Shown: positions 1 through 37,612 of the stretch, piece after piece
How positions within the stretch are numbered: the stretch's first letter is position 1
How the letters are laid out: the number at the start of each line of letters is the position of its first letter
From: Candidatus Woesearchaeota archaeon
GTDB taxonomy: Archaea; Nanobdellota; Nanobdellia; Pacearchaeales; GW2011-AR1
Reading direction: 5' to 3'
DNA: 37,612 bases
Assembly: GCA_964519005.1 (NCBI GenBank)
Contig: CAZFLO010000003.1
Span: 1-37,612 of the forward strand
The notes under the pieces: model-generated
Told to the model about the DNA's origin: nothing
Seen by the model: the letters and a program-made list of their open reading frames with translations, nothing else
Databases searched by the model: none
Position numbers and translations under genes: made by a program

Positions 1-256
1 CCCACATTCAGGAAAAAAATCTGCAGGAAACAAAGGGGAGAATCTACTTTGAAATCAATTATGTTTAAATAAAAAAAGATTACAAAGTCGTTCCTGCAGA
101 ATATAAATTAAAATATCTTCCCTCAAAATTAAAATCATATTAAAATTAAGATTAATATTTATTTATTCTTAATTTAAAAAATAGGATAAAAAATTCAAGA
201 AATTTCCAACATAAGAACATCCAAACTATTAAAAATCTCAAAAGATTATTTCTTTC

Positions 257-1570
257 ATGCCATACGACATCATTATAGGAAGAGGTGAAGACGATAAAAA
301 AAAGTTAGGAAAAAAGGGATTAATATTCCTTGGCCGAGGATATGTGAAAATGGGCCAATACAATTCTCTCTCGAATAACTTATATTTAGATATAGCTAAA
401 AGCCATGTAATACTAATTGCCGGAAAAAGGGGTTCAGGAAAATCATATACTCTGGGAGTAATGACTGAAGAAATATCTAGCCTTCCCCAAGAGGTAAGCC
501 AAAACATTGCTTCCCTAATATTCGACACGATGGGAATCTATTGGACAATGAAATATCCCAATGAAAAAGATAAAGAATTGTTGAGAGAATGGGGCTTAAA
601 GCCAAAAAACCTTCCAGTAAAAATATTTGTTCCATTCGGACATTTCGATAGTTTCATAGAAAAAGGAATCCCTGTAGACGAAAGATTTGCATTAAGCGTT
701 GCAGAATTAAATCCGGAAGATTGGACAATAACATTCGGACTGGAAATGATCAATCCCGTTTCAATTTTAATTGAAAGATCAATTAACAGATTAAAACAAA
801 AAAAAGATTATTTTGTAATAAAAGACATAGTTGAAGAAATAGAGAAAGACAATCGAAGTGAAAAAGAAACAATCAATGCTGCAATTGGTTTATTTGAAGC
901 TGCAGATAATTGGGGTGTATTTGCAAAGGAAAACATGAAACCCACAAAAATAAAAGAAATAATAACCGGCGGATTAACTTCCGTTCTTGATTTAAGCGTC
1001 TATAATTCCATAGGATCTTTTAACGTAAGAGCATTAGTAATAAGTTTACTTTCAAGAAAATTATTTCAAGAAAGAATGATTGCAAGAAAAGAAGAAGAAA
1101 TAAAAGCCGTCTCAAAAGGATTGGATTATTTTTCCGAAACAGAAAAAAAGAAAACTCCTCTTGTTTGGTTATTCATTGACGAAGCGCACGAATTCCTTCC
1201 ACTAAATGAAAAAATAATTTCGACAGATGCTTTAGTTCAAATTCTAAGGGAAGGGCGTCAACCAGGAATATCGTTAGTTCTTGCAACACAACAACCAGGA
1301 AAAATTCACACAGATGTCATGACCCAATCGGACATAGTTCTCGCTCACAGAGTAACTTCAAAACCAGATGTCGACGCACTAAATCACATGATGCAAAGTT
1401 ATTTATCAAACACAATTCAAGGATTCATGAATGATTTACCTTCCTTGAAAGGTTCAGCCATTATTCTAGATGACAATTCTGAAAGAATTTATCCGATGCG
1501 TATGCGGCCAAGATTTACATGGCACGGAGGGCAAGCTCCAACTGCCGTTGAAGTTAAAAAAGAATTATGA
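257..1570 (+). CDS. HerA/FtsK-superfamily P-loop ATPase (DUF87-like)
   Basis: 437-aa ORF. Walker A GKRGSGKS, Walker B-like LVWLFIDEAHEF, downstream LATQQP and AHR motifs. TATA-like ctattaaaaatc (226-237) lies about 25 nt upstream of the ATG. Confidence 0.7.
   Translation: MPYDIIIGRGEDDKKKLGKKGLIFLGRGYVKMGQYNSLSNNLYLDIAKSHVILIAGKRGSGKSYTLGVMTEEISSLPQEVSQNIASLIFDTMGIYWTMKYPNEKDKELLREWGLKPKNLPVKIFVPFGHFDSFIEKGIPVDERFALSVAELNPEDWTITFGLEMINPVSILIERSINRLKQKKDYFVIKDIVEEIEKDNRSEKETINAAIGLFEAADNWGVFAKENMKPTKIKEIITGGLTSVLDLSVYNSIGSFNVRALVISLLSRKLFQERMIARKEEEIKAVSKGLDYFSETEKKKTPLVWLFIDEAHEFLPLNEKIISTDALVQILREGRQPGISLVLATQQPGKIHTDVMTQSDIVLAHRVTSKPDVDALNHMMQSYLSNTIQGFMNDLPSLKGSAIILDDNSERIYPMRMRPRFTWHGGQAPTAVEVKKEL
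1532..1568 (+). repeat. Direct repeat copy 1 (37 nt, last codons of the ATPase gene)
   Basis: caagctccaactgccgttgaagttaaaaaagaattat, identical to 1666-1702. Confidence 0.9.
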
Positions 1571-1665
1571 GCTTGACCGGAGTGCCTGGCACGGACGAAC
1601 AATTGTAAAAGTTCAAATAAATGAGTGTAACGAATTTAAAGAAACTTTTGCAATTGAGAGTAAGA

Positions 1666-1702
1666 CAAGCTCCAACTGCCGTTGAAGTTAAAAAAGAATT
1701 AT
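1666..1702 (+). repeat. Direct repeat copy 2 (37 nt)
   Basis: Identical to 1532-1568. Followed by TAA where copy 1 is followed by TGA. Confidence 0.9.
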
Positions 1703-1751
1703 AACACTAAATAAAACAAATTAATATAAATAGAAAAATATATTCTCTGAT

Positions 1752-1943
1752 ATGAAAAAATGTGAGCATTACGAAAAATATGGCAAAGAAGATTACTTGT
1801 TAGGAAGAAAACAAACTTTTTGTGACATTGAAATATGCCCTTATTCAAATCAAATTCGACCCCAGCTTGGTGGAGAAAATTTACCAAAAATATGCAAAGC
1901 AAAAGGATTAATAAAAAAATTAGAAAATCTTAAAACCAAATAA
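1752..1943 (+). CDS. Small Cys-containing hypothetical protein (63 aa)
   Basis: ORF with TATA-like taatataaatag (1722-1733) about 25 nt upstream of the ATG. Four Cys. The 3' end overlaps the convergent trm5 by 24 nt. Confidence 0.4.
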   Translation: MKKCEHYEKYGKEDYLLGRKQTFCDIEICPYSNQIRPQLGGENLPKICKAKGLIKKLENLKTK

Positions 1944-2756
1944 CCTCTTCCAAAAACCTTTCTTTCCCAAAACTTCAAATTCAACCCTCAACCGAATTTT
2001 ATAAGGAGCAATTTCCCCAATATCTTTTGTATTCGTTATCTTAATTTTCTTTCCAGCTTTTTTGGCTTCTACTTTAATTTCTTCAATCAATTTTCCCTTA
2101 TCTTCTAACTTGCAAAAACCATGATAATAAATCCTAGTTCCAGGTTTAGAAATCATAAATGCTTCTTTCAAAAAAGTATCTTGCAAATTAGGGCGAGTCA
2201 TCAAAATCAAATCATAACTTTTCCCTTCTTCAACCAAACGAGGAGCAATCTTTTTTATATCCCCGGGAACCAATTCAATTTTATCTTTTAACTTATTCCT
2301 CAAAATATTTTTCTCAGCATAAATGTTTGCCTTCCTATTTAATTCATTAGAATAAATTTTCGAAACTGAAACATTTTTTGCAATAACAATAGGAAAAGGA
2401 GCAACTCCCGCACACATAACAAAAACCTCATCTTTGGGTTTAACTAATTCGCAAACTTCCTTTCTCTCATTTGCAAGCCTAGGAGAAAAATAAGTTTCAT
2501 CAACATTAAACCTAAAAACACAACCATTTTCTCGATATAAAACTTCTTTTGTTTTTTCTCCCGCGAGAACTTTTGTTTCTTGTTTCCTAAGCCTCCCACT
2601 AAATTTCTTTGATTTTTCCAAAACAGTTTTAATCGCTTTATTCTTCTCCAAAATTTCTTCCGCAAATTCTTTTTTAGCATTCTTTTTGATATCATCAGAA
2701 AAATTAACAATAGCTACATTCCCCAAGACACTATATGATCTTTGTTTCATAAACAT
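1920..2756 (-). CDS. trm5: tRNA (guanine37-N1)-methyltransferase, Trm5/TYW2 (Met-10) family
   Basis: 278-aa ORF. SAM-binding stretch VFVMCAGVAPFPIVIA and SNELN (NPPY-equivalent) match the Trm5/Taw2 pattern as I recall it. Confidence 0.7.
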   Translation of the reverse strand: MFMKQRSYSVLGNVAIVNFSDDIKKNAKKEFAEEILEKNKAIKTVLEKSKKFSGRLRKQETKVLAGEKTKEVLYRENGCVFRFNVDETYFSPRLANERKEVCELVKPKDEVFVMCAGVAPFPIVIAKNVSVSKIYSNELNRKANIYAEKNILRNKLKDKIELVPGDIKKIAPRLVEEGKSYDLILMTRPNLQDTFLKEAFMISKPGTRIYYHGFCKLEDKGKLIEEIKVEAKKAGKKIKITNTKDIGEIAPYKIRLRVEFEVLGKKGFWKRLFGFKIF

Positions 2757-2844
2757 AAAATGATAATCAAGTTTAAATTGGTTTTGAAAAATTTAACAAT
2801 AAAGAAATACCATATTTTATAAAAATCAAATCTCTTTTATTAAA

Positions 2845-3168
2845 ATGAAAAAAACACCTATTGAAAAAATGAAAAAATTAAATATTTCTAAAAATGAAAA
2901 AATAAGATATTTGGAAATAGAGAAAGAAAAAATTTCTCAAAAATACGATAAAATAATTAAAAAAATAATTGAACTAAGACAAGAAAAATACTTTTTGGAA
3001 ACATCAAAAAAGAACGCACAAAAAATTGAAAAGAAAATAAATTCAAATTTAGAAAAGAGATACAAATACGAAAAAGAAAATGTCCTAAAAGAAGAAATGA
3101 TTCTAGAAATAGAAAACAAATTATTTGAATTGAAAAATAATTCCTACAAGAATTTGGTAAAACCATGA
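2845..3168 (+). CDS. Lys/Glu-rich coiled-coil hypothetical protein
   Basis: 107-aa ORF. TATA-like attttataaaaatc about 25 nt upstream of the ATG. Low-complexity K/E composition. Confidence 0.45.
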   Translation: MKKTPIEKMKKLNISKNEKIRYLEIEKEKISQKYDKIIKKIIELRQEKYFLETSKKNAQKIEKKINSNLEKRYKYEKENVLKEEMILEIENKLFELKNNSYKNLVKP

Positions 3169-3320
3169 AATTTTAGGCTAACTTCCTACAGGAAATTCCA
3201 CAAATAACTGGGCGGGTCATCGAACTTTAGTTCGATTTCATAGCGGGAATTTCTAAAATTTACAAACTAAAAAAATTTCACCAAAATCACTTACAAAACC
3301 TTATAAAAACATAATTCCTT

Positions 3321-4475
3321 ATGAGATATATGAAAAAAAGAGGCAACATTCTAGCCATTTTTGTTGGACTGATATTACTCCCACTCATTTCAGCATATGG
3401 GGGATATTCAACATTTTCAATAAAACAATTTCTAAGTGTAGAAACTTTCCTTTTAGCAATATTATTCTTCATCGTCCTCTTCGTCACAAGAAAAGCTATG
3501 ACAAAACTTTTTCCAAATTCCGAAGCTGCAGCAATTTTGATCGCATTAGTCGTTTCAATAATGGCCGTGTATGGTTTAACAATTGCAAATTTCTCTCTTG
3601 AAGATTTCCTCTATTCAATAGGAATAAATGAATTATTTTTAGAAAACGTGGCCCCTTGGGCAGTTTTACTATTGGCTGCAATAATCCTCTGGAAATTTGG
3701 ATTTGGAGGAATGACAATGATATTTGGGGGAGTATTCATAATTTTGGGTTTATTGGGAATGGCAACAAATTCCGAAGTTGTTTATAATTGGGAATATTCA
3801 TTAGGAATCGGTTTTGCATTACTAATTTTAGGATTGATAATAAAAAAGAAATTTTCAAAAATCCGCATTGGAAAAATAAAAGGTCCCAATTTAGGTAAAA
3901 TTAAAAATCCTTTGAAGGGAGGAAGATTAGCAGTATTTGTGGAAGGAAGAAGAATAACTTACCCTTCTTTCACCAAAAACGTAATGACAATTGTTCCAGG
4001 AAAAAAAGTTAAAATTTCAGTAGAAAACATTGGAAGCAGAGATTTAAAATGGAAAATGATAACTGGAAAAGGATTAGGCGTTAGCAACATAACTCGAGAT
4101 ATTTTAGGCCCAAGAAAATCTGAAGAAGTACAAATAAAATCAGATTCGGTAAATAAAACAAAATTTTTCAAGGTAAGTGCAATAGGAAGAATAGGAAGAG
4201 TATCTCGTCAAAAAATAACGGTAATTGTTTTGCCAGGGGGAACAAAGTCACCTCCTCCAAAAACTAATACTCCAAGACCAACAAGATCAAGATCAAATCA
4301 AGATCTTCAAGACAAATATGATTATTATGTTGGATTGGTTAAAGCTGTGCAAAAAAAGAACAAAGGAAAAATTCCTAAATTAGGAACACCCGAAGGAGAT
4401 TTAAGACACCGACATATTCAAGCAATAAAAACAATAGAAAATACTGCTAAAAAACAAAGATATAAATTAAAATAA
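3321..4475 (+). CDS. Multi-pass membrane protein with a C-terminal soluble beta-rich domain and basic tail
   Basis: 384-aa ORF. Several hydrophobic segments in the first ~170 aa, a Pro-rich linker PPPKTNTPRPTRSRS and a basic C-terminus. Start may be the ATG at 3330, which has better TATA spacing. Confidence 0.6.
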   Translation: MRYMKKRGNILAIFVGLILLPLISAYGGYSTFSIKQFLSVETFLLAILFFIVLFVTRKAMTKLFPNSEAAAILIALVVSIMAVYGLTIANFSLEDFLYSIGINELFLENVAPWAVLLLAAIILWKFGFGGMTMIFGGVFIILGLLGMATNSEVVYNWEYSLGIGFALLILGLIIKKKFSKIRIGKIKGPNLGKIKNPLKGGRLAVFVEGRRITYPSFTKNVMTIVPGKKVKISVENIGSRDLKWKMITGKGLGVSNITRDILGPRKSEEVQIKSDSVNKTKFFKVSAIGRIGRVSRQKITVIVLPGGTKSPPPKTNTPRPTRSRSNQDLQDKYDYYVGLVKAVQKKNKGKIPKLGTPEGDLRHRHIQAIKTIENTAKKQRYKLK

Positions 4476-4476
4476 C

Positions 4477-5514
4477 TTAAAACCAACGTTCTAAACTTTT
4501 CTGATTCTTAGCTTTTAACAAACCTTCCAATTTTTCAATTTGCCGATCAATCCTCTCCTCAGCAAACCCATGTCGTTCAACCAAAATTTCTTTAATTTTC
4601 TCAAAATTAAGCTCAGGAAATTTTATTTCCAAATCATCTACTCTCGGAGCACAAAACAAACTAAAAATCGCTCTCCAATTAAACTGATCTTCATCTTCCA
4701 AAGCATCCATTTTCTCCTTCATCGATTCAAAAATTTCATCAGGAGTCACAAATTCTTTCACGATTTTCAAAGCCTTCTTTTGCCCAATCATCGGAATCCC
4801 TTTCGGATTATAATCTGTCCCAACCAAAATTGCCAAACAAATCAACTGATCCTGATTAATGCCAAGTTCGTCCAAAAAATCTGCCAAAATAATTTTCTCA
4901 GGTAAAACTTCGATATATCCTGAATAAGTTTTCTTCTTTCTAGAAACAGTTAAATTCCGAATCAAAACAGGAGCACCAAAAATCAAAGAATCATAATCTT
5001 GAGAAATAGTTGCATAAACCCCATTTTGCTTAGACAAATAAGCAGCTTGAGCTTCTCCCTCCGAAGGGGCTTGAATGACACAAACACCCAAAGCTTCCAG
5101 CAATTCTTTAGACTCAGCAATTATTTCATCATCCAAACGAACCAATTGAGAACTATACCGTTTCATAACTTCAAGATCTTCTTTTTTCTTTGCCTCTTCA
5201 TATCTCTCTTTTGCAATATCTCTAGCCTCTCCCCGTTTCTTATGAATTTTCCCTTTAAGCTTCGGAGGCTCGCCATCAAAAACATAAACCAACTTCGCTC
5301 CTTCAACCAACAATGCAACATTACGATAAAGAATTCCAGACAAATGAGATGTTATTCTTCCTTCCTCATCCTGCAAAGGAGTTCCATCTGCTTGCCTAAT
5401 TGTTGATAAAAACTGATAAAGCGTATTAAACGCATCCACACAAACTATTTTTCCCTTCAAATCAGAAAACCCAATCTCTTTCCGAGAAACGATCTCCCGT
5501 ATATTTAATCCCAT
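4477..5514 (-). CDS. fen: Flap endonuclease 1
   Basis: 345-aa ORF. N-terminal MGLNIREIV...VCVDAFNTLYQFL and the FDG, GEAQAAYL and GTDYNP motifs of XPG/FEN1. C-terminal PIP box QKSLERWF. Confidence 0.92.
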   Translation of the reverse strand: MGLNIREIVSRKEIGFSDLKGKIVCVDAFNTLYQFLSTIRQADGTPLQDEEGRITSHLSGILYRNVALLVEGAKLVYVFDGEPPKLKGKIHKKRGEARDIAKERYEEAKKKEDLEVMKRYSSQLVRLDDEIIAESKELLEALGVCVIQAPSEGEAQAAYLSKQNGVYATISQDYDSLIFGAPVLIRNLTVSRKKKTYSGYIEVLPEKIILADFLDELGINQDQLICLAILVGTDYNPKGIPMIGQKKALKIVKEFVTPDEIFESMKEKMDALEDEDQFNWRAIFSLFCAPRVDDLEIKFPELNFEKIKEILVERHGFAEERIDRQIEKLEGLLKAKNQKSLERWF

Positions 5515-5569
5515 TAAACATCCATCAATCTATAATTAATAAATTTGCCGCAAAAATTCAAATAAAAAA

Positions 5570-5926
5570 TTATTCTGAAATTTTAAAAGAATCTCCATCA
5601 ACTTTAACATCAAGCCCAGGAACATAATGTTTTAAATTTCCCGCCATAGTATCAAAAACTTCTTCTTCTGAATATCCCAAATCATAAATTCCTTTTTCCG
5701 AATAAAGAATTTTATTAAATGGTTTTCCAAAAAAGTAATCTCCCCTAATTTCTTGACCTCTTCCTTGAATATTACTTCCTTTTTCAAATGAAAATTTTCC
5801 TTCTAAATTCCCCAATTCTTTTGCAGCGACCCGAATAAAATTTTCGAAAGAAAATTCTGTAGAAAACTCCTTTATCTTGTCAACTTTCAAACCATACATA
5901 ATTTCTGCTAGGTTTCTTTCTCCCAT
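5570..5926 (-). CDS. Hypothetical protein
   Basis: The track ORF begins at a TTG (5971). The first ATG is at 5926, with a TATA-like tttatata about 26 nt upstream. No domain recognised. Confidence 0.45.
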   Translation of the reverse strand: MGERNLAEIMYGLKVDKIKEFSTEFSFENFIRVAAKELGNLEGKFSFEKGSNIQGRGQEIRGDYFFGKPFNKILYSEKGIYDLGYSEEEVFDTMAGNLKHYVPGLDVKVDGDSFKISE

Positions 5927-5986
5927 ACTGTTACTACTACATAATACTATATAAATCTTATCTTTTCCCAAAAATACCTAATTAAT

Positions 5987-5995
5987 CTTATAAAA
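5987..5995 (+). promoter_or_regulatory. TATA-like box for polB (leaderless geometry)
   Basis: cttataaaa is centred about 25 nt upstream of the ATG at 6016. Confidence 0.5.
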
Positions 5996-6015
5996 CTGTT
6001 AAACTTAATAAAATC

Positions 6016-8487
6016 ATGAAAATGGAATTTATTCCCGTGGATTATGATTCTTTTGATCATGAAGGCAAAAATTACGTGAAAATATACGGTCGAAATCAAA
6101 AAGGAGAGAAAATATGTGTAATCGATTCTTGCCAAACATATTTGTGGGCAATTTTAAAAGAAGGAATAACAGAAAAATTGATTACAGAATTATCAAAAGA
6201 AATAGAAACAATTCAATTGGATATGAAGGGAAGAAAAACCAAAGTAGAAAAAGTAGAAATTCATGAAAAAAATTTTCTCGGAAAAAAATTTAAAGCATTG
6301 AAAATTTTCGGAACAAACCACAAAGATTTGCATGATATTGCTAGCAAAATAGATTCGCCATTAATATACAAAAGAAGAGGATATGATATAAATTACATCA
6401 CCACCTACATAATTGAAGAAAAAATATATCCCCTCAATTGGTATGAAATCTCGGGAGAAATATTGCACAATTCAAACGAATTTGGAGGAATCGATCAAAT
6501 TTTAGATGTGGATTTTGTAATAAAATTAAATTCAAAAAAAATCAAAGAAAAACAAATTGATTTCGTTCCAAGAACATTAGCGTATGATTTAGAAACAGAT
6601 TCTTTAAAACCAGAAAACGGAGAAATTTTAATGTTTTCTTTGGTCGGGAAAAATTACAAAAAAGTAGTTAGTTGGAAAAAAGCAAAAACAGATAATAAAA
6701 ATGTTATCTTTGTTGAAAACGAAAAAGAACTATTAAAAAAATTCGTAGAATTAGTTAAAAAATATTCCCCCGATTTTTTAATAGGATATCATTCAGATAA
6801 TTTTGATTTACCTTTTCTAAAAGATAGAGCTAAAAAAAATAAAATAAAACTTCCTCTTGGAATTGACCGCACTGATCCAAAAATCTCTGGAGGAAAAAAT
6901 TCTTCAGGAAAAATATCTGGAATCACACACATAGATTTATTAAAATTCATAAGAACAGCCTATGCACAATATATGCAATCAGAAACACTTTCATTAAATG
7001 AAGTTTCAAAAGAATTCCTAAAAGATAGTAAAACAGATTTCAAACTTGAACATTCTTCAAAAATTAAAGAGAATGACTGGAAAAATTACTACGAATATAA
7101 TCTTCAAGATTCCGTTTTAACATTAAAATTATTTGAAAAATTTTGGCCAGATTTATTAGAGTTTACAAAGATAATAAAAGAACCAACATTCAACATCTCA
7201 CGAAATGGATTATCAAAACAAATAGAATCATATCTCTTGCATAATCTAGAAAAATACAATGAAATTCCGGAAAAGAGACCTACAAACAAAGAGATAGAAT
7301 TTAGGCAAAATTCCGGAGGAGTTGAAGGAGCATTCGTGTATGAACCAAAACCAGGGTTATATGAAAATCTTGTAATGTTTGATTTCACATCTATGCACAC
7401 CTCAATAATAATTTCACATAATATTTCAAAAGGAACTTTAACCACAAACAAAAAAAACTCTTATGAATCTCCTGAAATCGATGAAAAAGGAATAAAAAGA
7501 AAATATTATTTTGTGAAAGAACCAGGTTTCTTTCCACTCTTACTAAAAGAAATTTTTGAAAAAAGAAAAAAATTCAAACAAGAATATGTAAAAAATCCGA
7601 ATACAATAACCAAAGCCAGAAGCAACGCTTTCAAAGTACTTTCAGCCTCAGCACATGGATACGTTGGTTTTTACGGAGCAAGATATTATTCTTTTGAATC
7701 TTCATCGGCAATCTTAGCTTTCGTTAGACAATTCAACAAAGAAACAATTGAAAAAATTGAAAAAGATAATCATGAAGTAATTTATGGCGACACAGATTCA
7801 GTAGCATTTACAAGGGAAAATAATTCAAAAGAAGAAATAAAACAATTATTAAAAAAATTAAATAATGATCTTCCTGGAGTTATGCACTTAGAACTTGAAG
7901 ACTTTTTTAAAAGAGGGCTTTGGGTAACAACAAGAAGTGGAACAACTGGTGCAAAGAAAAAATATGCTTTAATTTCTGAAAAAGACATAATTAAAATTCG
8001 TGGATTTGAAACAGTTAGAAGAGATTGGTGCCCATTAGCAAGAAAAACCCAAGACAAAATATTGAGGTTAATCTTAAAAGAGGGCAATGAAAAAAAAGCC
8101 TTAGAATACATAAAAGAAATAATTAATAAACTAAAAACAAGAAAAATAAAAAAAGAAGAAATAATGATAAAGTCACAAATAAAAAAACCAATTTTTGAAT
8201 ATAAATCAATTTCACCAGCAGTTGTTGCTGCCAAAAAAATGAAAGAAAAAGGGTTGACTGTAAATGTTGGTTCCCCGATTGAATATTTTATTGCAGAATA
8301 TAATGGAAAATCAAAATTAGTCAGAGATAAAATAAAACTCTCAGAGGAAAAAGGGGATTACAATATTGAATATTATTTGGAAAAACAAATAATTCCTTCA
8401 GTTGAAAATATTTTCCAAGTTTTTAAGATAAATATAAAAGAAATGAGCGACGGTATAAAACAAGAAAAATTAAAGAAGTGGTTTTAG
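6016..8487 (+). CDS. polB: Family B DNA polymerase
   Basis: 823-aa ORF. Exo I YDLETD, Exo II DNFDLPFL, Exo III YNLQDS. Motif A DFTSMHTS, motif B KVLSASAHG, motif C YGDTDS, plus KKKYA. C-terminal PIP box QEKLKKWF. Confidence 0.92.
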   Translation: MKMEFIPVDYDSFDHEGKNYVKIYGRNQKGEKICVIDSCQTYLWAILKEGITEKLITELSKEIETIQLDMKGRKTKVEKVEIHEKNFLGKKFKALKIFGTNHKDLHDIASKIDSPLIYKRRGYDINYITTYIIEEKIYPLNWYEISGEILHNSNEFGGIDQILDVDFVIKLNSKKIKEKQIDFVPRTLAYDLETDSLKPENGEILMFSLVGKNYKKVVSWKKAKTDNKNVIFVENEKELLKKFVELVKKYSPDFLIGYHSDNFDLPFLKDRAKKNKIKLPLGIDRTDPKISGGKNSSGKISGITHIDLLKFIRTAYAQYMQSETLSLNEVSKEFLKDSKTDFKLEHSSKIKENDWKNYYEYNLQDSVLTLKLFEKFWPDLLEFTKIIKEPTFNISRNGLSKQIESYLLHNLEKYNEIPEKRPTNKEIEFRQNSGGVEGAFVYEPKPGLYENLVMFDFTSMHTSIIISHNISKGTLTTNKKNSYESPEIDEKGIKRKYYFVKEPGFFPLLLKEIFEKRKKFKQEYVKNPNTITKARSNAFKVLSASAHGYVGFYGARYYSFESSSAILAFVRQFNKETIEKIEKDNHEVIYGDTDSVAFTRENNSKEEIKQLLKKLNNDLPGVMHLELEDFFKRGLWVTTRSGTTGAKKKYALISEKDIIKIRGFETVRRDWCPLARKTQDKILRLILKEGNEKKALEYIKEIINKLKTRKIKKEEIMIKSQIKKPIFEYKSISPAVVAAKKMKEKGLTVNVGSPIEYFIAEYNGKSKLVRDKIKLSEEKGDYNIEYYLEKQIIPSVENIFQVFKINIKEMSDGIKQEKLKKWF

Positions 8488-8496
8488 ATTTATTTC

Positions 8497-9081
8497 TTAC
8501 CAATTTTTCCTGCCAGGATACACATAATTTTCTTCCAAATTCACTGCTCCATTTTGACTAATTTCATCACTAAAATTAATCAGATGATCTGTCCTAATAT
8601 TTTTGATTTTTTTAGGATTTATTTTATTAGTAACAACAAACTCTGGAACAGAATATTCTCCCACATAATCTTCTAATTTTTTAAAACTCTTAGAATATTC
8701 TTGTTTAAATTTTTCTCTTTCAACATCTTTCAAATCCTCAACTTCAAAATCTTTTTCTAAATTTAAATATTTTCCCGGATTCAAAAACAGGTCAGCATTT
8801 GCAACATAAATCTGATCTTTCTCAGATAATCCTACCCTCAAAATGGAAACCTCTTGGGTACCCACTCCCCTATTCGAAGCATGAACTAGGATTGAAGCTA
8901 TGTCTCTCCCCCATAAACGAGAATCATGAAAAAAATAATTAAAAGATTCTGAATTATTGTAAATAGTCTTTGCTCCTTCAACCAAATCTCTTGAAATTCC
9001 TTTATTAATTAACCCAGAATTAAAAATAGATTGAAGATTACTCTTAGGAGTAAATTGATATAAAAATTTTAAATTTTTCAT
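8497..9081 (-). CDS. Hypothetical protein with weak ADP-ribosyltransferase/Tpt1-C-like N-terminal pattern
   Basis: 194-aa ORF. The ATG overlaps the upstream stop (ATGA). FLYQFTPKSNLQSIFNSGL and LVHAS...VSILRV resemble LYHxT..NLxSIxxxGL / VHLS of ART-fold proteins, but with Q in place of H. Confidence 0.5.
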   Translation of the reverse strand: MKNLKFLYQFTPKSNLQSIFNSGLINKGISRDLVEGAKTIYNNSESFNYFFHDSRLWGRDIASILVHASNRGVGTQEVSILRVGLSEKDQIYVANADLFLNPGKYLNLEKDFEVEDLKDVEREKFKQEYSKSFKKLEDYVGEYSVPEFVVTNKINPKKIKNIRTDHLINFSDEISQNGAVNLEENYVYPGRKNW

Positions 9082-9533
9082 TCTTCAATCTCCAAATCTT
9101 TATACATTAAATTAGCAATATTTCCCTTCCCCCCGTAAGAAACAATCATATTGCTCCCTGTATCAAAAACATCCAGCCCAACTCCACCCAGATCATAATA
9201 TTTTTCATTTCTTTGTTTTTGTATTAATTTTTTCTGTATATCAAAACCTTCTCCACAATCTTCAAACTGAAACACATATCCAAAATACCCTGCCCCTATC
9301 TTTAAATGATATGGCAATTCTGGATCTTTTTTATTTCCATGCATTCCTGCATTAAGTTCAAGTTCTCCAAAAGGGTATTCTAAATTTTTACCTACATCTC
9401 CATCACACAAATAATGGGGAAATTCTTCAATAGAATTCATAAATTTCACAAGATTAAGTTTATACATCTTATCCCGATTACAATATTCAAACATTTCAGG
9501 ATTCCCATTAGGACTAATCACTTTATTGAACAA
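9078..9533 (-). CDS. Hypothetical protein
   Basis: 151-aa ORF starting at a TTG. The first ATG is at 9494. Translationally coupled to 8497-9081. No domain recognised. Confidence 0.45.
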   Translation of the reverse strand: MFNKVISPNGNPEMFEYCNRDKMYKLNLVKFMNSIEEFPHYLCDGDVGKNLEYPFGELELNAGMHGNKKDPELPYHLKIGAGYFGYVFQFEDCGEGFDIQKKLIQKQRNEKYYDLGGVGLDVFDTGSNMIVSYGGKGNIANLMYKDLEIEE

Positions 9534-9588
9534 ATAATGAGTAATCCAATTTCTTCCTTCATATTTTCAAATGTTTTATCTAAACTTA

Positions 9589-10206
9589 TCATTTTAAATC
9601 ATGAACTCCCTTAAATTTCCAATCATCTGAGTCAATAAAAACAAATTCGTTTCTACTTTGTGACCAAATAAAATTTCCTGGCTTAATATCATTATCCTGA
9701 TAAACCCCAATCAAACAGGCTTCCATATCTTTTCTTTTCTTTAAATAAATCTGAAGATCATTATTTAGATTTGTTCCCTGATATCCACCTAAACCAACAG
9801 TATTTTTCAAATCTTCCATCACAATTGCAGGATTTAATTTTCCACTTTCATTATCTTTAACTAAATAAAACCCATTTAATTTGGGTATTGTCCACCCCAT
9901 CGCTTCCCCTACTTTAAAATTTACAAAACCCTTTCTAGCAAAAGAAAAAGCCTCAGTTAAATCTCTCAATGATTTAAACCTATTTACATACACCTTCGCA
10001 CCATCTCCCCCACCAATGGAATAAAAATGACCATCTTTTCCAGCTGTCAAATAATTTTCTTTATCAAAATCAAACTCTCCTTCAACTTTCAAACCATCAA
10101 TTCGTTTAGGAGTAGCCTTATCAATTTCACGATAAAGCCTACTAACATTAACTCCCTCTTTCACAAAATCTGTTTTTAATCTGGGATTTTTATCTAAACT
10201 TATCAT
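9589..10206 (-). CDS. Minimal protein-kinase-like protein (paralog A)
   Basis: 205 aa. Hinge-like IVMEDL, catalytic-loop-like DNDIKPGNFIW (D-x-K-x-x-N) and DFG-like FIDSDD, with only ~12 aa after it. TATA-like ctataaaaa is 25 nt upstream of the ATG. Confidence 0.55.
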   Translation of the reverse strand: MISLDKNPRLKTDFVKEGVNVSRLYREIDKATPKRIDGLKVEGEFDFDKENYLTAGKDGHFYSIGGGDGAKVYVNRFKSLRDLTEAFSFARKGFVNFKVGEAMGWTIPKLNGFYLVKDNESGKLNPAIVMEDLKNTVGLGGYQGTNLNNDLQIYLKKRKDMEACLIGVYQDNDIKPGNFIWSQSRNEFVFIDSDDWKFKGVHDLK

Positions 10207-10355
10207 GTTACTTTAAGGCAAAAACACTATAAAAACCTTTCTTTTTGTCACCACTCCCTAGAAACAACAAAGAAAACCCCCAATTACTAAAATATTAAAA
10301 ACCCCCACCTTTTCTTCTTTTATTATGAAAAAACACTAAAAAATTAACAAACAAA

Positions 10356-10871
10356 ATGGTAAATAAAAAAACAATAAAAAAAATAAGAGATAATTTGGGA
10401 TTAACAGAATATCACAAAATAGGCCCAGATCAAAAAAGAGAAGTTTATTACGGAAAATCAAATTTGATAAAAATGGTTAGAACAAATGGAATAAATCATA
10501 CTAATTCAAACTCACAAACTCCCCTCCTTGGTACAACTAGTTTAGGACCCTGCATAGCAATAATAGGATATAATCCAAAAACAAAAACCGCATTTATCTC
10601 TCACAATGTTGAACACAATCCTCCCGAAAAAATAAATAACCCTTTAATTGAAAAAATAGGAAAAAATAATCTGGAAATATATTTAGTAGGGAACAATATC
10701 AGAAAAAACCACGAGGAAAAATTAATTGAATATCTAAAATCAGAACTAACTAATTCAAAAATTGTTTACAAAGATACAGAGAGAATTCCAGATCCAAAAG
10801 GATTAGGAAAATCAGTTATTCTAGATACTAGAAATGGAAAAATTTATTCTCACAGTGGAATAATGGAATAA
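10356..10871 (+). CDS. CheD-like Cys-His hydrolase/deamidase-fold protein
   Basis: 171 aa. TTSLGPCIAIIGYNPKTKTAFISH parallels the CheD motif LGLGSCVAV...P..K.G.MAH. ILDTRNGKIY resembles the CheD C-terminal strand. Confidence 0.4.
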   Translation: MVNKKTIKKIRDNLGLTEYHKIGPDQKREVYYGKSNLIKMVRTNGINHTNSNSQTPLLGTTSLGPCIAIIGYNPKTKTAFISHNVEHNPPEKINNPLIEKIGKNNLEIYLVGNNIRKNHEEKLIEYLKSELTNSKIVYKDTERIPDPKGLGKSVILDTRNGKIYSHSGIME

Positions 10872-10919
10872 TGGTTTTGATCCCAAAACTCATAAAAACC
10901 CTCCACTCCTTTTTTCCAT

Positions 10920-11951
10920 ATGACAAAAAAACAAAGAAAAATCCCAGATCCAAAACCTCTCTTTGTTGAAAGAATAAATAAAATTCTAACAGACAAAAAA
11001 GACAATCAAGCATATTGGGAAATATTAAAAAAAACCCCAGTTGATTCAATAAGATGTAATACATTAAAAATTTCCCCCGAGAATCTAATTAAAAAATTAA
11101 ATTCTCTTGGATGGATAATTTCCCAACCTTGGGAAAAAAATCCAGAAATAATGATTATTGAAGGGAAAAAACCGACAAATCATCCAAAAGAAATAATTAA
11201 TGAAAAAGATTTAGCAAAATTATTCCCGGGAGAAATAGGGAGAACAATGGAACATTTACTAGGTTATTATTATGTTCAAGAACTCTCTTCAATGCTTCCA
11301 ATTATTGCTCTCACCCCAAATGAAGAAGATGAAGTTCTAGATCTTTGTGCTGCTCCAGGAAGCAAGACAACTCAAGCAGCTGCAAAAATGAATAATAAAG
11401 GGAACATAATTGCAAATGAAATTTCCTTAGAAAGAATGAGAATATTGGCCTCAAACCTAGAAAGATGTGGAGTCACAAATACGGTAATTACCAGAAAAGA
11501 AGGCAGGGCCCTTTGTTTAAACTTGGAAACAGAAAAAATTAAATTTGATAAAATTTATGTCGATGCACCCTGCTCTGGAGAAGGAACCTTAAGAAGCACC
11601 CCAAAAACATATCTAATGTGGAATATTAAAACAATAAAATATCTCTCTAAATTACAAAAACAATTGTTTCGACAAGCATTCAATCAACTAAAAATTGGAG
11701 GAGAAATGATATATTCTACTTGCACCCATGCTCCTGAAGAAAACGAAGAAATTGTTGACGCTATGCTAAAAGAATTTGAAAATAAAATTGAAATCATTAA
11801 ACCTGAACTTCCAATTAATACTCGAGAAGGAATGACAGAATGGGAAGGAAAAAAATATGATGAACGTGTTAAACTTGCTCAGAGAATTTATCCACAAGAC
11901 AATAACACAGAAGGTTTTTTTGTTTCAAAATTTAGAAGGGTTAAAGAATGA
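10920..11951 (+). CDS. NOL1/NOP2/Sun-family RNA m5C methyltransferase
   Basis: 343 aa. Motif I DLCAAPGSKT, motif IV DAPCSGEG, motif VI YSTCT. TATA-like ctcataaaaac is 26 nt upstream. Confidence 0.88.
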   Translation: MTKKQRKIPDPKPLFVERINKILTDKKDNQAYWEILKKTPVDSIRCNTLKISPENLIKKLNSLGWIISQPWEKNPEIMIIEGKKPTNHPKEIINEKDLAKLFPGEIGRTMEHLLGYYYVQELSSMLPIIALTPNEEDEVLDLCAAPGSKTTQAAAKMNNKGNIIANEISLERMRILASNLERCGVTNTVITRKEGRALCLNLETEKIKFDKIYVDAPCSGEGTLRSTPKTYLMWNIKTIKYLSKLQKQLFRQAFNQLKIGGEMIYSTCTHAPEENEEIVDAMLKEFENKIEIIKPELPINTREGMTEWEGKKYDERVKLAQRIYPQDNNTEGFFVSKFRRVKE

Positions 11952-12433
11952 AATACAATCCAAACTCCCTAATAATTTTATCAGAAAAAGAAAAGACAAG
12001 AATAATAAATAAACTAAATTCACAATTTGGAATCACAGAAATTCCCGGATCATTAATAAAAAAGGGAAAAGAAAAAATTTTCTTATACACTGGAAATTTA
12101 GGAAAAGAGGAATTGTTAAAATTAGACAAAATAACTTTTGTTGAAAAAGCCGGAGTTTATTTGGCAAAAGAAGAAGGCGAAAATATTCGGCTTTCAATTG
12201 AAGGTTCCCAAATATTAAAAGATCAAATGACAAAAAATGTTATTGAATTAACAGAAGAACAATCTCAAACTTGGATGATGGGACATGAAGTAGAAATAAA
12301 ATCTGGCCTAAAAGGATTAGTCGCAATGAAATATGGGCAAGACATGCTCGGAACTGGAAAAGCTAGTGAAGAAAAAATTACAAATTTTATTCCAAAAAGC
12401 AGAAGATTAAAAGACAAAACTATTTTAGAATAA
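11948..12433 (+). CDS. nip7: NIP7-like pre-PUA/PUA protein (UPF0113)
   Basis: 161 aa. ATGA overlap with the Nop2-like gene. C-terminal GLKGLVAMKYGQDMLGTGKA fits a PUA-type pattern. Size and layout match archaeal Nip7. Confidence 0.5.
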   Translation: MKYNPNSLIILSEKEKTRIINKLNSQFGITEIPGSLIKKGKEKIFLYTGNLGKEELLKLDKITFVEKAGVYLAKEEGENIRLSIEGSQILKDQMTKNVIELTEEQSQTWMMGHEVEIKSGLKGLVAMKYGQDMLGTGKASEEKITNFIPKSRRLKDKTILE

Positions 12434-12486
12434 ATTTCTTTTCCCATGCCCCCTCCAGATTTTGAATTATTTTCGAGGAAAAATCT

Positions 12487-12533
12487 GAGATTTCATTTAG
12501 CCGCGTACGACCGTACGTAAGAAATTAAATCTC
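12487..12533. other. Intergenic nested hairpin between convergent genes
   Basis: gagatttcattt (12487-12498) pairs with aaattaaatctc (12522-12533) at 11 of 12 positions. The inner cgtacg..cgtacg forms a second stem. Confidence 0.5.
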
Positions 12534-12559
12534 TGCATTTTAACCGAAAAGAAGCAAAA

Positions 12560-12661
12560 TCATTCTTCTTCTTCAACACACCCTTCACACAACCCACTAT
12601 CGTCTTCTGAATTCTCATCATACCAGTACCCACATTTTTTACATTTATCAAATCCCGCCAT
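12560..12661 (-). CDS. 33-aa zinc-ribbon mini-protein (not in ORF track)
   Basis: Hand translation gives MAGFDKCKKCGYWYDENSEDDSGLCEGCVEEEE-stop. CxxC...CxxC pattern and an acidic tail. Confidence 0.4.
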   Translation of the reverse strand: MAGFDKCKKCGYWYDENSEDDSGLCEGCVEEEE

Positions 12662-12744
12662 TTTTACTCCAAAATTATACTAAAAAACCAGGATTCTGTA
12701 ATTTAAATAATTAACTTTATAACCAACAATACTTTTTTAAAAAA

Positions 12745-13629
12745 ATGGATAAGGAAAAAATTATCAAAGCAGGAGAAATTGCAAAAGAAATAAAATTATG
12801 GATTAAACCTCAGATAAAAAAAGGAATGTTACTTTTAGAAATAGCCGAATTAATTGAAAATAAAATTTATGAAATGGGTGGAGAACCAGCATTCCCAGTA
12901 AATCTTTCAATTAATGAAATAGCTGCACACTATACTCCCTCGATGAACGATGAAACAATAGCAGAAGGATTATTAAAAGTTGATTTTGGTGCTGAAATAG
13001 GGGGATGGATTTCTGATACAGCATTTACAATTGATCTAGAAGGAACAGAATTAAACAAAAAATTAATCGAAGCTTCAAAAACTGCATTGACAAATATAGA
13101 AGAAAACATATCTTCAAAAATAACTCTGGGAGACATGGGAAAAATAGTTGAAAATACAATAAACTCTTTTGGATTCAACCCCATAGCAAATCTTTCTGGG
13201 CATTCACTAGAACAATATGATTTGCATGCAGGAGTCACAATTCCAAATGTGGCAAACAATTCTGATTATACTTTAGGAGAAGGCCATTATGCTGTAGAAC
13301 CTTTTGCAACAAACGGAAATGGAAAAGTTCATGACGGAAAAAAAGGAAATATTTATGCCCTACTAGGAGAACAAACAGTTCGAAGTCCAGCTGCAAGAGA
13401 AGTTCTAAATTTCATAAGAGAAAATTACGGATACCTCCCATTTGCGGGAAGATGGATAATCAAAGAATTCCAAACAAAAGGAATCATCGGACTTCGTCAA
13501 TTAGAACACGAAGGAATTCTCCACCATTATCCAGTATTAACCGAAGAGAAAGGAAAACTAGTTTCCCAAGCAGAAAATACTTTTCTAGTCGAAAAAGAAA
13601 AAGTTATAATTACAACTAAGGAAGATTAA
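12745..13629 (+). CDS. map: Methionine aminopeptidase, type 2
   Basis: 294 aa. AFPVNLSINEIAAHYTP, DFGAEIGGWISDTAFT, SGHSLEQYDLHAG, AVEPFATNG and AENTFLV metal-ligand blocks. TATA-like box is 26 nt upstream. Confidence 0.92.
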   Translation: MDKEKIIKAGEIAKEIKLWIKPQIKKGMLLLEIAELIENKIYEMGGEPAFPVNLSINEIAAHYTPSMNDETIAEGLLKVDFGAEIGGWISDTAFTIDLEGTELNKKLIEASKTALTNIEENISSKITLGDMGKIVENTINSFGFNPIANLSGHSLEQYDLHAGVTIPNVANNSDYTLGEGHYAVEPFATNGNGKVHDGKKGNIYALLGEQTVRSPAAREVLNFIRENYGYLPFAGRWIIKEFQTKGIIGLRQLEHEGILHHYPVLTEEKGKLVSQAENTFLVEKEKVIITTKED

Positions 13630-14129
13630 TTGATTCCATTATCAACTTTCAATTTTCCAGCATCACACATACGGGTTCTTCCATCTTTCCACATAGCATT
13701 TTTATTATTACGATCTTGCATAATAAATCCTATGTCTTTTGCTGTAGATTTTTGTTCATCATATTGTCGATTAGCTTCTTTCAAAACTTCTCCTTCCAAA
13801 TCTTCTAAACAAGTGTCCCCCAAATCTTCCATAACTAAACCGGGAAAATACGCTCCACTCTCTTTCCCTTTTATCGCATAAATTCCTTTTACTTCTGGAA
13901 AAGAAAGATCCATTTTATTTGCAAATGTTTGTACCTTCGCTTCCCTGTGAAGTGTAACATTTATTCTCTCATTATTAAGTAAGTTACCCCCACCATATTT
14001 ATCATATGGAATTTTCACAACATTTCCATCATCCAATCTATAAATTTTTCCAAAATATCCACTATCATTGGATTCGGATTCTTTGATCTCATACTTTCTT
14101 TCAAGTTGTTCTAAAGGTTTAAATCTCAT
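13626..14129 (-). CDS. Minimal protein-kinase-like protein (paralog B)
   Basis: The track ORF starts at a TTG (14144). The ATG is at 14129, with a TATA-like box 24 nt upstream. G-loop/Lys-like SGYFGKIYRLDDGNVVKI, LVMEDL, DRNNKNAMW and CDAG. Aligns with 9589-10206 (FPEVKGIYAIKGKESG..PGLVMEDL vs IPKLNGFYLVKDNESG..PAIVMEDL). Confidence 0.55.
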   Translation of the reverse strand: MRFKPLEQLERKYEIKESESNDSGYFGKIYRLDDGNVVKIPYDKYGGGNLLNNERINVTLHREAKVQTFANKMDLSFPEVKGIYAIKGKESGAYFPGLVMEDLGDTCLEDLEGEVLKEANRQYDEQKSTAKDIGFIMQDRNNKNAMWKDGRTRMCDAGKLKVDNGIN

Positions 14130-14241
14130 ATAAAATAGAGTCAAAACTATTATTTAAACCTTTCCATTTGTCACTACTGGACAATAACACAAGAATCAAA
14201 AAAAGAAATCATTGGGTTTCATCAATTACAACTAAAGAAGA

Positions 14242-14853
14242 TTAAAATTTCTTTACAAAAATTCCTCTTTTCTCATCAAACTCGAATCCCTGTCTCTTAG
14301 CGGGAATATCATATTGCCTTTTTTTAGTATTTTGAAAATTCACCCTAACAGGATCCCAGTAATTTCTTTCATAGGGTAAAACCCACAATTCAGAAATATC
14401 CAATTCCTTAAAATCCTCATACAAAACATTCAAAAATAAATCCGAATATCGTATCTTTCTTAATGCAACTTTTTCATCTTTAAAACCTTGAATCTGTTTT
14501 ACTAACATAGAATTGGGCCTAGGTTCAAAACTACAAATTGCAATTGGATGTATTCCTTCCTTTAGCACATACGCATAAGATGAATCAGAAAATCTATTTT
14601 CATTACCTGGAAGAAATCCTTCCCCAAAATGTCTCCCAATAGAAAAATCAGAAACATCAGCCTTTTTTAATTTAGCAAAATTTGAATAATCAATTCCTAA
14701 ATCAACTTCTTCCTTAACAAAACCATTTAATTTTTCAGATAATTTTTTAGAATCTTTTCTTAAAATAATCTTCACATCTTCTTCCACCAATTGAACACGA
14801 TTTCCATACCAGAAACAAGTCTCCACGGGATAATCCAAATCATACTCTGCCAT
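14242..14853 (-). CDS. Hypothetical protein (possibly GNAT-like, very uncertain)
   Basis: 203-aa ORF with a TATA-like box 27 nt upstream. IAICSFEP...MLVKQIQGFKDEK only vaguely recalls the GNAT beta4-alpha3 region. Confidence 0.5.
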   Translation of the reverse strand: MAEYDLDYPVETCFWYGNRVQLVEEDVKIILRKDSKKLSEKLNGFVKEEVDLGIDYSNFAKLKKADVSDFSIGRHFGEGFLPGNENRFSDSSYAYVLKEGIHPIAICSFEPRPNSMLVKQIQGFKDEKVALRKIRYSDLFLNVLYEDFKELDISELWVLPYERNYWDPVRVNFQNTKKRQYDIPAKRQGFEFDEKRGIFVKKF

Positions 14854-14907
14854 AAAAATTTAAAATTAAATCATTATAAAAAAGTTACTATTCTTGAATT
14901 AATACAA

Positions 14908-17331
14908 TTATTTCTTCTCAATCTTCTTCTTCAACTTTTTCTCTCTAGCTTCAACCTCGCTAACCTTATCCTCAACCTTCTCCACATCTTTCTTAGGGAT
15001 CATTTTAGCAATATCCTCCATCGAAGGCATTCCAGACATTGAACCAGCCCTAGCCTTAACTTCATCATCTTTCTGCTTCTTCAAATATTCAAAAGCTTCT
15101 TCAAAATCTTTTTTAGTAATTCTAATCTTAGTCAAATCTTCTTCCTTATAATTTCTCTTAATAGAATTAATCCCTGCATTACGACAAACAGCCTCGATAT
15201 CAGCCCCAGTCCAATTTTCACTTTCCCTAGTCATCTTAACTAAATCAACATCTTTCTCCAAAGGCATTTTTGCAGTATGAACTTTGAAAATCTCTCCACG
15301 AGTTTCAAGATCAGGATTAAATAATTCTACATGAGAGTCAATTCTTCCAGGTCGCAAAATCGCAGGATCAATTAAATCTTTTCTGTTTGTAGCGGCAATA
15401 ATCATAACATTCTCTAAATCTTCAACTCCATCAAGTTCAGTCAACATCTGATTAATAACTTTTTCCGAAGAATCATTCCCCATTCCAGATCCACGAGATT
15501 TTGAAATAGAATCAAATTCGTCAAAGAAAATAATTGAAGGAGAAACTTGCTTGGCTTTCTTAAAAATTTCACGAACATGTTTTTCACTTTCTCCAACCCA
15601 TTTGGAAATTAATTCCGGTCCCTTAACTGAAATAAAATTAGCGTTAGATTCTGTTGCAACAGCCTTAGCAAGCAAAGTTTTCCCAGTTCCAGGAGGCCCA
15701 AATAATAAAACCCCCTTGGAGGGTTTGATTCCAGCAGCAACATACAAATCAGGGCGTAGCAAAGGCAATTCAACTAATTCACGCAATTTATCTTTAGCAT
15801 CTTGAAGCCCACCAATATCAGTCCATTTTATATTGGGTTTCTTAATTAAAACTTCACGCATTGCAGAAGGCTCAACCATTTTCATAGCATAAACAAAATC
15901 ATCTCTCTTAACAACTAAATTAGAAAGTACTTTTTCCCTTTTTTCCATAATCTCTTTTTCTTCTATGCTCAAAACTTCTCCTTCTTTCAAATTCTTGTCT
16001 TCAATACCCTGATTTTCCATGTCTTCAGCAAGACTCATGATATCTGCATAAAAAGGTTTAACCGAATGCAAAGCTGCTTCCTTCCCTAAAACTTCTAAAT
16101 CCGCGCCAGTAAAACCAATTGTCTTATTTGAAAATTCAGTTAAAATTGCTTCCTTATCTTCAAGAGGCATATTCCTCGTATGGATTTCCAAAATCTTCCG
16201 TCTACCTTCTTCCGTTGGAGGATTAATTCGGAGTTCACGATCAAATCTCCCGGGTCTCCTCAAAGCCTCGTCCAAGTCATCTGGTCGATTTGTCGCAGCC
16301 ATAACAACAACTTGTCCCCGACTCTTCAATCCATCCATCAAAGTCAATAATTGTGCAACAACTCTCTTCTCAGCCTGGTCACTACTTTCTCCACGCTTAG
16401 GAGCAATTGCATCAATCTCATCAATAAAAACAATAGCCGGAGCATTCTTTTGAGCTTCCTCAAATTTACCCCTTAAATTTTCTTCACTCCCCCCGTGATA
16501 TTTACTCATAATTTCTGGACCAGCAATAGAAATAAATTTTGCATCAGTTTCAGTTGCAACAGCCTTAGCAAGCAAAGTTTTCCCAGTTCCAGGGGGCCCA
16601 GTCAACAAAATTCCCTTTGGAGCACCAATTCCTAATTTCTCAAAAATTTTAGGATGCTTCATAGGAAACTCAACCATCTCACGAATCTTCGCTATTTCTT
16701 CGTCAAGCCCACCAACATCTTCATAATGAACATTCGCTCCACTCCCTTCTCCAACTGAATCTGAAATTGTAATTTTTGTTTTATCATTAACAATTCCAGT
16801 CTCTAAAGTTTTAGGCAAAATTTTTGAAATAACACAAACAATTTTCTCACCATTACTTAACGGCACACTTGTTCTCTGTCCAACAGAAACCGGAGCCCCA
16901 CTAAAAGCACTTCGAAAAATATGTTCATTCCGAGGATCTTTCAAACTAGGAATTACATTTTGTTTCATTTCTTCTTCGGGAACATTTTCATTTTCCAAAA
17001 CAGAAATTTCAATAGACCTAAGAGATTTAACTTCTACTTTGTTTTGAACCACAGTAACATTTTCTCCAAGGCTCATTCCTAAAACATGACGAGTTTCACC
17101 ATCAATTCCTATCTTCCCATCAAAAATATCATTCCCCCGAATTGCCCTAAAAATCATCTTTTTTGAATTTCCAACTTGAACCAAAGTTCCAGAAACAATT
17201 CCTAAATCTTCCATATCATTATTAGAAATAGAAACTAAATTTTTTCCTCGATATTCTTGCTTTGCTTCAACTACTTCTAAAATTAATTTTTTACCTCGAA
17301 GAGGTTCTCGTGACTTTTGGTTATCTTTCAT
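14908..17331 (-). CDS. cdc48: Cdc48/VAT-type AAA+ ATPase (two AAA domains), paralog 1
   Basis: 807 aa. Cdc48-N-like start, two [17 protein letters not shown] Walker A boxes, two DEID/DEFD Walker B boxes, pore loops SKYHGGSE and SKWVGESE. Lys-rich C-terminal tail. ATGA overlap with the upstream sHSP gene. Confidence 0.92.
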   Translation of the reverse strand: MKDNQKSREPLRGKKLILEVVEAKQEYRGKNLVSISNNDMEDLGIVSGTLVQVGNSKKMIFRAIRGNDIFDGKIGIDGETRHVLGMSLGENVTVVQNKVEVKSLRSIEISVLENENVPEEEMKQNVIPSLKDPRNEHIFRSAFSGAPVSVGQRTSVPLSNGEKIVCVISKILPKTLETGIVNDKTKITISDSVGEGSGANVHYEDVGGLDEEIAKIREMVEFPMKHPKIFEKLGIGAPKGILLTGPPGTGKTLLAKAVATETDAKFISIAGPEIMSKYHGGSEENLRGKFEEAQKNAPAIVFIDEIDAIAPKRGESSDQAEKRVVAQLLTLMDGLKSRGQVVVMAATNRPDDLDEALRRPGRFDRELRINPPTEEGRRKILEIHTRNMPLEDKEAILTEFSNKTIGFTGADLEVLGKEAALHSVKPFYADIMSLAEDMENQGIEDKNLKEGEVLSIEEKEIMEKREKVLSNLVVKRDDFVYAMKMVEPSAMREVLIKKPNIKWTDIGGLQDAKDKLRELVELPLLRPDLYVAAGIKPSKGVLLFGPPGTGKTLLAKAVATESNANFISVKGPELISKWVGESEKHVREIFKKAKQVSPSIIFFDEFDSISKSRGSGMGNDSSEKVINQMLTELDGVEDLENVMIIAATNRKDLIDPAILRPGRIDSHVELFNPDLETRGEIFKVHTAKMPLEKDVDLVKMTRESENWTGADIEAVCRNAGINSIKRNYKEEDLTKIRITKKDFEEAFEYLKKQKDDEVKARAGSMSGMPSMEDIAKMIPKKDVEKVEDKVSEVEAREKKLKKKIEKK

Positions 17332-17783
17332 TTTTTAAACGAAACCTCCAAAATACCATTTCTAAAATTTGACTCATAACCCTTTGGCCTAATTTCTTTA
17401 CTCAAAGGATAACTTCCAAGATGCTCTTTTCCATCTTTAACTTCCAAAACTTTCTTTCCCGTAGCAACTCTTTCGCCATAATCATTTTCAATAATTTCAT
17501 CTTTAATTTCCGCAAAAACATTTTCTTTTCCAGAAAAATCAAATACAAAATAAATTCTTTTCTTTGTTGAAATTTTATCCAAAAGAACTTTTCCAAAAAC
17601 ATCTCTTTGCATTCTCTTTGTTGTTTTTCTTTTTCCATCCGGACCCAAAGTCGTATATTCAACAGAACTGTTTTCCCCAGCTAAACGCTTAAACAAATCA
17701 TCTATTCCCCCACCAAAAAAATCATCTCCAAACATTTTAACCGAAGTAACTTCCCCCTTTATTCGAAATTGCTGTTTTAACAT
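17328..17783 (-). CDS. hsp20: Small heat-shock protein (Hsp20/alpha-crystallin-like)
   Basis: C-terminal [12 protein letters not shown] and [12 protein letters not shown] fit the alpha-crystallin domain pattern. An alternative ATG at 17735 would remove the 47-nt overlap with the upstream cdc48. Confidence 0.5.
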
Positions 17784-20064
17784 TATTCAAAAATTGCTCT
17801 TCGATTTTTTCGTAAGTCACAAGGGATTGCTTCGTCACACTAGGTTGAACTTTTTTCTTAGCTTTTTCAAAATGATTTTTATTCACAATATCTGCATCCA
17901 AATTTTCCCTTAACGCAATCATTCCTGCTTCTCTAGTCAAAGCTTCCAAATCAGCCCCGGTAAAACCATCAGTTTCTTTTGCTAATTGATTTAATTTGAC
18001 ATCTTTTGCCAAAGGCATTCCTTTCGTATGAATCTCTAAAATCATTTTTCTTCCAGCTTCTTCTGGAGCATTCACAAGTAAAATTTTATCAAATCTCCCG
18101 GGACGAAGTAAAGCAGTATCAAGCATATCAGGTCGGTTCGTCGCTGCAATAACTAAAACATCTTTCATTTCTTCAAGGCCATCCATCTCTGACAACATTT
18201 GATTTAATACTCTCTCAGTAACTTTATTTTGATCCATACCTCGTCTTCCAGCAATCGAATCTAATTCATCAAAGAAAATAATACAAGGAGAAACTTGTCT
18301 TGCTTTTTCAAAAATCTTTCTAACTCCCTCTTCACTTTTTCCAACCCACATAGATAACAAAGAAGGTCCCTTAATTTGAATAAAATTAGCTTCACTTTCT
18401 TTTGCAACCGCTTTCGCTAAAAGAGTTTTCCCGGTTCCAGGAGGACCATACAATAAAATTCCTCGACTAGGACGAATCCCAATTCTCTTAAAACTTTCAG
18501 GATATTTCATTGGCCATTCAACAGCTTCTTTCAAATTTTGTTTAATCTTATCAAGTCCACCAACGCTATCCCAATCCACATTAGGAGTTTCAACTAAAAC
18601 TTCACGCATTGCACTAGGCCTAACAATCTTTAATGAATCCACAAAATCATCTTGTTTAATAATTAATTTTTCCAAAACCTCTTGAGGAATATTTTCTTCA
18701 TCAAGTTTAATTTTCCCGAGATTCTTTCGCAAAACATTCATCGCTGCTTCCTTAGTTAAAGATTCCAAATCAGCTCCAACAAATCCGTGAGTCAAAGAAG
18801 AAATTTTATCTAAATCAACATTTTTGTGAAAAGGCATTCCTCTTGAATGAATTTTCAAAACTTGAAGTCTTCCAACTTTATCTGGAACACCAATTTCAAT
18901 TTCACGATCAAATCTCCCAGGTCTACGCAAAGCCGGATCCAAAGAATTAACTCTGTTAGTAGCACCAATAACAATAACTTTCCCTCGAGAATTCAAGCCA
19001 TCCATCATGGTCAGTAACTGGGACACAACTCTTCTTTCAACCTCTCCATGTGTCTCTTCCCTCTTAGGTGCAATTGCATCAATCTCATCAATAAAAATAA
19101 TCGAAGGAGCATTCTTCTCAGCTTCATCAAAAATATTTCTAATTTTCTTTTCACTTTCCCCATAAAATTTACTCATAATTTCAGGACCATTCAATAAAAT
19201 AAAATGCGCATCAGATTCTGTGGCAACTGCTTTAGCTAAAAGTGTTTTCCCCGTTCCTGGAGGTCCGTGTAACAAAACTCCTTTTGGAGGTGTAACCCCT
19301 AATCTCTGAAAAATTTCCGGGTGCTTCATTGGAATCTCAACCATTTCCCGAATCTTTTTTATTTCCTCGTTTAATCCACCAATATCTTCATAATTAATTG
19401 TTGGAATTTTTCCTTCAATTGCATCAACTGCTTTCGAATTCAAAACAACTTCTGTGTTTTCCGTTACAATAACTGGACAACTAGGATTTGTAGAAACAAC
19501 ACTGAATTTTATTTGTGCAACAGCTCCTCCAAGTTGTCCACCAAGTCCAGGAATGTTTCCCAAAATATCTCCCAAATTACCAAAAATATCATTCAAATCT
19601 CCCATCTCTTCACTCATCAATTCTTTTCTTTTTTGAACTCCTCCCAAAACCAAAACATCTCCTTTAATTATTATTCTTCCAAGTAAACCTTTTCTTAAAC
19701 TCGTTGGATCTCCTTGAACCATTACTCCTTTTTGAGCTGGCGCAATCATAATTTTTTTTGCTTCTTTAACTTCAGCTTTAGAAACCAAAACTTCATCCCC
19801 AATTCCAACTCCAGCATTCCTACGCAAAAGTCCATCGATTCTAATTATTCCATCTCCAATATCTGCAGGATAAGCTCTATCAGCAATAGCCACAGTTTGC
19901 TTATTCGCTTTAATCAAAATTGCATCTCCTCGCTTAATTCCTAACTCACTCATTAATTCTAAATCAAGTCGAGCAATTCCTTTATACACATCATCTTGAA
20001 GTGCCTCACTGACCTTAAGAATAATTTCTCCTTTCTCATTTACTTTATTTTCTTCACTTTTCAT
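17737..20064 (-). CDS. cdc48: Cdc48/VAT-type AAA+ ATPase (two AAA domains), paralog 2
   Basis: The track ORF starts at a TTG (20076). The ATG at 20064 is preceded by GGAG. Double-psi-barrel-like N-domain (GIARLD...GDAILI...IRIDG), two [15 protein letters not shown] boxes, pore loops SKFYGESE and SMWVGKSE. Ends ...GGSYFG. Confidence 0.92.
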
Positions 20065-20404
20065 CTTCTTCTCCAAAATTTAAACTCAGTCTCCCAGCCT
20101 CTTCAAAACAAAGCCGAACCATATCATCCATTAATTTTTCCTTTTCATGCATAAACGAAACAATCTCTTTTGGAATCGACACAGCATAACTGTTACCAAC
20201 AATCCGCATTTTTACTTTAAATTCTTTTTGATTCAATTCCTTGAATCTATTATATTCTTCGACATCTTTCGGATGAACTATTTTGTCATGACCCAAAGGA
20301 CAAATCAAAGCTCTCATCTGAAAACCATTTTTATTGACAACCGCCTTCTGCAAAGGCTTGCTACAAGTCTTGCATAAAATCGTATGATCAAATATATCTG
20401 TCAT
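20054..20404 (-). CDS. Zinc-ribbon plus AbrB/SpoVT-like swapped-hairpin domain protein
   Basis: 116 aa. N-terminal CKTC...CPLGH. C-terminal [18 protein letters not shown] is typical of AbrB/MazE-type domains. Overlaps the cdc48 start. Confidence 0.5.
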
Positions 20405-20415
20405 GTGTATACACA
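20404..20415. promoter_or_regulatory. 12-bp perfect palindrome at the start of the AbrB-like/cdc48 operon
   Basis: tgtgtatacaca overlaps the ATG (20402-20404). A gtgtata repeat lies at 20418-20424, and the TATA-like tttataaatat (minus sense, 20422-20432) is about 24 nt upstream of the ATG. Confidence 0.55.
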
Positions 20416-20529
20416 GAGTGTATATTTATAAAGATTTCGGAAAATCCAAACCATAAAAATGAAAAGGTTCGTCAAATAATGGTTATGTGCAATTTTTGTG
20501 AACACCTAATTTATTTAGGGGAGAACCAA

Positions 20530-21135
20530 CTAACTTTGGTCTAAAAATTTCAGAATCTTAGAGACTATTTTTTCGATTGTTGCATGGTGTGTATAAACCA
20601 CTAAATCTGCAGATTCAATATATCCAGTCATTTGCTCTTTCAAATAGGTTCGAAACTCTTCAATATTCTTAATACCAGTAAATCTCTTGCCATCATTTTG
20701 TCTTGACCATAGAATATTTGCTGATTTAGTTATATCTTTTGAAGGCAATAAACAAATTGTAAAAGCATACTTTTCTACCAATTTCTTATTCCTATCTTTC
20801 AAATCTCCTTTTTTCAAATGAACTATAGTTGCACCCCCAAGACCAAGAATATATGTTCCTTTCTTTTTTTCCAAAATTTCTTTTAAGCAAGTGTGTAATA
20901 ATCTTAAGAAAAAATCATTTCCTTTTTCTTTAATAACTTCTTTGGTGGTTTTTACATCATACTTTTTGACAACAAAATCATCTAAATCATAAAAAGGTAT
21001 GCTGATTTTTTCTGCAATTTTTCCTCCAATAGTGGATTTGCCAATTCCTGGAGGTCCAGATATACAAATAGGTTCACCATGATAATTTTTTGAATTTTCA
21101 GGAACAAATAATTCTGGAATTTTTTTATTTATCAT
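20530..21135 (-). CDS. AroK/shikimate-kinase-like P-loop kinase
   Basis: 201 aa. ISGPPGIGKSTIGGKIAEKISIPFYDLDDFV and LGLGGATIV follow the AroK-family layout. Confidence 0.5.
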   Translation of the reverse strand: MINKKIPELFVPENSKNYHGEPICISGPPGIGKSTIGGKIAEKISIPFYDLDDFVVKKYDVKTTKEVIKEKGNDFFLRLLHTCLKEILEKKKGTYILGLGGATIVHLKKGDLKDRNKKLVEKYAFTICLLPSKDITKSANILWSRQNDGKRFTGIKNIEEFRTYLKEQMTGYIESADLVVYTHHATIEKIVSKILKFLDQS

Positions 21136-21240
21136 TAAATATCCTCTTTTAAGAGTATAATTATTTTACTTTTTATTAAAGTTCCTCCCCCTAATGTAGT
21201 TGTTAACTGGGGTTTCACCAACTTGGAAAAAAAATTAAAA

Positions 21241-21678
21241 TTACTCTTCAATCCTTTCCCTAGTCAATTCTTCCGGAACCCGATACTCTTCCCAACGAAC
21301 TCTCTTTCCCTCAATTGCATCTTTTAATTTTCTCTCAGAAGAAGACAATTTAGAATTCCCACTCTTCACTTCAACAAACACAACTTCATCAATTCTTTTT
21401 TCATCCATCCCCCGAAACACAATCAAATCAATTGGCTTTCCCAAAAATTTACATTCAGTTGGAAGATAATTAAAATCAGGCAAAAACGGAGCCAACTGTT
21501 CAGAAAAATTTCCCCCCAAAACCGCACGAGATTTTTGAATCGCTTCTTTTCTATGCAAAGGAATTTTCTCCTTCCAAAACTGATCTTTTCTAAATGCCCC
21601 AATCTTGTTCCCCAATTTATACGCAATAATTAATCCAATTAAAAACACGATCAAAAACAAAATTATTTGAAACTCCAT
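21241..21678 (-). CDS. Membrane-anchored Holliday-junction-resolvase-like PD-(D/E)xK nuclease
   Basis: 145 aa. N-terminal TM helix. DLIVFRG...VVFVEVKSG...SSSERKLKD fits the D...E-x-K nuclease core. Confidence 0.55.
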   Translation of the reverse strand: MEFQIILFLIVFLIGLIIAYKLGNKIGAFRKDQFWKEKIPLHRKEAIQKSRAVLGGNFSEQLAPFLPDFNYLPTECKFLGKPIDLIVFRGMDEKRIDEVVFVEVKSGNSKLSSSERKLKDAIEGKRVRWEEYRVPEELTRERIEE

Positions 21679-21720
21679 AACCTCTTTAAAAAAATCTGCT
21701 ATTTAATTTTTTTGTAAAAA

Positions 21721-22392
21721 CTATTCGGCCAATTCCTCTTTTGAACTAGCCATAAATCCCCACCAAGGTTTTCTAATTTTCAAAACCTCCCCAGTTTCAG
21801 CATCAACTTCCGCCTCGACATTCATCTCAGAATTAAAAACTCCCAAAAATTTCGCATGTCTTTTTGTTCTAATTTTATACGCCATTTTAGCTCGATCATT
21901 TTTTCCAATTTCTTTCAATTCAATCAAGCAATTTTCACAATCTCTCAATTTCAATCTAGCCAAAGCAACCTCGGAAGCTTGATCAGGCATTATCTTAATT
22001 TCAGAATTCATTCCATTAGATTTTTGCATAAAGAATTTTGTCCTTTCTCCATCTCGCTCTTCAGTCATATTGCAATCTTCACAATTAGCAACAAATTCTC
22101 CAGAACGAATTTCAATTCTATTCTGTTTTCTCTCAATCATAACTTTTTTACCTTGACCAAAATTATGTTCTCCCGAAGAAATTCTTTCCCCCCTTACTTC
22201 TTGATAAAGAATTGGCTTGGGCATCAAAGCAGGATCCATGTCATTAAAATTACCCTGATTTGCAACACCCAAATTTTCATCACCATTAGCAGCATTAACT
22301 CCAAAAACAGAAAAAGTTCCAATAATTAAAACAACCAGAACAAGAAATATAAAATTTTTTTTCATCATCTTTACTAAACAAAATAAAGACAT
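21721..22392 (-). CDS. Secreted protein with C-terminal PepSY-like domain
   Basis: Signal-peptide-like MKKNFIFLVLVVLIIGTFSVFGVNA (start probably at Met 9 or 10 of the ORF). C-terminal VEAEVDAETGEVLKI resembles PepSY. Confidence 0.5.
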   Translation of the reverse strand: MSLFCLVKMMKKNFIFLVLVVLIIGTFSVFGVNAANGDENLGVANQGNFNDMDPALMPKPILYQEVRGERISSGEHNFGQGKKVMIERKQNRIEIRSGEFVANCEDCNMTEERDGERTKFFMQKSNGMNSEIKIMPDQASEVALARLKLRDCENCLIELKEIGKNDRAKMAYKIRTKRHAKFLGVFNSEMNVEAEVDAETGEVLKIRKPWWGFMASSKEELAE

Positions 22393-22427
22393 TAAGATTT
22401 ATTAACTTAACTAAAAAATGGGAAAAA

Positions 22428-23108
22428 TTATTCTAAAATTTTCAAAATTTTTATTAAACCAGAAATGTCTTCAATTTCAAAATCCGCTCCGCTTTTCCCA
22501 AGAGGAACAGGGTTTCTATCTCCATAACGGGCATAACAAGTTTTAATTCCTAACTTCTTGGGAGTTTTTACATCTCTAGTTATTCTGTCCCCAATCATTA
22601 ACGCTTCATTCGGTTTTATGTCCAATTTATTCAAGACAACATTAAAAGGCGTAGCACTTGTTTTCTCCCTCTTCACATCGCCCTTCGTCACAACAAATTC
22701 AAAAAATCCATCCAACTTCATTGTAACAAGTCTCATCCAAGCATAAATCCGAGGAGCATCACTAACAACTGCCAAACGATATTTTTTATTTAACTTCAAC
22801 AAAGTCGGAATCACTTTAGAATAAGGTACTAAATAACTTTCTCTAAAATTACGATAAGTTGTAATTCCATGTGCCAAAATCCTATAATCAATTTTTCCTG
22901 ATTCTTTCTTCAACAATTTCTGAAAAATTTTATCATATTCGATCCCATATTCATCATATAATTTATACAAACTTTTCAATGCTTTTTTCTTGTCAACTTT
23001 CCAACCAGCACCAATCATAGCATCAATAGCCTCATTACAGCAACGAGTTTTCATTTTCATAAAATCCATCAAAGTATTATCAATATCAAACAAAATTGCT
23101 TTTATCAT
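22428..23108 (-). CDS. HAD-superfamily hydrolase
   Basis: 226 aa. Motif I ILFDIDNTL, motif II VVSDA, motif IV MIGDRITRDV. Confidence 0.78.
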   Translation of the reverse strand: MIKAILFDIDNTLMDFMKMKTRCCNEAIDAMIGAGWKVDKKKALKSLYKLYDEYGIEYDKIFQKLLKKESGKIDYRILAHGITTYRNFRESYLVPYSKVIPTLLKLNKKYRLAVVSDAPRIYAWMRLVTMKLDGFFEFVVTKGDVKREKTSATPFNVVLNKLDIKPNEALMIGDRITRDVKTPKKLGIKTCYARYGDRNPVPLGKSGADFEIEDISGLIKILKILE

Positions 23109-23320
23109 ATTACAACTAAAAAACCAATTTTTATAAAGCTAATCAAATATTCGGTCACTCGCTCAATGGAGGTAAAATTTCATTTCCAAACTTAAAACTT
23201 ATTTCTAAATAATTATTTTTATCTTAGCGAACGAAAATTAAATCTGCGTCCAGCGATTTAATCAAGTAAACTATTAATCCATCCCAAATAACTTAAAAAC
23301 TCCAATACCGTTTTAACAAA

Positions 23321-23947
23321 ATGAAAAAGAGTGATGTGAAAAAATTCTTAAAAAAATTTTGGTTCATTGTTTGGAAAGATGATTCTTTCAAAGGATGGAT
23401 TATCTCACTAGTATTTTTATTTGTTATAATAAAATTAATATTTTTCCCACTTCTTTCTCTAACAACAGGAACAGCGCTCCCCCTAGTAATTGTCGAATCT
23501 TGTTCAATGTATCACGAGGGAAATCTTTTTTCAAATTTTAATAATTGGTGGGAAACACACGACATGAAATATTTTCAATTAAAATTGACAGAAAAAGATT
23601 GGAAAGAATTTTCTTTCAAAAAAGGATTCAATAAAGGAGATATTTTATTCATCACCGGGTCCAAACCCGAAAAAATAGAACTAGGGGATGTAATAATCTT
23701 CAATGCTAATTACAGAAATCCAGTAATTCACAGAGTTATTTCAATTGAACAAGAAGGCGAGGAATATATCTTTTCCACAGTGGGGGACAACAACAACGGA
23801 CAAATAGAATTTGAAAAAAGAATTTCAGAAGACCAAGTAGTTGGAAAAGCAACAGCTAACATTGCCCCATACTTGGGATGGATAAAATTAATCTTCTTTG
23901 AAAAAATGCGATCCCCTTCCGAAAGAGGATTTTGTGAAGAAAATTGA
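23321..23947 (+). CDS. Signal peptidase I, archaeal/Sec11 type
   Basis: 208 aa. N-terminal TM, catalytic-Ser box VESCSMYHEG, then GDILF, VIHRV and VGDNN boxes. Confidence 0.75.
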   Translation: MKKSDVKKFLKKFWFIVWKDDSFKGWIISLVFLFVIIKLIFFPLLSLTTGTALPLVIVESCSMYHEGNLFSNFNNWWETHDMKYFQLKLTEKDWKEFSFKKGFNKGDILFITGSKPEKIELGDVIIFNANYRNPVIHRVISIEQEGEEYIFSTVGDNNNGQIEFEKRISEDQVVGKATANIAPYLGWIKLIFFEKMRSPSERGFCEEN

Positions 23948-24149
23948 TTCTGAACAGAATTAATTATCCTCAACTAACAAAACTAAATCTCCAATTCAAA
24001 AATTACTTCCAAATAATTTCTTCTTCTACAAAAAGCGGAGTCAAAAAAAATTTGCGTTTAGCAATTTGTTTTGAGCGAAGCGATTATCCCTTCTTTCACC
24101 AATAACACAAAGCACAAAATATATAAATCAAATACTCATTTAGAAACTC

Positions 24150-24458
24150 ATGGAATTTTGCCCAAAATGCGGTGCCGTATTAATGACTAAAGTAAAAAAT
24201 AGTTCTTGCCCCAGGTGTAAGTATGTAAAAAAAGGAGCAGTTGACTTGATATCAAAAGAAAAAATAGATGATAAAATTGAGATTCCCATATTAAAAAAAG
24301 CATTAGGTTCGACAGCCCCAGTAGTAAATGAAAAATGTCCTGAATGTGGACATGGAAAAGCATATTTCTGGACAATCCAAACAAGATCAAGTGATGAATC
24401 AGAAACAAAATTCTTCAAATGTGTTAAATGTGGGCACACTAGAAGAGATTACGATTAA
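24150..24458 (+). CDS. tfs: Transcription factor S / RNA polymerase subunit M
   Basis: 102 aa. N-terminal CPKCG...CPRC ribbon. C-terminal CPECG...QTRSSDES...CVKCG TFIIS-type ribbon with an acidic loop. Confidence 0.88.
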   Translation: MEFCPKCGAVLMTKVKNSSCPRCKYVKKGAVDLISKEKIDDKIEIPILKKALGSTAPVVNEKCPECGHGKAYFWTIQTRSSDESETKFFKCVKCGHTRRDYD

Positions 24459-24528
24459 TTCTTAACACAACTCCATTGACAAATTATGTCCAGAAAAAAG
24501 TATAATTAACACAACTCTTTGTTGAATT

Positions 24529-24870
24529 ATGGAAACAATAAGAATAAAATCTGTAGTTGCAAGCTACTTTTCAATAAACAAAGAAAAAACAAAAATAGAT
24601 TTCAAAACATTAAGTGAATTCAAAAAAGGCTTAGAAAATAAATTTAGAAAAAATAATACTCCAACATACATACAATATTATCGAGACAACTTAATTGATT
24701 TTGCACAAAGATATTCAGAATCTTTTGAAGTAGATTTTGATTCCAAAAAAATAAAATACCTTAATGATAAAAACAATGTTTATCTTGTAAATTCAATCCC
24801 TCACAGCTTAAAAGAATTATACTCAAAATTATTTTTAGAAATCAATTCTGAAATCAATTCCAAAGATTAA
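24529..24870 (+). CDS. Hypothetical protein
   Basis: 113-aa ORF with TATA-like aaaagtataattaac 26 nt upstream. No domain recognised. Confidence 0.45.
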   Translation: METIRIKSVVASYFSINKEKTKIDFKTLSEFKKGLENKFRKNNTPTYIQYYRDNLIDFAQRYSESFEVDFDSKKIKYLNDKNNVYLVNSIPHSLKELYSKLFLEINSEINSKD

Positions 24871-24906
24871 CAAACTTTTTAAAGAAAAAATATCTCTCTA
24901 ATTTAG

Positions 24907-24921
24907 TATGGCTTCGTAGCT
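24907..24921 (+). repeat. Duplicate of the tRNA-Lys 5' end (3 flanking nt plus positions 1-12)
   Basis: tatggcttcgtagct is identical to 24980-24994. A TATA-like tttttaaag lies about 28-30 nt upstream of this copy, not of the full tRNA. Confidence 0.85.
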
Positions 24922-24982
24922 TCCCAAGGGATGACCTCATTACATGAGGCCTCAGCCCAAAGAGGCTTCGCTCCATCAATAT

Positions 24983-25057
24983 GGCTTCGTAGCTCAGCCT
25001 GGTCAGAGCACATGACTCTTAATCATGGTGTCGTGGGTTCAAATCCCATCGGGGCCA
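24983..25057 (+). tRNA. tRNA-Lys (anticodon CTT)
   Basis: Hand-folded cloverleaf. Acceptor GGCTTCG/CGGGGCC (two G-U pairs), D arm GCTC/GAGC, anticodon arm CATGA-CTCTTAA-TCATG, T arm GTGGG-TTCAAAT-CCCAT, discriminator A. No encoded CCA. Confidence 0.9.
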
Positions 25058-25132
25058 TATTCTATTTAGATTTGAAGCCTTGGGTTTAGTACAAAGTGTA
25101 AACTTTAGTGCTACGGAGAACGAAGTGACCCA

Positions 25133-25156
25133 CAAATCCCATCGGGGCCATATTCT
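25133..25156 (+). repeat. Partial copy of the tRNA-Lys 3' end plus trailer (24 nt)
   Basis: caaatcccatcggggccatattct is identical to 25040-25063 (T-loop position 56 to discriminator, plus 6 nt of trailer). Confidence 0.9.
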
Positions 25157-25232
25157 TAAACCCAGGACACAGTGTCGTGTGAAAATTTTGACTTTGATTA
25201 ATGCCGAAGGCCAAAAGTCAAGATTTAAATAA

Positions 25233-25254
25233 GTTCAAATCCCATCGGGGCCAT
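25233..25254 (+). repeat. Partial copy of the tRNA-Lys 3' end (22 nt)
   Basis: gttcaaatcccatcggggccat is identical to 25037-25058. Upstream gtgtcgtg (25172-25179) matches the tRNA variable loop and T-stem (25028-35), separated by an insert of about 53 nt that contains a hairpin. Confidence 0.9.
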
Positions 25255-25334
25255 TTTTATTTTTCTAAAGAAAAATTTGTTTAAGAGATTTTCACCCCAG
25301 AGGGTTTCCTGGCATGACCTATATTTTTATGTAT

Positions 25335-25354
25335 GTTTCAAATCCCTTCGAGCC
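25335..25354 (+). repeat. Degenerate fourth copy of the tRNA 3' end
   Basis: gtttcaaatcccttcgagcc. Upstream catgacc recalls the anticodon stem, so this looks like a decayed tRNA fragment. Confidence 0.5.
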
Positions 25355-25380
25355 TTTCTTCTTATAAAATTTATAAAAAA

Positions 25381-25908
25381 TTACCTAAACATATTTTTAG
25401 ATTTAAAATCTATATTTCTTATTAAACTAATGAAAAGAAAAACAAGTAAAACAATTTCTGAAATAATTCCCCCATAAGAACCCACAAAAAAATCATAAAT
25501 TATCCAAAATAAAGTAGCAAACACTAAAGTAAATCGAATTGTGTTGGGCTTTATTTGCCACCTAGCAAAAGTCCCAATAGAGATAGCAAAAAAAGCAAAA
25601 ATACTATAAAATCCCTCCCAAGTAAATAATGTAAGAATAAAATAAAGCAAGAGAAAACTTACAAGTATTACATTATTATCTAAAAATTTCTTTTTTCCTT
25701 TAAACATAAATAAAATTGTGGAAAATATGTTAATTAATTGAACAGCAAATCCCGACCAAGCATGGAGAAGTAAAAAATGCAACATAAGAAACAAAAACCC
25801 AAATAACTGCAATAATAAAATCTTAATTCTTGTTTTAGCATAATAAGATAAAATAAAAAATAACAAGAATACTAATGCAAGAGCTTGAACAAAAAGATCA
25901 TAAAACAT
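25381..25908 (-). CDS. YgjV-family inner membrane protein
   Basis: 175 aa with about 5-6 TM segments. FWIIYDFFVGSYGGIISEIVLLVF matches the YgjV signature W.I.NF..GS.GG...E as I recall it. Confidence 0.55.
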   Translation of the reverse strand: MFYDLFVQALALVFLLFFILSYYAKTRIKILLLQLFGFLFLMLHFLLLHAWSGFAVQLINIFSTILFMFKGKKKFLDNNVILVSFLLLYFILTLFTWEGFYSIFAFFAISIGTFARWQIKPNTIRFTLVFATLFWIIYDFFVGSYGGIISEIVLLVFLFISLIRNIDFKSKNMFR

Positions 25909-26099
25909 TACCTGAAAAGAAAATAAAGGTTATTAAATTTTTCGTAAAAAAATCACATAAATTCTTTTAATAACTCAAACAAAATAAATATTGCCAGAAA
26001 AATAATATACCTTCCTCTAGAAAACTAACAATTTTATAATTGCCATATTAATCTCTTTCGAGTTCATTCAGAGCCGGGTAGCAATCACCTCTATCCGGT

Positions 26100-26366
26100 T
26101 TATTTGATTAAAGATTGTATTCCTTCAATCGCATCTGCAATTTGTCTACCTTTTGGAGTAAGTTTGATAAGTTTGATTCTTCCTTTCTTATCAAATTCTA
26201 CCAACTTCAGGTGTTCCAAAGTTTGCAGTATCTTTACCGCATGGCTATAAGTACAGTCTACTTCTTTAGCCAATATACTACCATATCTCATCCGCGTGTT
26301 CTTCTTCAAAGAAACCAACATTAAAGCCGGCTTTTTTCGAAAGAAGATGTCAAAGTTATCTTCCAT
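26100..26366 (-). CDS. Small winged-helix transcriptional regulator
   Basis: 88 aa. GSILAKEVDCTYSHAVKILQTLEHLKLVEF...KGRIKLIKLTPKG is a typical HTH plus wing. Confidence 0.6.
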   Translation of the reverse strand: MEDNFDIFFRKKPALMLVSLKKNTRMRYGSILAKEVDCTYSHAVKILQTLEHLKLVEFDKKGRIKLIKLTPKGRQIADAIEGIQSLIK

Positions 26367-26528
26367 TTGGATATATATAGTTTAATTGTATATATTCAGA
26401 CCTTCATTTGCTTATAAATATTTTGTGATAAATATGTCAGACAAAGAGTGACAAAATGTTTACCCCCAGGGCGACAGATATCATTCGGAGTACTAAAATT
26501 TATTAACTCTCCTTAAACTACTAATTGA

Positions 26529-27125
26529 ATGAAAATCCTAGCAATCGCAGACACACACGGAGATTCCGATTTAGTCAAAAAAATTGGAGAAATGGCAAAT
26601 AAAGAAAACGTTGATTTAATTCTTCACGCAGGAGACTTAACTTGGTTCAATGAAAAAAAGGAAGGCATAATAAAACCATTAATAAAAAAGGGAAGGGAAA
26701 TTTTAATGGTTCACGGAAATCATGATTCCTCCACAACAATTAAAGAATTCTCAGAAATATATCCAGGAATAATTGATCTCCATAAAAAAGGCATAGAAAA
26801 AGAAGGCATAGGTTTCTTTGGATCAGGAACAACAGATTGGGGATTCAAAGAGGATTCCGAAATTGTATTGAAAGAATTAACAGAAGGCCACGAAAGAATA
26901 AAACATTTGAAAAAGAAAATAATGATTTCACATTGTCCCCCAGTCGGAAGTGCAATAGAATTAATTGGATATCCGGGCTCCTACGGAGTAAGAGAAGCAA
27001 TAAAAAAATTCAAACCAGACTTCGTAATCTGTGGACACATTCACGAGGGTGGCGGACTCATCGAAGAGATAGGTGGAGCAAAAGTAATCAATGCTGCATT
27101 TTCTCCGACAATTTTTGAAATCTAA
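26529..27125 (+). CDS. Calcineurin-like metallophosphoesterase (YfcE/MJ0936-like)
   Basis: 198 aa. ADTHGD, HAGDL, GNHD, SHCPP and GHIHEG metal-ligand blocks. Confidence 0.78.
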   Translation: MKILAIADTHGDSDLVKKIGEMANKENVDLILHAGDLTWFNEKKEGIIKPLIKKGREILMVHGNHDSSTTIKEFSEIYPGIIDLHKKGIEKEGIGFFGSGTTDWGFKEDSEIVLKELTEGHERIKHLKKKIMISHCPPVGSAIELIGYPGSYGVREAIKKFKPDFVICGHIHEGGGLIEEIGGAKVINAAFSPTIFEI

Positions 27126-27127
27126 AA

Positions 27128-27682
27128 TTAGAAATTTTTAGCGCCCAATCCTCGACGAATAATTCCAACTTCTCCAATAATTTTTGAAACCAAATCCTTA
27201 TTCATTCCTTTTTCCAAATAAAACTTTTCCATTTCCTTTAACTTTTTAGGAAAACTAAAATAAGGTCCAAAAGGACTTAGTGGAGTTCCAGAATAATCTC
27301 CATCATCAATATTCAAAATATAAGTCACATTCATTTTCTCTTTACTCAAATTATCTTCAACCAAATTATAACGAGCACCATATTCCTCAAATTTCTTATC
27401 ATTAAAAAATTTCAAAACTCCGACTAATTTAGCATGATCATCAAAAAGAGAACGATTCCTATTTGCACTTTCAATTCCCAAAGAAAAATCATCCACCAGA
27501 GAATAATCTCGACCAGAAATCTTAAATCCATGTTCATAACTTCCCTCGAGTTTTGAAATATTTTTGCCATGTTCAGAATTTTCTAAAAACTCATAGAAAC
27601 TTTTTTCCTTTTCTAATTCAGACAAATCTTCTTCCAAAAAACCCATTTTCATTTCAACATCTTCTTTAAATTTTTTATTCAT
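27128..27682 (-). CDS. Operon gene 6: hypothetical protein, paralog of gene 1
   Basis: 184 aa. ATGA overlap with gene 5. FYLEKGMNKDLVSKI vs FYQEKGMQEELLKEV, and HGFKISGRDYSLVDDF vs NGFSVYTNDFSVVDQY. Confidence 0.6.
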   Translation of the reverse strand: MNKKFKEDVEMKMGFLEEDLSELEKEKSFYEFLENSEHGKNISKLEGSYEHGFKISGRDYSLVDDFSLGIESANRNRSLFDDHAKLVGVLKFFNDKKFEEYGARYNLVEDNLSKEKMNVTYILNIDDGDYSGTPLSPFGPYFSFPKKLKEMEKFYLEKGMNKDLVSKIIGEVGIIRRGLGAKNF

Positions 27683-27900
27683 TTTTTATTACTTCCCTTT
27701 TCTAAATTATTTTCTTTATCAAACCAGAAACATTCTTTATGCTTTTCTTCATGACAGATATAATTTCCAGTGGGTTCTCCATATTGACCATATTCAATTC
27801 CTTTTATCTTACATTCATAATTTCCCAAAGAAGAATACAACAAATCATCAAATTCAAATTTTGAATAAGGGCAATTTTGCCCACATTGTTTTTTATTCAT
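27679..27900 (-). CDS. Operon gene 5: Cys-rich small protein
   Basis: 73 aa with 5 Cys, including CGQNC. GGAGAGGATC lies upstream. 8-nt overlap with gene 4. Confidence 0.5.
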   Translation of the reverse strand: MNKKQCGQNCPYSKFEFDDLLYSSLGNYECKIKGIEYGQYGEPTGNYICHEEKHKECFWFDKENNLEKGSNKK

Positions 27901-28192
27901 TTTTCTTTGATCCTCTCCCCATAATCAATTCCAAAGTACTCAATCGAACAATTTTCTCTTTCCCCATGTCTTTATTACCATCACTAACCGCAATAACTTT
28001 TGCTTTCAAATATCCGGATTCGGTGGGAAACAACCTGCTATCAATTAAATAATTTCTAACTTTAACATCAAAATTTTCTTCCCCATGCATTTCCAAATCA
28101 TGAATATAACTTTCAGTATTGGGGCAACCAGGAATACCATAATGAACTCCGTGAAATATTTCCAACTTTACAAAATAATTATCTTCATTCAT
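27893..28192 (-). CDS. Operon gene 4: hypothetical small protein
   Basis: 99 aa. GAGGT lies upstream. 8-nt ATGAATGA overlap with the gene 3 stop. Confidence 0.5.
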   Translation of the reverse strand: MNEDNYFVKLEIFHGVHYGIPGCPNTESYIHDLEMHGEENFDVKVRNYLIDSRLFPTESGYLKAKVIAVSDGNKDMGKEKIVRLSTLELIMGRGSKKNE

Positions 28193-28418
28193 TTTTTATT
28201 ACCTCTTTCTCAAGTTCATTTTCTTTCACTGGAATTTTATCCACATCCCCATAACTATATTTTACCCCTGCCACCACAACTCCAATCAAATCAACCTCTC
28301 CTAAATCGGAAACTCCATACCCTTTCAAATCCAAATGTTCGCAAAATTTTTCCAACCGATAAGCTTGAATATATGGGCCACAACTCATTAAATAATGTGC
28401 ATTATCTTCATCCCGCAT
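28185..28418 (-). CDS. Operon gene 3: hypothetical small protein
   Basis: 77 aa. GGAGG is 5 nt upstream of the ATG at 28418. Overlaps gene 2 by 31 nt. Confidence 0.5.
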   Translation of the reverse strand: MRDEDNAHYLMSCGPYIQAYRLEKFCEHLDLKGYGVSDLGEVDLIGVVVAGVKYSYGDVDKIPVKENELEKEVIKNE

Positions 28419-28879
28419 ATTTTCCTCCGAACATATTTCTCTTTTTCCAAACCATACTTCTCAATCTCAGAAGATCTCCATTCTTGAGCTGTCGCAAATT
28501 CTCCATAATTCACAAAAGATTTATGCTCTTTTTTTCCTTCTTCTTCTAATTTCCTTATTATTTTTTTTGCATTGTAATTTTTCAAAAGAAAGGACAATCC
28601 TAAAACTGATTTATCCCCCGCCAAACCCATATCACTAAAATCATAAAAAAGAGAAGAAACCAATTCCCCCGTTTCCAAATCTACTCCTAAACGATCATCG
28701 ATAACTTCTATTCCATACATATAAGGTTCTGTATTTCCCCCGCCAAATCCATCTCGTCCATCAGCTTGAAGAGCCAACCAAGGAATCTTTTGCCAATCAT
28801 CTTTCTGATTTCTAAAATATTCCCGAACATCTTTCACAATTTCTTTAACATTTACTTCAATTCTTTTTTCTAATTCCAT
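28388..28879 (-). CDS. Operon gene 2: hypothetical protein
   Basis: 163 aa. SD-like GGTGAGGG is 6 nt upstream of the ATG. There is a 1-nt gap after the gene 1 stop. Confidence 0.55.
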   Translation of the reverse strand: MELEKRIEVNVKEIVKDVREYFRNQKDDWQKIPWLALQADGRDGFGGGNTEPYMYGIEVIDDRLGVDLETGELVSSLFYDFSDMGLAGDKSVLGLSFLLKNYNAKKIIRKLEEEGKKEHKSFVNYGEFATAQEWRSSEIEKYGLEKEKYVRRKICGMKIMHII

Positions 28880-28880
28880 T

Positions 28881-29408
28881 TTAAACCCTCACCAACTCCG
28901 AAGCTATTTTCACAACTTCTGAAACTTCTTTCAACAACTCTTCTTGCATCCCTTTTTCTTGATAAAATCCAACCATTTTCTCTAAAGGATTAGGCAAATA
29001 AAGACCCCCGCCATTTTGATTCCACCGATATTCAAAAAGAACATTAAATTTATTATCCTTCATCCAATTATCCCTCAAATTAATTCCCAATTCAATATCT
29101 CCAAAACTTTTACTAGAATAAAACTCAAAAATTTTCGAATAGCTCTTAGAAGTCAATTCATCTTTATCATAAGGCCCATGATTTATGCTATCCTCATTAT
29201 ATCCCAAAGTAACAATCTTATATTGATCAACAACACTAAAATCATTTGTATAAACACTAAACCCATTTTTTAATTCCTCAAAACCAAGAATATTAAATTT
29301 AGCTTGACTAACAAAATCCAAAACCTCTCCCCTCTTTTGATAATTCTCAAAACTTTTTTTATTCTCTTTCTCAAAAATTTTAATTTGATCTTTAACATCT
29401 TTTTTCAT
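28881..29408 (-). CDS. Operon gene 1: hypothetical protein, paralog of gene 6
   Basis: 175 aa. Leaderless-type promoter (aaatataca-like box about 20-24 nt upstream). Aligns along its full length with 27128-27682. Confidence 0.6.
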   Translation of the reverse strand: MKKDVKDQIKIFEKENKKSFENYQKRGEVLDFVSQAKFNILGFEELKNGFSVYTNDFSVVDQYKIVTLGYNEDSINHGPYDKDELTSKSYSKIFEFYSSKSFGDIELGINLRDNWMKDNKFNVLFEYRWNQNGGGLYLPNPLEKMVGFYQEKGMQEELLKEVSEVVKIASELVRV

Positions 29409-29516
29409 AACCTATCCAAGAGTTGTATATTTCATACACCTTTCTGTACAAAATGTGTCAACATAGTTGCACGCCACATAAATACTTATAAAATATCTCC
29501 AATTACTCATTTAACA

Positions 29517-30356
29517 ATGCTCGATAAAAACACAATTCAAAAAATAGAAAAACTTATTTCTTACGAACCAAGAAGCATAAATGAAATCGCGATTAATCTA
29601 AATAAAAATTGGAGAACCGTTGACCGGTACCTAAAACAAATTGAAGAAGAATATGGAACAATCAACACAAAAACTTTCCGAGGAGGAACAAGGGGAGCTC
29701 TAAAGATCGCATATCTTTCAAATCCAGAAAAAATTAGCCACACAAAATTTCAAGAAGAACTCGAAGAACAAATAATCAAACTAAAAAAGAAAGGGGATTT
29801 TTCAGCATTTGACATTTTCCAACATGTTCCAGAAAAAAACAAAAGAGTTATTGTCGAAAATGAAATTAATGAAGCTTCAACAAATTTAACTGAATTAATC
29901 CAAATATTAAAAGAAACAAAAAAAGAATTAAAACTCTTCTCAGGGAACCTTTCTTGGATTAATCTAAAAGAAGGAAAAATTGACTTATTTGAAACATTAG
30001 AAAATTTGGTAAAAAATGGAATCAGAATAAAAGTATTATGTCGGGTAGACTTAGATGGAATTGAAAACATAAAAAAAGTTCTTTCTTTGAATTATAAATA
30101 TGGAAAAGAATTAATTGAAATACGTCACAAAGAACATCCAATAAGAGCTTTTGTTATTGATAATAAAACAATAAGATTAAAAGAAATAAAAGAACCAACC
30201 GGAAAAATTAAAGAACTAGATAAAAAGAAATTTATTTTTTACACAATAAAAGACAAAGAATGGTCAGAATGGCTCGGAAAACTTTTCATAAAATTATTCA
30301 ACACTTCAATAGGTTCAGAAAGAAGAATCCAAGAATTGAATAAACTAATCAAATAA
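29517..30356 (+). CDS. wHTH transcriptional regulator with TrmB-like architecture
   Basis: The track ORF (from 29304) overlaps the divergent gene. The ATG at 29517 has cttataaaata about 25 nt upstream. N-terminal SINEIAINLNKNWRTVDRYLKQIEEEYG is a wHTH, followed by a ~200-aa C-terminal domain. Confidence 0.6.
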   Translation: MLDKNTIQKIEKLISYEPRSINEIAINLNKNWRTVDRYLKQIEEEYGTINTKTFRGGTRGALKIAYLSNPEKISHTKFQEELEEQIIKLKKKGDFSAFDIFQHVPEKNKRVIVENEINEASTNLTELIQILKETKKELKLFSGNLSWINLKEGKIDLFETLENLVKNGIRIKVLCRVDLDGIENIKKVLSLNYKYGKELIEIRHKEHPIRAFVIDNKTIRLKEIKEPTGKIKELDKKKFIFYTIKDKEWSEWLGKLFIKLFNTSIGSERRIQELNKLIK

Positions 30357-30357
30357 A

Positions 30358-30600
30358 CTAACTTCCAGCACTACAAGAGTATCCTTTACTAGAAACAGGC
30401 CCATCATAAAAATACTTCTCAACAATCTTATTTATAAAATCAGTTTCAGAAATAACAATTTTTTGAATAAAATTCGGACTTGAATCAGAATCTACCAAAA
30501 ACAAAAAATTTCCAAACAAAAATCCTAACAAAATAATTCCAATAACAAACAAAATGACTATTTTTGATTCAAATTTTCTCTTTCCAACTTTTATTATCAT
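30358..30600 (-). CDS. Small membrane-anchored hypothetical protein (80 aa)
   Basis: This is the C-terminal part of track ORF 30358-31089, starting at the ATG at 30600 (MIIKVGKRKFESKIVILFVIGIILLGFLF...). The TATA-like box is shared with topA, 25 nt upstream. Confidence 0.4.
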   Translation of the reverse strand: MIIKVGKRKFESKIVILFVIGIILLGFLFGNFLFLVDSDSSPNFIQKIVISETDFINKIVEKYFYDGPVSSKGYSCSAGS

Positions 30601-30620
30601 GAAATCAATAAACAAAAACC

Positions 30621-30630
30621 ATTTAAAATA
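30621..30630. promoter_or_regulatory. Single TATA-like element in a 46-nt divergent intergenic region
   Basis: atttaaaata lies about 25 nt from the ATG at 30600 (minus) and about 22 nt from the ATG at 30647 (plus). Confidence 0.45.
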
Positions 30631-30646
30631 ATTACTATACGTAATT

Positions 30647-33157
30647 ATGAATAAAATGCCTACAAAAAGAAAATCAAGAGAAGAGAATGCAACTGAAACT
30701 TTTTTTAGAGGAAACGGTAATGCAAAAGTCACAACTGAAAAAGTAATAAAAAAAGAAAGACCCATTGATGAACAAAACAAAAAAACAACAGAAAAAATAA
30801 TAAAAGACCCAATTAATTCGTCAAAAAGGATGAAAACCGTAGAAAAAATTTCTTCAAAATTAATGCCCTCTGAATTAATCACCATAGAAAAAGAAGGGAA
30901 TGTGAAAAATATGTCCCAGAATTCCACAAGTAGGGGTATGTCGAACGACGCCACTAGAAAAAAGGGAGCTAAAAAGAAAACTACTAGGAAAAAAACAATT
31001 AGAAAATCTACAAAAACAACAATAAAAGAAATTAAATTTATCCCCCCAAAAATATTATTAAAAAAGAATGGATATGAATTAATTATCACCGAAAAACCTC
31101 AAGCAGCATTAAAGATTTCTTCAGCATTAGGTTCATCCACAAAAAGAGAATTGGTTGGAGGAGTTCCATATTATGAAGTGGACAGGGAAGGGAAAAAGTT
31201 AATTGTTGCTTGTGCAGTGGGCCATTTATTTACCCTAAAACAAAATGTACCTGGTTCAACTGTTCCAATATTTGATATCTCTTGGGTACCAAATTATCTA
31301 GTTAGGAAAGGAGATTTCACCAAAAAATATTATGACACATTACTAAAACTTGCAAAAAATGCAGGCTCAATAACTGTCGCAACAGATTATGATATCGAAG
31401 GAGAAGTTATTGGGACAAACGTAGTAAGATTAATTTGTAATCAAAAAAATGCAAAAAGAATGAAATTCTCGACGCTAACAACAAAAGAATTAAATGAAGC
31501 TTATGAAAATAAAATGAAAACAATAAATTGGGGACAAGCGATAGCCGGAGAATCCAGACATTACTTGGATTGGTTTTATGGAATAAATCTTTCAAGGGCA
31601 TTAATGAATGCAATAAAAACCACAGGAAAATTCAAAATAATGTCAATCGGAAGAGTTCAAGGTCCAGCATTAAAATTAATTGTTGACAAAGAAAAAGAAA
31701 TTCAAAAATTTATTTCAGTTCCATATTGGCAAGTATTCATAACCGTTAAAAAACCAACAGTTGATTTAAAATATGTTAAAGATATTTTTGCCCCCGAAGG
31801 GGATCCCAATGGGGCCAAAAAAGAATTGACAAAATTCGATGACATTGTAGGAAAAAAAGCAATTGCAGAAACAAAAAAAAGTCAGCAAATAATTCCTCCA
31901 AATCCCCCATTTAATTTAACTGCACTTCAAACCGAATGCTATAAATTTTATGGAATAACTCCTTCAAATACCCTAAAAGCAGCGCAATCACTTTATTTGG
32001 CAGGATTAATTTCCTACCCCAGAACATCTTCGCAAAAATTACCCGAATCAATAGACTACAAATCAATTCTAGAAATTTTAAAAATAAGATACAAAGTAGC
32101 AAAATTAATCACAAAAGAAAAACCAGTTGAAGGGAAAAAAACTGATCCTGCACATCCTTCAATTTATCCAACAGGAAATAAACCTCCAGTATTGTCAGGA
32201 CATGAAGAAAAAGTTTACGAACTTATTGTAAAAAGATTTCTAGCTTTATTTTGCGACGATGCAATCGTTGATAAAAAAAGAATTATCGTAAAATTAAATG
32301 AGTTAGTATTTTCTACAAATGGTTCTCAAACCCAAAAAAAAGCTTGGTTAGAATTTTATCCAACAAAAGCAAAAGAAATTGAAGTTCCAGATCTAGAAGG
32401 AGAAGTTACAATAACTAAAAAAGAAATAGAAGAAAAAGAAACTCAACCTCCAAAAAGATTTTCCCCAGCTTCCATTCTATCAGAATTAGAAAAAAGAAAC
32501 CTTGGAACAAAAGCAACACGAGCAGCAATTCTTGAAACACTTTATGACCGAGGATATGTCCGAGAAAAATCAATAGAAGCAACGCCACTAGGAATTTCTC
32601 TAATTAATACTTTAGAAAAATATTCTCCAATAATCATAGATGAAAAATTAACAAAAGAAATACAGGATGAAATGGATGACATAGTCAAAATTACAAATGA
32701 ACCAATTGAAAATTTAATGAAAAAAGAAGATAAAATAATTGAAAAAGCAAAAGACACAATTATAAAAATTGCAAAAGAATTCGAAGCAAAAGAAAGCCAA
32801 ATAGGAAGAGAATTGATGAATGCTCAAGAAGAGCAAAGAAAAATAGAAAAGGAAGAAAACAAATTAATCAAATGTCCAAAATGTGGGAAAGGAGAACTCG
32901 CAATAACTTACTCTCCTAAAACAAGGAAATTCTTTGTTGCATGTAATGCTTATCCAAATTGTAAAACAACTTATTCTTTACCTCCAAAAGGAAAAATCAA
33001 GAAAGTAGGAAAAGAATGTGAACATTGTAAATTCCCCTTGCTGATGACTTTATCTGCAGGGAAAAAACCTTGGATATTTTGTTTCAACACTGATTGCGAA
33101 AGCAATAGAGAAAGAGTTGAAGCATACAAAAAGAAATTAGCTGAAGGAAATAAATAA
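30647..33157 (+). CDS. topA: DNA topoisomerase IA (archaeal Topo III/TopA type) with Lys-rich N-terminal extension
   Basis: 836 aa. Toprim ELIITEKP and ATDYDIEGE, active-site LISYPRTSSQ, two C-terminal zinc ribbons CPKCG...CNAYPNC and CEHC...CFNTDC. About 140 aa of K/T/E-rich sequence precede the Toprim domain. Confidence 0.9.
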   Translation: MNKMPTKRKSREENATETFFRGNGNAKVTTEKVIKKERPIDEQNKKTTEKIIKDPINSSKRMKTVEKISSKLMPSELITIEKEGNVKNMSQNSTSRGMSNDATRKKGAKKKTTRKKTIRKSTKTTIKEIKFIPPKILLKKNGYELIITEKPQAALKISSALGSSTKRELVGGVPYYEVDREGKKLIVACAVGHLFTLKQNVPGSTVPIFDISWVPNYLVRKGDFTKKYYDTLLKLAKNAGSITVATDYDIEGEVIGTNVVRLICNQKNAKRMKFSTLTTKELNEAYENKMKTINWGQAIAGESRHYLDWFYGINLSRALMNAIKTTGKFKIMSIGRVQGPALKLIVDKEKEIQKFISVPYWQVFITVKKPTVDLKYVKDIFAPEGDPNGAKKELTKFDDIVGKKAIAETKKSQQIIPPNPPFNLTALQTECYKFYGITPSNTLKAAQSLYLAGLISYPRTSSQKLPESIDYKSILEILKIRYKVAKLITKEKPVEGKKTDPAHPSIYPTGNKPPVLSGHEEKVYELIVKRFLALFCDDAIVDKKRIIVKLNELVFSTNGSQTQKKAWLEFYPTKAKEIEVPDLEGEVTITKKEIEEKETQPPKRFSPASILSELEKRNLGTKATRAAILETLYDRGYVREKSIEATPLGISLINTLEKYSPIIIDEKLTKEIQDEMDDIVKITNEPIENLMKKEDKIIEKAKDTIIKIAKEFEAKESQIGRELMNAQEEQRKIEKEENKLIKCPKCGKGELAITYSPKTRKFFVACNAYPNCKTTYSLPPKGKIKKVGKECEHCKFPLLMTLSAGKKPWIFCFNTDCESNRERVEAYKKKLAEGNK

Positions 33158-33453
33158 AACTCTTGAGCAAGTTCTTTTGAATTATCTAAATCTTCTTTTG
33201 TAGAAGTTCTAAGAATTATTTTTTTCATAATTTTTGATAAATCGTCAGGAGCAAATATTTTTAACAGGGGATTATTGTATAGTTCAAAAATGCCTTCAAT
33301 TCCACTATTCAAAAGAGATTTCAAAACTTCATAGTAACTTATTCCATAACGACTAAAATCTTTTCCTTCAAAAAAGATGCAGGTAATTTTAGGATCTAAT
33401 CCCAACTCTCAATTACCATCCATAATATTCCTATAATTTTTTTCTAGGTTCAT
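32971..33453 (-). pseudogene. Disrupted or questionable ORF, antisense to the topA 3' end
   Basis: The ATG at 33453 is followed by an in-frame TGA (33409-33411). The track ORF then begins at a TTG (33405) and runs 187 nt antisense into topA. Confidence 0.3.
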
Positions 33454-33542
33454 AGAAATTTGATTTTCTTTCTTCTAAAGATTCAATCTCTAAATCTAAT
33501 TTATTTGCTTTCAATTCAACTTTCTTATCAATTGATTTATAT

Positions 33543-34037
33543 TTATTTTTTATTTAAAATCTTTTTATAAATTCCAGGGATATTTGAGTTAAAGTCCTTA
33601 TCAAATTTAAAAATTCCCAGATTAACAAGTTCATTTTCAAGGTTCCACATAATTTCATATTCATAATCCGAATGCCCCCTCATTTCATCATTAAATAAAA
33701 AAAACATCTTTTCAAGCATTCTTAATTTTAATTTTTCTTTGCCAACATTTAAATCTTCAACCCCAAAAACGTCTCTTTGAGAAAGGTGATGACAAAAATA
33801 ATGTGAACTTGAGTCTAAAATATAATGATTATCTAAAATCCAAGCAGTGACTTTCGGCCCATCACAATTAAAAAATTTATCATTTGAAAGAGGATTACTT
33901 CTTTCTGAATAATATCCTAAATAACCTTTTGAAATAAAAGATGGAATTCTTTCTAAATTATGTTTTATATCTGGACGTTCTAAAATATCTTTAATTATAT
34001 ATTTTCCTTTTATCTTATTCTGTTTTTCTTCTCCCAT
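33543..34037 (-). CDS. Hypothetical protein
   Basis: The track ORF starts at a TTG (34058). The ATG is at 34037 (MGEEKQNK...), 26 nt from the centre of the shared TATA palindrome. No domain recognised. Confidence 0.5.
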   Translation of the reverse strand: MGEEKQNKIKGKYIIKDILERPDIKHNLERIPSFISKGYLGYYSERSNPLSNDKFFNCDGPKVTAWILDNHYILDSSSHYFCHHLSQRDVFGVEDLNVGKEKLKLRMLEKMFFLFNDEMRGHSDYEYEIMWNLENELVNLGIFKFDKDFNSNIPGIYKKILNKK

Positions 34038-34056
34038 AATTCCCGCAAAAAACCAC

Positions 34057-34070
34057 AATATTTAAATATT
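34057..34070. promoter_or_regulatory. Perfectly palindromic TATA element shared by divergent genes
   Basis: aatatttaaatatt is its own reverse complement. Its centre is 26 nt from the ATG at 34037 (minus) and 19 or 28 nt from the ATGs at 34083 and 34092 (plus). Confidence 0.5.
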
Positions 34071-34082
34071 ACTCCCCCCTTA

Positions 34083-34841
34083 ATGGAGAGTATGGAAAAC
34101 TTAAAAGAAACACTTACAAAGATCGGATTGACGGAAGGAGAAAGTCAAGTATATAATGCGTTGATTGAACTAGGACAAACGACTGCTGGAAAAATAATAA
34201 AAAAAGCAAATATAGCAAGTTCAAAAGTTTATGATGTTTTACATAAATTGCAAACAAAAGGATTAGTTGGGCATATAGTAAAAGAAAACATAAAATATTA
34301 TGATGCAACCCCTCCTGAAAGATTGATTGATTTTCTAGAGGAAAAGAAAGAGAACCTTTCACAAGCACAAAATAAAATTAAAAAAATAATTCCCTCAATT
34401 AAAGCAAAACAAAAACAACAAGAAGAAAAAAATAATGTGATTGTCTATACTGGACTTCAAGGTCCAAAAATAGTTTTAAAAGAAACAATTGAAGCAGGAA
34501 GAAAAGGAAAAAAATTAATGGGTTTCGGAACAGATGAAGATCCATACAAAGATTACCTCCCTGCACAAATTGAAGAACATTTTAAGGAACAAAAAAAATA
34601 TGGGATAAAATGGCACCTATTATTCACAAAAGGAAAATGGTCTTCAACAAGTCCTTTAGCAGAAATTAGATATTTGCCCCCAGGGCAAAATATTCCAGTA
34701 AGAACAATGATTTATGGAAACAAAGTGGCAATAGTAGATTTTAACAAACCTTTCACTACAATTATTATTGAAAAAAAAGAAATAGCAAAAGCCTACAAAC
34801 AACAATTCGAAACACTTTGGAAAATTGCCAAAAAAAATTAA
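34083..34841 (+). CDS. TrmB-family transcriptional regulator
   Basis: 252 aa. LTEGESQVYNALIELGQTTAGKIIKKANIASSKVYDVLHKLQTKGLV is a TrmB-type wHTH, followed by a coiled linker and a C-terminal domain. Confidence 0.72.
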   Translation: MESMENLKETLTKIGLTEGESQVYNALIELGQTTAGKIIKKANIASSKVYDVLHKLQTKGLVGHIVKENIKYYDATPPERLIDFLEEKKENLSQAQNKIKKIIPSIKAKQKQQEEKNNVIVYTGLQGPKIVLKETIEAGRKGKKLMGFGTDEDPYKDYLPAQIEEHFKEQKKYGIKWHLLFTKGKWSSTSPLAEIRYLPPGQNIPVRTMIYGNKVAIVDFNKPFTTIIIEKKEIAKAYKQQFETLWKIAKKN

Positions 34842-34927
34842 TTCTGCAACAACAATAATCCACTCAGAAAATTCTAATTGTCAAAAAAAATATAAATAAA
34901 AAATAATAATAATAAAAATTTGCTAAA

Positions 34928-35128
34928 TTACTTTTTAGCTTTAGTTGTTTTCTTTTTTGATTTTCCTGTTGAACAAAGAGTTCCACAATCTCCATTAACA
35001 AATGAATGAAGAACTAAAAGAATACCAATTCCGAAAGTTATCCATTTAGCTACACTCCAGTCAATAAAAGTAAATATGATTAAAAATGCACCAAAAAGAA
35101 ATCCTCCGCATTTATGACACTTACACAT
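34928..35128 (-). CDS. Small two-TM Cys-containing membrane protein
   Basis: 66 aa. Strong SD GGAGGT is 5 nt upstream of the ATG. CKCHKCGG..., two hydrophobic helices and a basic tail. Confidence 0.55.
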   Translation of the reverse strand: MCKCHKCGGFLFGAFLIIFTFIDWSVAKWITFGIGILLVLHSFVNGDCGTLCSTGKSKKKTTKAKK

Positions 35129-35264
35129 TTTATACCTCCTTTAAGATTTTTTATCAAAAATATCTTAATCACTAAAATAGAAAATCATTTAATAAAGTTT
35201 CTAATAAAAAATTCAAACAAAGAAAATTAATTGGTAACTTTTTTTCTAGCTACTTTCTTTTTAG

Positions 35265-35480
35265 CTACTTTTTTTTAGTAACTTTTTTCTTTGCTTTTTT
35301 CTTTTTAGTTACCTTTTTTCTAACCGGTTTTTCTTGAACGACTTCCTGAATCTCGACTTCCTGAACGGGATCCACAATAATTTCTGGCCTCATCATAGAT
35401 CCATAAGGCGCAAGAACCCTTCTACGTTTATGTTCAATACCAAAAAGTCTCCTCAATCCCCTTGTAAATGCTGTTGTCAT
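35265..35480 (-). CDS. Small basic protein with KKKV(T/A) repeat tail
   Basis: 71 aa, ending RKKVTKKKKAKKKVTKKK. The repeat continues beyond the stop in another frame (see findings). Confidence 0.45.
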   Translation of the reverse strand: MTTAFTRGLRRLFGIEHKRRRVLAPYGSMMRPEIIVDPVQEVEIQEVVQEKPVRKKVTKKKKAKKKVTKKK

Positions 35481-35568
35481 ATTATTATAAGTCTCCCTTC
35501 TAAAATTACAACAGTTTCTTCCTCTTAAAAAGTTTTCTCTACTCGAGTTTTTTCCAATTTTGGTTCAA

Positions 35569-36000
35569 TTAATTATACTCAGGATAAAAATTTTTACTAG
35601 AAAGGTTAATTTCATAATTATTAGAGATATATTCTAATTCTGAAATAACATCTTTCACAGAAATTACTGGTTTTACTAAGATTAAAGTATACCCATCTTT
35701 TTTTAACTTCTCATATTTTCTAGAAAACATCTCTTCAAAAGCATTTTTTTCAAAATATTCCCAATAAAAATCAATTTGGAGAAAATTTCCCTCTCTTTGA
35801 GAATTTAATTTTACAAATTCAATTCCTTCAAAAGGCTCATTGAGATTCATTCCCTTAGGAGATAAAAATAGTTCAGGGTAATATTCCGCAGGATAAGATT
35901 TCCAAGGATTATCTAAAGTCCCAATTATTTTATTCAATTCTTGAGAATAAGATTTCTGAATATTATCTCCCAAAAAAGGAATTTTTGTGTTTCTAAACAT
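35569..36000 (-). CDS. Hypothetical protein
   Basis: 143-aa ORF with an ATG start. No domain recognised. Confidence 0.45.
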   Translation of the reverse strand: MFRNTKIPFLGDNIQKSYSQELNKIIGTLDNPWKSYPAEYYPELFLSPKGMNLNEPFEGIEFVKLNSQREGNFLQIDFYWEYFEKNAFEEMFSRKYEKLKKDGYTLILVKPVISVKDVISELEYISNNYEINLSSKNFYPEYN

Positions 36001-36039
36001 AATAAATTTAAAAAATAAATATTTAAAAATATTTATATC

Positions 36040-37245
36040 CTAAAACCAATCTTTCAAGTTTCTTTGAATTCCATAAATTTTTAACAATTTACTTTTATCA
36101 AAAATTAAATCACAATCAAAATCATATTTTATTTTCCCTATTTTCTTCACAGAATCCAGAAATTCCTTTTTATCGCTAAATTTCATAACTTCTCGGGCCA
36201 ATGCTTTCCTAACACTCTCCCTCACGACCCAAACCCCCAAAGAAGCCCAATAAGAAGGCGTCTCCAAACGAATAACCAAAATAGAAGCTTGTTTTCCAAT
36301 TGAATTCAGATATTCTACGACAGGTAATCGAGCCGCATAATATCCTCCAACACAATTCTGTGCATAACTCGTTCTGCCACTAAATCCCTCTGAATCCGTG
36401 GAAGCCTTCATTTCTGTTCCAGGATTCCAACTAGAACCAGGATAATACAACTCAAATAATTCATAACTCCAAACACCTGGAAAAAGCATAACCAGATATT
36501 GATTCCCCATAAATTCTCCAAAAAAGAACTCATAATCCTGAATCCAATTATTTTGCCTAACAGCTTTCAATAAATCCTTTGTAATCGTATCATCAGTAGC
36601 CGTGATACTCCAACGAGTCGGAACCATTCGCTTATCTTTCTTCATCCCCATCACACCAACAGACAAAATCTTCGCCAAACCATATTCATTAATTCCTGAA
36701 CTGTACAAATAATTCATCCCCTCATTTGCTTTAACCTCATCATTCATAATTCGATCAACTTTTTTATCAACTTTAACATTGGACGTAACTTTCGCATCTT
36801 TCAAATTCGCCTTCATCCCATGAGGAGTCAAAACCCTGTCCACCTTTTTCCCAATATTCACCTGATTTTTCAATTCAATTTCAACATCCACCGGACTTGA
36901 CGCAATGGCAATATCTTTAGCAATTTCAACAAAGCGTTTATTCAACCGAACATCAGTAACCTTCGATTGAAATCTTGAATTAAGTAAATTTTCCCTAAGA
37001 CCAATAACTTGTGGAATTGAATAATTATCTTTAGCCCAAGTCTTCGCATCATCAAAAATCCCCGCATCATCAACTTTCTCAATCGGAGACAAAATCCCCA
37101 CATTCACAGTTGGGTATTTTAATTTGGACCCAATAAAAACAGAAGGCGGACTAATCGATTCAAATTTGGAAATGCGTTTCAAATCCCGGGCCTTCATTCG
37201 AAGAGTACTTAATTTTTCAACAACTTCAAATTTTAGATCTTTCAT
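36040..37245 (-). CDS. nreA: NreA-like archaeal DNA repair protein (DUF650/DUF651 type)
   Basis: 401 aa. SPPSVFIGS and MVPTRWSITATDD match my recollection of the Nre family. C-terminal PIP box QRNLKDWF. TATA-like box is 25 nt upstream. Confidence 0.6.
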   Translation of the reverse strand: MKDLKFEVVEKLSTLRMKARDLKRISKFESISPPSVFIGSKLKYPTVNVGILSPIEKVDDAGIFDDAKTWAKDNYSIPQVIGLRENLLNSRFQSKVTDVRLNKRFVEIAKDIAIASSPVDVEIELKNQVNIGKKVDRVLTPHGMKANLKDAKVTSNVKVDKKVDRIMNDEVKANEGMNYLYSSGINEYGLAKILSVGVMGMKKDKRMVPTRWSITATDDTITKDLLKAVRQNNWIQDYEFFFGEFMGNQYLVMLFPGVWSYELFELYYPGSSWNPGTEMKASTDSEGFSGRTSYAQNCVGGYYAARLPVVEYLNSIGKQASILVIRLETPSYWASLGVWVVRESVRKALAREVMKFSDKKEFLDSVKKIGKIKYDFDCDLIFDKSKLLKIYGIQRNLKDWF

Positions 37246-37335
37246 AATGGAAATAAGGGAGTAAAGATTTATATGGATTTATCTCTTTGAATTGAAACTA
37301 AAAAGATTTATAACATCAAACAAATTTTAAAAATT

Positions 37336-37599
37336 ATGATCAAAACCAAATTGTGTTCAAGAGATAATAAACTAATCACAGCATGGGAAAATGAATTCAA
37401 AAATTATCCAAAAATTGAAATAATAAAGGGAGACATCTTTAGACAAAAAGCAGACGCAATCGTCAGCCCAGGAAATTCATTTGGTCTAATGGATGCTGGT
37501 TTAGACAAACTAGTGAACAACTACTTTAATTTTAATCTAGAAAAAAAACTCCAAGAAAAAGTGAAACTCCCAACCGCAGCAAGCTGCGGGGCATCTTAA
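37336..37599 (+). CDS. Macro-domain protein, N-terminal part only (truncated)
   Basis: IIKGDIFRQKADAIVSPGNSFGLMDAGLD is the N-terminal macro-domain signature. The ORF stops after 87 aa in GC-rich sequence next to the window end. Confidence 0.5.
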   Translation: MIKTKLCSRDNKLITAWENEFKNYPKIEIIKGDIFRQKADAIVSPGNSFGLMDAGLDKLVNNYFNFNLEKKLQEKVKLPTAASCGAS

Positions 37600-37612
37600 G
37601 TAAAAGCTAATA

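Follow-up and report, generated by a model that had tools for sequence, protein, structure and literature searches.

Two paralogous minimal protein-kinase-like proteins of a Woesearchaeon, likely ATP-using domains that end shortly after the DFG aspartate

Two genes of a Woesearchaeon, a DPANN archaeon with a tiny genome, raise the question of what a protein can do that carries the catalytic motifs of protein kinases yet ends soon after the metal-binding aspartate of the DFG motif. Unannotated genes abound in the small genomes of DPANN archaea. Both genes lie on the minus strand of the window, i.e., the whole 37,612-nt stretch of contig CAZFLO010000003.1 that was analyzed, and both ORFs are present as given in a preliminary description of this sequence: mini-kinase A (9589..10206, 205 aa) and mini-kinase B (13626..14129, 167 aa from the ATG). 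A family HMM matched both strongly (1.3e-53 and 1e-40, the latter for A). Only ~21% of positions are identical between the two proteins; BLASTP returned a single 35-residue block (43% identity, E 2e-7), the one already pointed out in the preliminary description, and MAFFT aligned them over their entire length. Together with the common HMM, this bears out the view that A and B are paralogues, which diverged anciently. Two homologues of B were found at 63% identity. Within the 0.92-Mb, 74%-complete assembly, no further paralogue was detectable besides a canonical Bud32 (C19, 214 aa) on a different contig, which passes the RIO1 and Kdo cut-offs.

Both genes are preceded by a 28-nt block that ends 21 nt before the ATG, namely AGTGGTGACAAAAAGAAAGGTTTTTATA (10228..10255, minus strand) upstream of A and AGTAGTGACAAATGGAAAGGTTTAAATA (14151..14178, minus strand) upstream of B. 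Two copies occur in the window, where none is expected by chance, and these are also the only two in the whole assembly; related blocks precede family genes at no fewer than six loci in relatives. The block of A is read as a BRE/TATA-like promoter with a 12-nt upstream element, and the distance of 21 nt to the ATG as indicating a leaderless mRNA. Each gene would thus have its own promoter, and the common block implies that the two copies are co-regulated. For B, an alternative upstream TTG at 14144 would give a product of 172 aa; since this codon falls within the promoter block, the ATG at 14129 is the likely start. At its 3′ end, the stop of B overlaps a convergent MetAP gene, so that there is no space to extend the protein.

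Kinase-like elements in canonical order had been proposed for both proteins, and these motif assignments hold, the codon coordinates of the motif residues having been checked against the sequence. B consists of a conserved FKPLExLEKKY motif, β1–β3, αC, β4–β5 and the hinge VMEDL, followed by a short αD, αE, the catalytic loop, β7–β8, ‘CDAG’ and β9, after which it ends. Its motif residues are G24/G27, the β3 ‘VAIK’ lysine K39 (14013..14015, minus strand), the αC glutamate E63 (13941..13943, minus strand), the catalytic loop D139-RNNK-N144 (13698..13715, minus strand) and the DFG-equivalent, metal-binding D156 (13662..13664, minus strand). A comprises a ~35-residue N-terminal extension forming one helix, a kinase N-lobe, αE, the catalytic loop, ‘IDSD’ and a short tail, with G56/G59, the β3 lysine K71 (9994..9996, minus strand; a near-invariant column in A3), the loop D173-IKPG-N178 (9673..9690, minus strand), which resembles the ePK Ser/Thr pattern D-[LI]-K-P-x-N, and the DFG-equivalent D192 (9631..9633, minus strand). 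The β3 Lys, Asp-x4-Asn and DFG-type Asp are therefore all present in both proteins, whereas at the column of the αC Glu, the usual pairing residue of the β3 Lys, A carries Lys92 and has a glutamate (E85) earlier in αC. A may consequently be a less active or regulatory copy.

AF2 modeled B with a pLDDT of 95.2 and a pTM of 0.89, and A with 90.2 and 0.86. Both models show the bilobal order of the protein-kinase-like (PKL) fold, with a five-stranded N-lobe sheet and αC, a hinge and a core containing αE, and both end after β9, the helical C-lobe core (αF, αG–αI) being absent. AF2 confidence is no proof of stability, and a stable active fold without αF is a prediction. PKL-fold similarity was found in structure and profile searches alike. 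The top Foldseek matches (PDB, BFVD) were exclusively protein kinases (E ~1e-5, TM ~0.6 normalized to the query), including CK2, Rio2 and HopBF1 for A, and Rio2, JAK1, Rio1 and PRPK for B. Searched against the PDB, the family profile matched a PknB-type kinase (4eqm/9ymt) with E 5e-9 from β1 to the DFG motif, CK2 at ~1e-7 and a 226-aa Ser/Thr kinase chain, and hhalign of the family with the Bud32 of the same genome gave a probability of 96.5%. No Pfam or NCBIfam model was matched above threshold by A or B, both of which had sub-threshold APH matches. Among 67 members, Pfam matches were to APH (19/67, best E 9.5e-9), RIO1 (14/67), Kdo (6/67) and Pkinase (5/67), those of other members to RIO1 and Kdo being sub-threshold to weak. 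By predicted fold and catalytic residues, A and B are PKL-superfamily proteins.

The family to which they belong is undescribed and restricted to Woesearchaeota-type DPANN archaea, where its distribution is patchy, with multiple copies in variable regions. It comprises 65 sequence clusters, every one with proteins of 124–236 aa, that diverge fast and form long branches. Over 67 sequences with an average column identity of ~18%, the catalytic Lys, Asp, Asn and Asp are nevertheless 93–100% conserved (by B position, K39 0.95, D139 0.93, N144 1.00 and D156 0.99), compared with 0.91 for G24 and 0.88 for E63; in the B subfamily, all five catalytic residues are invariant, the αC Glu included. At the DFG Asp position, one member each carries Asn (P0059) and Gly (L029). 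Specific to the family are the N-terminal ‘PLExLEKKY’ and a Trp four residues past the DFG Asp (D-x3-W; Trp196 in A). After this Asp the proteins continue for a median of 11 residues (range 6–35), with 11 in B and 13 in A, so that the earlier estimate of ~12–15 stands in substance and is slightly high as a figure. The corresponding stretch has 61–69 residues in Bud32 (69 in that of the same genome), which are taken to be its C-lobe helices. That most of the C-lobe is missing is likewise confirmed by the models, in which αE is the sole long C-lobe helix. Judged from the 65 clusters and these tail lengths, the short C-terminus is a family trait and no artefact. αE has one hydrophobic stripe, its remaining positions being mostly (~40–80%) charged, which appears to be an adaptation to the missing C-lobe helices.

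We consider it likely that A and B are paralogous minimal PKL domains, presumably ATP·Mg-using phosphotransferases or ATPases with partner-aided substrate recognition. In such a domain, a complete N-lobe with its Gly-rich loop, β3 Lys and αC would be followed by hinge, short αD, one long amphipathic αE, the catalytic loop (D-x4-N), a β7–β8 hairpin, the DFG-type Asp, a short β9 and a tail of 6–13 residues, with neither an activation segment nor αF–αI. Since the ATP/Mg-binding and catalytic residues are under strong purifying selection, the proteins would most likely bind ATP·Mg and then hydrolyze or transfer the γ-phosphate, acting either as Ser/Thr protein kinases or as ATPases in the style of Bud32/RIO. 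Because the usual C-lobe platform is missing, recognition would have to rely on a partner, on the substrate itself or on self-association, as for OspG, HopBF1 and the dimer of the SteC fragment; recognition is probably partner-dependent. Counting against this explanation are the loss of the αC Glu in A, the replaced DFG Asp in P0059 and L029 and the fact that no conserved partner gene was found at family loci, while the inactivity of truncated SteC, the closest experimental analogue, counts against stand-alone activity.

That inactivity, the absent substrate-binding C-lobe and the lost αC Glu of A are also what one would expect if A and B were nucleotide-binding pseudokinases or regulatory modules, which would bind ATP or a different nucleotide in the role of a switch or scaffold, without phosphotransfer. 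In addition, the positions between the catalytic Asp and Asn vary across the family, including D+2, which is Lys in ePK Ser/Thr kinases. Pseudokinases, however, typically lack the catalytic Asp, Asn or DFG Asp, and the retention of all three at 93–100% despite great divergence is hard to explain without catalysis, making this alternative unlikely. Still less probable is an APH/choline-kinase-type small-molecule kinase with a metabolite or antibiotic-like compound as substrate, as might be suggested by APH being the Pfam family matched by most members and by a patchy, multi-copy distribution typical of accessory functions. APH/choline kinases hold their substrate by a helical C-terminal subdomain and carry a Brenner-type ‘HxDxxxxN’ motif; in A and B this subdomain is missing, the catalytic Asp is not preceded by a conserved His, the APH matches are weak and below threshold, and it is protein kinases and RIO/Bud32 that match best in structure and profile. 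Membership was rejected. Functionless, decaying or truncated Bud32/RIO-type remnants or gene-calling artefacts, finally, might account for very short, fast-diverging proteins on long branches and devoid of database annotation, but are hardly credible and effectively refuted by the conservation data, given the same end point in 65 clusters, the conserved catalytic residues and promoters, confident AF2 models, a separate intact Bud32 in the same genome and the absence of internal stops from every family ORF taken from the genomes of relatives (where the genome search did indicate stops, the profile match had overrun the ORF end).

As for the gene context, a co-directional cluster upstream of B (14908..20404, minus strand), identified by Pfam and NCBIfam matches, contains an AbrB-like gene, Cdc48, an Hsp20-like gene and a second Cdc48. 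The 203-aa gene lying between this cluster and B (14242-14853) is not conserved. At 8 of 34 family loci, all from one taxonomic family, a Cdc48 gene is followed by a family gene directly or one gene on. Across the class, clustering of the neighbor genes of these 34 loci revealed none that is conserved beside family members, nor did a Kae1-type neighbor stand out. Of the preliminary description, the overall reading as a minimal kinase-like module is supported; its proposed partner genes (14242-14853 and 9078-9533) show no conserved adjacency to family members elsewhere.

In the structural view of kinases, αF serves as the anchor of both the catalytic and the regulatory spine, and the C-lobe helices provide the substrate platform. 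That an active fold would have to be stable without this scaffold counts against the explanation favored here, and to our knowledge the helical core from αF onward is kept in all characterized kinases. We only tentatively suggest that A and B may be the smallest natural active kinase-fold kinases or ATPases without αF, or ‘half-kinases’ completed on a partner such as Cdc48; if the latter were true, the episymbiotic Woesearchaeon might use them to modify its own or host proteins. A natural family that keeps the catalytic residues yet ends soon after the DFG Asp is a test of the minimal fold for ATP binding and catalysis, and at ~165 aa an attractive minimal scaffold for structural work and engineering. 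The family would represent an uncharacterized, lineage-specific signaling or ATPase component new to DPANN archaea, on whose regulation the common promoter element offers a handle.

Among known systems, A resembles eukaryote-like Ser/Thr kinases in that its ‘DIKPGN’ fits the ePK Ser/Thr signature, and ePKs (PknB type, CK2) gave the best profile-to-PDB matches, with alignments running from β1 to shortly after the DFG motif. However, A and B lack the activation segment, the APE motif and the αF–αI helices that belong to an ePK domain of ~250–300 aa.

OspG and HopBF1 retain αF, whereas proteins of the family stop ahead of where this helix would begin. For HopBF1, OspG/NleH and SteC, a minimal kinase fold whose C-lobe is depleted has been described (PMC9950578, PMC13395416). 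The activation of OspG requires E2~Ub, and HSP90 has been suggested as a stabilizer of HopBF1 (PMC9950578); both are precedents for partner-dependent activity. SteC constructs stopping at 375 or 377, just past the proposed non-canonical DFG (D362-G-D), are catalytically inactive, the αF region being required to bind substrate and residues to 429, including αF, for activity (PMC13395416). In our searches, HopBF1 (PDB 6pwd, 176 residues) matched A with a Foldseek TMt of 0.56, no better than generic kinases, and no PDB sequence matched the A+B profile better than SteC 202-375 (8jbi, a 174-aa chain), although this match was marginal (E 0.014) and covered the Gly-loop and Lys region only. These kinases are bacterial effectors secreted through a T3SS and acting on eukaryotic hosts, whereas the family is archaeal; with the organism an archaeon and the SteC N-lobe similarity marginal, membership was rejected, the likeness being one of architecture only.

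Like the family, Bud32/PRPK and RIO1/RIO2 are small, have no activation loop, and share the ‘LIDF’-type DFG region and the motif order, and the structural matches of B include Rio2 (1zar), Rio1 (1zp9, 3re4) and PRPK (6wqx). The preliminary description regarded A and B as shorter than such minimal kinases; their tail is indeed far shorter, but HopBF1, OspG and SteC already come closer in size. The family differs from Bud32 and RIO in a catalytic loop without the His of ‘HGD’, and ‘PLExLEKKY’ and D-x3-W are its own. A and B were not assigned to Bud32/RIO, as the Pfam/NCBIfam thresholds are unmet, the C-terminal helices absent and the canonical Bud32 separate. Bud32 partners Kae1, RIO kinases partner the pre-40S ribosome, and both act largely as ATPases within complexes. 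By analogy, an ATPase working within a complex in the manner of Bud32 and RIO is a plausible working model for A and B.

The window constitutes one complete 37.6-kb contig of a source assembly of 0.92 Mb (74% complete, about 30% GC), and its gene content is archaeal, with PolB, two Cdc48 genes, MetAP, an RsmB-like methyltransferase and FEN1. Two of its genes, A (9589-10206, minus strand, 205 aa) and B (13626-14129, minus strand, 167 aa counted from the ATG), had been considered paralogous in the preliminary description. This relationship is real but old, with an overall identity of about 21%. A BLASTP comparison of the two proteins recovers only the 35 residues quoted in that description as alignable (43% identity, E 2e-7), a full-length alignment was obtained with MAFFT, and both proteins score 1e-40 or better with one family HMM. 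A lies between PolB and the RsmB-like gene, a slot that recurs in one genome of the same genus (L021), and B is convergent with the MetAP gene, which overlaps its stop codon.

Searches of A and B against Pfam, NCBIfam and PADLOC yielded no meaningful match, and PADLOC likewise gave no match pointing to anti-phage defence. In a collection of 5.8 billion proteins, A forms a singleton, and two proteins homologous to B (63% identity) are present. A search for related loci with B alone found no relative; with an alignment of the B subfamily, one named relative ('Candidatus Woesearchaeota archaeon') carrying a family gene was retrieved. When 1.84 billion representatives were searched exhaustively with HMMER and the A+B profile, 65 clusters were returned at E<1e-3, every one of them 124-236 aa long. 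The resulting 67-sequence alignment has a mean column identity of only 18% vs high conservation of Gly24 (0.91), Lys39 (0.95), Glu63 (0.88), Asp139 (0.93), Asn144 (1.00) and Asp156 (0.99; all in B numbering), with further conservation of Trp147 and of a Trp four residues past the metal-binding DFG Asp (D-x3-W). Within the B subfamily (10 sequences, 31-64% identity), K39, E63, D139, N144 and D156 are all invariant, and an N-terminal FKPLExLEKKY motif is nearly so. A contains K71, D173-IKPG-N178 and D192, with Lys92 occupying the αC-Glu column. Individual members matched the Pfam families APH (19 of 67), RIO1 (14), Kdo and TCAD9 (6 each) and Pkinase (5).

AlphaFold2 models, made with the family alignment as input, were obtained for B (pLDDT 95.2, pTM 0.89) and A (pLDDT 90.2, pTM 0.86). 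Their secondary structure elements follow the order of a kinase: β1-β3, αC, β4-β5, hinge, a short αD, one long αE, β6, catalytic loop, β7-β8, DFG and β9, after which the chain ends. Foldseek searches of the PDB returned protein kinases only (E of about 1e-5, TM of about 0.6 normalised to the query), including Rio2 (1zar), JAK1, MK2, Rio1, RIOK1 and PRPK for B and CK2, RIOK2 and HopBF1 (6pwd) for A. Viral kinases were likewise returned from BFVD, among them giant-virus entries of 160-186 aa annotated as protein kinase (Cedratvirus, ChoanoV1, NIOZ-UU159; target-normalised TM 0.53-0.59), and ORFs encoding short kinase folds may extend beyond the archaeal family. On the profile level, the family matched CK2 as well as the PknB-type kinase 4eqm/9ymt (E 5e-9), with profile positions 12-170 corresponding to kinase residues 11-165, i.e., from β1 to just beyond the DFG motif. 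The genome's own canonical Bud32 (IIHGDLTTSNMIL...YLIDFGLGFF; 214 aa, contig C19 of the source assembly, 152-796, minus strand, outside the window) stands alone, not fused to Kae1 at that locus, and served as an internal yardstick. It aligned to the family in hhalign with 96.5% probability over its residues 15-153, leaving 61 Bud32 residues without a counterpart. The tails are short: 11 residues follow the DFG Asp in B and 13 in A (family median 11, range 6-35) vs 61-69 in three canonical Bud32 proteins scored in the same manner. The proteins consist of a kinase N-lobe and catalytic core with intact, selected ATP/Mg-binding and catalytic residues, and lack the activation segment and the C-lobe helices αF-αI. 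In our view, it is very probable that they have the fold of PKLs, with the catalytic set intact and the C-lobe truncated.

Searching 401 genomes of the source's taxonomic family with the broad family profile A2 gave clear members (E<1e-15) in about 44 of them, and a single genome can carry as many as six copies. Of 401 genomes sampled across the phylum, 25 gave matches at E≤1e-14; all belong to the same class and are spread over 13 families. At least two of these 25 (G616 and G049) represent canonical Bud32 as judged by tree and tail length, and the true frequency of the family is therefore at most about 6%. Since A2 also detects canonical Bud32 (at about 1e-8 to 1e-15), all distribution figures are approximate. 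Two or three mini-kinase genes are arrayed in tandem in L023 (G142:C31, 7437-8219), L026 (G196:C1, 7039-8149) and L045 (G638:C3), those in L026 and L045 being tandem duplicates; one copy from these three arrays has 260 aa and a post-DFG tail of 67 residues that does not look like that of Bud32. Branches in the tree are long, and genomic slot and clade do not correspond in any simple way, a pattern that fits fast evolution combined with local duplication.

A and B are furthermore preceded by a common 28-nt block (AGTRGTGACAAANNGAAAGGTTTWWATA; minus strand, 10228-10255 for A and 14151-14178 for B), which contains a putative factor-binding sequence, AGTRGTGACAAA. Two copies are present in the window vs none expected by chance, the whole assembly holds only these two, and the local alignment score of the upstream regions was reached by 1 of 500 shuffles. 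The 3′ part of the block resembles a BRE/TATA element of archaea, and we read its end, 21 nt ahead of each ATG, as indicative of a leaderless start; from this spacing the start of B was placed at the ATG at 14129 and not at the TTG at 14144. The two genes have independent, similar promoters. Similar blocks lie upstream of family genes in relatives (L019, L020, L021, L023, L027 and L030). A genome-wide regulon search found no third copy of the block, and scanning with a PWM derived from these sites yielded only much weaker sites. The best of these (contig C13 of the source assembly, about 1688, minus strand, outside the window; score 26 vs 36-38 for A and B) is located 21 nt ahead of an ORF of 252 aa; the protein begins MTSVLAATAF..., possibly the N-terminus of an Ntn-hydrolase or proteasome-β-like protein. 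Because the block has been kept at about 85% identity between A and B while the coding regions fell to about 21%, it is probably a selected cis-element, and A and B are probably co-regulated.

Gene neighbourhoods were compared in 34 loci (33 besides the source locus). The sole recurrent context is a position directly, or one gene, after the Cdc48 gene of a co-directional AbrB-like/Cdc48/Hsp20-like/Cdc48 cluster, and the loci showing it mostly have the family gene convergent with MetAP. In the window, the two Cdc48 genes lie at 14908-17331 and 17737-20076 and the Hsp20-like gene at 17328-17783. The case for a functional coupling to the Cdc48/sHSP cluster is weak: the arrangement is restricted to 8 of 34 loci, all from one taxonomic family (f1; genera g1, g19, g28 and g148), the neighbours elsewhere being unrelated small ORFs, and B has its own promoter. 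No homology connects the genes that separate the kinase from Cdc48, which encode 203 aa here and 219 aa and 86 aa in other loci. A specific link of the family with Cdc48 and proteostasis is regarded as quite improbable.

A split kinase whose C-lobe is encoded by a neighbouring gene is not supported either, as the neighbours are not conserved beside family genes and have no sequence match in the PDB. No homologue of the three neighbouring ORFs at 14242-14853, 9078-9533 and 8497-9081 was found beside family members in the 33 other loci, jackhmmer searches included. Two of them, at 14242-14853 (203 aa) and 8497-9081 (194 aa; both minus strand), are orphans lacking any match in Pfam, NCBIfam, PADLOC or PDB. 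The third, a 151-aa ORF immediately downstream of A (9078-9533, minus strand), has a weak HATPase_c_2 match (E 0.0018), and a plausible N-box (ELELNAGMHG), G1 (DCGEGFD) and G2 (GGVGLDVF) can be recognized by eye. Its product looks like a small ATPase of the GHKL/HATPase_c_2 type (SpoIIAB/RsbW-type Ser-kinase/ATPase), unlike the C-lobe helices of a kinase. A 171-aa ORF divergent from A (10356-10871, plus strand) matches XopAK, an NCBIfam family of type III effectors, below threshold (E 2.9e-5), and a 187-aa homologue lies two genes from a mini-kinase in another genome (L055, G408). The intergenic slots around mini-kinases seem to collect fast-evolving genes.

A truncation artefact or pseudogene can be rejected, since the end point is common to 65 clusters and, with its stop overlapped by the convergent MetAP gene, B has no possible continuation; the in-match stops flagged by genome searches are located where the profile runs beyond the ORF end and are no sign of a pseudogene. 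In other taxonomic families (f20, f31, f32 and others), members carry the same 'YLIDFxxW' ending with tails of 7-12 residues. Helix αE (B residues 113-132) displays a single hydrophobic stripe (positions 119, 123, 127, 130 and 133), and charged residues account for about 60-80% at most of the remaining positions (range about 40-80%). We interpret this pattern as the helix having adapted to being exposed on the face usually covered by αF and αH; such a pattern would favour a minimal domain shaped by evolution over a broken one.

The family proteins are somewhat more likely to be catalytically active than inactive. They would bind ATP·Mg and hydrolyse or transfer the γ-phosphate, and with the usual platform for peptide binding absent, they would have to obtain specificity in trans, from a partner, from the substrate or by self-association. 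Precedents are OspG, which is activated by E2~Ub, HopBF1, which binds and phosphorylates HSP90 (PMC9950578), and the SteC fragment 202-375, a dimer in the crystal (PMC13395416). The main caution regarding activity likewise comes from SteC: constructs ending at residue 375 or 377, an end point almost the same as the natural end of the family, are inactive, and activity requires residues up to 429, including αF (PMC13395416). No description of the family was found in Pfam, NCBIfam, PADLOC or the searchable literature, and we class the mini-kinases as a new, architecturally extreme PKL family. By sequence and fold they sit among Bud32 and RIO, the atypical small PKLs, and the ePKs, without reaching membership of a curated family. 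Their architecture is similar to that of the 'minimal' effector kinases HopBF1, OspG/NleH and SteC, but the mini-kinases are shorter, ending before αF.

Follow-up and report, generated by a model that had tools for sequence, protein, structure and literature searches.

The tRNA-Lys(CUU) gene in this archaeal DNA raises the question of why a complete gene is surrounded by partial copies of its own ends, and whether these copies belong to the tRNA or were left by something that acted on the DNA. In the window, meaning the whole stretch of 37,612 nt that was analysed (contig C3), ARAGORN detected a single tRNA, the intact tRNA-Lys(CUU) at 24983-25057, and this call was supported by Rfam (RF00005, 66.5 bits, full model). 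The gene lies on the forward strand, as do all features of the window described below, and it is the only functional gene of the region. A partial copy of its 5' end precedes it, and three partial copies of its 3' end follow it. The four observations of the preliminary description, namely a duplicated 5' end with its own TATA-like box, a recurring 3' end, complementarity of leader and trailer, and the lack of a nearby integrase, were all confirmed. The genome, that of a DPANN archaeon, amounts to 0.92 Mb in 111 contigs, with about 30% GC.

On the upstream side, the 15-mer TATGGCTTCGTAGCT was found exactly twice in the window, at 24907-24921 and 24980-24994 (about 0.01 expected by chance), so the 5' duplication described 73 nt upstream is an exact 15-nt repeat. 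The first occurrence consists of TAT followed by tRNA positions 1-12 (GGCTTCGTAGCT). It is followed at 24922-24952 by a 31-nt module, one of three repeat-module families that are named E, I2 and I3 here, composed of TCCCAAGGGATGAC, the hairpin CCTCAT-TAC-ATGAGG (24935-24949) and CCT. In general form, the module E of the upstream copy is TCCCAnGGGATGAC-hairpin-GCCT followed by D-loop remnants, and its insertion point is the T12^C13 step; when 24922-24952 is taken out, the sequence GGCTTCGTAGCTCAGCC results and tRNA positions 1-17 are restored. The rest of the upstream module (24953-24982) contains the D-loop remnant CAGCC, CAAAGAG, an RCTTCGCT motif (24964-24972) and a spacer leading to TAT, the motif and the layout being defined from an alignment of 13 upstream modules. 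In the upstream module of G442 the D-loop remnant extends to tRNA position 23. The tail of the upstream module showed no significant resemblance to a tRNA 3' end (mean z 0.27), and its reading as a decayed 3' end was rejected on this basis; two tRNA-Ile upstream modules contain the exact acceptor 3' strand. A short ORF starting from an ATG inside E (24931-25089) was also rejected, since on inspection it was unconserved between loci, and an additional 113-aa ORF between TFS and the tRNA had no match in PHROG and Pfam searches.

The TATA-like box TTTTTAAA (24876-24883), read directly from the sequence as part of the native tRNA promoter, is 34 nt distant from the G of the upstream copy. Where relatives lack such a copy, the same promoter block, aaacttttt(a/t)aaa, was observed 34-37 nt ahead of tRNA +1. 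Since the two spacings approximately match, the box is assigned to the upstream copy, and the earlier statement that it is positioned for that copy holds against the distance of about 37 nt between block and tRNA +1 in the relatives. Transcription would start near 24910, the 73-nt leader would be cut by RNase P and the trailer by RNase Z, and transcription would end at the T-run at 25254-25264, with the copies adding nothing to the mature tRNA. RNase P RNA was detected in the genome (137.6 bits) and in 24 of 25 relatives, and therefore the 73-nt leader should be removable without difficulty. An arrangement like that of Nanoarchaeum, with leaderless transcripts and no RNase P, would have forced the use of the upstream copy; it was rejected because RNase P RNA is present.

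On the downstream side, every 3' unit opens with a palindromic junction rc(X)-X, in which the first bases of the partial tRNA appear in antisense and then in sense (GACAC-A-GTGTC and GAAGCC-TT-GGGTT in the window; elsewhere, for example, GAACCTGC-TC-GCAGGTT). Unit 2, of I2 type (25058-25156), comprises a T-arm-like palindrome GATTTGAAGCC-TT-GGGTT (25069-25086), an I2 insert with the hairpin GTACAAAGT/ACTTTAGTGC and the box ACGGAGAACGAAGTGACCCA (25087-25132), and a terminal copy running from C56 to the 3' end plus ATATTCT (25133-25156), which is identical at 24/24 positions to 25040-25063, covering C56 to the 3' end and 6 flanking nt. Homologues of this unit occur elsewhere in the genome, in tandem after tRNA-His and also close to tRNA-Leu, and behind Leu, Ile, Gln, Phe and Lys tRNAs in same-genus genomes. 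Unit 3, of I3 type (25157-25264), has a homologous unit behind the tRNA-Lys(UUU) of G006. It contains the palindromic junction GACAC-A-GTGTC (25166-25176) with the sense copy GTGTCGTG (25172-25179), a 52-nt insert (25180-25231) with the hairpin AAATTTTGACTTT/AAAGTCAAGATTT (25183-25226), and the terminal copy GTTCAAATCCCATCGGGGCCAT (25233-25254), identical to the tRNA 3' end at 22/22 positions and followed by a T5AT5 stretch that probably stops transcription; its 3' flank is identical to that of the tRNA-Lys(UUU) of the same genome.

Unit 4 (25265-25356) is a decayed unit of E type, which could be aligned from end to end with the intact unit of this type that follows tRNA-Lys(UUU) on C56. Its parts are the box GAGATTTTCACC (25285-25296), GGGTT (25302-25306), a broken E beginning TCCTGGCATGACC (25307-25337) and TCAAATCCCTTCGAGCC (25338-25354), the last being the third, degenerate 3' copy. 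The three further copies of the 3' end, the GTGTCGTG segment and the hairpin were all present as claimed, and the spacings of the 3' copies are 93, 103 and 103 nt. Unit 4 is the oldest and most degenerate copy, and identity to the tRNA drops with distance from the gene (24/24, 22/22, degenerate), which is the pattern that would be expected from serial events at the gene. Both the 15-nt 5' repeat and the 24- and 22-nt 3' repeats are far beyond chance; as in att repeats, they are direct repeats of tRNA terminal segments with one copy completing an intact gene.

The same architecture was observed at other tRNA loci of this genome. The tRNA-Lys(UUU) gene, split over the contig ends C24 and C56, has the same upstream build, and in its downstream unit a partial T arm is interrupted by E at T55/C56. 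On C13, tRNA-Ile(UAU), a gene with an intron, is preceded by two tandem 89-nt units with E and followed by one unit with E. The copies at tRNA-Ile(UAU) and at the tRNA-Lys genes are each built on the sequence of their own tRNA, the Ile units not being derived from Lys. Copies of a tRNA's own ends were found nearby at 7 of 27 tRNA loci by exact 11-mers, and tRNA-Arg(CCU) was recognised by its module as an eighth, giving at least 8/27. Many contigs of the assembly terminate inside tRNA genes, which fits population variation at these sites.

To describe the distribution of E, the pattern CCCAnrGGrATGAC, 8-26 nt, GCCTCA was searched in 301 genomes of the order. It was found in 17 genomes belonging to 14 of the 122 sampled genera, all in one family, and a reversed control pattern had 0 matches in the same 301 genomes. 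A wider scan of one genome per species (185,579 species) returned scattered single bacterial matches and a cluster in Woesearchaeota-type MAGs; the matches beyond chance are Woesearchaeota/Pacearchaeota MAGs, and the E-bearing relatives are named Woesearchaeota, Pacearchaeota or 'Nanoarchaeota' MAGs in the species collection. When orthologous loci of same-genus genomes were compared, as the preliminary description had proposed for related genomes, the modules recurred, being present in some genomes and absent from most. The tRNA-Lys(CUU) locus is a well-preserved example of a family-wide phenomenon, in which small conserved hairpin modules sit in duplicated tRNA ends, and not an ordinary att scar.

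Within tRNA-like loops, E always lies at a T^C step, in the D arm at 12/13, in the T loop at 55/56 and once in the anticodon loop, and its junctions are fixed (GCT^CAG; GTT^CAA or GTT^CGA; TTT^CGG). The upstream modules consist of tRNA positions 1-12, E, D-loop remnants up to position 23, RCTTCGCT and a spacer, and precede Lys-CUU, Lys-UUU, Ile-UAU and Asn tRNAs. The downstream modules consist of a T-arm-like box, the T-stem 5' strand plus TT, E, and C56 to the 3' end plus about 6 nt; they were found behind Lys, Ile, Leu-CAA, Leu-UAG, Arg-UCG and Arg-CCU tRNAs and also behind Gly-GCC, Gly-CCC, Gly-UCC, Trp, Gln and Tyr tRNAs. Pseudo-copies of every length were found next to intact genes. Near full-length Gly(GCC) pseudo-copies have E in their T loop and are followed by a promoter and the intact gene (L136 and L190), a 5' part of tRNA-Arg(UCG) that precedes the intact gene has E in its anticodon loop (L178), and a mini-gene has the form 1-12, E, 55-76 (L203). 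Other E-like units, among them a 36-nt tandem triplet, lie apart from tRNAs. Among the E contexts examined, none had E in a required tRNA copy; the E-bearing copies adjoin an intact copy or sit within a dispensable tRNA.

The flanks of E are invariant, and the hairpin sequence differs in nearly every copy and always pairs. The 5' arm of the hairpin is pyrimidine-rich (CG 91, TA 49, AT 28, GC 7 and GT 5 pairs). RNAalifold applied to the 13 upstream modules gave the variable hairpin, four of whose pairs show compensatory changes, and a pairing of the invariant GGGAUGA with the UCAGCCY that follows, with a CC bulge; in T-loop copies GGGAUGA can pair with UCAAAUCCC or UCGAUUCC. This second pairing is a prediction and not a finding, because all of its positions are invariant. 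Within a genome, the hairpins of upstream modules resemble one another more closely than do those at orthologous loci (Lys/Lys/Ile in G000, two in G017, two in G279), one pair in G000 differing by a compensatory double change, and the hairpin CTCAACTTTGTTGAG is identical at different tRNAs in four genera. The ends of E (TCCCA... and ...GCCT) form no terminal inverted repeats, no target duplication was found at its boundaries when filled and empty sites were compared, and E had no match in Rfam. A k-turn, a box C/D motif and a hammerhead were rejected for E on misfit to their consensus, judged by inspection only, and on the lack of an Rfam match.

On balance, we lean towards the reading that the modules and copies are DNA-level products of small tRNA-targeting insertions and tRNA-end duplications, which are selfish and do not function within a tRNA. 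A conserved, non-coding module with a hairpin (E, I2 or I3) borders or splits every partial tRNA copy, and the modules are short non-coding hairpin units that are multi-copy and variable in presence, as is characteristic of REP or MITE elements; identical tandem units also occur. The modules would spread as DNA, moved in trans by some enzyme or by gene conversion through conserved tRNA sequence. Insertions would survive only where the duplicated tRNA end preserves an intact gene, and successive events would shift older copies outwards. Counted against this reading are the lack of terminal inverted repeats and of a target duplication of its own in E, the palindromic junction that opens every 3' unit, and the results of the searches for an enzyme and for a viral or plasmid source (IMG/VR), which linked none to the modules. 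Selection on an RNA could account equally well for the invariant flanks and for the compensatory changes in the hairpin.

Three tyrosine recombinases (PF00589) are encoded in the genome, on C1, C35 and C15, and none was matched on the window contig, so that, as described earlier, no integrase is nearby; none of the three is near an E, I2 or I3 module. A 379-aa tyrosine integrase lies 42 nt downstream of tRNA-Glu(CUC), and because it sits directly behind this tRNA, tRNA-targeting integration does occur in the genome. An IS200/IS605 TnpA is present on C74. Across the order, 26% of genomes carry such a TnpA, with a weak enrichment among E-positive genomes (8/17 versus 69/284 others; odds ratio 2.8, p = 0.047). 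No E-like motif was found at the IS200/IS605 flanks in the six loci read (one on C74 and five among twelve loci retrieved from relatives), and TnpA is not favoured as the mobiliser in view of the weak statistical link and of IS ends unlike E. The tRNA-Lys 3' att-like core of 22-24 nt, for which a search of viruses and plasmids had been proposed, had 0 matches in IMG/VR, and the E pattern had only 4 chance matches there; a viral or plasmid source of either was rejected accordingly.

Stacked att scars come nearest among the three explanations offered in the preliminary description. According to this explanation, viruses or plasmids carrying an integrase integrated repeatedly at the tRNA ends, the partial copies are attR/attL repeats, and the stretches between the copies are leftovers of deletion. 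The direct repeats of the tRNA termini extend beyond the gene by a few nt, the 3' junction falls within the T loop, a classic crossover place, and the copies decay outwards as under serial integration; the genome has its three tyrosine recombinases, one of them behind tRNA-Glu(CUC), and such a pattern is supported by the literature (PMC9897764, PMC3293823). However, no recombinase gene lies within or beside the repeat-bounded segments, which are 61-80 nt long, and the spacers, of only 68-80 nt, are complete conserved modules of 30-80 nt with fixed junctions, forming families with equal boundaries across tRNAs and genera, unlike the result of random deletion. The identical tandem units, the presence of E in D and anticodon loops and outside tRNAs, and the absence of att core and E from IMG/VR also argue against it. 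The direct repeats and the outward decay agree with this explanation, the composition of the spacers does not, and plain att scars are considered fairly unlikely.

A function as RNA was also weighed, in which RNase P and RNase Z would free the modules as structured small RNAs, or the modules would act as cis elements for tRNA folding, processing or termination. The upstream module must be transcribed, since it lies between the only promoter and the gene. The invariant flanks of E with a hairpin that covaries across genera, the strand-asymmetric composition of the hairpin, the complementarity of GGGAUGA in E to the tRNA sequence after it, and the antisense T-arm boxes in the trailers are consistent with such a function. 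On the other hand, the distribution is patchy, most orthologous loci in the same genus being without modules; copy number varies and decayed copies such as unit 4 exist; a T5AT5 run parts tRNA-Lys(UUU) from its downstream unit; E is also seen in arrays and in settings outside tRNAs; and Rfam returned no match. Functional RNAs are for these reasons regarded as quite unlikely.

The remaining proposals of the preliminary description concerned splicing, either of a non-canonical intron or long-leader pre-tRNA processed at a bulge-helix motif, or of split or alternative tRNA pieces. The complementarity of leader and trailer does exist as an 11-bp helix with an AGA bulge at tRNA-Lys(CUU), with a duplex energy above that of mononucleotide shuffles (p ~0.002), but it has a single bulge and no bulge-helix-bulge (BHB) motif, and it is unconserved at the paralogous tRNA-Lys(UUU) locus. 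The pairing is a consequence of sense and antisense tRNA-like pieces within the repeat modules. A custom BHB scanner (helix, 3-nt bulge, 4-bp helix, 3-nt bulge, helix) recovered the three true introns of the genome, in tRNA-Ile, tRNA-Gly and tRNA-Glu. In its scan of 24900-25380, no BHB or relaxed BHB was found that would excise E or splice the upstream copy or the 73-nt leader in register; weak BHB-like motifs numbered 51, versus 36±8 in shuffles. BHB or split-tRNA splicing at this locus was rejected for want of an in-register motif, and with RNase P RNA present the bulge-helix-processed leader was not upheld. Split or alternative pieces were likewise not upheld, because a contiguous intact gene is present and the pieces are without an anticodon arm.

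The case for introns or split exons joined by the splicing endonuclease is carried by the restoration of tRNA 1-17 when E is removed, by reports that DPANN endonucleases accept relaxed motifs (PMC5829648), and by tRNA-Thr(GGU), the only fully interrupted gene seen. This gene carries E at both 12/13 and 55/56 in G226, G463 and G469, is otherwise perfect in G226, and has no detectable second copy. In G226, all four-codon boxes have only UNN tRNAs, glycine with an added GCC being the exception, so that a GGU tRNA is not needed there. In G463 the T stem of tRNA-Thr(GGU) is mismatched, and in G469 the gene ends in the 3' part of another tRNA. Because the G226 gene is dispensable and the other two are defective, the E-bearing copies look like relics, and the view of E as an obligatory intron, which started from this gene, is weakened. 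In view of these relics, the uninterrupted functional gene, the pieces lacking an anticodon arm and the negative BHB scan by a scanner that recovers true introns, introns or split exons are very unlikely. An assembly artefact, by a collapsed or chimeric join, was suggested by the paralogous Lys(UUU) locus broken across two contigs, by the several contigs ending inside tRNA genes and by N runs in the His and Leu arrays, but it can practically be dismissed with the locus lying 12 kb from the nearest contig end and the same build occurring in more than 20 independent assemblies.

Beyond the reading of selfish insertions and end duplications, a wider proposal is advanced only tentatively. E and the modules related to it may serve as cis sites for a new site-specific insertion system in Woesearchaeota-type archaea. 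Such a system would recognise single-stranded DNA or RNA in folded form, target the T^C of tRNA loops and make or exploit a duplication of the tRNA end, through which the gene would survive; the modules may also be the raw material of DPANN D-arm and T-loop introns and split tRNAs. The origin of disrupted tRNA genes, whether multi-intron, split or permuted, is a long-standing question, and modules that land precisely in tRNA loops with duplicated ends offer a concrete, testable route from an intact to an interrupted gene. Annotated tRNA gene sets of DPANN archaea are well known for their gaps. In annotation, the partial copies can be mistaken for tRNAs or att sites, and they break assemblies at tRNA genes and lengthen pre-tRNA leaders.

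No description of the E, I2 and I3 modules was found in the literature searched, in which att duplications (PMC9897764) and the fragment model of Caldiarchaeum tRNA-Thr (PMC3293823) were closest; the modules look like an undescribed tRNA-seeking selfish DNA element. Archaeal integrative elements in tRNA genes, with SSV1- and pNOB8-type integrases, leave direct repeats of tRNA ends (PMC9897764, PMC3293823). As in these repeats, the locus has an intact tRNA and direct partial copies of its termini that extend slightly past the gene end, with the 3' junction in the T loop and older copies farther out. Unlike them, it has no integrase or kb-scale element, its spacers of 30-80 nt are conserved module families, and the repeat itself holds a 31-nt hairpin module. 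The modules resemble REP/REPIN, MITE and IS200/IS605-derived palindromes in being short, non-coding, hairpin-forming, multi-copy, patchy and sometimes tandem, and like IS200/IS605, E inserts at a short specific step without target duplication. They differ from all these elements in that the target of E is the loop of a tRNA-like sequence, the hairpin is free and the flanks are fixed, and in that the modules are tied to duplicated tRNA ends and no cognate transposase was found.

In Thermoproteales, non-canonical, 'transposed' tRNA introns and multi-intron or split tRNAs were reportedly described by Fujishima et al. in 2010. Similar to these, related inserts occur here at several non-canonical positions (D arm and T loop), with two in one gene; in contrast to them, E has no BHB and lies in pseudo-copies or a dispensable gene, and the functional gene is uninterrupted. 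In the split tRNA genes of Nanoarchaeum and Caldivirga there is no contiguous gene, and the halves have complementary flanks that form a BHB, whereas the tRNA-Lys(CUU) gene is contiguous. In Caldiarchaeum subterraneum, a 1.8-kb insertion encoding a recombinase separates a fragment of tRNA-Thr(GGU) from the gene (Sugahara 2012; PMC3293823). There too a full gene is preceded by a 5' fragment, and the tRNA sequence acquired an insert in the same event, but at tRNA-Lys(CUU) the fragment and the gene are separated by a non-coding module of only 61 nt.

A 113-aa ORF (24529-24870 of the window) separates the TFS gene (24150-24458) from the promoter of tRNA-Lys(CUU), and no match to it was obtained in Pfam or PHROG. 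Since the promoter directly follows the TFS stop in five relatives, this ORF is an insertion specific to the genome containing the window.

Within the same genome, units carrying E, the 31-nt hairpin module seated at the T^C step of tRNA-like loops, were observed on both sides of the intron-bearing tRNA-Ile(UAU) gene (locus L043, contig C13 5541-6040), a gene with an intron that was missed by ARAGORN when run without -i. Three units are located upstream, comprising two tandem 89-nt E units and one of a different type, and an E-type 3' unit is located downstream; in the Ile units, GCTTCAAGATC at the unit end is able to pair with the first 11 nt of the unit. A third type of tRNA leader, which includes a palindrome formed by the D-loop sequence with its complement (CGGYCTGGT-nn-ACCAGSC) and, after it, TTCGC, was present at C13 5541-5656, at C50 6000-6045 and at locus L027. 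In addition, a second small repeat family (C43 201-300; loci L045, L072 and L170) with a layout resembling that of E, in which CCCAAGGGCACGAGAACC is followed by a hairpin and GG, was observed downstream of tRNA-Arg(CCU) and is also present in other genomes.

On C74 (1-2090) of the window's genome, an IS200/IS605 TnpA gene encoding 193 aa lies together with two other ORFs between a pair of direct repeats, each about 70 nt long, and a genome-wide search with the 51-nt core of this repeat gave no other occurrence. On C15 (2119-3445), tRNA-Glu(CUC), which contains an intron, is followed after 42 nt by the start of a gene for a 379-aa tyrosine integrase, an arrangement that usually marks an integrated element. 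A second copy of the tRNA-Glu(CUC) end was not found in the assembly.

The main break points of this assembly appear to be tRNA flanks. Seven contigs (C16, C19, C24, C26, C36, C50 and C56) start or stop within a tRNA gene, and N runs are present in the His and Leu arrays.

In G226, a genome of the same order bearing a tRNA-Thr(GGU) with two E inserts, the four-codon boxes Ala, Pro, Thr, Val, Ser and Leu were represented across the whole genome (loci L094-L123) by UNN anticodons only. This tRNA set is a minimal decoding set such as those described for mitochondria and mollicutes.

Follow-up and report, generated by a model that had tools for sequence, protein, structure and literature searches.

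The window analysed here, a stretch of 37,612 nucleotides from a Candidatus Woesearchaeota archaeon, contains six short minus-strand ORFs (27128-29408) that face the gene of a presumed regulator, and the question raised by this locus is whether these genes encode one fixed multi-protein system or a changing set of accessory proteins. The initial annotation proposed the former, describing a self-contained operon of proteins with no recognised domain, bracketed by paralogues and controlled by a dedicated regulator. The features considered are listed in Table 1.

Table 1. Positions of the features of the locus within the window.
Feature	Position	Strand	Description
Metallophosphoesterase	26529-27125	+	198 aa, Pfam Metallophos 4e-20
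g6	27128-27682	-	184 aa, end of the operon, second paralogue of family A
g5	27679-27900	-	73 aa, small Cys-rich protein
g4	27893-28192	-	99 aa, family C
g3	28185-28418	-	77 aa, lineage-specific small acidic protein
g2	28388-28879	-	163 aa, phrog_25871 member (family B)
g1	28881-29408	-	175 aa, start of the operon, paralogue of family A
Divergent promoter region	29409-29516	.	108 nt, two AT-rich TATA-like elements and a conserved central block
Operon TATA-like element	about 29423-29437	-	TATGAAATATACAA
Operator-like block	29441-29471	.	31 bp, TTTCTGTACAAAATGTGTCAACATAGTTGCA, between the two TATA boxes
Regulator TATA-like element	29486-29493		TTATAAAA
Presumed regulator, HTH protein	29517-30356	+	279 aa, basic (+13), weak HTH matches

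The coordinates and lengths initially given for the six packed ORFs were all confirmed. A 1-nt gap separates g1 from g2, the following junctions overlap by 31, 8, 8, and 4 nt, and the stop codon of g6 lies 2 nt from that of the convergent metallophosphoesterase gene. SD-like motifs precede all internal genes as claimed (GGTGAGGG before g2, GGAGG before g3, GAGGT before g4, GGAGAGGATC before g5, and GGGAAGT before g6), and the placement of the SD within the upstream gene recurs at nearly every junction across 11 related loci. Translation of g2 to g6 is coupled via SD motifs inside the end of the preceding gene. The start codon of g1 would coincide with the transcription start or lie very close to it, which makes a leaderless mRNA probable. 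The 'ENxLExxV' tails that recur among several of the small proteins were considered as a shared C-terminal peptide signal and rejected, because the stretch that encodes them also provides the SD and ATG of the following gene, a constraint at the DNA level. In other genomes, where synonymous divergence is saturated, homologues of every family keep intact frames, and since homologues exist elsewhere for all six, the ORFs are real genes and not chance ORFs, with pairwise dN/dS values of 0.12-0.79. All six proteins are mildly acidic and, as the maximum Kyte-Doolittle value in any 19-residue window is 1.31, none has a TM helix, as initially noted. The GC content of the locus is like that of the rest of the chromosome.

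Searches of g1-g6 against Pfam, NCBIfam, and PADLOC profiles gave no significant match, the PADLOC-DB v2 defence-system models gave none at E ≤ 1, and no defence, anti-defence, toxin or immunity model was matched by any of the six proteins. Profile-against-PDB sequence searches with families A, B, and C, g3, g5, and the regulator likewise returned nothing significant. The genes form one chromosomal operon of a Woesearchaeota-type DPANN archaeon, putatively co-expressed, and its reading as a genuine, translationally coupled operon of predicted soluble small proteins without annotated domains is supported.

The absence of a recognised domain held for g1 and g3-g6 in Pfam, NCBIfam, and PADLOC, but not for g2, which has a full-length profile match to PHROG 25871 (residues 12-144, profile length 153 positions, E = 7.6e-4). 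Eight g2 homologues were recovered in one search and 543 cluster representatives (50%-identity clusters) in a broader one, and phrog_25871 was matched by all 73 of the 73 homologues sampled (best 9e-24). Members are present in Sinorhizobium and Rhizobium phages (rhizobiophages, e.g., phiM12 and RHph_TM30), where they lie in small-gene accessory regions near NadR, PnuC, and MazG genes. The AF2 model of g2 is confident (pLDDT 91); its fold search found nothing with E < 9 in the PDB and only the phiM12 homologue in BFVD (TM 0.72, E = 1e-7). g2 belongs to a large uncharacterised phage-associated family, so it is no orphan. Among the closely related lineages it is present only in the window and in one relative (L006, dN/dS 0.35). 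It is also the only gene that links the locus to viruses, because searches of IMG/VR and INPHARED gave no hits for families A, g3, g4, and g5.

The same slot beside the regulator occurs in 11 further closely related Woesearchaeota lineages, where it holds 1-10 genes taken as different, broadly colinear subsets from a pool of at least ten small-protein families. This pool comprises A, phrog_25871 (g2), g3, g4 (C), the four-Cys g5, the five-Cys b82, and the YDLN-repeat family E, and further families were each seen only in single loci. The slot reads A-B-g3-C-g5-A in the window, A-b82-B-E-E-f65 in L006, x176-C-C-cys69-A in L008, an A/C fusion followed by E in L009, x161-b82-x91-g3-A-C in L013, A only in L015, b82-g3-g5 plus a truncated E remnant in L016, cys83-cys95-A in L022, A-A-A-g5-x198 in L024, and A-A-g5'-g5-x232 in L025, and it contains 10 genes in L021; genes have been duplicated in tandem, fused in one case, and left as a decayed remnant in another. 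In a presence/absence matrix of 17 lineages (g2 occurs in 2 of them, g3 and family C in 4 each, and g5 in 6), the six-gene set of the window is found in no second genome. The six components do not co-occur as a conserved neighbourhood and the gene content of the slot differs in every related genome examined, which contradicts the initial notion of a self-contained six-protein system. Judged by gene content, the six genes represent the form that a rapidly changing small-protein set takes in one genome, and not a fixed six-part machine.

The first and last products are indeed paralogous (26% identity over 133 aa, E = 1e-6 by BLASTP, in agreement with tblastn). The nearest relatives of g1 in other genomes are 25-33% identical, with no orthologue above 33% in any relative and no match in Pfam, PHROG, PADLOC or NCBIfam, and g6, with a dN/dS of 0.38, shares 61% identity with the gene that ends the L008 cassette. 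Family A is multi-copy and highly diverged, and is found at position 1, 2, 3, 5 or 6, with up to three members in tandem and 0 to 3 copies per locus. As position and copy number vary, the bracketing by paralogues is incidental, and g1 and g6 are two members of a birth-and-death family at variable positions. The AF2 model of g6, built from a family A alignment of five sequences, was poor (pLDDT 50) and its fold search gave noise only. An eight-sequence alignment of family A was too divergent for pattern scanning. The genes x176 of L008 and x161 of L013 were considered as hidden members of this family, and both were rejected by hhalign.

The smaller genes follow the same scattered distribution. 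Homologues of g3 (dN/dS 0.22) occur in L013 (63%), L016, and L021. The g4 family (dN/dS 0.42), with the motifs FHGVxxGxxGCPxTES and FPTxSGYLKAK, forms a tandem pair in L008, is also present in L013, and in L009 is fused to a truncated family A gene, the fusion lacking the conserved C-terminus of family A. The five Cys of g5 were confirmed, with four at positions conserved among the homologues of L016, L019, L021, L024, and L025, the last of which carries a divergent tandem paralogue. The regulator has a dN/dS of 0.07-0.12 and the metallophosphoesterase one of 0.18, against the cassette range given above. L022 and L023, two near-identical strains, differ by 3 synonymous and 14 nonsynonymous substitutions in the cassette, and by 19 and 20, respectively, in neighbouring genes (Fisher p = 0.039), a test that comprises 17 cassette substitutions. 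The raised cassette dN/dS could reflect relaxed constraint instead of an arms race.

The divergent 279-aa protein and the spacer with two TATA-like boxes were present as initially described, but the regulator is neither evidently TrmB-like nor dedicated to the six genes. Pfam TrmB (PF01978), which does match another window protein (34083-34841), did not match the regulator or 10 of its homologues at E ≤ 0.05; the HTH matches were all sub-threshold (HTH_11, the best at 2e-4, HTH_5, HTH_24, DUF7342, and HVO_A0114), and residues 112-218 gave a weak PADLOC DrmC (PLD-like) match (E = 0.01). The protein resembles TrmB-type regulators in combining an N-terminal HTH-like region with a C-terminal domain of ~170 aa, and in being divergent from its presumed target with a conserved palindromic site between the TATA boxes, and differs from them in having these generic HTH and weak DrmC signals without a PF01978 match. 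It is a conserved core gene (75-85% identity in 11 related lineages) that is linked to metallophosphoesterase and CYTH genes.

The spacer is strongly conserved in 14 aligned loci despite dS > 1 in the adjoining genes, and the TATA-to-ATG distances would fit leaderless starts on both sides. The 31-bp block, which occurs once in the window with zero occurrences expected by chance, is identical at 22-29 of 31 positions in 10 loci, including loci with regulators only 51-56% identical, and takes a variant form in L015, L017, and L022 (15-18/31); in L009 and L016 its core is a perfect TTGACA-N5-TGTCAA palindrome. The regulator homologues at 51-56% identity keep this intergenic block with quite different genes opposite, namely a nucleoside 2-deoxyribosyltransferase (PF05014, 6e-8), in another case an AAA_28 NadR-like kinase (1e-20) flanked by a family A-like gene and a g5 gene, and, as a third type, a weaker AAA_28/dNK-like kinase. 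The regulator probably binds the block between the divergent TATA boxes, from where it would gate its own gene and whatever cassette is opposite.

On the other side, the metallophosphoesterase gene marks the conserved boundary of the variable slot and keeps its linkage to the regulator in every arrangement seen. In loci arranged as in the window it converges on the cassette; in L015 and L022 it follows the regulator directly, and in L017 at a distance of ~1.1 kb. Nine relatives have the regulator followed by CYTH, or by the metallophosphoesterase and CYTH; the window has no CYTH gene and no remnant of one between the regulator and the topoisomerase gene. The surrounding core genes include PolB, FEN1, CDC48, and topoisomerase, and flank identities are 85-94% for an 88-aa wHTH protein, 44-81% for the metallophosphoesterase, and 63-76% for the topoisomerase. 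None of the genes called within about 10 kb to either side encodes an integrase, and the flanks hold no toxin gene or domain. The conserved parts of the locus are the regulator, the 31-bp block, the metallophosphoesterase and, in relatives, the CYTH gene. As the regulator is co-operonic with the latter two in relatives, its signal may be a nucleotide or a small molecule derived from phosphate.

We read the locus as a regulator-gated, fast-evolving array of accessory cassettes, probably related to conflict, a reading for and against which we find the balance about even. The operon would exemplify a hypervariable array between a conserved HTH regulator and a conserved metallophosphoesterase, evolving by duplication, deletion, fusion, and decay, with products that most likely act singly or in small sub-modules as fast-evolving accessory proteins in a conflict, for example virus defence or counter-defence, or the interaction of symbiont and host. 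That the six proteins instead form a fixed system or complex, in which the paralogues act as structural bookends under a dedicated regulator, could be argued from the tight translational coupling, the roughly colinear order of shared genes across genomes, and the regulator and operator-like block adjoining the operon, and the broad colinearity would also fit slow decay of an ancestral multi-gene system. Such a machine is nevertheless very improbable, as the same six genes occur in no other genome, only one of the 11 other close lineages has g2, arrays of one, two, and three genes exist (L015, L009, and L016), the copy number of family A varies, and the A/C fusion is tolerated though the conserved C-terminus of family A is gone. 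A remnant left by an integrated virus or plasmid (moron-like early genes), domesticated or in decay within a recombination hotspot, would explain the PHROG membership of g2, the many tiny overlapping genes packed as in phage accessory regions, and the observed decay and fusion; we consider it improbable, since there is no integrase, att site, terminal repeat, structural or replication gene, the GC content is chromosome-like, the slot and promoter are kept in all relatives, and four of the five families are absent from viral collections.

The small proteins might be accessory factors of nucleoside or nucleotide salvage, assisting or modulating enzymes like the neighbouring phosphoesterase within a salvage regulon run by the regulator, which would be important to those DPANN archaea that rely on nucleotides from a host. 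The deoxyribosyltransferase and AAA_28-type kinases facing the 51-56% regulator homologues that keep the block, the linkage of metallophosphoesterase and CYTH genes to the regulator, and the NadR, PnuC, and MazG genes near phage g2 homologues all point this way, but they amount to guilt by association, and the phage context represents one conserved phage lineage and not independent samples. No enzyme-like or nucleotide-binding motif was found in any of the six proteins, and a housekeeping role is hard to square with presence/absence variation and fast divergence, so that we regard salvage as unlikely. A specific form of the conflict reading, an orphan immunity-protein array against polymorphic toxins of neighbouring cells, fits small, soluble, acidic proteins, tandem paralogues, birth-and-death turnover, and tight packing; given flanks free of toxin genes, no match to any Pfam Imm or SUKH-type family, and a leaderless promoter under a conserved regulator that is atypical of such arrays, we give it very little credence. 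The cassette-array reading could be extended, though we doubt it, to a conserved, signal-gated expression platform of DPANN archaea, in which the gene of the HTH regulator is linked to a CYTH enzyme and a metallophosphoesterase that could make and break a nucleotide or polyphosphate signal, and in which the regulator, through the conserved operator and leaderless promoter, drives an integrase-free, rapidly diversifying array of small effectors directed against viruses or acting on the host.

The cassette array has partial counterparts among known systems. Like integron cassette arrays, it has a conserved platform (here regulator and promoter) that drives a variable promoter-proximal array of short packed genes, with contents that differ between close relatives. 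Unlike integrons, it has no integrase and no attI or attC repeats: no recurrent attC-like imperfect inverted repeats were found between the cassette genes, which overlap or lie 1 nt apart. Shared genes, moreover, are broadly colinear in the slot, which argues for duplication and deletion and not site-specific capture. With the accessory or early regions of large phages (phiM12, RHph_TM30) it shares overlapping small ORFs, fast turnover, and phrog_25871, but it is chromosomal, among core genes, and the viral collections yielded none of its other families. Orphan immunity arrays and defence islands in flexible genomic hotspots are similar in having a fixed slot flanked by conserved genes, gene content that varies from strain to strain, tandem paralogues, and elevated dN/dS; they differ in that here no PADLOC or Pfam defence, toxin or immunity model was matched and all components are < 205 aa without recognisable enzymatic domains. 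A literature search found no described variable operon of DPANN or Woesearchaeota and no CYTH, metallophosphoesterase, and regulator module. As it stands, the locus is a well-documented variable accessory operon and not demonstrably a new system.

DPANN archaea have tiny genomes, and despite this the clade keeps a slot of quick gene gain, duplication, fusion, and loss under a highly conserved regulator and operator-like block. Within it, g2 marks a large family (> 500 50%-identity clusters) common to phages and cells, whose confident predicted fold without a solved relative makes it a reasonable target for structural and functional work. If the products act in conflict with viruses or hosts, the locus would open access to the interaction between episymbiotic archaea and their partners, and the linkage of regulator, CYTH, and metallophosphoesterase would point to an unexplored archaeal signalling route. 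Should the signal-gated platform hold true, it would represent a new way to organise and regulate a fast-evolving effector repertoire in reduced genomes.

The six minus-strand genes proposed by the initial annotation (g1 to g6, in transcription order) matched the ORF table and the minus-strand sequence exactly, with one 1-nt gap and otherwise overlaps of 31, 8, 8, and 4 nt at the junctions. The SD-like motifs described upstream of g2–g6 were also present, and g1 was preceded by an AT-rich TATA-like element 14–28 nt upstream, without an SD. Since the 'ENxLExxV' C-terminal tails that recur in several small proteins encode the SD and ATG of the next gene, coupled translation is confirmed as a conserved part of the design of the entire array. 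Overall, the findings support an operon that is regulated, leaderless, and translationally coupled. Its GC content equals that of the rest of the window, and the same proteins were also found on ENA, JGI, Logan, and NCBI contigs, the longest of which is identical to the window.

Features of the window and of related loci (L-numbers, loci or contigs from other genomes, metagenomes or phages)
Feature	Position	Strand	Remark
g1 (family A)	28881-29408	minus	ORF table
g2 (family B)	28388-28879	minus	ORF table
g3	28185-28418	minus	ORF table
g4 (family C)	27893-28192	minus	ORF table
g5	27679-27900	minus	ORF table
g6 (family A)	27128-27682	minus	ORF table
Spacer	29409-29516		108 nt
Central spacer block	29441-29471		31 bp
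Regulator	29517-30356	plus	279 aa
Metallophosphoesterase	26529-27125	plus	convergent with operon
Winged-helix protein	26100-26366	minus	88 aa
ORF beside regulator	30358-30600	minus	80 aa (public annotation)
Gap matching relatives' CYTH site	30357-30646
CDC48/VCP-type ATPases	14908-20076	minus	807 and 779 aa
Same-strand genes after the regulator in relatives	L008:2655-3161, L009:1719-2216, L022:6846-7921, L015:7526-8116		CYTH (triphosphate tunnel metalloenzyme) in most relatives
Interrupted regulator homologue	L013:5063-5902
A/C fusion	L009:3204-3839
Family E genes	L006:1570-1871, L009:3836-4033, L021:2914-3445		48-65 aa
Lone g2-family gene	L007:504-1604		higher-GC metagenomic contig
phiM12-like block	L011 (phiM12 163865-172284), L029:2725-8426

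The window neighbours are cellular core genes (HerA, Trm5/TYW2, FEN1, PolB, RsmB, MetAP, two CDC48, shikimate kinase, Hjc, TFIIS, a tRNA, topoisomerase IA, a TrmB protein, and NreA). The two CDC48/VCP-type paralogues are tandem double-AAA ATPases, and a 151-aa ORF between them overlaps both.

The slot opposite the regulator was located in species-representative genomes and JGI metagenomes via family matches, using the regulator as an anchor, which gave, besides the window, 11 lineages with 75–85% identical regulators and 5 more distant ones. Regulator copies in Candidatus Woesearchaeota or Nanoarchaeota MAGs were 79–85% identical, which makes a DPANN archaeon of this group the probable host. 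Identities in the flanks were 85–94% for the 88-aa winged-helix protein, 44–81% for the metallophosphoesterase, and 63–76% for topoisomerase IA. The genes opposite the regulator formed a different set in every lineage, which contradicts a fixed six-component system. The order of shared families was broadly colinear, suggesting a larger ancestral array that was eroded and re-expanded by deletion and duplication.

Cassette contents in transcription order (A, B, C, E, b82, x-, f- and cys- names, cassette genes or families)
Locus	Cassette
Window	A-B-g3-C-g5-A
L006	A-b82-B-E-E-f65
L008	x176-C-C-cys69-A
L009	A(N-terminal)/C fusion, then E
L013	x161-b82-x91-g3-A-C
L015	A only
L016	b82-g3-g5, then 7-codon E-gene remnant
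L021	ten genes: A-like, x203, b82, g3, g5, A, E, f59, E, f65
L022/L023	cys83-cys95-A
L024	A-A-A-g5-x198
L025	A-A-g5'-g5-x232

In the L009 fusion, a family A gene cut to its N-terminal two-thirds, without the conserved C-terminal FFxKKGM helices, continues in frame into a complete g4-like gene, which is direct evidence of deletion within the array. Family E, found in the cassettes of relatives and not in the window, comprises peptides with 2–3 repeats of [SAN][PA]YDLNx[VAI]GGF separated by basic residues, which are reminiscent of precursors with several core peptides or of short linear motifs in repeat. The L016 remnant reads MNPYDLN followed by a stop, and the L024 x198 protein ends in NNPYDLRRGAY.

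Reading frames of cassette genes were intact at saturated synonymous divergence. Their dN/dS (NG86) ranged between 0.12 and 0.79; in the same genome pairs the regulator had 0.07–0.12 and the phosphoesterase 0.18. Between the nearly identical strains L022 and L023, three cassette genes had 3 synonymous and 14 nonsynonymous differences vs. 19 and 20 in eight neighbouring genes (Fisher p = 0.039), which, given the small substitution numbers, is only suggestive. The cassette ORFs are real and fast-evolving genes.

All six window proteins are mildly acidic, and the claims of five Cys in g5, of no hydrophobic stretch with the length of a TM helix in any of them, and of g1/g6 paralogy (26% identity over 133 aa, E = 1e−6) were borne out. 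A profile built from g1, g6, and one relative recovered four further family A proteins. Family A is deeply diverged and multi-paralogue; the g6 counterpart in L008 is 61% identical, while the best identity of g1 in any relative is 33%. The statement that no domain is recognised held for Pfam, NCBIfam, and PADLOC, where none of the six had a significant match, but not for g2, the single weak yet full-length match (to phrog_25871) in the PHROGs search. Within the searches made, four of five families were confined to this archaeal clade.

As a lone query g2 retrieved eight homologues, while an exhaustive profile search yielded 543 representatives of 50%-identity clusters (397 at E ≤ 1e−10). All 73 sampled members matched phrog_25871 and none matched Pfam. 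The family has two strongly conserved motifs (QKxxWQxVPxLALQADGRxG and VDLETGELV), and AF2 gave a confident model of g2 (pLDDT 91, pTM 0.85), to which the PDB offers no similar structure (best E = 9) and BFVD only the phiM12 homologue. Members from large Sinorhizobium and Rhizobium phages carry the annotation 'hypothetical protein' and lie among many small genes, adjoining HNH, MazG-like, ligase, NadR, and PnuC genes. In phiM12-like phages the gene sits inside a conserved block of PnuC, NadR-like NMN adenylyltransferase/kinase, HNH, the g2 homologue, MazG-like pyrophosphatase, and DNA ligase. In L007 it stands alone, divergent from a 161-aa protein that, by eye only, resembles a nucleoside deoxyribosyltransferase/DUF4406-type protein.

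The spacer could be aligned across 14 loci. Three features were conserved: the placement of the first ATG with respect to the TATA-like element on the operon side (regardless of the leading gene family), the TTATAAAA box on the regulator side, 23 nt before the regulator ATG, and the central block, with 22–29 of its 31 positions kept in ten loci, including those with 51–56% identical regulators. Such conservation beside genes with saturated synonymous sites implies a functional cis-element. There is a single copy of the block in the window, where none would be expected by chance; its core forms a perfect TTGACA-N5-TGTCAA palindrome in L009 and L016, and in L017 it reads TGTAC-N5-GTACA. We infer that this element is a candidate operator of the neighbouring basic HTH protein, from which both promoters could be controlled. 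In L015, L017, and L022 a variant central block (…AAAAAATACAACTAT…) replaces the TGTCAACATAGTTG form; these are the three genomes with the metallophosphoesterase downstream of the regulator, and the operator-like block seems to have changed together with this rearrangement.

The regulator resembles TrmB in layout, as first described, but has no Pfam TrmB match, all its HTH matches being sub-threshold. Nor is it dedicated to the six genes, since elsewhere it neighbours CYTH or metallophosphoesterase genes and faces other genes. A CYTH gene follows it on the same strand in six loci (L008, L009, L013, L014, L016, and L021), the metallophosphoesterase alone in L015, and both lie ~1.1 kb downstream in L017. 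The few-nucleotide gaps in the regulator-metallophosphoesterase-CYTH order of L022 suggest an operon, and also a signal related to nucleotides or phosphate. Opposite the distant regulators lie a nucleoside 2-deoxyribosyltransferase (L027), a family A-like gene, AAA_28 kinase and g5 (L019), or an uncharacterised 344-aa protein and an AAA_28/dNK-like kinase (L026).

No CYTH gene is present in the window, where it was lost or never present. At this site, between regulator and topoisomerase, lies the 80-aa ORF with one hydrophobic helix (IVILFVIGIILLGFLFGNFLFL), of which the ORF list has a 243-aa version with a GTG start that is unlikely to be genuine. The 88-aa winged-helix protein (HTH_27 just above the Pfam cut-off, DUF6293_C just below) adjoins the metallophosphoesterase in most relatives, as a second conserved, small, predicted DNA-binding protein at the slot edge. 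The L013 regulator homologue has a stop after codon 130, yet tblastn aligns all 279 residues; this points to a pseudogene or else an error of assembly, and this MAG carries a six-gene cassette.

Thus, the initial observation is confirmed and its interpretation partly supported: the locus is best read as a hypervariable array of cassettes for small soluble proteins, gated by the regulator. A role in conflict may be inferred from its birth-and-death dynamics, cassette dN/dS above the flanks, tandem paralogues, fusion and decay, and one phage-family member; no component matches a known defence, anti-defence, toxin, or immunity model. An alternative theme, nucleotide salvage or signalling, is suggested by association only, through neighbours that include the metallophosphoesterase, CYTH, a deoxyribosyltransferase, and AAA_28 proteins.

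The novelty is modest. The cassettes encode undescribed protein families, and the data do not demonstrate a new mechanism. The g2/phrog_25871 family, large and with a confident predicted fold but no solved relative, is the most tractable single lead. The locus is organized as a flexible genomic hotspot of an unusual kind, in which an integrase-free array is anchored to a promoter and lies under a conserved regulator with links to CYTH and metallophosphoesterase.
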